Assembly (NCBI GenBank): GCA_964016885.1
Contig: CAXHJY010000065.1
Location: 31,164-95,163 of the forward strand
Source: Eledone cirrhosa
Taxonomy: Eukaryota
Direction of reading: 5' to 3'
Length of the DNA: 64,000 nucleotides
Below, one piece after another: positions 1-64,000 of this stretch. Below the pieces are notes generated by a model. That model worked only from the letters and a program-made list of their open reading frames with translations, had not been told where the DNA came from and searched no databases. The position numbers and the translations under genes were made by a program. Within the stretch, counting starts at the first letter, position 1. Each line of letters begins with the position of its first letter.

Positions 1-67
1 TCTTCTCATATGTGTAAAGAAAAGGGACAAATGAAAATTATATATCATAAAAATGTTTGCAGATTAA

Positions 68-274
68 CTCTTTAGCATTTAAACCGCTGTATTCGACCAG
101 AATTCTCTCACCACTATCTGTTCAAACTGGTCGTAACTGGCCACTCATACTGATGTTAAGATATTGTACTCAAAAGAAATAATATCAAAATCTTATAGAA
201 TCGATATTATGGGAGATAAAGCCTTTACCAGGTAAATACAGTAGTAAATATAGTGTAATGTAAATGCTAAAGGG
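68..274. mobile_element. piggyBac-like MITE (TTAA target site)
   Basis: TTAA at 64-67 and 275-278; terminal inverted repeats c(t/c)ctttagcattta / taaatgctaaaggg; diverged reverse copy at 15923-16598. Confidence 0.7.
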
Positions 275-744
275 TTAAAGAAATCTGGCAGATTACATTA
301 TTATCTCTGAATACATATTACTATAAAATAATTATATAGAATTACTATAAAAATATTTGCAGATTAAAGAACCCAGTCAGAATATATTATTATCTCTTAT
401 GATATAAATAAGGATAAAAACATAATCAATAAAATTAATGTATTGACAATCATTTGAGCTATAATAATAATGTTTTCAATATGAATAATATTAGTATGAT
501 TAATACTAATTAAAATACATAATTATATATATATAGATAATAAAAGGAAAAATATAATGACTAAACCAACACTTACAATACAAGTAATTAAGTGTAATAT
601 ATATATACTCGGTAGCAAAATACTTAAAAAATTGAAACGAACAGCACCAAAGAACAATACATTCAAATAAAAATATATTAGTGTAATGCATAAAAAGTGT
701 AATAAAATAGTCTTAACATTTTGGACAGAGAAAGGGAAAATGGT

Positions 745-1355
745 CTGGTAAAGGGATGCAGGGATATTGTCGAGACCAAGCTAGGTGATGAACAGTGTGG
801 TTTTTGCCCCAGACGCACACTGCAACAGGTCTTTGAAAAATTGTAGGAGTATTGCCAAGAGGTATATTCTTGTTTTGTAGACCTCAAAAAGACATATGTT
901 CACATTCCTTAGGATCTGCTAGAGAAGGATCTGCAAAGGTATGGGATCAATTGTCAGCTTTTTGCTGCCCTGATGTCTCTGTACGAATGCCTAAGTATTT
1001 GTGTTTGGATAAATGGTGTTAAATCAAAATGATTCAATGTGGGAATCAGACTCTACCAAGGATGCATACTGTCACTTTCCCTTGTTCATTATTTTCATAA
1101 ACAGGATTGACATGTGCAATCTGGTTGGAAGTGGTATCACGACTGGCGGGTGTAAAATCAGTCGACTGGAATTTACAGTTCCACTGAAGCAGATGGAGAA
1201 ATTCAAATAACTCAGGGCTGTGTTCATGAGTGATGGAAGGCAGAAGGTTGAATTAAGTGCATGAATTGCAGGAGATGGTGCTGTAATGCATCAGCTTCAG
1301 TATTTGGTAATCAGAAGAAGGGAGATAGCTGTAAAAGCCAAACTCGCTATCATCT
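745..1355 (+). pseudogene. Decayed RTE-type reverse transcriptase fragment
   Basis: Manual translation gives ETKLGDEQCGF...QQVFEKL*EY...CFVDLKKTY...FNVGIRLYQGCILS...LFIIFINRID, with stops and frameshifts. Confidence 0.7.
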
Positions 1356-2185
1356 ATTTGTGCCAATATATATATATTGTATATATATCATCATCATCAT
1401 TATTAATATTACCATTTAACAATCATTTTCCCAGCTAGCAAACTATTGTCACAAACGTATTGAAGTCAACATTTGCATGACCTTATGAATTTGTTGATGA
1501 CTAATCATGCCAGTCTTGGAAAGTCATATATGACACAAAATCTTTAGACCAAGTTTACCCAATCTACTTCATAAATTAAGCATTTTCATGCAACTGACTT
1601 TCATTCTGCACAAGAGATGTTTGCTTTTTCAAAATCACCTGTACCAACCTTAATCCATATTCTACATTAGTAACAACGAAAATCAATTTTTTCTCAGTTG
1701 TACTCATGCATTTCAAATGTTGTTTAAGATTATTTTACATAGTCCAAAAACAACAGCTGTAATTTGTGGTGGGCACTTTCTACTTACTGGTTTACTGAAT
1801 AGCATTTGCTTCAGGAACCACTGATTATTCATTCATACAAGCTGCCCAGTCCCATATAAGCATTTTTTTTGTGTACCATTGCTCAATAGTCATGATGTTG
1901 GTTCTCTTGAAAATCTCTGTATATGGATTCTGCGAGGACTGACCGACATTAGAATATATCTTAGGCATTTCTGACTAAATAACTCAAAAACGTTTGTGTG
2001 AGGCTTGTAAAAGATCCATGCTTCTCATGAATAAAGAAGAGAAATGAATATACATGCACAATGCACAAAGCATTTTTGTTAAACTTTTAATGCCACATCA
2101 GGACCAAGCATAAGATTTAAGTACTCTAAAAGAGGCAGTTTCTTTCTGAAGCCTTAAAAATATTCCATTATTTAAGGAACAAAGA

Positions 2186-2390
2186 TGGCAGATTGGCAGT
2201 ATTAGAAGAGTGTCAGACAAAATGCTTTACAGTATTTATTCACAATTTCTATGGTCTATCATACCCACCAAGGTCAACTTTACCTTTCGTCCTTCTAAAG
2301 TCCATAAAGTAAAGTACCAGTTAAGTATTGGTGTAATATTACCGACTTTCCCTTTCCCCTAAATTGCTGGTCTTGTGCCAATGTTATAAA
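2186..2390 (+). mobile_element. Old copy of the tRNA-derived Nin/Deu-like SINE
   Basis: Diverged match to 38154-38345 (ggcagattggcagtattag...aaggtcaactttacctttcgtcc...aagtaccag...ctggtcttgtgcca). Confidence 0.6.
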
Positions 2391-2816
2391 GAGTTATGTA
2401 ACGAGCAAGAACAGCTGGGTGTGCTTGCTCAGGTAGAAAATTGTGTCTACTACATTCATTTCTCTACTAATCATTTTGTGCAAAAAATTATTTTGAGAAA
2501 AATTACTACACCAGCTTATTTCCATAAATTAAATTTAAATTCTATTTTGAATGTTGATTTCAGAAATACAAAGACTCTTGTAAAGGTTTTGCATTATAAA
2601 TTCAATGTATTTATATCCTTGATATTTTTGCTGTTTCCATGTACCATATGTTTTGGTACTGTGCTGTATGTAAACAGCAACACACTCTTACAACTCTCTT
2701 TTCAGTTCTACTTATGAATGATCATAAACTTCTATGAACGTTTTAACTGCCAGATGAACATGATGTGTTTGGAAATATTATGTTATATATATAAATATCA
2801 TCATCATCACCACTAT

Positions 2817-2852
<36 letters not shown>

Positions 2853-2855
<3 letters not shown>

Positions 2856-2979
2856 GGAAAATGTTCAAGACCCCGACGGCAGAGCTCAAGCCGTTTCGAC
2901 GGCTATTTCTTGACCAGGTCCAGAAATAGCCGTCAAAACGACCTGAGCTCTGCCGTCGGGGTCTTGAACATTTTCCTAT
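2853..2979. repeat. 127-bp near-perfect palindrome, probable MITE in a (TA)n tract
   Basis: 63-bp arms (ataggaaaatgttcaagaccccgacggcagagctc... / ...gagctctgccgtcggggtcttgaacattttcctat), 4 mismatches, 1-nt centre at 2916. Confidence 0.9.
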
Positions 2980-3070
2980 TACCCACTCTTCTATCCTAAG
3001 TATTGAGTACTCTGGTGCATTATGGTCCACCTGGTTCCTTACCACACTTCCTTCGATATATATATATATA

Positions 3071-3200
3071 TATCCAGCCGTAGAAAACCCGCCAGACAGT
3101 CCTATGCGAGCAAGACAACCACTCTTGCCTCAAGTGGGAAAACTCCCGTCCAAACCCATGCAAGCGTGGAAGATGGACGTTAAACGATGATGATGATGAT
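3071..3200 (+). mobile_element. 5'-truncated RTE-related tail module ending in (GAT)n
   Basis: Near-identical to 22333-22475 and to the reverse of 36809-36945; ends ccatgcaagcgtggaagatggacgttaaacgatgatgat. Confidence 0.8.
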
Positions 3201-3446
3201 GGGGGGCGTACATGTGTGCGTGAGTGTATGTGTGTGTGAGTGTGTTGATCAAACCTTTTTCAAAATTAAAAAAATATGAGTTGTCCAAGGCTATAGCTAG
3301 ATGAGTAAATTTCTACAATTCACTGGAAAAAACATCAAAAGACCCCACAACAAAATTCATGTTTAGAAAATGAATTTAGTTAAAATAAAAAAGTAGAACC
3401 AGCTTGAACCATAAACATGTAGAGAAATATATACACATTAACTACT

Positions 3447-3492
<46 letters not shown>

Positions 3493-4355
3493 GCGCTGAG
3501 CAACATCAAAAAAATTAGAAAAGAACAAAAGTTAATTGCAGATTTATTTTCAGTTAACATGGTTTAAGAATTATGTTGGGTGGGAGAATATACATGGACA
3601 ATAAAATATGTAAACAAATAAGACCATGATCAACACATTTTCACTGGAAAACGACTCTCCATTTGAAATATAATTATCATTGGTTCTGTTTAGAAAGTTG
3701 CTATAATGAAGATGGGATTTTAAATATTCAGGCTACAAACTTGGGTGAAGAAAAAGAGAGGTAAGGTTGAGCAGAAATATATTTATTGGTCCCTATATTT
3801 CGGATTCACCATCCATTGCCAAGTGTGTCCAGAGAAATCTCTGGAGATCATCGGAAAGAGCCGTTCTGTGCCTCCAAGTGGTTAATGTTTGAGTTAGAAC
3901 TGATTGAAATTCTCGTTCACCTGACATTTGTACATGCAGGTTCAACAGGGGCTACTAATCAGTTACCAGCCAGCAGGTTATTGTAGTAGTTGATATGTCA
4001 CATTGTTGTGAAGATCAATCAGTTAACACTTGATTGTTTGATATTTTAGTTGCTATGTGGTTGTCTCTTGGCGTTATTTATTCATTTTTTTTTTTTATTT
4101 GTTCTGTCATTTCAAATATGTGTTATTGTGACTGGGTAAAATTAGGCATTGTGCATCAAAAGGGCTTTCTTGATTCAAAGAATACACATGTGCTCTGTGG
4201 CTAGTATAGTGACTGTGAGTCTCTTGTCTTTGTTTCCACATTTGATGATGTTTCTGAAGTGATGAAGAGTTAGTGGTTACATGTCCCTTAATTCTTATGT
4301 GCAGCAGTCAACAGGTAATGCTGATATAGTAATTGTTGCCCTTGTCATGTTCTAA

Positions 4356-5136
4356 TCTAGCTTATAATAAGAGTGCTGTCTGTCTGTCTGTCCATCTGTC
4401 ATACTCACTTTATATAAAGAGGGGAAGCACCAAGGAAAAGATATGTACATAAATAGAGAGAGAAAAGAGAGTGGCGTGTTTTCAAGGTAACAGACACAGA
4501 TAGATAGACAGAAAATTACGATGTTGCACTTATCTATATATAAACAGGGGAAGTATCAAGCAAGAGATATGGCCATAGAAAGAAAGAGAAAAGAGACACC
4601 ATGTATTTTCCAGGTGAAAAAAAGAGGTAGATAGACAGAAAGCTATGACATAGCTCTCGTCTATATATAGAGAGAGGGGGAGTACCAAGCAAAAGAGATG
4701 TACATAGATAGAGAGTGAAAATGAATGTCATTTCTTTAAAGAGAGAGTATGTGTGTGTGACAGATAGAGATAGAAGACAATATCACCGATATCTATATAT
4801 AGAGAGAGGGGGAACAGCAAGCTTTCATAAACAGATTCACGTGAAAACTGTTCAGCGGAGACAAACTGTGAATCATATTTATATTTAATTTAGTTCATTT
4901 TATTAAATTTGAAATTTGTATTACTCATTGAACAATAATGATAAATAATGGAATACATTTTTACATGAATTTACAAATAAATCATTAAGAACACTGTAGA
5001 GTTTCACATGCTTTTTTATGAAATAAAATTGTCTCTTTGCCATTTGCTCATATCTGCACACTTCAGAAAAGATGGGCTTAGACTGATTTTTTGAACAGGA
5101 AAATCATTGAGAACTTATTTCTCACAGACCAACTAG
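4356..5136 (+). mobile_element. Putative old non-autonomous Helitron
   Basis: 5' TCTAGCTTATAATAAGAG followed by (gtct)n; internal GA-rich repeats (tatatagagagaggggg...); 3' ...cacagaccaaCTAG, but the terminal hairpin is degraded. Confidence 0.4.
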
Positions 5137-5773
5137 CTTATATAAAATGTAAGTACATAGGCAATAAATAGCTTGTGTTGTATATTAAGCATGTGTTTTC
5201 TGGGTCATGGAGTTGTTTCCTGAATAGGCATTTTGTAGGGCCCTGAGTGAGTCAGCTGGATATCAGGACCTTCCCTTTGAATAGCTCTGCAGATAATGCT
5301 TGTGGTTTTTTCACCAAGGTGTAGGATTTAAGGAAGGAACTGTTTGTAAAGTCTTTCTGCTTTCTGGAATTGGGTCTCACATTTCATTGGTGAAAGATGT
5401 CGGATAACCATTGGTTTCCAACAACTTGCATAGTTGCTTAGTGTGGGTGGCTCTACTCACTGCATCACTGCATCTGTTTTTATGCATGTGATTTCATTTT
5501 TACAACAAAATCTGCATTGTAGCAGCTTCCTAAACACAATTTCTAGATTCCATAAGGCTTCAAGCAAACTGCAATACTCTCTCATAAATAACATTGATTA
5601 TTACAACACATGTATGTATACAACACCTCTCTATCTTGTCATATGTATCACATTCAGCTTTTCTGAACCTAACAGAGAGTTTCTGTAGATTCTATACTCT
5701 CCTTTTACAAATTTTCTGCATTTCTCGTTCCATCTTCTGCTTATTCTGATGTCACAAATGACTAACTTATGTC

Positions 5774-8755
5774 CATCATCATCACCGTTTTATGTCCGTT
5801 CTTCCACGCTAGCATGGGTTAGACGGGTTGTCCTGTTGTGGGCAGTGTCTGGTCGGCTGACCATGCCTTGCTCATACAGGAACTGATTTGGCTTGATTTC
5901 TACAGCTGGATGCCCTTCGTAACACCAACCTCATTTACAGTGAGTGCTGGGTGCTTTTTCGTGGCGCCTACATGTCCACTTTACAGTGTGGGCTGGGTGC
6001 TTTTTTGCCGTGGCACCTCCACGACCACCTTGCAGTGGGGGGTGTGGGGGCATATTGTCTATATGCTTCAGCTTGTACCCAGAGGTGTAGTTGGGTAAGG
6101 TCGGCTTTTATCACCTCATCCCAGCTCATCTTGGGTCTCCCCACTCCGCGGTTTCCATCGACTTCTAGTGCTCTGCACCTTTTTATGCAGCTGTCATCCT
6201 TCATACGCATCACATGTCCATACCAGCGCAACCACCTCTCCTGCACACAACATTTGATTCCTCTTATGCTCAGTCTCTCTCACAATTCATTTATGGTTTG
6301 TCGTTCGCGTATATTACTGTTACACATCCATCGGAGTATGCAGGCTTCGTTTCTCTCTAATCTACGTAAGTCTTCTACAGACAGCGCCCAGGTCTCACTA
6401 CCATGCAACATCGCTGTTCGGATACACGCATCATACAGTCTGCCTTTTATTTTGAGGGAGAAGCCTTTTGCAGCTAGCAGTGGTAGTAGTTCCCTAAACT
6501 TCTTCCATCCCGTTCTTACCCTAGTTATTTTACTTTCTGGACACCCACCTCCGCTGCTAATTCGGTCACCTAGGTAGCAGAAGCTGTCTACTGTTTCTAC
6601 AGAGCCCTCCCAGAGATTGGTGGTACTTGTTTCCTGTGGCTGTTTGCTGCTTGCTGTCCCAGCACAGCTGCTGCATGTGAAGCCTACATTCTTAATTAAG
6701 CTTCCTGAGATCCCGCTACATCTCTTGTGTACCCATTGTTTGCATTTGGGCAGAGAATGGAGTCCCTACCTACACATTTCCTTCATACTGAACAAGGCCA
6801 TTTCCCTGAGTGGATCTGGGTTCTGTCTTCTCATCTACTTACAAGGACAAATGCCAGGTAGAGTGGCTTACTTTTAGCTAGGTACTTTTCCTGTAACTGC
6901 CTGACAAGGAAGAGGGCATCAGGGGTGCCTCTTCCTGGTACAAACCCAAATTGCATCTCGTCTAGTTTCACCCGGTCCCTAATCAACTGTGCTATAACTC
7001 TTTCTGTTACTTTCATGACCTGGCCCATCAGCTTTATACCTCTATAGTTTCCTCTATCTAGTGCATCACCTTTACCTTTGTAGCAGTTGACAATGATGCT
7101 ACTGCACCAATCTTTTGGTATGACACCTTCTAGTATTACCTGGTTAACAATACGTGTGGTTATAGTGTGACCTACAGACCCAGATGCCTTCAGCATCTCG
7201 GCAGCTATACCCGATGGACCGGTTGCCTTCCCCATCTTCATATCTTTGATTGCCTTACTTACTACGCTGCTGCTGACTTGTACTGCTGGCCCCTCTATAG
7301 GGTCTACTTGGGGTAGGGTCTCTTCTTCCCATGCATTCTCCTCATTTAGTAATCTATCATAATTGTTTCTACTTTTGGCACAAGGCCAGCAATTATCCCA
7401 GTGCATTACTGGTACTTTATTTTATCGACCCCGTAAAGATGAAAGGCAAAGTGAACCTCGGCGGGATTTGAACTCAGATCGTAAAGGGACGTAACTATGC
7501 TTGAAAGCATGGCGTCCGACCCTCTACCGATACTGCCAGTCCACCGACTCTTCCATGCATCTTTCTTCTCAGCACTTGTGAGGGCAAACTCACCTTTATC
7601 ATTCCGGATACACTTCTCTCCAATGACATCACAATTCTCTCTGACACACTGCCTCGCAATCTTGAATACCTCCTGTTTCTGGTCATCACGTTGCAAAACA
7701 TGCTTGAATTTTCTATCATCTGCTTCCCTCCTAGCTAAGTATACTTGTCGCCTAGCTTCCCTCTTGGTCTCTATGTAATGTACCCTGCTCCCCCAGTTCT
7801 TCCATTCTTTCCATGCCTGTCTCTTGGCCTTAACTGCCTCATCTACTTTATTGTTCCACCACCAAGTCACTCTCCTCCTGCTTGAGGTCTTACTCCAGCC
7901 ATAGACCTCATCCGTCGCCTCTAGTAAGTTATTTTTTAGGAACTCCCAGTTCTCTTCTACATCGAATGTCTCTATCTGTTCTTCTTTACTGTCGTAGGCG
8001 TTGAGTTAAATATCTTTAAATCTGTTACTAGTTGAGGGGTCTTTCAGCTTCCAGATCTTTCTTTTCCAGGTTCGCCTCTGTTTCCAGGTTTGTCTAGTTC
8101 TGACTGTGAGGTCGCTGACAACTAAGCTATGTTGGGATGTACATTCCTCACTAGAGAAGGCTTTTGTGTTTACGACCGTCCATCTGTCACGTCCTCTGAT
8201 GAGGATAAAATCTATCTGACTAGCGTGCTCCCCTGATCTATAGGTGATCAGGTGGTTGTCGGGTTTTTTAAAGTTTGTGTTACATATCGACATGTCATTG
8301 GCGTCGCAGAATTCTTGAAGTCTGAATCCTTCCTCATTTCTTGTGCCAACCCCATGGCCTCCATGTACTCTATTGAAGCCGTCGCAGTGTTTACCTACGT
8401 GTCCGTTAAAATCTCCTGCGATGATTAGGAAGTCATTGTCGTCTGTTAGAGCAGTAGTGTGCATTAAGGACTCGTAAAACCTATCCTTAAGTTCGTCTGG
8501 CAGCCCCGATTGGAGTGCGTAAGCTGATATTATTGTGGTAATTGTTTTATTCAGGACTAGTCTGAGTTTAATGATTCTTGCATTTACCCTGTACACTGAG
8601 ATTACTTTATCTACCCACTTGTCAGCTAGTAGTATACCTACACCAACCATCCCATCGTCATTTCCCACCCAGAAAAATTTGTAGCACCGACCTTTTCCTA
8701 CAAGGACTCTAGCAGACTCTCCTCTCCATCTAGTCTTTCGCACACAGCATACATT
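5774..8755 (-). mobile_element. Decayed RTE LINE (APE endonuclease + RT with core deleted) with composite 3' tail
   Basis: ORFs 8006-8743 (IAGDFNGHVG, SQIDFIL, SQHSLV), 7406-7870, 6831-7406 (NYRGIKL, QFGFVPGRGT) and 5968-6246 (LRWYGHVMRM); the tail reads (GAT)n on minus at 5774. Confidence 0.9.
7361..7546 (-). mobile_element. tRNA-derived Nin/Deu-like SINE nested in the RTE LINE
   Basis: Reverse complement of the 38154-38345 family; splits LINE residues AWKS / YDRLL. Confidence 0.9.
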
Positions 8756-8844
8756 ATGTTGTGTGGTGCATTTACCTCTGGGTAAGAAGTGTTGGGTAAT
8801 AATGGTAGTAATAATAATGACAATATCATTAAGAATAGATTAAC

Positions 8845-8890
<46 letters not shown>

Positions 8891-9050
8891 GATAGTACTA
8901 ATGGGAACTTCCCATATACTAAGTCTAAACACCTAAAGATGCATGTGTATGTATGTTCTTTCTTGAATATGGCGGACCTTGTTGTCTCTTGAGGTCACTG
9001 GTTGTGACTTGGTGATAACTCGTATGAACATAAAGCAAGATAAATGCAAC

Positions 9051-9083
<33 letters not shown>

Positions 9084-9149
9084 TTCTTTATTCATTATTG
9101 GCCACAAGGGCCAAACATAGAGGACAATTCAAAGACAAGGGACAGTGGG

Positions 9150-9790
9150 GATTTACATATATTCGAGTAAAAATTATAAACAAAAACAATTAACAAAAAA
9201 TATCAACAACAGAATTCCCCAATCAGGTGGCATATCACCAGGGCTGATGCTAGGAACCCCACAAATCCCAACCCACTCTCATCTCCACGAGCACCCTACA
9301 GCCGCATGTTCAGAGTAGGACCATTCGCATGGGCCATCCTCACAGCAATTATCCACATTTAAAAAAAATGATCTGGGGGGCAGCATTTCTCTCTTCACCC
9401 TTATCTTCCTTTCCAAGTGGAACTTGAAAAAGTTGATGAGGGCTTTGCCGAAAAGGAAAGTGTCTGTCTTCAGACCTTTCAGTCTCATCCACCACACAAC
9501 CTCTTTTACTACAACAATCAGACAGAAGAAAATTGTCTGCTCTTCCCCGCCAAAAGAAAGCGGCAGGGCAATCTTCACTATGGATTCAGTCAATAGCTGG
9601 ATTGGTCACACACACAATAACAGCTGTTCGACATAACTCTATAAGTCAGCAATACATAGGCACTGGACAAGTGGGTGCAAAACAGTTTTGTTGCTCTGCG
9701 CACATCAGACAGCTCTATCTGATAGCACTACCATGCCTATAGTGTTTATCTCAAACCAGCATGGCTACCCAGTAGCACTGCCAATCGAGA
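9150..9790 (-). mobile_element. L1/Tx1-like non-LTR retrotransposon 3' fragment
   Basis: ORF 9279-9593 (KEVVWWMRLKG...LINFFKFHLERKIRVKRE) preceded by a decayed CxxC...H...CP knuckle; related copies at 20.5-21.7 kb and 27.4-27.7 kb. Confidence 0.6.
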
Positions 9791-11899
9791 GATTTCAGGA
9801 AATTGACCATAGTGCTTGGCTCGAAATAGTAATAATACAATTAATGCTGTATATATATGTAGTTTTGGAAGGATATGATGGCAACCATATGTAAGACAAA
9901 TATAAAGTGAAGCATGTATAGTATAGATTCATAAATAAACATTGATTATATAAGTATATGTCCACATCAAAGAGTACCACATGAAATAAAATGGATGGTG
10001 CTCGATAAGTCAATGCATATATCAATGGAATTAAAAGATGCTTACTCTGCCTCAGTGAAAAATTTAGGATTTTTCAAGTACTGTACTTACCAAACAAGTG
10101 TCTTAACTCCAAATTTGAGAGTTTTAGACATCAGTTTGCATCTGAAAAGCCATCTCCTGTCCAACTAGAATCCCATGCTCAAAATGTTCCATCATCTGAA
10201 CGACTAACTGCTTCATGCACTTATTTTCTGTCTCCTATACACATGGAAAAACGCACATATAACAGATCCCTAAGTGCACACACACACAGTTTGGATAGTA
10301 TTAAAAGCACAGATTACGCTTTGCCATTATTTAAATTCACACTAAATATGTTAATACGTAATCATTTATATAATAAATAGGGTGTTGCTACTGCTTCTGC
10401 TACTGCTACATCATCATCATCATCATCATCATCATCATTAACATAAACAGATATATATAGTATCTATTCTTAGTAGATACCGGTATGTTTATAAACATAT
10501 ATTCATACACACAGAAATATACAAATATTCTTACATCAACATACACATACACACATATATTGAATATTTTTACATTATATTTTCTATTGTTTTAGATTTT
10601 CATTGATTGGTAGAAAATATATCACGTCACATAAGAATCAATATTTTCTGAAATTCCTCTATGCTTGCTATTTACGAAAGTGACATTTAAGCTAGAGAAA
10701 TATCTTATGCTACCACCCAGTTCATTGTACTAAACTAAAATACATTGACCATATACTCTGTTTAACACAGAGACAATGGATTCTATTTGACAAGGAGAAA
10801 TAACTACTTTTAAATGTATCTACATATCCCTTTCATAAATCACAGGGAAGATATGTTTGTTTATGATTACATCAGTGTTTGTCTTTTTCTTTTTTCTCTT
10901 TTGAGTTTTAAATTTTATCTCATTTTTCTAAGTACATTTTTAAATTTGGTAGTGGTTCAAGGTTTATATATTGTGATTTTGTTTATAAATTTCAGCTTTG
11001 CATTCTATTTGGAAAGTCATAGATCATACATTTTAGCATCAACATAAATGTATGTTAAAATCATTCATTTGAGGATGAATGATATGAGTTAAAGAGAATT
11101 CTGGAAGAAAAATATCTGAAACTGAACTTAAAATAGAACTAATTATGAAAAGTCAGCTTTGAATTACGGTAGTGGGGGAATTGATTAAATTCAATGTTTT
11201 ACCTTTAAGAAGCTAATGATGGCTAAATAAAAAATTTAGAATAAATAGAATAAAATAGAATAAAATAAAATTCTTATTTAATCTTTGCAATTTACTTTCA
11301 AAGAGAATTTTGTATTTGAAATTACTTCCGCTAGTTGATTTCTTTAAATTTGTTCCCTTATAAATGGTTAAAGCAATTTCTTTTCCTTCATTCTTTTCTT
11401 TGTTGCATACTAGGGGAACTTTAATGTGTAGAATAGAAAGAGCTAGTAAATTTAGGTAATTTATGATTTGGCAACAAATGTATGACATTGCCCTTTACTG
11501 AAAACTTAGGGCAGATTTTTTTTTTCATAAGTAATTTTTATTTTGATTAAGCAATTATTGTGATTATGATGAGGATGAGGCAAAGATCTGGGAGATTACT
11601 TTTAAAGATTGCAGATTTATTACTTCATTAAATATATTTGAATATTGCATTTAATTTTTTAAATATATGTGTATAAATCACTAATGACTAATATGTTGAC
11701 TGATCTTTCACACATGCACACATCTCCTCCAACACCAAAACACCCTGGCAGATATTTGTAGACACTATCATAAACATATGTGCAAAACACACCCCAACAA
11801 GACCTGTGAACAAAACTATTCTCAGAAAACTAAAAAGAACAAACAAAAAAAATCAACAAATTAAAATACTGCCAACAACAACACACTGCTGTACACTGC

Positions 11900-12440
11900 T
11901 CAAATAAAACATAATCTCCAACAACACATGAAGACTATCATAAATAACTAAAGAACAGCTGAAGAAGAATGAGCTATTGAGTAAATCAAAATCAATCCCA
12001 AAGTGTTATTTTCCTTTGCCAAAAAACACAAGATCTTTACTGTTGGCCCTCTGATTGATGAAAATGGTACTCTTCAAGACAATTCGAAAATGGCAGAAAC
12101 AATACTGCTGTTTTCAGCAATGCTGATATGGCTGAACAGGGCTGTTTCGGTGATGTTAATCCCCAACACACTATATTGAACATAATGTTTGGTGCCCCTG
12201 ATGTTTTAGCAGCAATAAACAACATTAAAGACAACTCAGTAGAAGGTCCTGATAGGTTCCCTAGTGTTGTGAAAGTGTGTCAACACCAACTTGCATCTCC
12301 TCTAGCTAATCTGTAGTGGAACTTACTAGACACTAGCTATATACCTGAAAACTCTCTGTCTCAGTCTGTTGTCCCAGGTTTCAAAAAGGGGAAGAAGTCC
12401 TTTGCAGTGAATTACTGTCTGATCAAACTCGCATCTCGTA
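11900..12440 (+). pseudogene. CR1/Jockey-group LINE RT N-terminal fragment
   Basis: IKINPKVLFSFAKK...AINNIKDNSVEGPDRFP...LASPLANL*...VVPGFKKG...NYCLIKL. Confidence 0.65.
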
Positions 12441-12678
12441 ACAAGTTAGACATAGCCTGGCCCAATACTGGCTGAAGCCTATCAAAGTTAAGTATTTATC
12501 AAGAAAGCCAACTGCATATAAATACAACCGTATTACAATGACAGTTAGCTTTGTTGATGATTTCTTTTAAATGAAACAGTTCTGGTCCTGTATTGAGTAC
12601 TTTACTTACTGTGGTCACCCCCGATTGAACCTGGGACTCTCACACACGCACATATATACACACACACACATATATATA

Positions 12679-12710
<32 letters not shown>

Positions 12711-12717
12711 CAAAGTA

Positions 12718-12890
12718 AACACTGTAAATGAGGTTGGTGTTAGGAAGGGCATCCAGCTGTAGAAATCAAGCCAAATCAGTTCCTATATGAGCAAGGCATG
12801 GTCAGCCGACCAGATACTGCCCACAACAGGACAACCCGTCTAACCCATGCTAGCGTGGAAGAACGGACGTAAAACGGTGATGATGATGAT
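12718..12890 (+). mobile_element. RTE-related SINE tail (5'-truncated)
   Basis: ggtgttaggaagggcatccagctgtagaa box, then ccatgctagcgtggaagaacggacgtaaaacggtgatgatgat; matches 16240-16410. Confidence 0.8.
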
Positions 12891-13031
12891 ATATATATAC
12901 AAAGGTTATATTTAATTTGTTGGAATTCAACAAACTTAAAAGTTTTTTAACTGATATAAAGCACTCAACAAATTAGTGGAGTAAATATTCAATATATTAA
13001 TAAATGGAAACTATATTTATAAAACCATAAT

Positions 13032-13097
13032 TATTTTATTATATATATTTCAAGGGCAACCAAGGCAAATTTTGGTGTGCTTTCATCAGATAAAATA
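13032..13097 (-). ncRNA. Type I hammerhead ribozyme motif (reverse copy)
   Basis: Exact reverse complement of 13184-13249. Confidence 0.75.
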
Positions 13098-13183
13098 CAA
13101 AATTTGTTTTATAAATGTTGACATACCCGCAAAAGAACAACCTTGATGGTTGGAGGTTCGCTGGATAGTAATAACAAATTTTG

Positions 13184-13249
13184 TATTTTATCTGATGAAA
13201 GCACACCAAAATTTGCCTTGGTTGCCCTTGAAATATATATAATAAAATA
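13184..13249 (+). ncRNA. Type I hammerhead ribozyme motif
   Basis: Stem I tattttat/ataaaata; CTGATGA 13192-13198; stem II aag..accaa/ttggt..ctt; GAAA 13230-13233; palindromic stem III A-tatata-T; predicted cleavage after A13241. Confidence 0.75.
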
Positions 13250-13314
13250 ATTATGGTTTTATAAATATAATTTCCATTTATTAATATAATGAATATATAT
13301 ATATATGTATATAT

Positions 13315-14303
13315 CATCATCATCGTCGTCGTTTAACGTCCATCTTCCACGCTAGCATGGGTTAGATGGTTTTGTTCCATTTGATGCGGGAATGGTTGGG
13401 AACCATGTCTCGCTCACATGGAAGCGTCTCTGGCAGGTCTTTTTACAGCTGTATGTCCTTCCTAACACCAACCACATTTACAGTGTGGACTGGGAGCCTT
13501 TTCACCGTGTCTCCTACACGGCCACCTTACAGTGTGGACTGTTGTGTCATCGATAGAGTGGATGGAACAGGAGAGGGTGGTGGGATATACATTGAGTTAA
13601 GAGGTGCTTACTGACTGTAGGTTTGTATGCAATGGTAGTAGGGTCTTCTGTACAACTGCATGGTGCCAAAGGTCTCAATCCAGTGTCATTGTCTTAGAGA
13701 GGTGTAGGTGGGCAAGGTCAGTTTATATCACCTCGTCCCAGGTTTTTCTTGGTCTACCCACTCTGCAGCTTCTATCAATTTTCATTGTCCTGCACTTTTT
13801 TATACAGCCGTCACATTTGCATACCAATGCAATCTCTTCTCTAGAACACAACATTTGATACTTTTTATGCTTAGTCTCCTTCTTAGTTCGTTTATGCTTC
13901 GCCTTTCGCGCACATTACTATTACACGTTCATCGGAGCATGCAAGCTTCATTTCTTTCTAATCTACGCAAGTCTTCAGCACACAATGCCCAAGTCTCACT
14001 ACCATGCAATCTGCCTTTCATTTTTAGAGAAAAACCCCTTGTGACCAACAGCAGTATTAGCTCTCTGAACTCTTTCCATCCCGTTCTAACTCTGGCTACT
14101 ACACTTTCAGAACACCCTCCTACACTGCTGATTTTGTCACCCAGGTAACGGAAGGTGTCTACTACTTCTATAGAACCATCTGGGCAGTTGAAGAAGATAT
14201 CATCCAGTGGGTCCTTGTTACTTGCATCTGAGCATCAGACACATATAAAATCTACATTCTTAGATAGCTTACATCTGATCCCACTTCATCTTTTATGTAC
14301 CCA
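13315..14303 (-). mobile_element. RTE 3' fragment with composite tail
   Basis: Reverse strand encodes part of the PHD, then FRYLGDKIS...WKEFREL...ETWALCAEDLRRLERNEA, followed by the tail and (GAT)n. Confidence 0.8.
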
Positions 14304-15922
14304 TATTATCTTACAACTGTTTTTCATGCTGGGATGGGTTGGATGGGTTGGAATTGTCTGAGCCTAGATAAGTTGTGGGACCACATCTTGCTCACTTATT
14401 CCATTTTTCCTGGGTTTCTACAGCTGGATGCCTTTCCTAATGCCAACTATCTTATAGAGTGTACTAGGGGTATATCATATTTTATTCAATTATAGATCAT
14501 ACTCATTGGACTGGGGCTAAACTGGAGTATCAACTTCAAGGTCTTTAACTCCAGTACCAACTTCATTGAACTGTAATAATTTAAATATTGTCATAGAAAG
14601 AAACAACTCAACACACTATATTGGTATACAGACATAAATATACACATAAATACACACATAAAATTTATATCTGAAATTGTTTGCTTCCTAAATGCAGAAA
14701 ATGACTGTATTTAGAATCAATCACTATAGGGAGTAATTGAGAAAATTGAGTAAATTACTTTAAAGATAGAAAAAAATGGACAGAAGCATCTATGAAGAAC
14801 CATACCTTATATCTTCTGAAAATCTTGTGTGTGTGTTAACACCCTCTTCTGAAAATCTTGTGTTATTTTGAGATGCTATATAGCATGGAGTTGAAATGTA
14901 CCTAGAATTAAACAAGCTATATAAATTGACAAAGCACTGAAATTATTTGAAATTTTACATTTTTTAAATGTAAACATTTCAAATGCAGAAAAGGAGTTGA
15001 ATAACAGTTAATCATGAGAGATAATAGTTGAAAAACCCTTTAAGACAAAAAAACTGGACAGATGTGCCTATGAGGAATCAAACGCCGAATTCTTTGAATA
15101 TCATGCAAGTGTGTTAACCATTATCTACAAGAATGATAATCATATGTAATCAATCCTTTTGAGAAAAGTGATTTGTTTAGCCAGTATACCTACTTTGCAA
15201 GAAATCTTCTTCTGTACTTGCACACACAGCTACATTTCAATGGTTCCAATGTTAACAACCACCCTTAGCTGTCGTATTACTCTCAAAAGGGAAGAATATA
15301 TACTTCTGGAGCAAAAATAAATAACTAACTCTTTCTCTCTCTCTCTCTCACACACACTCAGTATCTCTCTTTCTCTGTCCCTTGTACACCAATTCAATCT
15401 CTCTCTCTCTCTCTCTCTCTCATATGCCTGCAGCTTTTGAAAACTTTGCCAAATTGGCAAAATGCCAAATAGAAGTGATATCTGGCAAATAAGCCTTTTT
15501 TCAATGTTTTTGTTTCTCATAAATTTGAAAAATAAAGTGAATTTGTCTGAAATAAAATGTAGTGAATTTTGGTTTTCTTTCATTTATTCATTATTTTCTT
15601 ATATTTAAAAGATCTCAGATGAAATACAAACATCAATAATATCAATACTAGCCTACTTTAATGCAGACCATTTTTGTATATCTTTGAATTAAGGAAGTGA
15701 TATAAAATAACATCCAGTTGAAGATGCTTAGAAATGCTAATAACAGAGTTGAAAACTATACATATTCTCAAACTGTATGGCACTGGCATTGCACACCAGT
15801 ATAAAAACAAAATGTTATAATTATCTATAATTCAAAATATTTTAAGTATTTTGTATTCTTCCCTAAATATATAGTGAGACACTCCTGGATGAATCAACAA
15901 CAGCTTATGATGCACTGTTTAA

Positions 15923-16598
15923 CCCTTTATCATTTACATTACCTTTAGCATTTACATTAGGTGAAGGTGCATGGCTTAGTGGTTAAAGCATTGGGCTTGC
16001 AATCAAAAGGTTGTGAGTTCAATTCTCAAACCGGGAGATGTGTTGTTTCCTTGAGCAAGACACTTTATTTTCACATTGCTTCAGTTTACTCAGTTGTATA
16101 AATGAGATGACAGGACTGGGGTCCCTCTCATTCCACTGCAAGGCGATCGTGGAGGTGCCACGGCAAAAAAGCACCCAGCTCACACTGTAAAGTGGACGTG
16201 TAAGCGCTACGGAAAAAAAGCACCCAGCACTTACTGTAAATGAGGTTGGTGTTAGGAAGGGCATCCAGCTGTAGAATTCAAGCCAGAATCAGTTCCTGTA
16301 TGAGCAAGACAAGGTCAGCCGACCAGACACTACCCACAACAGAACAACCCGTCTAACCCATGCTAGCATGGAAGAACGGACGTAAAACGGTGATGATGAT
16401 GATGATGATAATTACTCTATATATACTATTATATTTTCACTGTAAAGTCTTTACCTCACACAATTATTTCATATAATATCGAATCTATGAGATTTTGATA
16501 TTATTTATTTTGAGAGCAATACCATAACATCAATATGAGTGGTCAGTTACAGCCAGTTTGAACAGGAAGAGGACATGGCAAGTTTAAATGCTAAAGGG
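15923..16598. mobile_element. piggyBac-like MITE interrupted by a SINE
   Basis: TTAA-ccctttatcattta ... taaatgctaaaggg; 16420-16598 is a diverged reverse complement of 68-260. Confidence 0.65.
15961..16410 (+). mobile_element. Composite SINE: tRNA head + CORE/Meta-like central domain + RTE-derived tail
   Basis: A box TGGCTTAGTGG; B-box-like GAGTTCAATTC; tccttgagcaagacactt domain; repeated aaaaagcacccagc...actgtaaa; ggtgttaggaagggcatccag box; (GAT)n tail. Confidence 0.8.
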
Positions 16599-19439
16599 TT
16601 TTAGCAGAAGAAGAAGAATTATAACAATAATAATAGTATCAACAATAATGATATTTATAATAATGGTAATATGGTTTTTGTTAAGCTAAAGTATAGCAGT
16701 TAGAGGCTTAGTTTTAATGTAATGGTTTGTTAAGTGTGAGAGAATTGAATGTTTATGGAATAAGTTGTAAAGTCTTCATTAACAGTTTTACACGTTTTTA
16801 TTCACAACTAATTACAACGAGTTATGTTGAGTTGACATGTCAAACAAAGGGATAAATAAATTAAGAGTTAAGAAGTGAATGTGACATTGTGCCAGGCCTA
16901 AGGAGGCTGACAGGCCAAAGTGAAGATCTCACTGTTACATAATAATGTCCTTTCCTTTCAACGTCCAAGCAGTAAGAGAGAGTATATCAAAAGAAGCGGG
17001 AAAATCTTTGCTTGGGCGGAAGTTGGTAATATATATTTGTGTGCGGCTCACAATTGGCCTTACTTAGCCAAATCATGCACGAATAGTTTATAAATGTGCC
17101 AAAGGGAAGTAGCTTTCTACAGGGTTAAATCAGAAATATCAATCCCTTTCACCCAGTAGTATCTAAGAAATTACCAAGTTATATATTTATTAGCCATCTA
17201 GCTTGTCTGCAGCCTAGGGGTTGAGGCCAGTACAAGAACATAGTAAACAAAAGACTTCTCATTAGTTATATAAGTGTGTATGTGCACACTCCTTCCAGCA
17301 GTTCCTGGGTAATTACAGGATACCATCTATTGAATCATTTGATGGTTGGGTAGTAAGCTGATATTTCTTAATAATATATCTTACAACTAGATTGTTAAAT
17401 ACAATTATAGAATTTATATTATATGACTACTAAAATATAGTCAAATAAATAACTGATGCACACAAAAATTATCAAGCCCAAATTTATTCAAAATGAAATA
17501 TACAAGCATACATACTTATTTTCAGAATAATTTTCCATTGAGTGTTATGGAAGAAAAATAGCCTTAAGATGGCATCTTACCAATCATAATATAATGAGAA
17601 ATATCTCCTAGTATTGTTTATTTATTTTTAAAAATATCAATTTCAAAAATTGATGCGACTACAAATATTTAATCAAAATCTTGGCATGTAATTATGCAAA
17701 TCCCAATTAAATATATGTCTAAAATTATCATAAAAACAATTGTTAACTTAATTAACTCAGTCTACATTTGTGTAAGGTTGACTACTTCCAGGACACTTCA
17801 AATACGTTATAGAATCTATCAAGAACATTATCATCATAACCATCATTTGAATTTTTTTTTCATTATGGTAAGACTTGCCTGGGTCTGTGTAATAAATCAT
17901 ATTTGTATTCATCTTATTCCTGCATAATCTTATCTGTGTGTCTGTTTTGTTCAAATTTAACTATTTCATACAAGTTTGTTTCTCTCCCTCTGTTATATCT
18001 ATTATTTATCTTTTTGTATCATTGATTTTTCTAGACTACCCTATATTAGATATTAACACCACCAATAAAACTATGTTTTGCATAAGCAACTGTCAATATT
18101 TCTTGTAGGGAGACAACACAATTTCAGTATTTAGATACATTCCTCAATCCTTTTGAATATGAATCTGCATGTCATCTGATGGAGGGTCAATGAAATATGT
18201 GCAATTAATATGGTTTTCATGCAGTTTATTTTAAATATTTGGGTTTCCTGACATAGATTGAGATTCTATTGCATATTTGTGTATATGTAGGTTTTGCTTG
18301 TACTATCCAAACATCATTGACACTGAGCATATTATAATTTTATTTCATCATTATCATAGCCACTACACCAAAGGCTGTATCTTTGTATTTGTTCATGCTT
18401 CATTCTTAGAAATAACATCTGTTAATTCCCACTAGGTTTTCCTTTAATTGAAAGTAAGCCTTGTCTTATCAAACAGACTTGTTTATTTCATGGTAACCTG
18501 ATAAATACATTAAAAGTAAGACTTCTCAATCAACTAAATATTCAATATATTTGAATCAGTAAGGAAGCTCTGTGGTAGTTCAGCCTTCTACTAAAAGCAG
18601 TTAAAATTCCTTCAAATCACATCCTATAACTTTAAAATCAGAAAGACTAAATTTTATTGCATTCTAGGATAAATTGCTGGAATGTCTTGATCAAAGTTTT
18701 ATACAATCAATGTTGCCTTGGGGCTCAATAACAAAGTTGACCAAATATTTAACTAAATGTTGAAATAACTTACTGGGTATACTTCTAAACATTTTCTTTT
18801 CATATTTTATCTGGGGCCCTTAAGAGCATGGATACTTAAAGTGATAGAGTACTAGATGACTAATAAGACATTAAGTGATCAGATAATGTCACCTATACTG
18901 TCACTTGCCAGAATAAGAAATAATTAATTACCAAATGATCCAGTTCAGGAAGCTGCAATTTGGTTGTGTTTGTTTAGCCACAGGTCAGCTTTGATGCAAA
19001 TAACCAGTTCATAAAACAGGTCCATTCAATAGATCTGTTTATCCAGTTATTCCATGCTCTTCTGCATAAGAACCATGCTTCATACTCCAGTATGCAGTGT
19101 GACATAAACTCATATTATATTCTCTCCATTATCAAGTCTGTTTATGGAGTTTATGGATACCTGTAAATTCTAATGGTGACATCAGTGAAGGCAAGCTCAA
19201 TCACAGCACAGCAGTGGCTGTCCAGAGTCTATTAATGTGGCAGGTATTTTTGTGTGTACTGATTGACCAACCCCAGCCCATCTGAGAAATTAGTAGCTTG
19301 AGTGCTGACTTAGTCTATGGCAACCTATCTACATCTACTGTAGCAAGGAAAACAGACGTTACTTGATGATGATAATGATGATGATTATGATGAGGATATC
19401 TAAACCGAGTGAAAGAAACAGCAATGCTTTAAAAGGAAG

Positions 19440-20240
19440 GTGTTGTAATGTTCTGGGATCATAACATATTATATGTATCTTGGGGCTTGAACGTGGTGTT
19501 TCGGGTTGTAACTAAGGTTTTGTGGGTTGAAGCTTACTGTGACAACAAACAGTAACCCTGCCATGTCCTGGTCCAATTACAATATTTTTGTTTTATTGTA
19601 TAGTTGATCTATAGGTGTGATCGATCCGTGTATAATCTGTGAGGGTACATAATGGGTTATTGCTTGTTCTTTGTATTATATTCTGGTTTGTTTGGGAAAC
19701 ATTGAGGTTGGTGGGTGTCCAAGCAGGTCTGGTAGAATCCTTGATGTTGTGATTCTTTATTTCTCTAGGATAAATGCAGTACCTGTGATTACTCCAGGTG
19801 TGTTAGAGTGTTATTTATTCTTCTTTTTCATGTCTTCCTGGAGTGAATGTTGTAGCACTGTTGTATCTAACTTCTAGTATCTTTGGCTTCTATGTGTGAG
19901 GTATGATTATATTGTTGATTATGATGGTTGGTGATATATTATATACTCTGAAAGAATGGATTTGGTAGGGGGTTCATGAAATCTGTTTTTCATTTTAGTC
20001 AAGCATCTATGGGACTAATATAGGTTTAGAGTTGATGTGTAACTGTACTGAGAGAATAATGGGAGAATATGAGTGTGAAATGCTTGCCATATAAAAAGTG
20101 CTTGGAGATTGTACACGTATAGATTGAAAAGTGTGATCAAGAGGACAGTCTAATTAGAGAGATGTGATTGGTTTTTGCTAGTAGGTCGTGTGACCACATA
20201 TAATTCACTGTCACCTTATCTAAGGAGTGATCTCTCTCTC
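19440..20240 (-). pseudogene. Heavily decayed CR1/Jockey-group RT C-terminal fragment
   Basis: Reverse strand has remnants resembling ...YPLW / QAIT..I / L.YWT...L.L / VHFNGP.LFN motifs, with many lesions. Confidence 0.4.
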
Positions 20241-20346
20241 TCATTTGCTTAATACCTCAGAAATTGAAAATAAGCTCTAGACTCATGGACTGTGTATTTC
20301 TCACCTTTATACACAAATACATAATTATCATTCAGTCACCAATAAA

Positions 20347-20396
<50 letters not shown>

Positions 20397-20499
20397 TAAT
20401 AATAAAAACAACAACAACAACAACAACAACAGCAACAATAATTATTTATTTATTCATTGGTTACTCAGATCAAAAACATTGCGGACAATAAAATAAAGA

Positions 20500-22760
20500 G
20501 GGATATCAAGAATTTGCATATGGATGTGTAAAGAGAGAATGAAAACAGAAAATAAATAAGAATGCAATAACAAAAGGATTTCTCAATAGAGAGGACCAAC
20601 ATCCAAAAGTAATTAAGAAATTCCACAGATCTGAGATCACCCTTGATCATCAAGGGAACCATAAGCAAACACATCACTTCCCTATATTTATTTCAGCCTA
20701 CAAGCACTAGCTTACAGTAGGCTCATTCACTCAGGCTATTCACACTATATTCACCCACCTTTTAACAAATATATTGGTGAGAATCTCTTCCCTCCACCCT
20801 CAACTTCATTTCTAAGATGAACTTAAAAGGTTAATGACAGCTTGGCTGAAGAGGTATGTGTCTGTTTTTAGCTCTTTCTGCGTTGTCCACCACACAACCT
20901 CTTTTGCTAAAACTACTAGAAAGCAGAGATCTGGTTGTGCCTCATGGCCAAAAGAAAATTGTGCAGTGGTCATGATGATGGGGATTAGCCAATAGCTGGA
21001 TCCAACCAACATGTGACAAAAGTTGTTCAACAAAAGTTCACAAGTCAGCAATACATGGACACTTGACAAATGTGTGCAGACTGGGTTCATCAAATGGCAT
21101 GCATCTCAAATAAGCCTGTATCGCAGCACTTCTGTGCTTGTAGAAACTAGCATTGTCACTTGGTAGCACTCCCAGTCCAGATATTTCTGTAAATTGTTCT
21201 AGTCTCTAGGCCAAATGTCCTCCAGAACAAACTAATCAGCTCATTCTGATCAACACCTAGATTTTCTTCAAGAATATTGTTGTAATTGACCATTACTAGT
21301 CCTCTTCGTAATGCTATTATGGAATTTCCACTGACCACATTGCCAAACTGGTAAAGTGCTCTGAATGTTTAACAACATTCCAGATGCCAGGTGCTCTGTC
21401 TTAATCATTGCTTGATGCAAGAGTGCAGAAAATAGAAACAACTATGATAGGTGGCCATTTCGTCTGACCACTGAGCACATGCTACTGTGAATTGAAAGGA
21501 TCTAGCCTCTGGCAATAGGATCAAAACTGGCTACCTAAATGATAGCTTCCAAGTATCAATGATTAACCCTATCAAAAGCTTTCAATAAATCCAAATTGAT
21601 CAGAGCCACACCTAATCTTGATTTACTTCCTAACCTCTCTATGATGTACCACATGAGGTAGAAAGATTTCACACCTCTACACCAGCAATGCTGCATGGTA
21701 GTGAGACCTGGGCATTGTGTGCAGAGGATATACGCAGACTAGAGAGGAACGAAGCTTGCATGCTCCGCTGGATGTGCAATAGTAATATACGTGAACGGCT
21801 AAGTATAAACGAACTAAGGAAAAAATTAGAAATAAGAGGGATCAGATGTTGTTTACTCGAGAGAAGGCTACGTTGGTATGGTCACGCATGAAAGACGACA
21901 GCTGTATAACAAAGTGCAGGGCAATAAAGATAGACGGTAGCCACGGAGTAGCAGACCCAGAAAAGCCTGGGACGACATGATAAATTCCGACCTCACACGC
22001 TTACACCTCTCCAAGACAATGTCACTGGACCGAGACCTTTGGCAGTACTCAGTAATAGAGAAGGCCCACCTTACCTAAATACAAAGTAAAACCTACTACA
22101 GTCAGTAGGCATCTCTATCAAAACACACCCCCGTCCCACCACCCCCACCCCATCCACACCGCCCCTTTCAATGTAAAGTTATGTTGGTGCCACAACATCC
22201 AGGCCGAAACAAATGAGATCGTGTAGGTGTCACGACAAAAAACACACAGTCCACGCTGTAATGTGGCCGTGTAGGCAACACGGTAAAAACCTCCCAGCCC
22301 CACACTGTAAATGTGGTTGGTGTTAGGAAGGGCATCCAGCTGTAGAAAACCCACCAGACAGTCCTATGCGAGCAAGACAATCACTCTTGCCTCAAGTGGG
22401 AAAACCCCCGTCCAAACCCATGCAAGCGTGGAACACGGACGTTAAACGTTGATGATGATGATGATGATGATGATGACACCTTCCAGACCACACTTTCAAT
22501 GACAAGCATCAACCTCCTTACTTGGCACCTTAGCAAAAAACTTAAAATATGAGCTTAGCAGAGTTATTGGTTGAAAGTTATTAATTATGTCCCTATTGTT
22601 CATATTTTTCCTATCATTGCTACTATCATTTCTGCTGGAAAGATGCACACATCTGCTTGGAATTGAGAAGCCAAAGACCAGATTGTGGCTAAGCTGCCAT
22701 GCTGCATCTCTGCACTTGGACACATCAAACAGCTTTTGTTCCCTCATGCCCACATAAAGT
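20500..22760 (-). mobile_element. L1/Tx1-like element fragment, interrupted by an RTE insertion at 21683-22475
   Basis: ORF 20812-21093 (AKEVVWWT...TDTYLFSQAVINL) is homologous to 9279-9593; 22496-22620 gives NNFQPITLLSSYFKFFAKV (RT domain 0/1). Confidence 0.55.
21683..22475 (+). mobile_element. RTE 3' fragment with composite tail
   Basis: ORF 21688-21891 MLHGSETWALCAEDIRRLERNE...LRWYGH; highly similar to the reverse of 36809-37600; ends in (GAT)n. Confidence 0.9.
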
Positions 22761-23749
22761 GCTTTAGCACTGACAATGCAACCTTCTGAGGGGAATGAGA
22801 CGAAAGAGGAAGAATAGGTGGAAGGGAGAGGAGCAGGAAGAGGTTCTGGAGGGGGGGGGAGAAGAAGAAGAAGAAGAACCATCCATTATCAATCTCAATG
22901 CTCTCTAAACTAAAGATCAATAAATATAAAATCATTTACTTTGCCTTTCATTCAGTATTTTCCCTCACAGCTGCAGAGCCAAAATTACAACAGAGATTAA
23001 CTTTTAATCTTATGTTAATTAGATTATTTTATAATTAGTTATTCCTCATTCACTGCCTGTTTAATTTACATTGCTGTATATTAATAATTTTTATTTAATA
23101 TATTTCCACAAATCCTTTCTGGTCTGGTATGAAAATTCAAGCTTGTTATTGACAACTCAAAAATCAGGGAAAATTTAGAATTCAGAATTAAGTGGAAGAG
23201 AATTTTAATCTATTTAGTAAAAGATATTTTACTGTTTCATCTCTACTTAATATTTTGCAGGATAATCTTAACCTTTTGAGAATAAGCAACTAAATTATCT
23301 GCCACAATATAGTGCCAAGCACAAACTTGCTATCTTGATGGCCACTCCCATGATATATTGCTCTCCCACTGTAGGATGCCCCACCCCACCTTAGCAAGCC
23401 TGGCGCTTACACTCTTCATTGCCTCCCCTGATAAGCCAAGGACACAATGAGCATCCAAATGACATAATGATGTAGGATAGCACTGGTGTCAAGATAAAAC
23501 ATCTCCAAACCACATTGTAAGATGGCCATGCTAATGCCACAACAAATAGCAACTAGTCCACCCTCTAAGATGTTCAAACTAGTGCTACAACAAAAAAAGT
23601 GCCCATTCTTTCCTGTAAGGGCCACTAGCACCATAACAAAAACACTCAGCTCACCATGGAAAATATGAGCAAGACGTGATCACCTGATCTGTCTGGTCTC
23701 ATAACATGACAGTCCATCTAACTCATGTAAGCATGGAAAATCAACAATA

Positions 23750-23925
23750 ATTGTTTCTACTTTTGGCACAAGGCCAGCAATTACCCCAGTGCATTACTGG
23801 TATTTTATTTCATTGACCCCGTAAAGATGAAAGGCAAAGTTAACCTTTGAACTCAGATCATAAAACCCCATAACTCTGCAAAACATGGTGTCTGATGCTC
23901 TACCAATACTGCCAATCCACTGCCC
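23750..23925 (-). mobile_element. tRNA-derived Nin/Deu-like SINE
   Basis: Reverse complement of the 38154-38345 family. Confidence 0.8.
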
Positions 23926-24766
23926 TTGGTGATGATAATAATGATGATTTTGTAGTGTCCACAATATGAGCAGCCAATCTATTGGCCACTAAGTTTCCTA
24001 GTTTATAAAGAAATTGCTGCAACAATGGCTTGTATAGTCATGTTAAGAATGTGTGTTTTGTGTTTGTGCATGTGTGTGTATGCGTTTTTAATCCTTGTTT
24101 AATAACTCAATTGAAACAGTGGGGAAATAACCAGGAGCTTGGTATTAAAACAATGAAGATTTCTCACATTTCAACAAAACCCTAAAGTTGAAAGCTATAG
24201 AGAACTGAATCAACCCCTAAAATATGCTTAATATTTAGTTTATTTATTTATGAAAAATTATGTTTAAAGTTGCCTCTCAACCAAGATATGAAATTAGAGT
24301 AGTGAGGTAAGAAATTAATAGCTTGTATGCATTTAGCATGGTGCTTAACTATTCTTGCTAAACTCTTGCTTTTCTTCACATTAATATCTAAAAATCTAAG
24401 ACAGCAAGTTGGCTCAGTCATGAGTACTTTGAATAGAACGCTTTGCAATATTCTTTCAAGCTCTTTGTACTATGTGTTAATTATACTGATGTCAACTTTG
24501 CCTGTTGTCACTTTCAGGTGTTGATGTTAAATAGAGAACTGTACTGGTGTTGATTCTTCTTTCTATTTTGCATCCTCTTCCTCTCTGGATTGCATCTGTA
24601 ATACAAAGTCTAGACTTGTCACATTGTCTCAAACACTTTTGGAGTGAGAATTGTATTCCACTTATAGAATATCCAGCTGCTCACATTTTAATTTGATGGA
24701 TAGAAATTTCTGAATGTTCATTATCAAAACTGACAGAAAATTCACCACCACCACTAAAACTACCCC

Positions 24767-24850
24767 AACATAACCACCAAAACCATTACTGCCAACATAA
24801 CCACCAAAACCATTACTGCCATCATAACCACCAAAACCACCATGGCAATC
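24767..24850. repeat. 27-bp minisatellite (~3 copies)
   Basis: cataaccaccaaaaccattactgccaa repeated. Confidence 0.8.
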
Positions 24851-27022
24851 AGCACCACTACTAACACCACTATCACCACCACCAAGATGATATTAAATGG
24901 AAAAACAATTTTATTCTGTTTACAGAACAAATGAATTTTTAGATAAATCAATATTAAATAAATAATTTCATTTGAATTGTGATATATTTCATTTCCACTA
25001 TTTAAAATATGTATTTAGATTTTTTTTAATGTATTTTACATATTTAAATGAATTTCATAAATCTCAAATTTATCACTGGTTTTACGACTCACTGAAAGGA
25101 ATCATAAACAACCAATAAAAGCATATCTATAAGTAACTGTTTTTACATGCTGTCAATGTTCATTCTAAATTATTGAATACATATTAAGTTATTCTTATAA
25201 CTGATTGAATAAGGAAACAAATTTCAAATAAATCCAAAATTCAAAATATTTGATTTAGTTTGAATGAAAGTGTTCCTTCTACACTTTGTTGTGAGATCAC
25301 TATGGTATAAGCTAACTTCAGATTTTTGGATGTACTTCCTCTCCAATAGTAGGCTACCTTTCACTCTGGTAAGCAGTATACAGCCTGTACTCCTCTCACT
25401 CTTTTTTCCTTGTCATTATCTCCTCCCTTAACATTCTTTATTAAAATTGTTGCTATTTCTTTTATTTTCTCCTTACAATGACCATTGTCTTGTTTGACTA
25501 ACAGTATTTCTAACCTCTGACATTTCCTTTTAATTATCCTCTAAAATAAGTTGAATCTTCTTCTCTTATCAATAGTTCAGCCTAAAGCCTTTGATTTCTC
25601 TTCTACCTTACAACATAAAATGTATTCTACTGTTTGAAATAATTCTTTATCTATTCAGTTTGTCTTAGCTACAGACTCAGAAAACATTGGCAAAGATAAT
25701 AATTGTTATTAAATACTCATAATAAGTAGTTAATTGATAAAATCTTTAAAGTTTTATGTAAAATATTTTATTATATTTATTCTAGCTCTCTCTGCTTTAA
25801 GTTCAAATTTTGCCCAGTTCAGTTATGCTTTTTCATTCTTTCATTTTTGATGAAATAAAGTATATGTTTAGGGCAGTAGACTGGTAAAAATGGTAGAGCA
25901 CTGGGTAGGATAGACTGTGGTATTTCCTTTAGCTTTTTTAAATATCATGATATTGTCAATGAATGCTTTCTGGTCAGGTCTCTGGCTTGAGGATAACTTA
26001 CACTTTTCCTCTCATTAGTCTTGGAAAACCTGAAAATAAATGTTCATGGGTATTGTCTCTTACTGGCTCTAGCCTTATTGTATAAGTGTTAGTTGTGTTT
26101 TTTGGGAAATAAAATAATTGATGTGAAAAGATATTGAACTACAAACTGAATTTTGTTGATTCCAAATCTACTGTTGCTTTCTATGCAAATCTATGTACTT
26201 AGGAGATGGTATAAACTTATTTGAGCATGTTTTAGGAAAAAATACAGAATATCTGGCCATCCTTCATTTTCTTCAGATTTAGTATGCTTACATTACATTT
26301 TCCAATGCCTTTTCTAGGGTTTTGTAAGAGGGATATTTTGCTGCCATATATAGCAGATTAAGTGACAACATAAAGGCAATTTTTGAACTTAAATTAAATG
26401 TTCGATACAGCAATTATAGCATCTATAGATCTTTGAGACTGAATTTAATATTCTACAAAGTTTAATATTTGACACACAGAAGTCTATTTATATTTGTTCA
26501 TTATTAGAAGGATTGTCTGTAAAGAGGTTTGAACTTGAAAAATATAAGATGTGATTTTGGCATTGCTGGAAATAGCATTTAATTACATTTCATTGTTGTT
26601 ACTAAGATGCTTCATTTTGCATTGTCAAAGACGTTGTTTAGACAAAGAAGGATATGAAAGAGAAGATGTAAGAGAACAAGAAAACCCAACAGTCACAATG
26701 ACAAAAATAGCAGCAAACAATTTCTTCAATTAAAATATTATAATGAAATCAATAATAGCCTTAATCTATAAATTTATAGTATAGAGAATCCAAGTCCTCT
26801 GTGAAATTTTAAAGTCTTAATCTGACAAAATTCAGAATATTGTATAGACAATTGATTGTACCAAATTTTTCCCCAGGTGATAGATTGACATTTGGCAAGA
26901 TATAAGAAAGAAGCAGAATTCAAACAAAGTTTCAAATAATAATGATAATGATGTTAAAGATAATAATAATAATAAAAATAATAATAATAAAAATAATAAT
27001 AATAAAATTAATAATAATAATA

Positions 27023-27385
27023 AAAGATTGTGCTTGATTATAGATGTAGCTTGGCCATTCGAGACAAGAGTACAGGAAAAGGAGAGAGAAAAAACAGTAC
27101 CCAGACATGAAGTGGGAACTGAAAAGGATTTGGAACTATCATGATATCAAGGTCATCTCCGTCATCATGGGAGCACTGGGTACTATCTCAGAGAGATTCA
27201 AAGGCAGGCTAAAAACCATCAACCCACCCCCTGTTTTGGAACAATTTCAAAATGCATGCCAACTTGGAATGGCAAGGACTCTCCAATACGCCCTGAATAT
27301 TTGAGGCTATGGGTAGCAGCTTGATATTCATTAGGGCAATTATTCTGGTTGAATAACATCAATGACTGAGACATCAAGTAAAATA
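27023..27385 (+). mobile_element. R4/Dong-like non-LTR 3' fragment (restriction-like endonuclease) next to (TAA)n
   Basis: LCLIIDVAWPFETRVQEKEREK...KWELKRIW...VISVIMGALGTI...QNACQLGMARTL; directly follows a (TAA)n tract. Confidence 0.7.
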
Positions 27386-27399
27386 ATATAATGATTTCT

Positions 27400-27730
27400 T
27401 TATTAACTGCAAAGGTTTTACGAAAATTACATTAAGGACAGTACAGGAAGGTACACATATGCGTTTCTGTGTGTAAAAAAAGGGAAACAAAAAAAAAGAT
27501 GTAACAAAAATTTGAAAGAAATAAAAAATTCCAAATGAGGGGAAGACCACCATGGGTTACTCATTGAGAAAGCCAACAAAAGCCACAGTCACCCTGACAA
27601 CTAGAGCAAGTACCCTCTCGCAGTCTTGTGCCTCCAATCTACAGGCGCATACTCAGAGCAGGCCCATTCACTTGGTCTATGCTCATGTCTCTCACTCATC
27701 TTTCAACAAAAGACTATCTTCCTTTTGATC
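27400..27730 (-). mobile_element. L1/Tx1-like 3' end fragment
   Basis: Similar to 9150-9420 (catactcagagcaggcccattcac; tcttccttttgatc). Confidence 0.45.
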
Positions 27731-28329
27731 ATACGTGTGTATGTGTGTGTGTGTCCATGTTTGTGTCGGTATGTATTTCTGCATTCACCTGACCCAACTT
27801 GCCTCTAATAGAATAACCTGTCTAACCCATGCTAGCATGGAAAATGGATGTTAAACGATGATGATGGTAATGATAATGTGTGTATGTGCATGTGTTTGTG
27901 CATGTGTTTATGTGTGTGTGTATGTGTGTTTATGTGTGTGTGCATGCATAGATGCATGTGGATATATCAGTAAGAGTAGATAGATTTTTAGGAATTATTT
28001 GTATTATAGGAAATTTCTAAGTGTTAAATTTGTAGAAATAATATTCAGAGATGGCAAAACACTTTTAAAAGATAATGTGAAAATGTAAATCAGTTTCTGT
28101 GATGAAATTGAAAAAAAAAGAAAGAAATCAGTTAAATATTAGAATATCAGAATATCATAAAAAGTATGATATATATATATGTATATATATATATTGACGT
28201 ATATATATATATATATCGACGTACATACATACATATATGTATATATACTTACATACACACACATATATATATATATACACACATATATACCCATGCTAGC
28301 GTGGAAGATAGACGTTAAACAATGATGAT

Positions 28330-28340
28330 GATATATATAC

Positions 28341-28371
<31 letters not shown>

Positions 28372-28390
28372 TATATACACACACATATAT

Positions 28391-28421
<31 letters not shown>

Positions 28422-28460
28422 TATATACACACACACACACACATATACACACACATATAT

Positions 28461-28491
<31 letters not shown>

Positions 28492-28600
28492 TATATACAC
28501 ACACACACATATACACACACATATATACACACACACACATATACACACACATATATACACACACACATATACACACACACACATATACACACACATATAT

Positions 28601-28673
<73 letters not shown>
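28330..28673. repeat. Compound (AT)/(AC) microsatellite with ~30-bp higher-order period, then long (TA)n
   Basis: atatacacacacatatatacacacacacac repeated; explains the spurious CVYM/THIY ORFs. Confidence 0.9.
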
Positions 28674-28677
<4 letters not shown>

Positions 28678-30621
28678 GAGAGAGAGAGAAAAGAGTGATA
28701 GAGAGAAATATCCCATAGGATATATTGTGTGAAATATATTCCCAACTAGTGATTGCTATGTTACATTGTAAACATAGTAATTTTGAGGAGATAAATAAAT
28801 AAAATATCTATGTAAGTATATGATTTTATACCGATATGAATTTGATTGTTTTATTACTATTTTTTTCTCCATAAAGATATTCTTTAAAAGGGAAAGATAT
28901 ACATTAGGAAATATTTATTATTCAATATAACCATCTAGAGGATTGAAACACGAAGACAAAGTAAATAGCTGTATCAATGTGTATTGCGTTTTTGAACAGA
29001 GACATTCCCATTAGCTGAATAATACAAATCAGTGAAGGTTATCGTAGCAATAGAGTTCTAATAACTAATTTTACATTTAGTTTAAAACAGTATTGGTAGA
29101 CCATTAAAAATACGATTATATATCAGTGTATAGTATAAGATGAACTTTTAATCTTCGGTATTTAACCCTGATCTGTAACTCTCAATGTAGTCACAGGGGC
29201 ATTGTAGAGATATACAGAGTGTCTTGGCATTTTAAACCTGGTAAAACCCATCTCTCTCTAGGTCTAAATACAGACAATTTCCTCCAAAGAAGAAGAAAGA
29301 GAGAGTGATAGAGAGGAAGTTAGAAAGAGATATATAGGAAAAACTGACCCAGTACTTGACTGGTACATCTGTAGTGGATAAATGTATTCCTTTCGTGATG
29401 AATGATAAAAAGATTAATGCCAGAATTGTGATGTTAACAATGTTTATTTTACAATAACAATATTCACTTGTTGGTACATTGAGCATCGAGTAATAAACTT
29501 GTGGCAGCAATTATCACTACATTATTTGCTGACTAGCTACTTTGAGCTAGTGTGTATACAACGATATAATAGATGTGAAATAACAGGAAGACCAAAGATT
29601 AGTGAAAAACAAGTAAAACTACTGCTTGTATGTTTGTCTATCCTGTAGTTGGTCGATTTTGCCGAGCCGGAATGAAATCTGAGAACCTTAGGCCAGGAGA
29701 GAGAAAGAGTAAAAGGTCTGCTGAGAGCCAGTAAGGCCAGGGGAGAGAGATAGGGTAAAAGTGAATTGGCTACATCGTAATCTCTCACGGACTGCTGCTT
29801 CGGTCTGGCTGATGGGTTCCCCCAAGTCCTTGTATTTATAATAATGCTATAGCTAGAAGGATGTGTATATGTGGTTGATTTATGATCATCCATGAGGATA
29901 TCGTCTCTCAGGAAGCTGGGATCACAGGTCAAGTGTTATGTATGTTTATCATCCTGGTCTCTTGACAAGACAATGGTGGGAACCTCCCAACAATAGGTGG
30001 TTCTAGAGGCAAGAAACCTCAGATTCGGTTTCGAATCTTCGCCAGTAAAACATAGGAATATTCCATTTTATCGACCTCAAATGGTTGAAAGGCAAAAATG
30101 TCACTGGTGAGATTTGAAATCAGCTTGCAAAGAGCCAAAATGAATATTGGAAGGCATTCTATTCAATTTTCTAATAACTCTGCAAGTTCGGACATTTTCG
30201 TATTTAGTTATGTCACTTGTGTTTCGTGCCGGATTGACCATTGTGCTTAGGTATGCCAGGGAACCCATCTTCCTGCCAAAAAACGTTTTTAACCTCATAA
30301 CTTAATTATCTTCATATCATAACTAAGCCCTCACAACTTAACTAGCACAGGGCCTCATTTGTCCTAAATTTCATCTTCTTCAGTCAGTTCCATAATTCCT
30401 ATTGAGCCAATTCTCTGACCTTGAGCCAATCCTCTGTGAAACGTGCATAACAGTTCAATACACTATAAATATCTTTTACAATACACTATAAATATCTTTT
30501 ACATGTAAACATAACTTCCTCATTTATTTCTAATATATACACTCTGCCTGTGTATAGATTGCTTGCTTTAGTACCAACACCAGTAATTCACTGAACCACC
30601 AACGCTTTATATATATATATA

Positions 30622-30903
30622 ATTTTACGTCCGCTTTTCCCTACTTGCAAGGGTGGGACAGGAACTGATTCTGGCTCGATTTCTACAGCTGGATGCCCTT
30701 CCTAACACCAACCTCATTTACATGAATGCTGAGTGCTTTTTTTCCGTGGCACCTACACATCCACTTTACAGTGTGAGCTGGGTGCTTTTTTGCCGTGGCA
30801 CCTCCACGACCACTTTTCAGTGGAATGATAGGGACTGGGCCATTTCTACAGCTGAGTAAACTGGAGCAATGTGAAATAAAGTGTCTTGCTCAAGGACACA
30901 ACA

Positions 30904-30908
<5 letters not shown>
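30622..30908 (-). mobile_element. Truncated copy of the composite SINE at 15961
   Basis: ctacagctggatgcccttcctaacacc ... gtgaaataaagtgtcttgctcaagg. Confidence 0.75.
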
Positions 30909-30945
<37 letters not shown>

Positions 30946-33900
30946 AGTTGTAGGTCTAGGTATTAATATACATTAATAGAAAGAGAGTGAGATGGAGAGA
31001 TTTGATGAATGATATCTTTTGATACAGTGGATGTAATTTTCATAAATATTCATTAAAATTATTTTAATTAGTTTCATTAAATAAATATTGTGTTTGTATA
31101 TTTTATCAATTGTTGTTGTAGCATTGCTAAACACTGTTTTAAACATATAGGTATTATAGGTACTCCAGTTTTTTAAATTTATTCTGGTTCTTTACATTCT
31201 GAGTTCAAATCCTGCCAAGTTCCACTTTGATTTTCATCCTTCTGAGTTCGATTAAATAAAGTACTATTCATGTAAAGGTGTCTGTATAATCAATTTTCTC
31301 CTCTCTCCAAAATTGCTAGCCTTGTGGTAAAATTAGAAACCATTATAAACAATCCTATGAAGAACCTTTAAACACAATTGCTCTAGCTGCTAAAATTAAA
31401 TCTGATATTTTGTTAATAGTGATACAACAGCTTTAAAGGGAAAGACATTAGATAGAATAATACAGTATGTACTTTGAATAAAGTAAAATGTGATGGCCAT
31501 GGCTGAAACCATTTTGGTTATAGGTCTGTTGGATCTGGGGCTCAACTGAGGCTAAATAAGCGTTGGAAAAAATTTAGCAGTTTAAGATTTATGAGTCATT
31601 TCAATTTAAGTAGAATAACTATTCTCTGGTGTAAGATACATATGGATTATGATATATGGTTAGGGTGATGGTGGAAAAGTAGGAGGGAAAAGGTAGATGT
31701 TATTGCAAGTGAATGAAGTTTTCAGTGCATCTTTTTGTCTTAACTGTTAAGACACATCAGAAGATGAGTGATATGAAGTTTGAGAGAGAAAGATATTGCA
31801 TCAGGAAAAACGATGTGAGTGAGCAGAAGAAAGAGCTTGATGAAAATAATTAGAGAGGAAGTGTGAATGAGAAGGATGTTTGAGAGATGGGAAAGAGATT
31901 ATATATGTTAAGATAAATTGAAAGATGAGAGTAAGAGATAAGAAATAAAAGAAAAAGAATTTAGTAAGGGGAATGACACAGATATAAAGAAAGAAAGAAG
32001 GAGAGACACAGAGTGAGGGAATAATAGAGAGGGAAAGTTATAGAAAGTGTAAAGAAAAATAAAAGGAAAAGGAAATAATTACAAGAAGGGAAGATTAGTT
32101 AGAGGAGAAATTGGTAAAATAGAATGTAAGGTAAAGTAAAGGAAGGAAAATGGAGGGGTTATGTTAATAAAATGAAAACAACAAAATAAGAAAAGGAATA
32201 ATAATGAAAGATAGAGATTATCAGAGATAACTTTGAAAGCTTTCATTGAACATGATTCTAAAGAAGAAAATGTTTTCTAAACTGAAGATCTAGAAGTAGT
32301 TCCTGCAAATGTGATGTGTGCACTCTAGCAAACAAGATTGCATTTGCTGATAGATCAAATTTGTTGCTTGCAGTTTTATCTCTACATGATATAGTTGTAC
32401 ATGTAAGCAAAGGTTTTTCCAGCAATAGAATCAATTGAAGAGTTATTAGGAGCCAACATTCTATGGTTGTCTTTCAAAGTATATTGAATTAAGGAAGTGA
32501 ACAAGAATTTCGCCCCATTTCTTCTAAATCTTCCTCCATGATTGACAAGTTCAGAATGATGGAATAAATTTATAATCTTATTTTAACTCTATAGGATAGC
32601 TATTTGTTCAGAAGCAGATTATTGGTAAACAGTCAGTTGATATAAGGAAATATCAAAATATTGAAAACATTGATAAGAATCAGTGTGGCGTTGGCATTTC
32701 TGTTAATGTATTTAACCTGCTTCCTTTTACATATCCACCAATTTATTTACCAAGAAAATATTTTAGCTGATTAAAAAAAGAAGCCTATGAATTAGATTTA
32801 GTTTTCTCCATAACATATATATTACACATCAGCAGAAGCTTCTTTCTATACAGTTACTCAGTCAACCAACTGCTAAAATGTCTCCTATCTTTTTAACTTT
32901 TCATCATGCTATACATAATAAAAGCTAATTTCTCTCAAATCATAAGGATCCTTTGGTTGAGCTTTCACAATGTTAACTAAATGCAATGTAAGTCTGCTTC
33001 TGGATTGGATGTAAAAACTATTAAGCTCTGAGGACAAATCCTGTTATGGTCAACTTCTATCTTTTTAGTGTTGATAAATAAAGTATCAGTGAAAGGTAGT
33101 GAACATGGGACAGAACACCTTATTTGTTCTAGCTCTTTGTATTCTCAGTTCAAATCCTACAGAGGCTTACTTGAATGTTAAATTTAATTTGCTGTGTCGG
33201 TTAAAATCACCACCTGGCCCTTAGGTACATTTAACAGCAAGCATTCAAACCAGGTCTCTGATTTGAGGATACTCTCCTTATTTCCTATCTCTCTCCAATC
33301 TCACAGGTCCTGAGAAGGGTTATAGATATTACTCTTCATCCTGACTATGCAATAAAAAAGCTATTTCTTTTCTAAAAACAGAAAATGGTTACACCAAGTG
33401 ATTATTATTAGTTTCCCATAGCAATAAAGCAATAAAAGATACATCTTCTCATGAGTTTTGAGTTAGTCTATGACAGGAAGCTTTAGTAGGAAAGATTTGA
33501 ACTCAGAACTACATGCTAATAAAAGCTCACTGGGCATCTACTGTTTGCAGCAGGAATTAACCTCTAATATCTATATAGAGCATATGCCAATGAAGGGGTA
33601 TCTTTATGGGCAATTAATTTGCTAAAAATAGCTGCTAAATTCCCCTCAAATTGTAATATACTGTTTTGAAAGAGAAAGGCACATTAAACTATCATTTAGA
33701 AGTGACTGGAGTGCTACAAGTGCATTGAAGTTGGAGGCTTCTACTTTGAGGGAGACTAGAGTTTTGTGTTGATCTGAGTTAAATAAAAGTCTCTCTGATA
33801 AACGTCTCAAAATCTTGATAATGTATATAAAGTAATACCAGAGACAAAATATGAACTATCAACCCATGAGCTCTGAGAAAAATTTCTCACGAGTATCTTC

Positions 33901-34912
33901 TAGATGAAAATCATATAGATCCTTTGCTATACTTGACATGGGAGTCAAAAATGATATTTTATAAATTCCAGTTCAATTAATTAAAAAGTGAATCTATCAT
34001 ATTGTAACAAGAAAAGTCATGTGTTGATAAAAATGTACTCTTTAACTGGACAATTCCCTGAATTTTAGTCATCCAAAAATTAATTCTAATAGAAATGGAG
34101 AAGTGAGCTTGATATGTGGTAGCTATGAACATGTTTCAGTATTATTTGGGAATCCTTAGCAAAACATTCAGAGCTGTAAAGATCAATTATAGTGTTTTTT
34201 GTACATAGTATATATTAGACAAATTAACCCTTTTGTTATGTTTTCTGAAAATATAATTTGTATTTTAATTAATCAATGAATAATCTGGGAAGGATTTACT
34301 AAAATCATAATTCCATTAAGATCGTATTTGTAACATAACAAAATGCTCTTATATAAAATTATGTCAGAAAGTTTTAATTTAAGAACAACCTTTTAAAATA
34401 GTTAGCTTTGTTTCATAGAAGCAGAGGTGTTTGGGTGAAGCCTGGTATCAAAATAATATTTCTGAACAGACCATTTGTATGACAACAAGCTAAGTACAGG
34501 TGACTGTACTTTTGATGGTGAGCCAAAAGTAAGTTTTTGTGAATTGATATTAATATTGATATTAATATTGAGAAAAATATTACCTGCTGGTACCATATCA
34601 ACTTCATCAGCGGTATTAAGAACAGAATATAATTCATCACAGATGGACAAACAGACGGATGAGTGGAAGAATAGATATATTTCTTTATTTATTTATTATT
34701 TATTTATTTTTTTAATTTATGGAAGAATAGATAGATAGATAGTTATGGTTTTACACTCGTGTGAATTGAAATTAACCTCCACTCTCACACACAAACACAG
34801 ATTTTTAAAAACTTTTTTACCATACTTCTAATAAAAGACACAACCTATAGTTTTCGAATCATCAAGGATTTGAAAAGATTTAGTAATATAACTAATTTGT
34901 CTTTATTATTAA

Positions 34913-35030
34913 TCTGAGTTCAAATCCCGCCGAGGTTAACTTTGCCTTTCATCCTTATGGGGTCGATAAAATAAAGTACCAGTAATACACTGAGTAATTG
35001 CTGGCCTTGTGCCAAAAGTAGAAACAATTA
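34913..35030 (+). mobile_element. 5'-truncated Nin/Deu-like SINE
   Basis: tgagttcaaatcccgccgaggttaactttgcctttcatcc...gtagaaacaatt; attattaatctga occurs at both ends. Confidence 0.85.
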
Positions 35031-35067
35031 TTAATCTGATGTTTGGATCATAACTTAACATAGACTA

Positions 35068-35257
35068 CAATTGTTTCTACTTTTGGCACAAATCCAGCAA
35101 TTATCCCAGTGCATTACTGATACTTCATTCTATTGACCCCATAAGGATGAAAGGCAAAGTTAGCCTCGGCGAGATTTGGACTCAGACCATAAAGGAGCCT
35201 CACTCTATGCTGCAAGGCATGACGTCCGACCTTCTACCAATACTGCCAATCCACTGC
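35068..35257 (-). mobile_element. Full Nin/Deu-like SINE with 19-bp TSD
   Basis: cataacttaacatagacta at 35049-35067 and 35258-35276. Confidence 0.9.
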
Positions 35258-35409
35258 CATAACTTAACATAGACTATAATGTAACATACTTAGATAAATA
35301 TAAACACTTTAAAATGAATTTCTTTGTATCATAAAACCAAGGGGGAGTATAGTTAATGTTCAGTTGCTACACATTCTTTCTCATTCTTTGACTTCAGGCA
35401 GCTATATAT

Positions 35410-35410
35410 A

Positions 35411-35444
<34 letters not shown>

Positions 35445-35625
35445 TTCATTTTACGTCTGCTTTCCCCTGCTTGCGAGGGTGGGATGGGTCCTCTTCAACA
35501 CAGCATCTCTTTACTTGTCATGGTCCTTTGTCATCTCCTCTGTGAACTTCAGCAATCTGAGACGAGCTTTCACCACCTCTACCTATGTTTTCCATGGTCT
35601 TCTACTACATCTTCCTTCCACTGGG
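35410..35625 (-). mobile_element. 3' end of the RTE family seen at 41-44.6 kb
   Basis: Reverse complement similar to 44385-44583. Confidence 0.8.
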
Positions 35626-36264
35626 ATATATATATATATAGATATCTGTGTGTGTTTACTTTAAGGTTTTCGACTGCAAAACACTAAAATACTATATCTG
35701 AAAGTCTTCTAAACATTTCCAAATTATTCTCTACATACCTCTCCTCTCTTCGCCTTCAGGGAAATATGAGTGTGTGAGTCTGCACATATATATGTGTGAT
35801 GGATGGTGAACCGTCACTCAACTTTTACTTGAGTGACAATTGCAGATATTTCATTTCCTCCTAACATAGAGTATATATAATCTTATTAGCCCTTAATAGT
35901 TTTGTATGGAGAATGGTGGATTTCATCTCATATTCACACATCCTTTCTGGTTTTATTTGACAATGAATACTAACTGATATTGACATGTGACATTACTACA
36001 TTTCTGATATCAAAAATGATGCCAACTATGAATGCAATATGAAGAATATGACAAATTGCAATTTTATTTTGTTTCATAATTGAAAGAGAAAGAGTGTACG
36101 AAGTTAAGAGAAAAGGAAAATGAGAAGCCTTGTTGCTGAAATTAATGATTCATCATGAAAGAATTACCAGCCTGAGGATATAATTTGGAAATGTCCTTAT
36201 ATATCAAACTTCTTTATTATTATTATTATCATCATCATCATTATCATTATTATTATTGTTATTA

Positions 36265-36646
36265 TTGGTAGATTGGCAGTATTAGTAGAGTTTCAGACAA
36301 CTTGCTTTGTAGCATATATTTATGTCCCTTTACATCCAGAGTTAAAATCCCACCCTTGATCCTTATGGGCTTAACAAAATAAAGTACCAGTAATACACTG
36401 AGGTTGATTTAATCGACATTCCCCTCCTCCTAAAATTGTTGGCCTTGTGCCTAAATCAGAAACCATTATTGTCATTATTTGGATTGGCAGTATCGGTAGA
36501 AGGTCGCACACCATGCTTTGATGCATAGAATTACGGCCCTTTCCCTTCTGAGTTCAAATCCCCCCGAGGTTTCCTTATGGGGTCGATAAAATAAGGTACC
36601 AGTAATGCACTGGGTAATTGCTGGCCTTGTGCCAAAAGTAGAAACA

Positions 36647-36688
<42 letters not shown>

Positions 36689-36805
36689 TTATTATAACTG
36701 GCAGAATTGTTAGAGCATCGGACAAATGCATAGCAATCTTTGCTCCAGCTCTTTACATTCTGAGTTAAAATCCAGCTGACACCAGCTTTGCTTTCCATCT
36801 TTCTG
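36265..36805 (+). mobile_element. Tandem cluster of three SINE copies of different ages separated by (ATT)n
   Basis: Copies at ~36267-36470, 36480-36650 and 36697-36805. Confidence 0.75.
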
Positions 36806-36808
36806 GAG

Positions 36809-38046
36809 TCATCATCATCATCATCATCATCGTTTAACGTCCATATTCCACGCTTGCATGGGTTTGGACGGGAGTTTTCCCACTTGAGGCAAGAGTGGTT
36901 GTCTTGCTCGCATAGGACTGTCTGGCGGGTTTTCTACGGCTGGATGCTCTTCCTAACACCAACCACATTTACAGTGTGGAACTGGGAGGTTTTTACGGTG
37001 TTACCTACACGGCCACATTACAGCGTGGACTGTGTGTTTTTTTGTTGTGACACCTACATGACCTCATTTGTTTTGGGCTGGATGTTGTGGTATCAACATA
37101 ACTTTACATTGAAAGGGGTGGTGGGATGGGGTGGGGGTAGTGGGACGGGGGTGTATTTTGTTAGAGGTGCCTACTGACTGTAGTAGGTTTCACTTTGTAC
37201 TTAGGTAAGGCGGGTCTTCTCTATTACTGTGTAGCGCCAAAGATCTCGGTCCAGTGACATTTTCTTGGAGAGATGTAAGTGTGTGAGGTCGGAATTTATC
37301 AAGTCGTCCCAGGTTTTTCTGGATCTGCCTACTCCGTGGCTACCGTCTATTTTTATTGCCCTGCACTTTTTTATACAGCTGTCATCTTTCATGCGCATCA
37401 CGTGACCATACCAACATAGTCTTCTATCAAGTAAACAACATCTGATCCCTCTTATTTCTAATTTTTCCCTTAGTTTGTTTATGCTTTGCCATTCACGTAT
37501 ATTACTATTACACATCCAGCGGAGCATGCAAGCTTCGTTCCTCTCCAGTCTGCGTATATCCTCTGCACACAATGCCCAGGTCTCACTGCCATGCAACATT
37601 GCTGTTTGTATGCAGGTATCATACAGCCTGCCTTTCATTTTTAGGGAGAACCCTTTAGCGGCTAATAGTGGTATAAGCTCTCTGAACTTTTTCCATCCAG
37701 TTCCGACTCTAGCTACTGTACTTTCAGAGCACCCTACTCCACTGCTGATTTTGTCACCCAGATAACGGAAGCTGTCCACTATTTCTATAGAACCATCTGT
37801 GCAATGGAATGAGCTAGTATTTTGTAGCACTTTCTGCTACTTATTGCACCAGAGCACCGGCCACATATAAAATCTATGTTCTTAGTTAGCTTACCTGTGA
37901 TCCCACTACATCTTTTATGCACCCATACTTTGCATTTGGGACATAAAATGGAGTTTCTACCTACTCCTTTCCTACACACTGAGCATGGCCATTTCCCGGA
38001 TGGGACCGGCGCCCTATTTTCCTTCCTACAAACTAGAACTTTAGTC
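36809..38046 (-). mobile_element. RTE 3' fragment (PHD insert + RT C-terminus) with composite tail
   Basis: ORFs 37785-38108 (CSVC...CPKC..WVHKRC...CGRC) and 37201-37830 (FRYLG, MLHGSETW, CWYGHVMRM). Confidence 0.9.
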
Positions 38047-38153
38047 AATAAAATAAAATACCAGTAAAGAATTGGGGTTGATATAATCAACTTATCCCAT
38101 GCCTCCAAACTACTGGATTTGTGCCTAAAATAGAATTCATTATTTTATTATAA

Positions 38154-38345
38154 GGGCAGTGGATTGACAGTATCGGTAGAGGGTCGGACGCCCTGCTTTG
38201 ACGCATAGAGTTACGGCCCTTGCCATTCTGAGTTCAAATCCCGCCGAAGTTAACTTTGCCTTTCATCCTTACGGGGTCGATAAAATAAAGTACCAGTAAT
38301 ACACTGGGTAATTTGCTGGCCTTGTGCCAAAAGTAGAAACAATTA
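38154..38345 (+). mobile_element. Young tRNA-derived SINE with Nin/Deu-like central domain
   Basis: A-box-like tgacagtatcgg; B box gagttcaaatcc; actttgcctttcatccttacggggtcgataaaataaagtaccag domain (named from recall); more than 10 relatives in the window. Confidence 0.85.
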
Positions 38346-40939
38346 TTTTATTACAATTCCTTTTTTTATATCCTGTTGAGATGGATCCATGGGCTTGAAT
38401 CACTATAAGGATGGTGTTACTTATGGTGTTACACTATAAGGATGGTGTTACAATAGGGCATTCTGTCAATATTAGTTGCCTTAAATATGGTAGGAGAAAA
38501 TTTCAGTTCCCTTCTTACATGAATCATAGAGCTCTGATGACACCTGGGTCTATTTCATTTTTCATTTCCATGTCTAGATTTTTGTGCTTGTCACCTTTAC
38601 TGTAACATTCATAGAGATGTTTCTTTCAGATGATATTGCTATGTCAATAAGTATTCACCTCTTATCTTTCCTGTACAATCACTGTAAAATGTATCCATAA
38701 TTTATTGAAGGTCACTTTCAGAATGTAGAAACAGATCACAATCATTAGCATAAAATATATTTTCAACTATTGAAGCAAAACTTTTAAACCTTGCCTTGAA
38801 ATGTGAGAAATAAAAAAGATTCCTATCAATGGTAATGATATAAACCAGTCTCCCACTCCTAGGAAGCAATTATGAAATTAAAGACTGAGTTGCAGCAGGG
38901 ATATTTCATTGTTTTTCTCCATTTTTCACAGCAATTGGAGATGATAATTTACCATTAAATTTACGATTACATTTAAAACATCATGGAACAATCTTAAAAT
39001 ATAAACCACTTTTGATGTGCAGCCAATGTTTCCTATTGCAACCAAATGTGCTTCTTATTAGTTGTGTCAAAATCTGTCATAAGATCAATAAATACTGTGA
39101 TTAATTTGCAGTAAAAATCCTGTCTTCTGTCTACCTTTCTGATTTAAAACACACTTGATGGAAAAATCTTTGTTACAAAAAAAACTTATAAAATTACTTA
39201 TCCAGTAGAAACATTCCCTTTTTTATTCTTGTCCTTATACAGTGAAAAGAGAATATATTTCAAATCCTGATGGCTGTGTAATCCCTGAAAACATCATTTA
39301 TTTGGCAATGAGTGTTGCTAACTACTTTATTACCTTCACATCCAAACATTTCTAAGAGAATTACATCAATGCCACAGATATTTCTAGTCTGTCTCAAGCC
39401 AATCGCCTTTTGCAACTCTTTAGGAGCTGGGATATTATGTATCTCCTGCATGAGGTAGTTGGCAAACTGACAGAATCATTAGAGCATAGGACAAAATGCA
39501 TTCCAGTATTTTTATGCTCTGAGTTCAAATGATGGTATCAATAAAATAAAGTACAAGTACAGATTGATAGATTTACAGAACTGTTAGAGCATTAGATTAG
39601 ATGCCTTGTGGTATTTTTTCATGAACTTTGAATTCTGAATTTCAAAGCATAGTTTGGACAATTTGGACAATTTGCCACACACGGTCTACTACAACTGTTA
39701 TTTCTGTGACAACACAATCTCTGCCTGACGACCAGCTTGTCAGTTTTTAAGAAAACAGCCCAAAATGTTTGAAAATGTGTCTGCTTGTACATCACCACAT
39801 TACCAAGGCCTTATTGAATACTATAATCATTGATTGTATTTATGATTTGAAGCAGACATACTTTTCCTTTGTGAGGTGAAGTAAATCTATATATAATAAA
39901 CCAGTATTGTGGTATTTGCTGTGTTCATCTTTTCTTCCAGAACAAATAGACTTCTCTTCAATAGTATCATACATGCCCTTCCTCTTCTGACTAAACAGTA
40001 AAACTATTTTTATCTTCATTCAATCATCATCACTGCTGACAGCATCATCATCCTCATCATTGCCACCATTGTTTAATGTCCATTTTTCTGCTAACAAAGA
40101 TTGAAAATGTCATCACAGACCAGTCAATACTCAAGCTGAGTGACAGATCTCCAGGTAGGCTGGGAACCTGACATACAATCCCACACTCTATTGAATATAT
40201 TTTATCATGGCACCAAAATTAGGAAAGTTGTTATAGCCTTGACACAATTGAGGAGTTCTCCTGACTCTTTTGTTTGACCGGTTATCTGTGGCTAGATGCC
40301 CTTTTAATCACAGATCACTTTATAGAGTGTACAGGGTATGTTTATTGAGTAGTTCAGCAACACTAGAGATGTCATGACTATGGCACAACTGAAGAGTCCT
40401 TATTTAATAGGCATTAGGATATTTACTTATTCTAATGTTAAAATATACTATTCATATTGAGCACATGTCTGTAACACAGAACAGAAGAAACCAGTCAGCT
40501 CTAGACATATTGGAAAACAATTTCATTTCTTACATAAAGATGAATTTTCAAGAGTAATCAAATAAGGCTCTATTAATCCATTTGCTACCAACCAGCTGAA
40601 ACCAACTCAAGTTATATGATGAAAAATCACGTTTTATTGTGTTTATATGAAATTTAAACCTTCCATTATAATTTAATACCATAACCTTTTCTAAGGTAAT
40701 ATTCTAAACAACAATTTAATATTGAGAAAGTTAACTATATTACCCTGCAGATTTTTGAATATTTTAAAAAGTAATTTAAAATCACAGTATATTATATTAG
40801 AAATATGATAATGAAAGGTTTAAACAAATATTGTTTTATTAATAAGAATTCTGATCCTTTTATAGCTACTTTTCAATTTCAGCAATGCTAGGTATTCTGC
40901 TTGGCTCCACAATCGGGATTTTACGCATCTCTCTCTCTA

Positions 40940-40989
<50 letters not shown>

Positions 40990-43900
40990 GACGTAAGATC
41001 TGTAAGCCGTAGTGTAGGCAACCTGTCTAGGAGAGCTACCACTCCGAATAAATTGGTGCGGGGTAGAGGAGTCCCTTAGTCCAGTAAGACAACTTCCCTA
41101 GTGTTGGTGGCACGAATAAAAGCACCCAGTCCATGCTGTAAAATGGAGGGGTGGATAGGGCTCCTGAATCCAGTAAGATGACCTCTCTAGTGCTGGTGGC
41201 ACAAATAAAAGCACCTCGTCCATGCTGTAAAATGGAGGGGTAAAGAGGGCCCCTGAGTTCAATAAGACAACCTCTCTAATGCTGGTGGCATCCAATCCAT
41301 GCTGTAAAGTGGTGCTGGTGTTAGGAAGGGCATCCAACCAGTATATATATTACTGCCAAACACTATGAATGCAACAAATGAAATTTGCAACAACTGCGTA
41401 AACAGCAATAACACTAACCATGTTAGGGCTGTGCATGGTAGTGGGGTGGCTGGTGCGGCCATGTGTAAGAACCCCACGACCATCATGAAGCAATCGCACA
41501 ACAGGAAAAAGAGTGAGATGTCACATCTCAGAGTTGCCACAATTAATGTTGACACTCTAACAGGTAGATCTGGTGAGATAGCGGAGATGCTGGAGAGAAG
41601 GCATGTGGATGTGTGCTGTGTGCAAGAGGTGAGATGGAGAGGTGCCGCTGCAAGACTAATCGCAGGCAAACATCGTAGTTATAAGCATTTCTGGGTGGGT
41701 AATGATGATGGGTTAGGTGGGATGGGCATATTACTGGCTGAGAGATGGATAAATAAGACAATAGAGGTAGTTAGAATTAGTGATAGAATAATTAAGCTTA
41801 GATTAGTTGTAGGCAGGAGACTACTGACAATCATCTCTGCCTATGCTCCCCAGGAAGGCCTAGGTAAAGAAGAGAGCAACTTTTACAAACTTCCTCAATG
41901 ACTGAGGACAGAGACATTGTTATGCTAGCAGGGGACTTCAATGGACATGTTGGACAGCTCCAGGATGGATACACTGGGGTACATGGTGGGCACGGTTATG
42001 GCTCAAGAAACGAAGAAGTGAGGCTTCTTGAATATGTGATGCAAGTGCATTAACCATTTGCAACACTAACTTCCAAAAACCTGCCAACCACCTAATAACC
42101 TACAAATTAGGCGAGCGCATAAGCCAGATTGACTTCCTGCTAGTTAGACAGCGAGACAGACAGATGGTGTCAAATACTAAGGCATACCCCTGGGAAGAAT
42201 GTACCCCACAGCATAGGTTAGTCATTAGTGACATCTCAGTAAGCATGAGAAAGAATGAGATATACAGGAAGGTGCAGAAAAGAAATGTCTGGAAGCTAAA
42301 AGACCTTTCATTAAAATATAAATTTAACAAAGCCCTTCAAGATGTGTATGACGAAAAAGAAGACGATTTAGAGTTGTATGACATAGATGATAACTGGAAT
42401 TTCTTGCATGACAACTTACTGCAGGCTACTGAAGAAACTTGTGGTTGGGGCAGAGCTTCAACCAAACAGAGAGTGACCTGGTGGTGGAACAGCACGGTAG
42501 ATAGGGCCATTAGAGACAAAAGACTGTCATGGAAGGCTTGGAAAAATGGTAGGAGTAGGGAAGGATACACAGCCACTAAGAGAGAAGCTAAACATCAGGT
42601 GTACTTAGCACGCAGGGAGGCTGAGAGTAGGAGGTTTGCCAATGTTCTGTGATGGGAAGATCAGAAACGTGTGGTGTTCCGCATTGCAAGGCAGTGTGTC
42701 AGTGAAAATCAGGATGTTGTTGGAGATAAGTGTGTCTGGAATGATGCCGGTGTACTTAGTCTCAGGAATGATAAAAAAAAAGGAGGCTTGGAAATGTCAC
42801 TATGAGAGACTGATGAATGTGGAGAACGAATAGGACAGAGAGAAATTACCCCCAGTAGACCCGACAGAGGGACCAGCTATTGAGATTGATGAATATAGGG
42901 TACAAGAGGCAATTAAGGAAATGAAGAATGGTAAGGCTGCTAGGCCATTGGGGATAGTTGCTGAGATGCTGAAGGCATCAGGAGAAGTAGGCACTAAACT
43001 GGTTGCACGCATCATCAATCAAGCTATATATGGTGGTGTCATACCCAAAGAATGGTGCAGCAGTATTCTCATAAATTGCTACAAAGGTAAAAGGGATGCT
43101 CTAGAGAGGAGCAATTATAGGGACATAAAGCTGATGAATCAGGTTATGAAAGTGGCAGAGAGAATATTGGTGCAACTAATTAGAGAAAGGGTCAAATTAG
43201 ATGAGATGCAGTTTGGTTTTGTGCCCCGGAAAAGTACAACACATGCCCTCTTCTTAGTGAGGCAACTACAAGAGAAGTTCTTAGAGAAGAATAAGCCACT
43301 ATACCTAGCTTTTGTTGACCTAGAGAAGGCCTTTGATAGGGTACCCCGATCTGTCATCTGGTGGTCCCTAAGGAAACTAGGTGTAGAAGAATGGCTTGTG
43401 AGGACAGTGCAAGCTTTGTACAGAGGTGCTGTCGGTAAAGTGAGGGTAGGAATAGAGTATAGTGGGGAATTCCAGATTCAAGTAGGTGTACATCAGGGTT
43501 CGGTCCTCAGTCCGCCTTTGTTCATTATAGTCCTCCAAGCCATAACAGAGGAGTTTAAGACTGGATGCCCATGGGAACCTCTCTATGCTGATGATCTTGT
43601 TCTTGTAGCAGATTCAGTAGAGGAACTAGAGAATAAATTCTGGCTTTGGAAACAGCAGTTGGAATCAAGAGGTCTAAGAGTGAACATAGCTAAGACAAAA
43701 GTGTTGATAAGTAGAAGAGAGGACAATATTCTGATTCCATCAGGGAAATGGCTATGTTAGATATGTAGGAAAGGAACTGGCATAAATTCCATAAAATGTA
43801 CGCAATGCAGATCTTGGGTACACAAGAGATGTAGTGGGATCGCAGGCAAACTAAGAGGTAGGGAAAACTACGTATGCAGTAGATGTACAGGGAAAGTTGG

Positions 43901-44583
43901 CAGTAGTATTAGTGATAGACACATTTTTTCCAATGCAGGTGGGTTCTATAGAAGTGGTTGATAGCTTCCGGTACCTAGGTGATCAGATAGCATGGGAGGG
44001 GGATGTTCCGAGGCCATAGTATCTAGAACAAGGATGGGTTGGAAGAAGTTTAGGGAGCTGCTTCCTCTGTTGACAAAGAAGGGTTTCTCCCTGCGTACGA
44101 AAAGATATTTATATGATGCCTGTGTGAGATGCGTGATGCTGCATGGTAATGAGACATGGGCAGCAACTGCAGAGGACATGCGACGGCTGGAGAGAAATGA
44201 AGCAAGTATGCTCCGTTGGATGTGCAATGTCAATGTGCATGAACGACCAAGCATAGACGAGTTGAGAAAGAAACTGAGTATAAGAGGGATAAGTTGTGGT
44301 GTGCAGGAGAGAAGGCCGAGATGGTATCGACATGTGATCTGCATGGAGGATGACTGCTGGGTAAAGAAGTGTCAAGGAATCCCAGTAGAAGGAAGACACA
44401 GTAGAGGTAGACCACAAAAAAACATGGGCGGAGGTGGTGAAAGCAGACCTCAGATTGCTGAAACTCACCAATGAGATGAGGAAGGACCGTGACAAGTGGA
44501 GAGATGCTGTGCTGAATAGGACCCGTCCAACCCTTGTAAGCAGGGAAAAGCAGACGTAAAATGACGATGATGATGATGATGAT
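40990..44583 (+). mobile_element. Near-full-length RTE LINE; single ORF (APE-RT-PHD insert) now disrupted
   Basis: ORFs 41365-41901 (VATINV, CVQEVRW, ISAYAPQ), 42164-42652, 42921-43760 (FVDLEKAFD, HQGSVLSP, LYADD) and 43992-44474; 3' end ...gacgtaaaatgacgatgatgat. Confidence 0.95.
41081..41345 (+). repeat. ~90-bp tandem monomers in the RTE 5' UTR
   Basis: ccagtaagac...gtggcac..ataaaagcacc..tccatgctgtaaaatggagggg twice plus a partial copy, followed by the ggtgttaggaagggcatcca box. Confidence 0.8.
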
Positions 44584-44689
44584 ATGAAATTGTATGTATA
44601 TGTACGTGTATGCATGTATGGGTGCGTATATATATATATATGTGCGAAAAAAATATGTCTGTATATATATATATATATACATACACAAA

Positions 44690-45285
44690 GGCTAAGGGGT
44701 CATCTCACCCAGTGATTTTGGATGGCCATTGACTCTTAAGAGCTCCTTTGCCCTTTGACAGGTTTTGTTTTTAGTCCTGCAGGATGTCCAAAGTCACCCT
44801 CCTCACCAAGAAACCTTGGTGGGATTGCCAGTTTAGTCGCCAACGACCCGACCATGAGACAGGTTGTACTGGGATACATGTTACCAGTAGCACCTTTGTC
44901 AAGGCAGAATTCTAAGAGAAGGAAAATTCTGATATAACACCTGCAACCCTGATGGTATCCAATGATGTTGACTTGTTCTTCTTTTTGGTAAATATCATCT
45001 TGGTTAAGAGAGTGGGACTGGCTTTGTGCAGTGCCTTTGCTCACTATAAAAGCTTCACAGCACAGGCATTGCTTTATATCTGGAGATCTCTCTGCACTTG
45101 TCGTCACATGGTACCATGGGCCCAGCACTATGTGTCAATAATTGTCACAAGTGTAGTGTTTGTACCAGAGTTTTTAAGTCGCTGGCTGGACTAAAAAGTC
45201 ACACTCGTTCAGCGCATCAGTAGGGGTTCTCCTACATGGATATAAAGTAGTGGCCGTACTCGAAAACGAGTTGGCAGCCACCATA
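44690..45285 (+). mobile_element. Putative bipartite non-autonomous RTE-derived element with a terminal C2H2 finger
   Basis: 45152-45217 encodes CSVCTRVFKSLAGLKSHTRSAH; the 3' stem-loop ggccgtactcgaaaacgag and a 5' block are shared with the reverse of 49020-49200. Confidence 0.5.
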
Positions 45286-45304
45286 TACATACACACATAT
45301 ATAT

Positions 45305-46101
45305 ATCTATCTATCTAAGGCGGGTAAAATTCCCGAGATCCGTGGACGAGTTCTCTCCAGCGGTCTCTGTCCCTCATTATCGCTGCCATATCCTGCATCT
45401 CCAACAGACCAGTGTCTGTCCTTAGGGCATCAACATATGTTAACCTTGGTCTTCCTCTTCTAGTGTGTCCATGTAGGGGCTCCCAAAGGAGCACTGAGTG
45501 CAATGTCAACTCTGGATGTCGGTGAGCATGTCCAGCCAACCTCAGTCTCCTCTGTGTCACTTTTGAGCTGACTTTTGGGATGCTCCCATACAGCTCTGAG
45601 TTTTTCATCCTCAGTGTATACTGATTAATGTTCATAGTTTTGGTGACAAATGGTGACGACATAGTTTTGGTGACAAATACAGTGAAGGAGGCAGAGGATT
45701 TGATGCGGGAGGTTGAGACTGTGTCGATGAGTGTGGGGCTGAGAATGAATGAGACTAAAACAAAATATCTGGTGGAGAATGTTGAGAAGCCAGAGGGGAT
45801 CACTAATGTAGGCGGGAAGCCGCTGGAATTGGTTGAGGACTTCCTGTATTTGGGAGCAAAGATTGGGAATACGGAAGATGATGTGGTTGGGAGGAAGAGC
45901 AAGGCCTGGGCGGCGTGTCACAGCTTGAGATCGGTGTGGAGGTCGGACCTTCGTAGAGACCTGAAAATCCGCCTCTTCATTGCTGTAGTGGAGTCTGTGC
46001 TGCTGTATGGGTCTGAGACTTGGACACTGACCAAGAGACTCACTCAGATGGTGGATGGGTGCTACACGAGAATGCTGAGGATGGCTCTGAACATTAATCA
46101 G

Positions 46102-46105
<4 letters not shown>
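45305..46105 (-). mobile_element. Second RTE-like family, 5'-inverted (twin-primed) insertion in (TA)n
   Basis: 45305-45635 is the sense 3' end on minus (RLRLAGHAHRH...EFYPP* then (ATAG)n); 45650-46105 is on plus (DDIVL...FLYLG...LLYGSETW). Confidence 0.85.
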
Positions 46106-46134
<29 letters not shown>

Positions 46135-46768
46135 ATGTGATCGTGTATGTGTATATATGTGGGTATCTTATGTGTACGTGGGTGCCTATGTCTATGTATG
46201 AATGTAAAAATATATATGAAAGGTGAATATATGTATGTACATGTGTGAACGCAAACATGCAGGTGTGTGTGTGTGTGTGTATGTATGTCCGCAGAGATAA
46301 GTGCGCAATTAATGGCTAGGAATGTCTATGTATGTGTGACCACATGTGTGTGGAGGGACGGACAGGACCGGAAGTGGCAAGAGAGGTCATTAAACCTCTC
46401 ATACACTTAGCAGTAATTTCTGGCGAAGGGATTAGGGTGAGTGACAGCTCATGCCCGAATGGAAATGGTCAGTGGGCAAATTTGATTGGCTATACGCTAA
46501 GATGTTGTCCCAAACTACCAACCAATCGCAATATAGCACAAACAGGATAAAGGCAGACAATAGAAAGTCAAAGGGCAGAGTCCAGCAGAAAGAAGATTTG
46601 CTTTGAAATCACTAAACGTATCTGAGGAACTTGCGAATCCAGAGTCAGGTTCGATCCACAAACAGATCGCACCTTGAGCTGTTCGCCGGAGAAACATTTG
46701 TAATACGTAATAAATTTTTGTTCCGATGCACCACTGATTCTTCGTTTAGCATATATATATATATTTAT

Positions 46769-46800
<32 letters not shown>

Positions 46801-46822
46801 GTAAGTATATATATATATATAA

Positions 46823-47421
46823 AATTTTCGCTCTACATGGCTGAATGTAATCTCAGTTTTTCGAATATTAATAATAACATTTGATTTATTTACAATTATG
46901 CAAACAAGCCTCATTTTTAACGCCATGTCAGTAGAATGAACTCTTCATTTTTGCTCTTGTGTTGGCATGTAAACAGAACTGCAGACACTAATGTTTCTGG
47001 GTATCACCCTTCATCAGTACAGCTCATTGTTCACCTGCCAACTGTCAGAGCTAGTGAAAATATATGCTATTTTCTAAAATATACAGTGACTGATCGGCCT
47101 GATTTGCATATTAGCAGACTGGCTGATCAGTGAGATCTGCATATTAGCAGATCCACTGATCAGCCAGATTTGCATATCAGCAGACTGGCCAGTCAGTTTC
47201 CTGTATACGAGTGATAAATGGCCAGCTTTGCCACATTCAAATAAAAGAGAATTTTTCACTCTACATGCCTGAATACAATAAATGTAATCTGAGTTTTTCG
47301 AATATTAATAACAACATTCGATTCATTTGCAATTATGCAAATAAGCCTCATTTTTAAAGCCATGCCAGTAGAATGAACGGTTCATTCTTGCTTTGGTGTT
47401 GGCATGTAACCAGAACTGCAG
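46823..47421. repeat. Diverged ~160-bp direct repeat pair
   Basis: 46823-46984 resembles 47251-47421 (ctctacatg.ctgaat...cagaactgcag). Confidence 0.85.
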
Positions 47422-47775
47422 TTCATATTTCTTCATGTGAACTTCATGTTATAAATTCAGTAAAGAAATATGTAATACTTGTTTGCATCGATTCTCCAGA
47501 ATATTTCACAATATTTATAATTTATAGAAAATACTGCACTATGGTCTGTATCAGTTCCCTATCTACAATATATATTTTTGATTGTCTTTAAAAGTTCTTA
47601 AATTTATACATAGAAATATTTATTATTATCAAATTTATACATAGAAATGCTTATTATTATCAAAATTTATACATAAAAATATTTATCTATTTATTATTAT
47701 CAAAACCATATTTACTATATGGTGCTCTGAAATCTCATAGAAATTTTTACTTATATTATAATTATTATTATATTA

Positions 47776-47890
47776 TAAGGATGAAAGGCAAGGTTGACTT
47801 TGCCTTTCATCCTTACGGGGTTGATAAAATAAAATACCAGTAATGCACTGGGTAATTGCTGGCCTTGTGCCTAAAGTAGAAACAATTATA
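47776..47890 (+). mobile_element. Truncated SINE with 5' foldback
   Basis: taaggatgaaaggcaaggttgactttgcctttcatcctta hairpin followed by the normal SINE 3' part. Confidence 0.8.
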
Positions 47891-48855
47891 TTATAATTAT
47901 AATATAAGTAAAATTATTAGATAAAACAATATATTGTAAAATTATTAAATAAAACAATATATTTTAAAATAATATACTTTCCTTAAATTACTAAACACCA
48001 CAGTTATCTTCCCCTTAAAAATGTTAGTTAACAATTCACATATACAATACATTCAAATTTACATAAATGTTTAAATTTATATCACTAACCTTATACAATA
48101 ATAGATTATGCCTAATACTATACATCTTTACTTTAAAAAAATATAATTACTTTCACATTTTTAAAGTATATATAAAAAATGCATATATATTATCGCTTGA
48201 TATATCTTACGTCTATATATATATATATATATCTTACGCTCATTTATAATTCTATGTCTATATATACACTTAAATAAGATCTATATTCACGCATAATCAT
48301 TTATGTTCCAAATAATTTTTTTTAATAACAATATTCAATAATGTCTTATACTGTAATACATTATATTTATAACTGCACTCATCAAAAAATATATCCCCTC
48401 GTATATCTAAATACAGGTTATCTTTCACATATTATATTGTTGTAATTGCTTTAATAAATTAATAGTTCTCAATTTAATACAATACAATAAAATTCTCACT
48501 AAATATTATAAATACTTCCATATTCTTAAAATATAATAACAAAATAAATAAATAAATAAATATAATTATATCATTCTTTCTATACCCATGTAAATATGTT
48601 TGGGTGTATATATGCATATTTCTATAAATAATACTAAAATAACTTTACAATATATACTTTTTTAAAAATTTAATTGCAAACCCTTTAAAATTTTTTAGAT
48701 AAATGTTTAAAATCTATCTAGCATCTAAACTTAACGGACTTTTTCAGTTTTAACGTTATCCTCAATAGCATATTTCCCCTTTTGAACAATTATATTCACT
48801 ATCTTCACTGAATTTATAACATGAAGATATGTCACTATCTTTACGCCAATTATTA

Positions 48856-48916
48856 TATTTTATCTGACGAAAGCATACTAAAATATTAGTACACTTGAAA
48901 TACGTATAATAAAATA
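48856..48916 (+). ncRNA. Type I hammerhead ribozyme motif
   Basis: tattttat CTGACGA aag ca tactaa aata ttagta ca ctt GAAA tacgta T A ataaaata; predicted cleavage after A48908. Confidence 0.8.
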
Positions 48917-48957
48917 AAACTGGTTTTATAAAAATATTTTCCATTTATTAATACTAT

Positions 48958-49008
<51 letters not shown>

Positions 49009-49019
49009 CATATATATAT

Positions 49020-49200
49020 ATATGATGGCTGCCCCCTCGTTATCGAGTATGGCCATTGCACGATATACCATTATTAATAATTATTAATTAATTCTATCGT
49101 GCAATACCTGTGCGTGAAGATATTTTTTAAAGTGAGGAAAGACTGTGCACTGAGCCAATCCCACTCTCTGAGTGACAGTAGCTATAACCCGAAAAGAAGA
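49020..49200 (-). mobile_element. Short RTE-derived non-autonomous element
   Basis: Shares agagtgggattggc..gtgca..ctttcctcactttaaaaa and the 3' ggccatactcgataacgag.gggcagcca with 45010-45285. Confidence 0.5.
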
Positions 49201-49317
49201 AAAGGTCAACATATATATATATATATACATACATATATTATTTTTCTCCCCCCCCCCCCCCTCTAATGTCTTTCCACCACTCCCGTTCACACCCTCGGAA
49301 CTCTTTTCTTGCCCACT

Positions 49318-49358
49318 TTTCTCCTGATGAAGGGCTTATGCCCGAAACGTCGTCCTCC
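49318..49358 (+). ncRNA. Minimal Penelope-type hammerhead-like motif (stem I degraded)
   Basis: CTGATGA a gggc ttat gccc GAAAcgTC; palindromic ACGT stem III; only 1 bp of stem I. Confidence 0.55.
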
Positions 49359-49482
49359 AACCCCCACTCTCAAGCGGGAAACTAATATTAACATTTGTAC
49401 TGCCTCTTCGCTTCCACATTGTTTTTTTGTTTTTTGTTTTCTGTCTCAACTATAAAATATATATACATATCACACATATATA

Positions 49483-50577
49483 TCTACTATATAAATTGGA
49501 AGTGGTCGGACGTTGTATATTTAAGTAAGTAACTAAGTGTAGTCGGATAAACGTCGAAACGGCTTGGTGGAATGCATCGAACATTTACACAGTTATGCAG
49601 AATGACCCGAGGAGGCGTTGGGTCGACTTTTAGGGTAGAAGCTTCCATGGTTACGGAGAAAATTGATGAAACAGGAATTTCCCATTCAAATTGAACTGAG
49701 AGTAATCTGTGAACGCGGAAGTAAATATTTCGAGAAACATTCCAACCGAACGAAAACAGGAAGACAATATTTTGGTTCGTGAAAACGCAATGAACGGAAA
49801 AAAAAGCGAGGATAATATGTCGTTATATGTAGTTATATGGAGCGAGAGGAACAATTTCATGCAAAGACAAGACCAAGTTTATGGTATAAATGGAGTCGTT
49901 AGACTAATATTCAATTTAAAATAACCGAAGGATTTCCAGCCCCGGAGTTTAAGAATGATGTAAATAAAATTGAAAACGAAAATGACAGCGGTTATTAAAA
50001 TAATAAAAGTAAATAGTGAAGATTTAGGCCAGTACATACGTATGCCCCGACGGACATACACATACATACGCACACACAAATACATATCCCCCCCCCCCAT
50101 GCACACACACAAACACACACACACACACACGAGCGCGCGCGTGTATAAACCTTATACATTTCTACAGTATTTTCACCAAACTTAAGACATAGGTTACTTA
50201 TGTACTCCGGATGGTCATGGGCACTTTCCTTTTTCCAGATATTGATTATAGGGCCTCCCGGTAGATAACCCCCTTTAACCACTTCCTTGGAGTCGACTTA
50301 AGCACTGCAGTGCAATGCAACAAAACGTCATAACTTCTGGAGTTCGCAACCGATTTTCACAAAACTTGACACATGGGCTACGTTTGCCCTACAGATGAAT
50401 GTGAACTCTCAGAATTGGCACATATTGAGTAGAGGACACCTGGGGGCAGGAACCCCCTTTTGGAAAAAGCCGATGATATTGTAAAAGTATAGTTTTCGAA
50501 GCAGCACTGAAGTATTGACATAAATGGTATACACAACTGCTATTTAATACCCGAGCAACGCCGGGTACCTCTGCTAG
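49483..50577 (+). mobile_element. Non-autonomous Helitron
   Basis: Inserted between A and T; 5' TCTACTATATAAA; 3' hairpin tacccgagcaacgccgggta (50548-50567) then CTAG at 50574-50577. Confidence 0.8.
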
Positions 50578-50660
50578 TGTATATATATATATATATATAT
50601 AATTGGTTATGCACGAGTGCATTAAGGTTTTCCAGGACACAGTGTTATGTACCGTGTAGG

Positions 50661-50694
<34 letters not shown>

Positions 50695-50695
<1 letters not shown>

Positions 50696-51610
50696 AAATT
50701 CCAAACATGGAAGCATGGCTTAGAATCAAAAGGCATTAAAGTTAACTTGTCTCAGACTAAAGTTCTAGTATGTAGAAAGGAAAATAGGGCACAGGTGCAC
50801 TCTGAGAAATGGTCATGCTCAGTGTGTAGGAAAGGAGTAGCTAGAAATTCTATTTTATGTCCCAAATGCAAACTATCTATCTAAGGCGGGTAAAATTCCC
50901 GAGATCCATGGACGAGTTGTCTCCAGCGGTCTCTGTCCCTCATTATCGCTGCCATGTCCTGCATCTCCAACAGACCAGTGTCTGTCCTTAGGGCATCAAC
51001 ATACGTTAACCTTGGTCTTCCTCTTCTAGTGTGTCCATGTAGGGGCTCCCAAAGGAGTACTGAGTGCAATGTCAACTCTGGATGCAAACTATGGGTACAT
51101 AAAAGATGTAGTGGGATCACAGGTAAGCTATCTAAGAATGTAGATTTTATATTTGGCCGATGCTCAGGTGAAATAAGTAGCAAGTGCCCACAGGATACTA
51201 GCTCCTTCTATTGACCAGATAGTTCTATAGAAATAGTGGACCCTTTCCATTACCTGGGTGACAAAATCAGCAGTGATGGAGGCTGCCAGAGTCAGAACGG
51301 GATGGGAAAAGTTCAGAGAGCTATTACCACTGTTGGCCACAAAAGGTTTCTCTCTAAAAATGAAAGGCAGATTGTATGATGCCTGTATACGAACAGCAAT
51401 GCTACATAGCAATGAAACATGGGCATTACGTGCAGAGGACCTGCGTAGACTGGAAAGGAACGACGCATGCATGCACCGTTGGATGTGTAATAGTAATATA
51501 CGCGAACGGCAAAATATAAATGAACTAAGTGAGAAATTAGGAATAAGAGGGATCAGATACTGTTTACTTGAGAGAAGACTACGTTGGCATGGTCATGTAA
51601 TGCGCATAAA
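50695..51610 (+). mobile_element. RTE fragment (PHD insert + RT C-terminus)
   Basis: WKHGLESKGIKVNLSQTKVL...CSVCRKG...CPKC | LWVHKRC...; ORF 51258-51623. Confidence 0.85.
50877..51081 (-). mobile_element. 3' fragment of the second RTE-like family nested in the PHD region, 11-bp TSD
   Basis: atgcaaactat at 50866-50876 and 51082-51092; near-identical to 45310-45516. Confidence 0.9.
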
Positions 51611-52123
51611 ACGCTTGTTGTAAATGTTTATCAAATGTCCCGCCATCCCTAGCCCATAAATATCATACATACATCCAGCAATTAATCTGTAATTTATTGT
51701 CTCTTTTATCGGACCCTCTACACGTACCTATGTACATCTCAAATCTAGCTTCCCACCAACGAATCCTTATAAGAACACTTACTCAAAACTACTACTATGT
51801 ACTTACACGATCTCACTTATTTATTTATCTCTTTATATTTTCCATTCTCTTATTTTCTTACTTTTTATGTACCCTATCTTATATTCTACTTTTACTTTTT
51901 ACATCTGTAACTTCTCTACCTATTTACCATACATGTATATTATTGATGTTATGTTTATATTATACGCTATTTTATTATTGATGTTATTGTTTTAATTATA
52001 CGCTATTCTCTATATAAGTCTTGCCTTGAGTGAATTATTTTCATATCTACATGCTCTGATGTGTTGACCATAGGTGACTAATGTATTGGAGATCGAATAA
52101 CGCAACGAAAAAATTGTCAGTAC

Positions 52124-52378
52124 TGTGGGTATGGTGTGGCGTGCGGTGGCTGGAGGCGGGGGAGTGCTCGACCGGAAGGGTGCTTGGCCGGAAGGATGCT
52201 CGACCGGGAGGGCCAGCAGAGGGCCTCTCTCTAGTGGTGACCAGCAAACGGTGTGGACGCGAGTTTTGGGCAGCTCCCGGTGTTAAGCAGTTGGACGCAC
52301 GTGGAAGAGGAGTAACTTGTAGTGGAGTTTAGCGGCGCCTATGAAAAGCGGTAAGTGAGATAGCTTTTTCTAACCACA
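52124..52378 (+). repeat. 5' LTR (255 bp)
   Basis: Matches 56021-56258 except one extra 16-bp unit, a 1-bp indel and about 6 substitutions. Confidence 0.95.
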
Positions 52379-52457
52379 AGCTATTTCGGCGACTGGAAAA
52401 AAAACAAAAAAAAAAACACTTGCCGCAAGACAAATCAGAAGATGGCAACAAGACCGG

Positions 52458-53201
52458 ATGAACGAAGCTATCAGGGCATTTACCGGAGAAGGTGGTGTTG
52501 TCGCTTGGCTGCGGAAGGTTCGGTTGGTCGCAAGCTTGCAGAAGATAGAGGACGTGGCCGGCCTCATGGCACTGTACCTCGAGGGCGACACGTTGGTACT
52601 CTTCCTTGAGTTGGAAGAGCACAGTCAAAGAGATGCGCAGAAGATTGAGAGGCGTCTGATGGATGTATTCGGCGAGGGACCGTTGGCGGCTTTTGCTTAG
52701 CTGGAGAGAATCAGGTGGAATGGTGAGCGCGTCGACATTTTCGCAGTGGAAATACGGCGGTTGGCCATGTTGGCCGGTTACCAGGTGGAATGCGAACGCA
52801 CGGTGTGGTTGGCGTTCATCAATGGATTTCCGGACGACATAGCGGTGAAACTGCAGCAAGTCCCGGGTTATAAAGAGATGGAAATGCGTTCACTGGTGGA
52901 ACAAGCCCGGATCATAGCGGAGGATGCCAAAAAGAGTGTTGCGGCGATAGCAACTACGGAGGCTCAGGACACCTGGCAGCGAAATGGTGAAAGGGAGGCA
53001 ACCCCGGCACGCGGTCGCCCGCGAACGCTTAGAGGGCGCTGTTTGCGGTGCCAGGGCCCGCACATGGCTAGAGACTGTAGAGAGCCGAAGCCGGAGATAA
53101 TTTGCTACCGGTGTAAGCGACTAGGCCACATCGCTACTAACTGCGACCAGGTAAACGATCCAAGGGGAACTACTGCGCCGGTAGTTTCCCCTTACGAGTA
53201 G
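52458..53201 (+). pseudogene. gag: Gypsy Gag with two CCHC-type knuckles; one in-frame stop at ~52698
   Basis: ORFs 52458-52700 and 52746-53201 are in the same frame; CLRCQGPHMARDC and CYRCKRLGHIATNC. Confidence 0.9.
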
Positions 53202-56007
53202 CGGCGCTGCCCGTGGTGGAAGTCTTCGTGAGGGGGAAGCCACAGCAAGCCCTCGTGGATACGGGCTGTACGACGACACTGGTGACTGCGGGGGTGGCGC
53301 AGAGGTGGGGAGGGAAGAGCAGCGTAAGGGCAGTCGACGGCAGGAAAATTGAATGCCGAGGTCGCAGCGAGATGGAAATAGCGGTAAGGGGAAGGAGGAT
53401 AAGGCTTTCCGCCATTGTGGTAGACAGTGTGGTGGATGGGATCGGCGTGGTTATGGGCATGGACGCGATTGGCCGTCTAGGGGGCGTCACGGTGAACAAT
53501 GTCGGTGTGTCGTTTGGCGCCGCTGCATCGGTATGCGCTGTGAGTGCACGTCATGAGAACCAGAAGGCCCACGAGGAGGAATACCCCGCTTACACTGTGC
53601 AGGACAAAGAATTCAAGGCCGTGTTTGATGGGAAGCGATGGGTTGTTGAGTGGTACTGGAAGGGAGAACCACCAACACTGAAGACCAAAGTGGGCTGCTA
53701 TCAACGCACATTGAAGGGAAACGCTAGGAGCGAGTTGGAGCGAGAAGTAGAGAGATGGATCGAAGAGGGCATACTGCTTCCCTGGAAGGAGGAGGTGAAG
53801 TGCGGAGTATTGCCGTTAATGGCGGTGGTGCAACCCACGAAGTGCAAGGTGAGGCCGGTGCTGGACTATCGGGAGCTGAACGAGCACGTGTCATGCCACA
53901 CGGGTGGCGAGGTCACGGATGTCTGTAGGGAAACCCTGCATGAGTGGAGACGCATGGGGGATCTAAAGTCGGCTTACTTGCAGTTGCATATAGATGAGAA
54001 GCTCTGGCGGTATCAGCTGGTCAGGTATAAGGGCCGGACATATTGCCTGACCAGGCTTGGTTTCGGGCTGAAGTCCGCACCGAAGATCATGGCGGCGGTC
54101 CTCAAGACCGCTCTGGGGAGGGCCGACAATGTAAAGAGGGCTACTCTCTCCTATATTGACGACATCCTAGTGGACGAGTCGGTGGTGTCGCGGCGGAGGT
54201 CACGAGCCATTTACGGAGGTATGGACTGACTGCGAAGCCATCAGAAGCATTGGAGGGAGGAGCCGCGCTGGGACTTAGGCTACGGCGAGACAGGACGGGC
54301 GTTTTGGTATTCCAGAGGGGAAACGAAGTTCCGGAACTGGGCCCAAGTATGAGTAGGCGGGAGCTTTTCTCGGTGTGTGGAAAGCTGGTGGGTCACTACC
54401 CGATCGCTGGGTGGCTCCGGACAGCATGCAGCTATGTCAAGAGACGAGCGGGAGGGGTGACTTGGAGTGACAGAGTGGGAGAGAGGACGGTGGCCATGAT
54501 GCAGGAGATCATGGGGAGGGTGAAGGCCGACGACCCAGTGCGGGGACGCTGGTATGTTCCCAAATCACAGAGCGGGACCGTATGGTGCGATGCCAGCAGC
54601 ATAGCGCTGGGTGTCACGTTGGAGATAGGAGGTGTTGAGGTCGAGGATGCAGCCTGGCTTAGAAAGAAGGACGACTGCAACCACATCAATGTGGCCGAGC
54701 TGGACGCGGTGTTGAGAGGGGTGAACCTCGCCCTGCGGTGGGGGCTGCGCACCATCGAGATACGCACTGACTCGGCTACTGTACTCGGATGGGTAAGATC
54801 AGTGCTCACCAGTGAGAAGAGAGTGCGAACGAGAGGCGCGGCGGAGATGCTGATAAAGCGCCGCCTGGGAACGTTAAGAGAGCTGGCCACCGAGTTCGAC
54901 CTGAAGCTGAGCGTAGTTTTCGTGCCCTCAGAGAAAAATAGGGCGGACATCTTAACTAGAGTGAAGAAAGCCTGGATGGAAGCGCCGGAGGAGGTAGAGG
55001 ATGAGATAGCTGCCGTGTGTCGGCTGACCGAGTCAGATCTGAAGGGGTTGCATGACATGCACCACATGGGGGTGGATAGGAGCCTGTTCCTAGCCAGGAG
55101 AATCGACTCGGACGTTAGCAGACACAGTGTTCGGCGGGTGGTTAGAGGCTGCGTCCGATGTCAGTCCATTGATCCCGCCCGGGGTGTACACGAAACGGGA
55201 AGCCTCCCGGTGGATCGCGACTGGAAGCGATTAGCGGTGGATGTGACGCACTACCGGCAGGGAACGTACCTCTCGATGGTCGACTGTGGACCAGGTCGAA
55301 TGGCGATATGGAGGGAGATGAGGACTGGAACGGCCGAGGAAATCGTGCGGACGTTGAGAGAGGTGTTCTTGGAGCGGGGCCCTGTGGACGAACTGCTGAT
55401 GGTCAACAGCGCAGCGTTCCGCTGGGAGGCACTCTGGGAGATGTTCGATGGATAGAAGGTGGACCGTTTCTTCAGAGCGGCGCACAGGCCGAGCGGCAAT
55501 GGAATCGTGGAGCGACACCACCGGACGATCAAGGCAATGGCGGAGCGGGGCCATATCTCACCAATGGAGGCAGTGTTCTGGTACAATATGTCCCCTCGGG
55601 TTGGACAGGTCGAGGAATCGGTGCCACACAGAGCAGTATTCAAATACGAGTGGCGGCACCCGTGCACGCCACCACAACGGCCAGTGGGAAGAGAGAGTGC
55701 ATTTGTGCAGGTGGGCGAAGAAGTCTGGGTTAAGCCCCCAGATGCACGTTGCACATCTCAATGGGGAAGGTTAACGGTGACGGCCGTAAATTCAAAGGAC
55801 AATGTGTCCGTGGACGGGGTACCACGTCATGTCCTGGATGTAAGAAGAATCACTGTGTCGACGGACTCCGAGGAAGAGGAAACCCAAGATGAGGTGGAAA
55901 CCCAGAGCTCTGCCCCAATACTTCGGAGATCGCAACGAAGTCGTAGACCACCAACCTGGACAGCAGACTTTCATATGCAGAGGGACGAGGGGCAAATTGA
56001 TCCTTGA
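53153..56007 (+). pseudogene. pol: Gypsy Pol (protease, RT, RNase H, integrase) with a frameshift and a stop
   Basis: ALVDTGCT; DLKSAYLQ and YIDDIL; WCDASS and INVAELDA; HDMHHMG...CVRC, LAVDV and GIVERHHRTIK. Confidence 0.92.
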
Positions 56008-56020
56008 GATCAGGGGGGCG

Positions 56021-56258
56021 TGTGGGTATGGTGTGGCGTGCGGTGGCCGGAGGCGGGGGAGTGCTCGACCGGAAGGATGCTCCATCGGGAGGGCCAGCAG
56101 GGGGCCTCTCTCTAGTGGTGACCAGCAAACGGTGTGGACGCGAGTTTTGGGCAGCTCCCGGTGTTAAGCAGTTGGACGCACGTGGAAGGGGAGTAACTTG
56201 CAGTGGAGTTTAGCGGCGCCTATGAAAAGCGGTAAGTGAATAGCTTTTTCTAACCACA
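56021..56258 (+). repeat. 3' LTR (238 bp)
   Basis: Direct repeat of 52124-52378. Confidence 0.95.
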
Positions 56259-56524
56259 AGTACTTTAAATAAAGCCTTTATTGTACAGCCAACCATGTTA
56301 ATCTTCCTTCTTTAACTATTATTACTCCAAGTATAACCTGCATAAAAATTACCGCGAACTCGCTGCATAAGTATGGAAACATCTTGTTGAGTAAAAAAAA
56401 GCCGTACGTTAAAACTATCCACGATGCAGAGCACTCACAATCTCTAACTGGATTACCTCTAACGATAACTTGTTATCTCATATATATATATATATTTTTT
56501 TTTCAACTAGCAATATATATATAT

Positions 56525-57470
56525 ACTAGACATGAAAAATGCGCAAGCTCAAAAGTGCCACAGAATGTTATAATAAACCTTCAAAAGTGTGGGACTAGAG
56601 TTGTTGCTAAAAAATATTGTAATCATTATATATCGTACATTCTGTGGCATCCTTTATAAAAATAGCTTAAACCAACGAAGCCTTTATTTTTACGCTATTT
56701 CACTTAGTTAATTCTTAGAGTGTAACATATAAAAATATCATTTACAACTATAAAATAAATTAATTAATATAATAACAGAGCTGCGGAGCTGAAATTTAGG
56801 AAATAATGGAGTATCGGATCCTGAGTTGGAGCCAGTCAATTGTTGGCCGACTCCGCAGCCCTGTATAATACATTTCATATTAAAGTTATTAATAAACCTC
56901 ATGCAAATTACCACGAGATATTGATATTAGATATAAGATACAGCGCAATATCTACAGCTGTAAAAGTACGAAAGCGAAGTAATAATAAGTGGCTTAAGGT
57001 AATTCCAATATGAAAGTTTGTAGTGATAAAAATTTGATAATGCAATACGATTGTTAATATTATAGTTCTATGAAAATGTAACAATAGATAACTAAATTAT
57101 TTTACTATTAGTATATTTAAGAAATTATCATTATAGATTTGATCGTTCATATAAGCATCATATTAAGTTTCAACACAATTATTTTGTTACTATGAGTATA
57201 TGATAATAATATTACGTAATTATTTATAGCTGTTATTACATTAAACATAGATGTATTTATTTTTATATGTTACACTCTAAGAATTAACTAAGTGAAATAG
57301 CGTAAAAATAAAGGCTTCGTTGGTTTAAGCTATTTTTATAAAGGATGCCACAGAATGTACGATATATAATGATTACAATATTTTTTAGCAACAACTCTAG
57401 TCCCACACTTTTGAAGGTTTATTATAACATTCTGTGGCACTTTTGAGCTTGCGCATTTTTCATGTCTAGT
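56525..57470. repeat. Perfect 213-bp inverted repeat around a 520-bp spacer (foldback-type element)
   Basis: 56525-56737 is the reverse complement of 57258-57470, with no mismatch seen by eye. Confidence 0.92.
56776..56863. mobile_element. Short hAT-like MITE
   Basis: TIR cagagctgcggag / ctccgcagccctg; 8-bp flanks tataataa / tataatac. Confidence 0.6.
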
Positions 57471-58017
57471 TTAATATTTTTTTAAGGCAACGCTTGTAAT
57501 AAACAGGATATATATTAATAATAAATTATCGTTGTAATGTAATTAGATTATGTAATTGTTATTATAAATTATCTTATAAATATTAGTGTAAGATGTATAA
57601 AAATATTTTCAGACTTTTAATATAAACAACTAGAAAAAACAATCAATATTAAATCAATATATTATACATAATAGAAAACATAAAATATACAATACAAAAA
57701 CAAAATATTTACATACAATTGCAATTATCAGTGTATATACATTTTCTTTATATTCCCTGAGCAAATTAATAAGATTTGTTTTTATTGTACATAATTTGAT
57801 GACTTGTTGGAGTGTATTAAAAGATAGCAACAATTTGTGATTAAATTGTTATCTTAAGCAACTCACTTTTTAATAGTTGTTGGCTGAGCGAAATTGTAAA
57901 AGCCTATGAGCAAATATAAAAAAAAATACACAAACAACATTTCCTTGTGTTATTACAACATTAGATAAAATAATTGAGCAATGTCGTTATATTTTGCTCT
58001 TATTGCACATTAATAGT

Positions 58018-58185
58018 GTTTCTATTTTTCGGCACAAATCCATTACGGCAGTCCATTACTGGTACTTTATTTTATCGAATTAGTAAGTATGAAAGTCGAA
58101 GTTAACCTCGGCAGGATTTGAACTTAGAATGCAAAGGACCATAACAATACTGCAAAGCATGGTGTCTGACGCTCTACCAATACTT
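58018..58185 (-). mobile_element. Nin/Deu-like SINE (diverged)
   Basis: ttactggtactttattttatcga...gttaacctcggcaggatttgaact...ctctaccaatact. Confidence 0.75.
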
Positions 58186-58577
58186 GTGTTGAGCTGGTCA
58201 TTAATTTATGGTGGTCGTGCGTGGAGTAGAGCAATCGCTAGTTGAAATATTATGAACAAAACATTTTTATTTGCCGAAGAACATATTTTCAATACTGTTT
58301 GTGAATGTGACGAAGGAAATACATTCTGATATGGAACAGTGTACAAAGTGTGTCTGTGAATAACATAATGTTACCTCATGTTGTTGTCAAGACATAATGG
58401 ATTTCGTATATCCAGTTAGAAGATGAAACCTAGCCATCTCGGATTAGTTATATTTCATGCCATGTGTAAACGTGTTTGAGGATAGCAAAATATGCGCGTT
58501 AATTATAATAATTAGTTAATAATATTACAAAATATACCTAATTAAACTCTTTGCTTGAAATTTTATCATTCTTCGTT

Positions 58578-58612
<35 letters not shown>

Positions 58613-59965
58613 GGAGAGAGATTTATCTAGTCCTTCGCTCAAGATTAATCTATAAGTTTAGATGTTTGCCTTCGTTTAAGTAAATATTACAGTAAGATTT
58701 TTAATATAAACAACTACAAAAAACAATTAATATTAAAACGAAAAAATTATCAATGATAAAAGAAGCGGATGCAACTTTTTTTTTTATAAAGTTATATTCC
58801 TGTTTCTTTAAAGAACATTTCATTTTTGTTCTATTGTAGGCGAAATAATGCAATGGTTTAATAGGGAAGATATAACGAATTATGTCTCTAACCGTGTAAC
58901 GCTTTTTAAGTAGATAACTACAATTGAAAATACTAAAGAAATGGAACCAACAATTCAATTTGAAAGTCGTCTAGTGACAGTGTATTACTGGTACTTTATT
59001 TTATCGACCCCGTAACGATGAAAGGCAAAAATGCAAATGCTTAAAATTTAAATTGCCTTAATTCTATCGTCTGCTGTTTCATTAAAGGGAGATTATCGTC
59101 TGTATTTAATTCTATCGTCTACTGTTCCACTAAACAGATATACCTCCACTATCGTCTCTATTTATACATTTTAACTTATAACTTATACACATTTGATTTG
59201 AAATATTTTATCTAGTCCCCCCTCTCAATATTATGATGATTTCTTTCGAATGAAACAGTTCTAGTCCTGTAGAAACCATTTATATATATAATTGAACTGA
59301 GTTAAAAATTCACAATATTTATAATTAAATAAGCTCATATATATATGTGTGTATTTATCTGTTTATTGTATTATATATAATGTGTGTATATACAGGATGT
59401 CCCCCAAAAATATATACACACTTCAACAGCATTCTAATAACTATTGCCTGTACAGGTAATCAAAGTGTCAATCGAATGTTAGTTTCGTGTTTTAACAGTA
59501 CAAATTTACAATACACACATAAAACCAGTGTATATACATACATGAGTGTGTATACACATACATGAATGTGTATATACAATATATATGTATATATATATAG
59601 ACACATATATTCACGGTGCAGCGGTACATTAAAATATAGATGCGGGAGAGGGGGGGTGTATATATAGGGGCGCTGGGGATAAAGGAGTGTAAAGCGTGTG
59701 TAATTGATATATTGAAGGAGAGGAGCGTGCAGCGATAGAGTAACAAATATATAGAGAGGGGGAGAGATGGTATTGAAGGGGAGGAGTGCAAAGCGAAAGA
59801 GTAAGAGATATATATAGAGACGGAACAGATAGAGAGAAACAGGCGTAAGTAACAGTGGAAGAGATATAGAGAGAGGTACTCTGATTGGTTGAAAATTAGC
59901 CAATGACATACGATCACCACCACCACGGCTATCCCCGAAAAATTTTTTAAGAAGCTACGCATATA

Positions 59966-60020
59966 TGTTAGAACACGAAAAGTGAACATTCTGTTGTTTC
60001 ACACTTTTCGTGTTCTAACA
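59966..60020. repeat. Perfect 19-bp stem hairpin
   Basis: tgttagaacacgaaaagtg / cacttttcgtgttctaaca. Confidence 0.85.
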
Positions 60021-60923
60021 GATATACAGGGGGAGCATAAAGTCTTTGAAACTACATAACACACAGAGCGTTTTGTTTCATAGATGCTATTTTATTACTG
60101 AAAATTTCAACTACCTGTTGAACAGAAAATGTAAATCATGTTGAGAAAAAATTTTAATTCATAATTTAAAACAATGAAAAAGTAAAATCTCAAATAGTAT
60201 CTGAGATATGGTATTTTATAATCAAGGAAACACTTAATGCTCACTCTGTTTATATTATGTGTGTGTGTGTAAATACCTCTATGTGTATTAGTGTTTGTAC
60301 TGATATATTATTTCTAATATCTCTCTCTAAAATGATCACATACATAATACATATTTCGAGCATGAAACAATTATAAATAAGCATTTTCTCTGATTTGATA
60401 TATTTATTACACCTCAGTGAGATTAGCTTAAGTAAAATGGCAGCTACATATAATAATTCTCTCATGAATTTCTAATCAATCATAATTTTACTTTCAATTT
60501 AAATAAATATATATTCCAGCACATTTTCTATCTTATTTCACTTTTTTGTCATCATATTGTATTTGCCTTTCTAATATATAGTATCTGTGTGAGAGAGAGA
60601 GAGAATGGGAAGTCAGATTTGCGACTTGTTATGAAACTCCATTGCATATTACAACAGTTTCGATATCGATCAGCTCAGGTTTGAACAAGTGATCAGATCC
60701 CGACTTTTAATCGACACGCCTTCAGATTGAGAGTTTATATAGGTGGTCCCATCCAAATCTGACTTTCTGTTGTCACTCTACAAACTACAGCTGCCTTAAA
60801 CCTAGAGCACAACCCAATGAGAGACAGACCCCGTGTAACAGAATCAAATGTTTCAACCAGCGTTGCTGCTCACCACAAATTATTCACGTAATAACATATA
60901 TATATATATATTTTGCCCTCTGT

Positions 60924-61337
60924 TTGGATAGAAATTTGGTGTATAAATGCACCGTAAAAACAAATAACAACACATACAACTACATAGGAGCAACTTCTTC
61001 AACATTTAAAGCAAAATTTGCGAATCACAAATGCTCATTCTCGAATTCTAATAGGAAGTCTTCGACTTCTTTATCACAGCTTATATGGTCATTAAAAGAC
61101 AAAAATTTAAAATACTCGATCTTTTGGATGAAGCTTTGTAATAGTGGAGTTTATGTCAACTCTTGTATATCAATTAACTGCAGCCTCTGTACAAAGGAGA
61201 CCCTATTAATAATTAATAGTTATGAAAACTTAATTAACAAAAAAAGTGAATTATTCTCAAACTGCCTTCATAAAGCTTTGTCTACATTCCAAGCCCCGCA
61301 AAAAGTCAAGACAAAAACAGTAAGCAATCAAGCATGA
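60924..61337 (+). pseudogene. GIY-YIG endonuclease domain of a Penelope-like element
   Basis: NLVYKC...YIGAT..TFKAKFANHK.SF....STSLSQLIW.LKD...CSLCTKE....LINKKSELFSNCLH. Confidence 0.85.
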
Positions 61338-61626
61338 TTTTCGACGTCTATCATCAACTGTTGAACATATAAGTCATAACGGTTTATAAAACTTTAATAA
61401 TGCTTTATCCTCTAATCATTTATAATGGAATTAATGTTTGAATGAAAGACACTTGTTTGATAACTTGTTTACTTGATAGATATGCATACCCTATATTTTT
61501 TTTTGGATATTTTTAACTTTGATTCAGATCTTTATTTTTCTGTCTCTGTTTTAAATATATAGTTTAGATATCTAACCTGTAAATTTACTGATTTTAATTT
61601 GAACTGTGGATCATTCATGTGTTTGC

Positions 61627-61696
<70 letters not shown>

Positions 61697-61820
61697 TTTA
61701 CTTATTTTGAGATGGTTTTTGGGGACTCAGAAAGTTTGATTTGCGCTTTGCTTTTTTATGTATATTTAACAAATCATAATAGCTGACACATATTGGTCTA
61801 TTTCTCCACTGAACTGGAGG

Positions 61821-62093
61821 TAAAACTACTAACAATGATTATAATTGCTATTTTTTATTAAATGTATACCGCTTCATTAATACCTAGTATAACTATATAT
61901 AGTTTGTGCAAATATTTTTATCTAGTGTAATAACATAATCGTAGTTACATTTATATAAAACTACTAACAATGATTATAATTATTATTCTTTATTAAATGT
62001 ATACCGTTTCATTAACACCTAGTATAACTATATATAGTTTGTGCAAATATCTTTATCTAGTATAATAACATAATCGTTGTTACATTTATATAA
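61821..62093. repeat. 135-bp tandem duplication
   Basis: taaaactactaacaatgattataatt... at 61821 and 61956. Confidence 0.9.
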
Positions 62094-62975
62094 ATAATTT
62101 AAACACTCAAATGACATTATTATAAGTGTTTGGTTTTCCCTGGAAGGTGGAACTTATATAATCATTTACTTAATACAATATATGAAATAATAAATTATAG
62201 TCTTGGTATATTATGATCAATACACACATATATATATCTGAAAACTCTGACCTCTTTAAGTTTAATTATAAGCGCTGTTATAACTTAAGGCACTCAAACT
62301 ATTTAACAATAAATTCTTTAATAGTTATAACTATAAATATCTCATAAATTATATAATAAGAACTGTTGTCAATATTATAAGTAATTTTGGTAAAGATTAC
62401 CTTTGTGGGGATATCGAACATTATATGTATATTTGCTTTCTTTCGCGGGTTTCGTAAATCCTTTATATTTGTCTTCATAAAATTTGAATTTTAGAAATTT
62501 AACATTACATTATAATATTCATACATATACCCATCAACTTTTAAAACCTAAAATTTGATTCTTTACCCTGAAATAACATAAATTAAATATTTTTGAAAAT
62601 TAACCGCCAACTTTATTTGAATATGTGTATGTAGAAACTTGAGCATAAATTACTGCCCTTTGCCTCTTTCTCTCTTTATTCATCTTTCATCTCAAGCTAA
62701 ATACTAAATAAGTTATAACATCAGCTACTTCTTCCTCTATGCTTTCCTCTCCCGCATATTTCTCTAGTAGTTTTTTAAATATTAAAAATTCTATAACTGT
62801 TATATTGATGCCATGTATTTCTTATATTACTCACACTCTCTCTATTGATTGTATTACGTATTCTCATGTTCTCAATATTAAGGTATAAATAATGAGTTTC
62901 CTCATAAGTTAATCAGTACCTTGATTAAATCTTAACCATCTACCATGTCAGGGTATGTCATGTATCATTTTATTT

Positions 62976-63042
62976 TATTTTATCTGATGAGGACGTACTG
63001 TTGAACTTAATTCAGTACCTCTGAAATATGTATAATAAAATA
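62976..63042 (+). ncRNA. Type I hammerhead ribozyme motif
   Basis: tattttat CTGATGA gga c gtactg [12 nt] cagtac c tct GAAA tatgta T A ataaaata; predicted cleavage after A63034. Confidence 0.75.
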
Positions 63043-63180
63043 TATATATTGACCACGAGAATATCTATTTTGTTAATATTTTGAATTAATATTAATAACT
63101 CCGGAAAATATTTTTTGTAGAGTACTTCCAATCTATTGTAAAACTCATTCTTTGATGTATTCATTGAATCTTGTTTAACT

Positions 63181-63220
<40 letters not shown>

Positions 63221-63239
63221 CATCACTGTCTTATTATTT

Positions 63240-63720
63240 TAATGAACACTTTCCCTGTTAGCGTGGGTTGGATGGGTTTTAATAGACCAAGTCAGTACTG
63301 AAGCAGGGCTACTGATATCCCAGATGGGCCAGGGTTCTGTGTCTCACTTATGTACTCTCTCACATTTCACCTAGTGCATAGGAAAGGTTGTCATATCTTT
63401 GACGCAACCTATTGTTTGGCAAGCTTTCTATGGCTGGATGCTGTTCCTATCACCAACCACTTTACAGCATGTACTGGGTGCATTTATCATGTAAATCACC
63501 CCAAGAATTATTCACTAGTAACTAGTTTCTGCTTGTATGCTTCATTTTGGCTTGATTTCTATGGTTGGATGCCCCTTTTAATACTAACCACTTTACGTGT
63601 ACTGGAAGTATTTTATGACTCTTGCACCTTTCAGGGTGGTCTGGATGTTTTTTGTCAAAGCAACAGCGCTATCATCTTACAAGGTTGACTGCTTTTGTCG
63701 TTGCACTAGTACTATCTCAT
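63240..63720 (-). mobile_element. Old RTE-related SINE tail copies
   Basis: Two degraded tttctatggctggatgc..ttcct..caccaaccacttta boxes. Confidence 0.55.
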
Positions 63721-64000
63721 TACAATATTCAAGTGCCCAATGTGCTTTGACAATGTGGGAGTTGGGGCTGAGGTGCAGACATCACACTGCCGGGGAGAAG
63801 TCGATTCTTAGAAATGGACTTGAAATAGGTTGGTTCCAGGCTTCCTTCGCTGGTCAAATATATGTGGGGCTGGGGTTATTTATAAACTACTTGCTGTAGG
63901 GGCTGGGGGGATATGCCAGATCCTGGGGTGGTCTTGGAGCAAGTGGTTGTCTGAAATGGTGGGGTTGTACCTGGCTTTTTATGCTAGCCTGGCTTTGAGT

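Follow-up and report, generated by a model that had tools for sequence, protein, structure and literature searches.

The 397-bp insert at positions 12900-13296 is very probably the scar left by one retrotransposition event of a Penelope-like element (PLE) family that bears hammerheads, or of a non-autonomous derivative of such a family; the 3' end of the element is present in it twice, head-to-head, within (TA)n. We favor this reading because the anatomy is asymmetric, the outer ends recur in independent copies, and the spacer between the two arms is homologous to other copies on one strand alone. The insert has the structure of a PLE insertion and works like one. The origin given in the original prediction, an inverted pseudo-LTR from a Penelope-like element, is supported.

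Anatomy of the insert and its relatives

The window (the whole 64-kb stretch of DNA that was analysed, to which all copy counts refer) is AT-rich and microsatellite-rich, crowded with retroelement fragments, and resembles an animal genome; its short repeats may resemble those of octopus. The inverted arms of the insert (12985-13108 and 13173-13296) are each 124 bp long and identical at 122/124 positions, with mismatches at 13011/13270 and 12992/13289. A repeat search lengthens the arms to 127 nt at 98%, and 64 nt (13109-13172) separate them, in good agreement with the near-perfect arms of about 125 bp and the spacer of about 60 bp described at the outset. RNA editing of one template was considered as the source of one A/G arm difference and set aside, as a single site is no evidence. 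The TA runs expected at both outer ends are present on the right, where the arm adjoins (TA)n (13293-13314, the first bases overlapping the arm end), but not on the left, where the closest (TA)n (12890-12899) lies 85 nt beyond 12985. This makes the insertion asymmetric, with limits at about 12900 and 13296.

Read on the minus strand, the spacer corresponds to upstream sequence of the family, and the insert therefore consists of a long truncated copy plus an inverted short copy. The long copy (12900-13172, minus strand, 273 nt) was delimited by blastn and alignments and is a 5'-truncated copy of the element's 3' end, comprising an upstream hairpin, the hammerhead, a 3' segment and a tail; in blastn, 13128-12889 matches 62951-63194 (63% over about 256 nt, E 3e-13). 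The short copy (13173-13296, plus strand, 124 nt), also 5'-truncated, begins 19 nt upstream of the hammerhead core and terminates at the family's short 3' end. Running from 13172 to 12900 and from 13173 to 13296, respectively, the two copies are joined head-to-head within (TA)n and differ in their 5' ends.

Two other family loci were identified in the window, both on the plus strand and with a single hammerhead. The one at 48795-48959 (core 48864, helix III AUACGUAU) is 77% identical to the arm and has a short 3' end, and the one at 62912-63182 (core 62984, helix III AUAUGUAU) is 65% identical and has a long 3' end. A covariance model built from the three copies and run with filters off gave 24 matches at E<=5, and no copy beyond those three and the right arm scored above 19 bits. 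Upstream of the 63-kb hammerhead is a non-coding direct duplication with a period of 135 nt (61821-62123, 88% over 168 nt).

As in PLEs, the hammerhead lies near the 3' end in 4/4 copies, with 51-148 nt from the cut to the end. The right arm and the 48.9-kb copy each stop 51 nt past the predicted cut, and the left copy and the 63-kb copy stop at 140 and 148 nt, respectively. Short and long ends are thus represented by 2/4 copies each, and 4/4 copies end at (TA)n.

The 85-89 nt extension that only the left copy carries (the tail, 12900-12984, minus strand; fold z -2.24 on that strand) shows modest similarity to the tail of the 63-kb copy. Shuffles did as well in 11/1000 local, 6/200 anchored and 87/2000 global comparisons, and random AT-rich windows in 16/1000, giving modest support for tail homology (p about 0.01-0.04). 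An AT-rich stretch at 4879-4978, seemingly unrelated and chosen post hoc, outscores the tail match in the local test (1/1000), and the tail claim therefore rests on position as much as on score. That stretch is without a hammerhead and was dropped as a family copy, being probably an AT-rich chance match.

Homology of the spacer (13109-13172) to other copies was found on the minus strand. In anchored comparisons, it resembles the upstream sequence of the 48.9-kb copy (5/300 shuffles equal) and of the 63-kb copy (9/300), a comparison that depends on two diverged copies; read on the plus strand, it adds no homology to either. The fold z is -2.88 on the minus strand versus -0.28 on the plus strand. 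A hairpin occupies the same place in all three loci and is recovered with covariation by RNAalifold, the motif UAUGUCA follows it invariantly in the three, and the 5' end of the long copy lies 3 nt before it. The 48.9-kb hairpin folds no better in sense (z -1.43) than in antisense (z -2.00). We regard the conserved hairpin upstream of the hammerhead as a candidate cis element, for which no description was found in the accessible parts of the literature examined.

The flanks belong to unrelated repeats, both with (GAT)n tails and both directed towards the insert. On the left is the 3' end of a repeat (12720-12889, plus strand) that is 97.6% identical to a copy at 5774-5942. On the right is a fragment (13311-14300, minus strand) of a LINE-like family with many paralogues (65-88%) and RT-family ORF fragments, including RVT_1 on a longer paralogue at 42834; we take this family to be RTE-like. 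Similarity between the left and right repeats is only 76%, and they come from different subfamilies. No junction microhomology is visible at the insert outside the arms. A blastn search of 12900-13300 against plasmids and phages gave no match, and a sigma-70 promoter scan, which uses a bacterial model inapplicable to a eukaryote, was at chance level.

Hammerhead ribozymes and their predicted folding

Both arms encode the same type I minimal hammerhead, and the two point outward on opposite strands as first described. The right-arm copy (13184-13249, plus strand) was identified by motif and a descriptor test and has its core at 13192-13198, GAAA at 13230-13233 and a predicted cut after 13241; the identical left-arm copy (13032-13097, minus strand), identified by motif, has its core start at 13089 and a predicted cut after 13040. 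The parts are an 8-bp helix I, CUGAUGA, a 31-nt helix II domain, GAAA, the 8-nt palindrome AUAUAUAU and an AUA triplet. CUGAUGA, GAAA and AUA are present in both arms and the core reads CUGACGA at 48864, the variation among the three loci falling solely at the free position N7.

Helix I (8 bp) is invariant in 3/3 loci, and 5/9 pairs of helix II change on both sides among the three sequences. Helix III self-pairs at 8/8 positions in 3/3 copies (two via G-U in the 63-kb copy), and its center varies (UA, CG or UG) with self-complementarity retained. Over the entire structure, 9/29 pairs are altered on both sides, compared with 0/500 shuffles that reach this count and at most 2 pairs in slid controls; because the count derives from three sequences that are 64-77% alike and from a structure obtained from the same sequences, it is supportive and not a p-value. 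At the level of sequence, the covariation and the kept palindrome indicate that a dimer-type ribozyme was selected for among the source elements. The closing pair of helix II (10.1-11.1) is A-U in the cassette and the 48.9-kb copy and G-U at 63 kb, rather than G10.1-C11.1.

A strict hammerhead descriptor, composed after the motifs were seen, matches the window at 5 sites, all of which have a helix I of 8 bp; on 100 locally shuffled windows the mean was 0.01 matches, with 1/100 windows having one. Rfam did not report a hammerhead family at the gathering threshold or at E<=10. The 8 matches at E<=10 on 12700-13500 are of hairpin type or weak and all below gathering, with miRNA hairpin models among them, likewise below their gathering scores, and 0 hammerheads. 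A type III reading with an upstream GUC was rejected, as by eye its helix I has just 1-3 bp in the three copies. The core, the helices and the palindromic helix III fit a minimal type I (PLE-type) hammerhead with predicted cut sites.

Nearest-neighbour folding, a prediction that leaves out tertiary contacts and proteins, gives a long duplex for a read-through transcript (-181.6 / -189.3 kcal/mol). The pairing probability of helix II is about 1e-20 with the antisense arm versus 0.83-0.98 without it, and the expected occlusion of the ribozyme by the long hairpin is borne out in this model. It would not constitute an off-switch, since monomer helix I has a predicted probability of at most 1.5e-5 even without the antisense arm. 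Release of free ribozymes by transcription from the spacer is not supported, given the same value and the dimer dependence of minimal hammerheads, of which any transcript has only one in sense. Single minimal hammerheads showed no cleavage in vitro in the available parts of PMC4209133, and the helix III self-duplex is predicted at just -3.2 kcal/mol. The ribozyme needs a same-strand partner and each strand carries one sense; thus, the cassette ribozymes are probably inactive and silent at this locus. Read-through of the insert would yield a 124-bp dsRNA as a by-product.

Relation to known elements and coding sequences

An inverted 5'-truncated copy with a one-sided tail of 30-40 bp is a typical PLE arrangement (PMC8557442, Fig. 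2), and inverted pLTRs of unequal length, one with a tail, have been reported (Arkhipova 2013, PMC3846280). Like the EN+ PLE insertions in the accessible parts of these two sources, the insert is head-to-head and has an AT-rich or (TA)n target; its copies are truncated to different extents at the 5' side, and just one of them carries a tail. Unlike them, its copies are too short for an ORF, its tail has 85-89 nt rather than 30-40, and its junction is a 64-nt hairpin loop with no palindrome. The architecture is ordinary and already in print, and the family is probably undescribed. Short family motifs had no exact match in the available part of the Craig 2021 supplement (PMC8557442), where line breaks may conceal matches.

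The Hydra clade fits in part, as far as its tabulated sequences allow the comparison. In the supplement of PMC8557442, Penelope-13_HM is listed with an inverted copy attached to it, the same hammerhead on each strand and (TA)n as target; the insert shares with this and other Hydra-clade PLEs the two-strand identical hammerheads, the (TA)n insertion and the long self-complementary helix III. It also has U before GAAA, as do 17/25 Hydra-clade families (counted by eye in the supplement), and the distance from core to end (96-101 or about 190-200 nt in our family) fits the 64-187 nt (one at 402) of 24/25 Hydra families. The U15.2-A16.2 pair and the roughly twofold tail length do not fit. The Hydra-clade signature of a helix III starting AC with a GUH triplet is absent from the cassette, which has AU...AUA instead; 25/25 tabulated Hydra hammerheads have C15.2, and 0/25 have U15.2-A16.2. 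Targeting of (TA)n is also a feature of Naiad (PMC8557442), and the 4/4 (TA)n ends are thus not diagnostic of the Hydra clade.

In PMC4209133, Schistosoma Cercyon PLEs and a Cotesia bracovirus PLE carry minimal hammerheads in pairs, one on each strand, with a separation of about 100-700 bp. The cassette resembles these in its opposite-strand minimal hammerheads (a distance of 103 nt between the cores), in the U-rich sequence on their 5' side, in the palindrome of helix III and in the AU-rich 3' flank, and its U15.2-A16.2 palindrome is of a kind also found in Aedes and Drosophila PLE hammerheads (PMC4209133). It differs from the hammerheads described there in that the highly conserved G10.1-C11.1 is lacking, helix I is longer (8 bp) and helix II is interrupted. 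Non-LTR retrozymes (PMC7229834; bioRxiv 10.64898/2026.07.22.740005, as far as accessible) are likewise non-coding, derived from PLE pLTRs and equipped with a type I hammerhead. They form head-to-tail tandems that allow dimeric cleavage and circles, whereas the insert is head-to-head, with no dimer in cis.

No RT or endonuclease is directly attached to any copy of the family in the window. In the regions upstream of the 48.9-kb and 63-kb copies (roughly 1.0 and 1.3 kb), Pfam gave 0 matches in 12/12 read-through frames, and a Hydra-type profile built from 22 of 150 endonuclease homologues gave none in these regions.

A remnant of a Hydra-type Penelope GIY-YIG endonuclease was identified at 60900-61337 (plus strand; 3447 phmmer matches at E<=0.001, profile iE 1e-38), with 38% identity over 134 aa to the C-terminus of the 713-aa P0150. 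The protein motifs of the Hydra clade are RWK, DKT, CxCX5C and CxxC/CxH, the last flanking a conserved E and N (PMC8557442, in part). In the remnant, CxxC and CxH flank conserved E and N, and its longest homologues have RWR/RWQ, DKT and CxCX5-7C. Pfam did not name GIY-YIG on this ORF and a word-indexed search of longer proteins scored 0/310 candidates; an atlas lead (score 0.94, GIY-YIG on 11% of one cluster) pointed to the identity, which the full phmmer search settled. The remnant lies on the same strand as the 63-kb copy, 1.65 kb upstream, with (TA)n in between, and no hammerhead core was found between it and the next (TA)n at about 61632. From its sequence, the remnant shows that Hydra-type elements were once active in this genome; it does not imply that they own the hammerhead family. 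A second scrap of a Hydra-type PLE endonuclease occurs at 10009-10128 (plus strand).

Several other elements were observed in the window. A different hammerhead family at 46821-47421 (minus strand; core 47017, GUC site, 8-bp helix I, 10-nt self-complementary helix III) forms a partial tandem with a period of about 430 nt, ends at (TA)n and is retrozyme-like. Its duplicated 172 nt begin precisely at the nucleotide where cleavage is predicted (46984 / 47421), as expected if self-cleavage generated the template's 5' end. Fused to the 5' end of this element is a long hairpin (47422-47490, minus strand) with a 21-nt exact inverted match to the 48.9-kb upstream hairpin (48790-48830, plus strand), the longest in 500 shuffles being 17; beyond the 21-mer, homology between the two is not significant (17/200 shuffles). 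The region 46821-48960 may thus be a second head-to-head composite, with outward hammerheads of two families. Another hammerhead-like core (49324, plus strand; homologue at 44965-45072, minus strand), the third in kind, has a 4-bp helix II, a minimal ACGU helix III and a lost helix I, and is probably the decayed end of another PLE family.

At 56522-57473, perfect inverted repeats of 216 bp surround an AT-rich spacer of 520 nt, with (TA)n on the left; no hammerhead core and no obvious TSD were found there, and this is a better MITE or fold-back candidate than the head-to-head insert. From about 52300 to 56300 (plus strand) extends a GC-rich element resembling an LTR retrotransposon, with Pfam matches for aspartyl protease and RT and more ORFs in several frames. 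A tRNA-like sequence at 15972-16029 (plus strand, 33.2 bits), the sole Rfam match at the gathering threshold, is probably a SINE head.

Competing origins and the route of insertion

Mobility of the cassette as a MITE-like unit, as originally proposed, is not supported: the inverted repeats do not form the termini, the spacer derives from upstream in the element, and a second hammerhead arm is present in 0/2 of the remaining hammerhead loci that the family has in the window. An upstream origin of the spacer is half of what the original prediction named as its refutation. A true MITE, that is, a class II non-autonomous element with a captured hammerhead in its TIRs and moved by a transposase, would account for a short non-coding unit with long near-perfect inverted repeats in an AT-rich TA context. 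We consider it extremely unlikely, given the 85 nt of family sequence beyond the left arm, the contiguity of the spacer with one arm, and the occurrence of the arm sequence elsewhere in the window in single-orientation copies, whose 5' ends vary and 3' ends are fixed. No TSD or transposase-type ends were found at the insert, where the (TA)n target masks any TSD. A search by title and abstract, in literature mostly outside subscription journals and Repbase/Dfam, returned no unit-mobile hammerhead-bearing MITE-like element.

The pair could also have arisen once as a PLE scar and now spread as a unit, making the 397-bp insert a mobile, protein-free hairpin retroelement that has PLE priming sites at its two ends and depends on a Penelope-type RT/endonuclease for copying in trans. 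With 98.4% identity the arms are young, putative cis-acting RT start sites lie at the two outer ends, no family copy has a linked ORF, and pLTR sequences alone sufficed for trans mobilisation in Adineta (PMC3846280, in part). This is nonetheless very improbable, as the inner junction occurs in 0/2 of the remaining family loci with a hammerhead in the window, and in a full-length transcript both ends would be hidden by a duplex at about -190 kcal/mol. If it were true, the unit would pass for a MITE, end up wrongly classified among DNA transposons and supply dsRNA directed against its parent family. On the same improbable reading, the family at large, with its hairpin, UAUGUCA, hammerhead of the AUA type and two 3' ends some 90 nt from each other, may be a non-autonomous PLE parasite, dispersed and ORF-less.

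Two further explanations dispense with a second PLE-made copy. DNA that is AT-rich and flanked by microsatellites is unstable, and near-identical arms are expected if a single copy underwent inverted duplication after insertion, by a template switch in replication or repair and without the PLE enzyme. Against this, the arm reaches precisely to the short 3' end natural to the family, at 51 nt past the cut like the 48.9-kb copy, and no flanking DNA is included in the duplicated arm, and we judge such a duplication very unlikely. Short-read assemblies are known to have difficulty with the inverted structures of PLEs (PMC8557442, in part), and the flanking repeats also face each other, lengthening the palindrome-like region. 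An assembly fold-back would scarcely produce the 2 arm differences, the unequal ends and flanks from different subfamilies; with insert and flanks both asymmetric, an artefact of this kind is most improbable.

Returning to the PLE scar, we propose that a PLE RT/GIY-YIG protein would nick both strands of the TA repeat, and that each 3'-OH would prime reverse transcription of uncleaved element RNA, one at a distal and one at a proximal internal start site. Both cDNAs would stop early and be joined in the middle. The anole PAc protein offers a parallel, in that it nicks and extends both strands, with reverse transcription from two internal sites defining the tail, on uncleaved RNA (PMC11167929, in part). 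Given a PLE origin, this route of two nicks and two primings is on balance probable. Quite possible, under the same assumption, is an alternative in which one cDNA folds back and copies itself up to the short end, a self-priming route proposed for Adineta (PMC3846280, in part) that demands a second arm stopping at the family's short end. The twin priming first suggested applies loosely, in the sense of two priming events. In L1 twin priming, the 3' part becomes joined to a 5' part that is inverted (PMC10760644, in part), and here both arms are the same 3' segment. The hammerhead would be a passenger in this process, its palindromic helix III having been selected for pairing between same-strand copies in tandem source transcripts.

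How PLEs form the second strand and inverted copies is still open in the available parts of PMC11167929 and PMC3846280, and pairs of long and short ends make the question countable. Mostly long-plus-short pairs with arms diverged beyond their age would favor two priming events, and identical arms with fold-back microhomology would favor self-priming. The insert is also a compact caution that doubly truncated PLE insertions mimic MITEs or pre-miRNAs.

Follow-up and report, generated by a model that had tools for sequence, protein, structure and literature searches.

Predicted type I hammerhead motifs in the pseudo-LTRs of Hydra-like Penelope-like elements of Eledone cirrhosa

Several copies of a short, AU-rich motif are scattered over a stretch of Eledone cirrhosa DNA (64,000 nucleotides, hereafter the window), and the question they raise is whether they are hammerhead ribozymes and, if so, what kind of element distributed them. 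The first-pass annotation had read them as type I hammerheads at the ends of Penelope-like elements (PLEs), with a stem II that changes in sequence and still pairs.

Hammerhead copies in the window

The exact 15-nt pattern TATTTTATCTGANGA was found in the 64-kb window at 13184(+), 13097(-), 48856(+) and 62976(+), where the annotation had placed its four copies. With up to two mismatches, 8 window matches were obtained against a shuffle mean of 1.97, and 8 or more were reached in 0 of 100 shuffles. A covariance model with 12 rows, three of them window copies, gave four strong window matches, which were the same four copies, and the next match had an E value of 0.077. The core, the 8-bp stem I, the stem II with 3 bp, a mismatch and a distal part, and the stem III 8-mers were all present at the window copies as described. 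Rfam scanning of the window yielded 66 matches at E<=5 with no hammerhead family among them, which agrees with the warning that standard searches may miss the motif. The features are as follows:

48856..48916, plus strand: type I hammerhead motif, subfamily E, predicted cut at 48908/9, two decayed stem II positions
48856-63 / 48909-16, plus strand: stem I of the 48856 copy (motif parse, as for the next four lines)
48864-70, plus strand: core of the 48856 copy
48871-96, plus strand: stem II of the 48856 copy
48897-99, plus strand: GAA of the 48856 copy
48900-07, plus strand: palindromic stem III of the 48856 copy
47462..48960, plus strand: 5'-truncated Penelope-like insertion around the 48856 motif (blastn against relatives L107, L114 and L101)
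13184..13249, plus strand: subfamily D hammerhead motif in the forward arm of an insertion arranged head to head, with the short (+50) end
13032..13097, minus strand: the identical motif in the inverted arm, with a long (+140) end that extends to about 12900
62976..63042, plus strand: hammerhead motif, subfamily B, long (+147) end meeting (TA)n near 63185
60921..61337, plus strand: remnant of a GIY-YIG endonuclease 1.6 kb upstream of the 62976 motif, with which it shares one 5'-truncated element
63085..63182, plus strand: tail that separates the short end from the long end, two small hairpins predicted in it (4-sequence consensus fold)

The insertion around the 48856 motif contains the final codons of the endonuclease ORF, a 3' UTR of about 1.4 kb and a short (+50) end abutting (TA)n, and its match to the three relatives, which bear a GIY-YIG remnant, has a gap at 47781-47943. 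C-C is usual at the stem II mismatch (24 of 26 subfamily relatives) and G-C at the pair after it (20 of 26), but the 48856 copy has C-A and A-C there; we regard both changes as decay of an insertion that is also 5'-truncated. The two motifs near 13 kb are arms of a 127-nt inverted repeat that is 98% complementary. The endonuclease remnant upstream of the 62976 motif matched the ORF of locus L095 (tblastn E 6e-24), and the element was 89% identical over 2,320 nt to L032, whose layout is the same. The predicted hairpins of its tail showed weak covariation (2/12 pairs).

The window also contains other features. A second, unrelated minimal hammerhead-like motif is found at 49324-49353(+), about 400 nt downstream of the 48856 copy; it has the core, an extra A, a 4-bp GC stem II and GAAACGUC, its exact 27-mer has 385 genomic matches, and, oddly, just one stem I pair is evident, in the window as well as in 4 copies that were fetched. 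A CACTAT-like word stands 75-85 nt upstream of the hammerhead motif in several clusters, e.g. at 13157-13168(-) and 48796-48808, and several truncated copies start near it, so it may be a transcription start or a truncation hot spot. The frame at 10009-10380(+) has a terminal CxxC-type motif resembling a PLE endonuclease tail; tblastn against two Hydra-type ORFs gave no match for it at E<1e-4, and no hammerhead was found after the frame. A long GC-rich inverted repeat at 2860-2972 is part of a repeat found again next to (TA)n in several of the fetched loci, a tRNA model matched 15972-16029(+) with 33.2 bits (gathering threshold 29), probably as the head of a tRNA-derived SINE, and GC-rich gag-pol frames resembling those of an LTR retrotransposon occupy 52300-56000(+). 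LINE fragments are numerous elsewhere in the window.

The retroelement that carries the motif

The DNA upstream of one fetched copy (L013) led to a C-terminal GIY-YIG ORF, and the frame was in one piece in 29 of the 30 loci fetched with this ORF. In one cluster the motif lay 677-1,092 nt past the stop of this ORF in 25 of 29 loci, and in the subfamily of the 48856 copy, 8 of 29 loci had an upstream endonuclease remnant on the strand of the motif. Many frames of about 745 codons are open in a second element family. In 8 of 10 long regions the motif was downstream of the ORF, and in four loci (L091, L093, L095 and L096) it was present at both ends of the element in direct orientation; in L095 the unit measures 3,757 nt, and a partial tandem is present as well. 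Subfamily D, to which the 13184 copy belongs, shares its flanks and tail with the ORF-linked clusters. Open frames of 737-818 aa combine RT and GIY-YIG in a single ORF with RDD and YxGxT/R/H motifs, and direct and inverted pseudo-LTRs (pLTRs), partial tandems, 5' truncation and a one-sided tail are all present, as in EN+ PLEs. This architecture was observed directly: the hammerhead motif sits in the pLTRs of retroelements with RT plus a GIY-YIG endonuclease at the C terminus. The proposed identity as PLE ends was thus borne out by the upstream ORF and by full-length RT-EN elements with the motif at both ends, and the suggestion of at least three subfamilies was exceeded, since at least nine clusters were found.

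The two ORFs of different families are 47% identical, both have the endonuclease at the C terminus, both contain DKT, CxCX5C, CxxC and CxH, and the position of the Hydra-clade RWK is occupied by RWR in one and RWI in the other. Atlas neighbours had GIY-YIG and RVT_1 on a minority of members; Pfam gave no match on the element ORF and nothing informative on two window fragments. Judging from these motifs and from comparison by eye with printed reference proteins, the elements appear to match the Hydra clade. As in Hydra-clade PLEs (Craig et al. 2021, PMC8557442), the type I motif is near the 3' end, the GIY-YIG domain is C-terminal, the same DKT and cysteine motifs occur, the targets are (TA)n, and a one-sided tail is also noted there. 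The unit of L095 is longer than in the Hydra clade, where lengths are generally below 3 kb (a typical rather than a strict value), and the tail is about 90 nt here, compared with 30-40 bp given for other PLEs (PMC8557442). One octopus family, Hydra-1_Obim, is among the tabulated Hydra-clade hammerheads, and its motif differs in sequence from the Eledone cirrhosa group (PMC8557442).

Two other classes of element were considered and rejected. Naiad elements have an N-terminal endonuclease and no canonical hammerhead, and the endonuclease is C-terminal here. Metazoan non-LTR retrozymes resemble the present group in their very high number of type I hammerheads, of which the amphibian ones are dimer-dependent, but they are non-coding tandem units of 170-400 nt (PMC7229834), whereas the motif here is tied to the dispersed ends of a coding 3.7-kb unit.

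Some single loci had features of their own. L096 (G000:C4:320955000-320964000) contains a head-to-head pair of complete elements, and each of them has its two pLTR hammerheads. In the 5' UTR of L091 a TCCTTAAC word (1895-1910) stands shortly before an AG, which we take to resemble a minor-intron branch site; it was not seen in the other family examined.

Abundance, structure and covariation of the motif

The strict pattern had 37,536 matches in the 3.0-Gb genome and its control had 0. The relaxed pattern CTGANGAN{12,40}GAAATRYRYATAR had 105,263 (53,347 forward and 51,916 reverse) against 33 for the reversed control, and because the forward count can list overlapping starts, a fair count is about 104,000-105,000, or about 35 copies per Mb. 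The group with a GC-containing stem I (ACUGC/GCAGU) had 11,997 genome matches. The axolotl genome is about ten times the size of this genome. For axolotl, 126,247 type I hammerhead motifs were reported (PMC7229834), and up to about 9,000 PLE hammerheads per genome were given in PMC4209133. Additional stem II types were seen outside the clusters described below (G000:C1:1683346-1683396, C1:2280349-2280393 and C1:70023440-70023483); they likewise have C at position 4, and the number of families is probably higher than nine.

From the fetched loci, 159 distinct motif strings were collected, and the 139 that retained at least 4 of the 5 core-proximal stem I pairs formed 12 clusters, 9 of them with two or more members. 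Stem II positions 1-3, 6 and 7 were paired in all nine, position 7 being A-U throughout, and position 4 was unpaired in all nine (C-C in 8, C-U in 1). The annotation had described a mismatch after the third pair, and this holds with the refinement that most copies have C-C. Over the nine cluster medoids 44 of 45 stem II cells were paired against a shuffle mean of 33.3, and covariation was seen in stem I as well as in stem II. In the 12-row alignment both sides had changed in 12 of 18 pairs and 94.9% of cells were paired; the observed pairing was reached in 0 of 500 shuffles, and slid controls were 31-57% paired. These shuffle counts are not probabilities, because the clusters are related. The flanking DNA is about 75-80% AT and TA repeats can pair with themselves, which could favor chance pairing in repeat DNA with no ribozyme ancestry. 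This explanation is scarcely credible, since reversed-pattern controls gave 0-33 matches against tens of thousands, the motif has a fixed position within the pLTR, and the compensatory changes, which include GC-rich stems, contradict chance.

The core CUGANGA, GAAA and the NUH junction of a type I hammerhead were kept. Among 121 copies, gathered with no constraint on stem III beyond its first A, the cleavage triplet was AUA in 119, position 17 was A in 120, and the stem III 8-mer was self-complementary in 113, with centres ATAT, GCGC, ACGT and ATGT. The basal stem II pair (the G10.1-C11.1 position) was G-C in two of the nine clusters, A-U in five and G-U in two. The annotation had regarded AUA and the non-G-C base of stem II as atypical; both are present here, and both have precedent (PMC1636495, PMC8557442). 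AUA occurs in the natural viroid and satellite hammerheads of ELVd, sCYDV-RPV and csc RNA (PMC1636495), and the basal G-C is often missing from the Hydra-clade hammerheads listed in file S2 of PMC8557442. The all-AU stem I described by the annotation applies to the window copies and not to the whole group, as related clusters have ACUGC/GCAGU.

Compared with published motifs, the group resembles Hydra-clade hammerheads in its near-palindromic stem III (8-10 nt there), in the frequent A at the cut and in the frequent lack of G-C at the base of stem II (PMC8557442), and it resembles the PLE hammerheads of Cervera and de la Pena 2014 (PMC4209133) in its pLTR location, long helix II and palindromic helix III. 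In all Hydra rows of file S2, stem III ends in GU before the cut base, whereas AUA is found here, and none of those rows has the stem II with 3 bp followed by a C-C or C-U mismatch (PMC8557442). Drosophila rows in PMC4209133 appear to have A at 16.2, and D. willistoni appears to have AUA together with a basal A-U, a tentative comparison as the columns there are displaced. No cephalopod row was seen in PMC4209133, where "octopus" had 0 matches in the two supplement files searched. The traits that distinguish the group are the AUA triplet, the C-C/C-U mismatch in stem II and the stem III palindrome with a covarying centre. We found no account of an AUA, mismatch-bearing group or of this copy number in the open-access literature; Lunse et al. 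2016, on PLE hammerhead dimers, may cover the variant.

Several properties would argue against ready cleavage. AUA was the slowest of four triplets post-transcriptionally in purified ELVd hammerheads, and it was the second fastest during transcription (PMC1636495). Beside this, a G-C base of stem II is scarce, Rfam gave no match, and the predicted folds are weak: the minimum-energy fold of several copies was not the hammerhead, and the AU-rich stem I was sparsely populated in several clusters (mean pair probability 0.06-0.88). In a monomer, stem III would have 2-3 bp with a predicted closing cost of about 3 kcal/mol, whereas the 8-bp self-duplex in trans was predicted at -2.2 to -10.5 kcal/mol. 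The palindrome fits the pairing of two copies, because its centre covaries although it cannot pair within one molecule, where it would be a loop. This covariation, the unfavorable monomeric stem III and the inactivity of related PLE motifs as monomers (PMC4209133) make it very unlikely that the motif is an efficient monomeric hammerhead, in which the stem II mismatch would contact an extended stem I and so offset the weak stem III. Such a monomer would be consistent with the 2-3 stem III pairs possible in cis, with a stem I that in clusters C and E can be extended beyond an internal loop, with the invariant mismatch, and with the natural AUA hammerhead of sCYDV-RPV, whose helix II is long and interrupted (PMC1636495).

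An upstream GGTATGTC-like motif was considered in two roles. A role as an anti-hammerhead switch, in which it would pair with stem II's 5' strand, is not supported: 95% of shuffles were beaten in just 4 of 13 representatives, and pairing within its own family (-8.7) was barely better than across families (-7.4). A possible role as a splice donor was set aside, since clusters A and G lack the motif and cluster E has an altered form.

Element ends and a model of insertion

Two end points recur, about 50 and about 140 nt beyond the predicted cut, with just 2 of 184 copies ending between 71 and 110 nt. Most of the 184 meet a microsatellite within 180 nt, compared with 19% of random window positions, in a test that counted TG and CAT repeats besides (TA)n. 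The annotation had noted (TA)n after each window copy, and all four indeed run into it, about 50 nt past the cut for 48856 and 13184 and 140-150 nt for 62976 and 13097. The sequence of the long end is 5'-UTR, with the ATG of L095 about 190 nt past the cut. Among 36 inverted pairs, 30 could be classified, and 27 of these had one short and one long end, 2 were both short and 1 was both long (p about 4e-6 against independence, for loci that are not a random sample). Opposite-orientation copies, there 100-700 bp apart, are also described for PLE hammerheads in PMC4209133, which likewise proposes dimer action. An ACTC...GAGT hairpin in the tail was kept in all clusters viewed (L095:2262-2356, window 63092-63182 and 12892-12990(-)), and it is a candidate signal for the reverse transcriptase.

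The 5' junctions of cluster A with (TA)n were spread over about 30 positions, and no pile-up occurred at the cut (read by eye, about 3 of the 52 loci listed lay no more than 3 nt from it). Cleaved linear RNA as the main template was therefore rejected. Contigs of two runs contained no joint across the motif; such contigs cannot show RNA ends.

The Poseidon PLE of Anolis offers a mechanistic comparison. In vitro, two internal RT start sites bound its tail, both target strands are extended, and the hammerhead is upstream of the start sites (PMC11167929), as would be the case here. Poseidon belongs to a different clade and has a minimal hammerhead that overlaps the ORF start, while in the Eledone cirrhosa elements the ATG is past the cut and the tail is longer. 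Its insertion in vitro was not lowered by core mutants, and RNA-seq gave no reads with an end at the cut (PMC11167929). The role of the hammerhead in PLEs is described as unclear in both PMC8557442 and PMC11167929.

Taken at its probable value, the pLTR motif of these (TA)n-targeting Hydra-like PLE families is a predicted type I hammerhead that is likely weak and likely needs two copies paired through stem III. We infer that hammerhead cleavage, dimer action and circularisation would proceed as follows. The element protein may nick (TA)n on both strands and start reverse transcription from two fixed positions inside the element, some 50 and 140 nt beyond the cut, as two-site priming was shown in vitro for Poseidon (PMC11167929). 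Reverse transcription would pass through the intact hammerhead and usually halt early, so that truncated 3' ends would make up most of the roughly 100,000 copies, among them the four in the window. The ribozyme would likely trim or free the unit RNA from read-through or tandem transcripts, in which the two pLTR copies could exchange stem III strands, and the template for copying would be RNA that is uncleaved or re-ligated. Against this reading, the majority of genomic copies stand alone or inverted and could not dimerise in cis.

It is unlikely, though consistent with part of the data, that the fold is kept chiefly as a protein-binding or packaging element with negligible cleavage in vivo. 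The unpaired C at stem II position 4 and the A-U at position 7 are invariant far from the catalytic core, the cut has no 5' junction pile-up, the intact motif was copied through in all insertions, and Poseidon inserts in vitro without cleavage (PMC11167929). Against it, all catalytic core bases and the NUH site were kept although the proteins are just 47% identical, and the near-constant A at position 17 was kept as well. A related and quite unlikely reading takes the palindromic stem III as an RNA dimerisation signal, which would hold two templates, or two laps of a circular RNA produced by the ribozyme, in one RT-endonuclease dimer with the strands primed at +50 and +140, the stem II mismatch being a protein contact. 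It would account for the 27 of 30 head-to-head insertions with a short and a long end and for both arms of L096 exceeding the unit length, and, if true, would make PLE hammerheads packaging switches and not just cutters.

With the weak, pair-dependent hammerhead as the preferred reading, the group is a very abundant variant of a known pairing of ribozyme and retroelement and no new kind of either. It also means that a very large hammerhead class has been overlooked by the Rfam models. The density of copies, the nine or more diverged clusters and the many young elements with open ORFs make a large natural data set, which suits the study of the dimer model, of the meaning of the invariant stem II mismatch and of the mechanism with two start sites.
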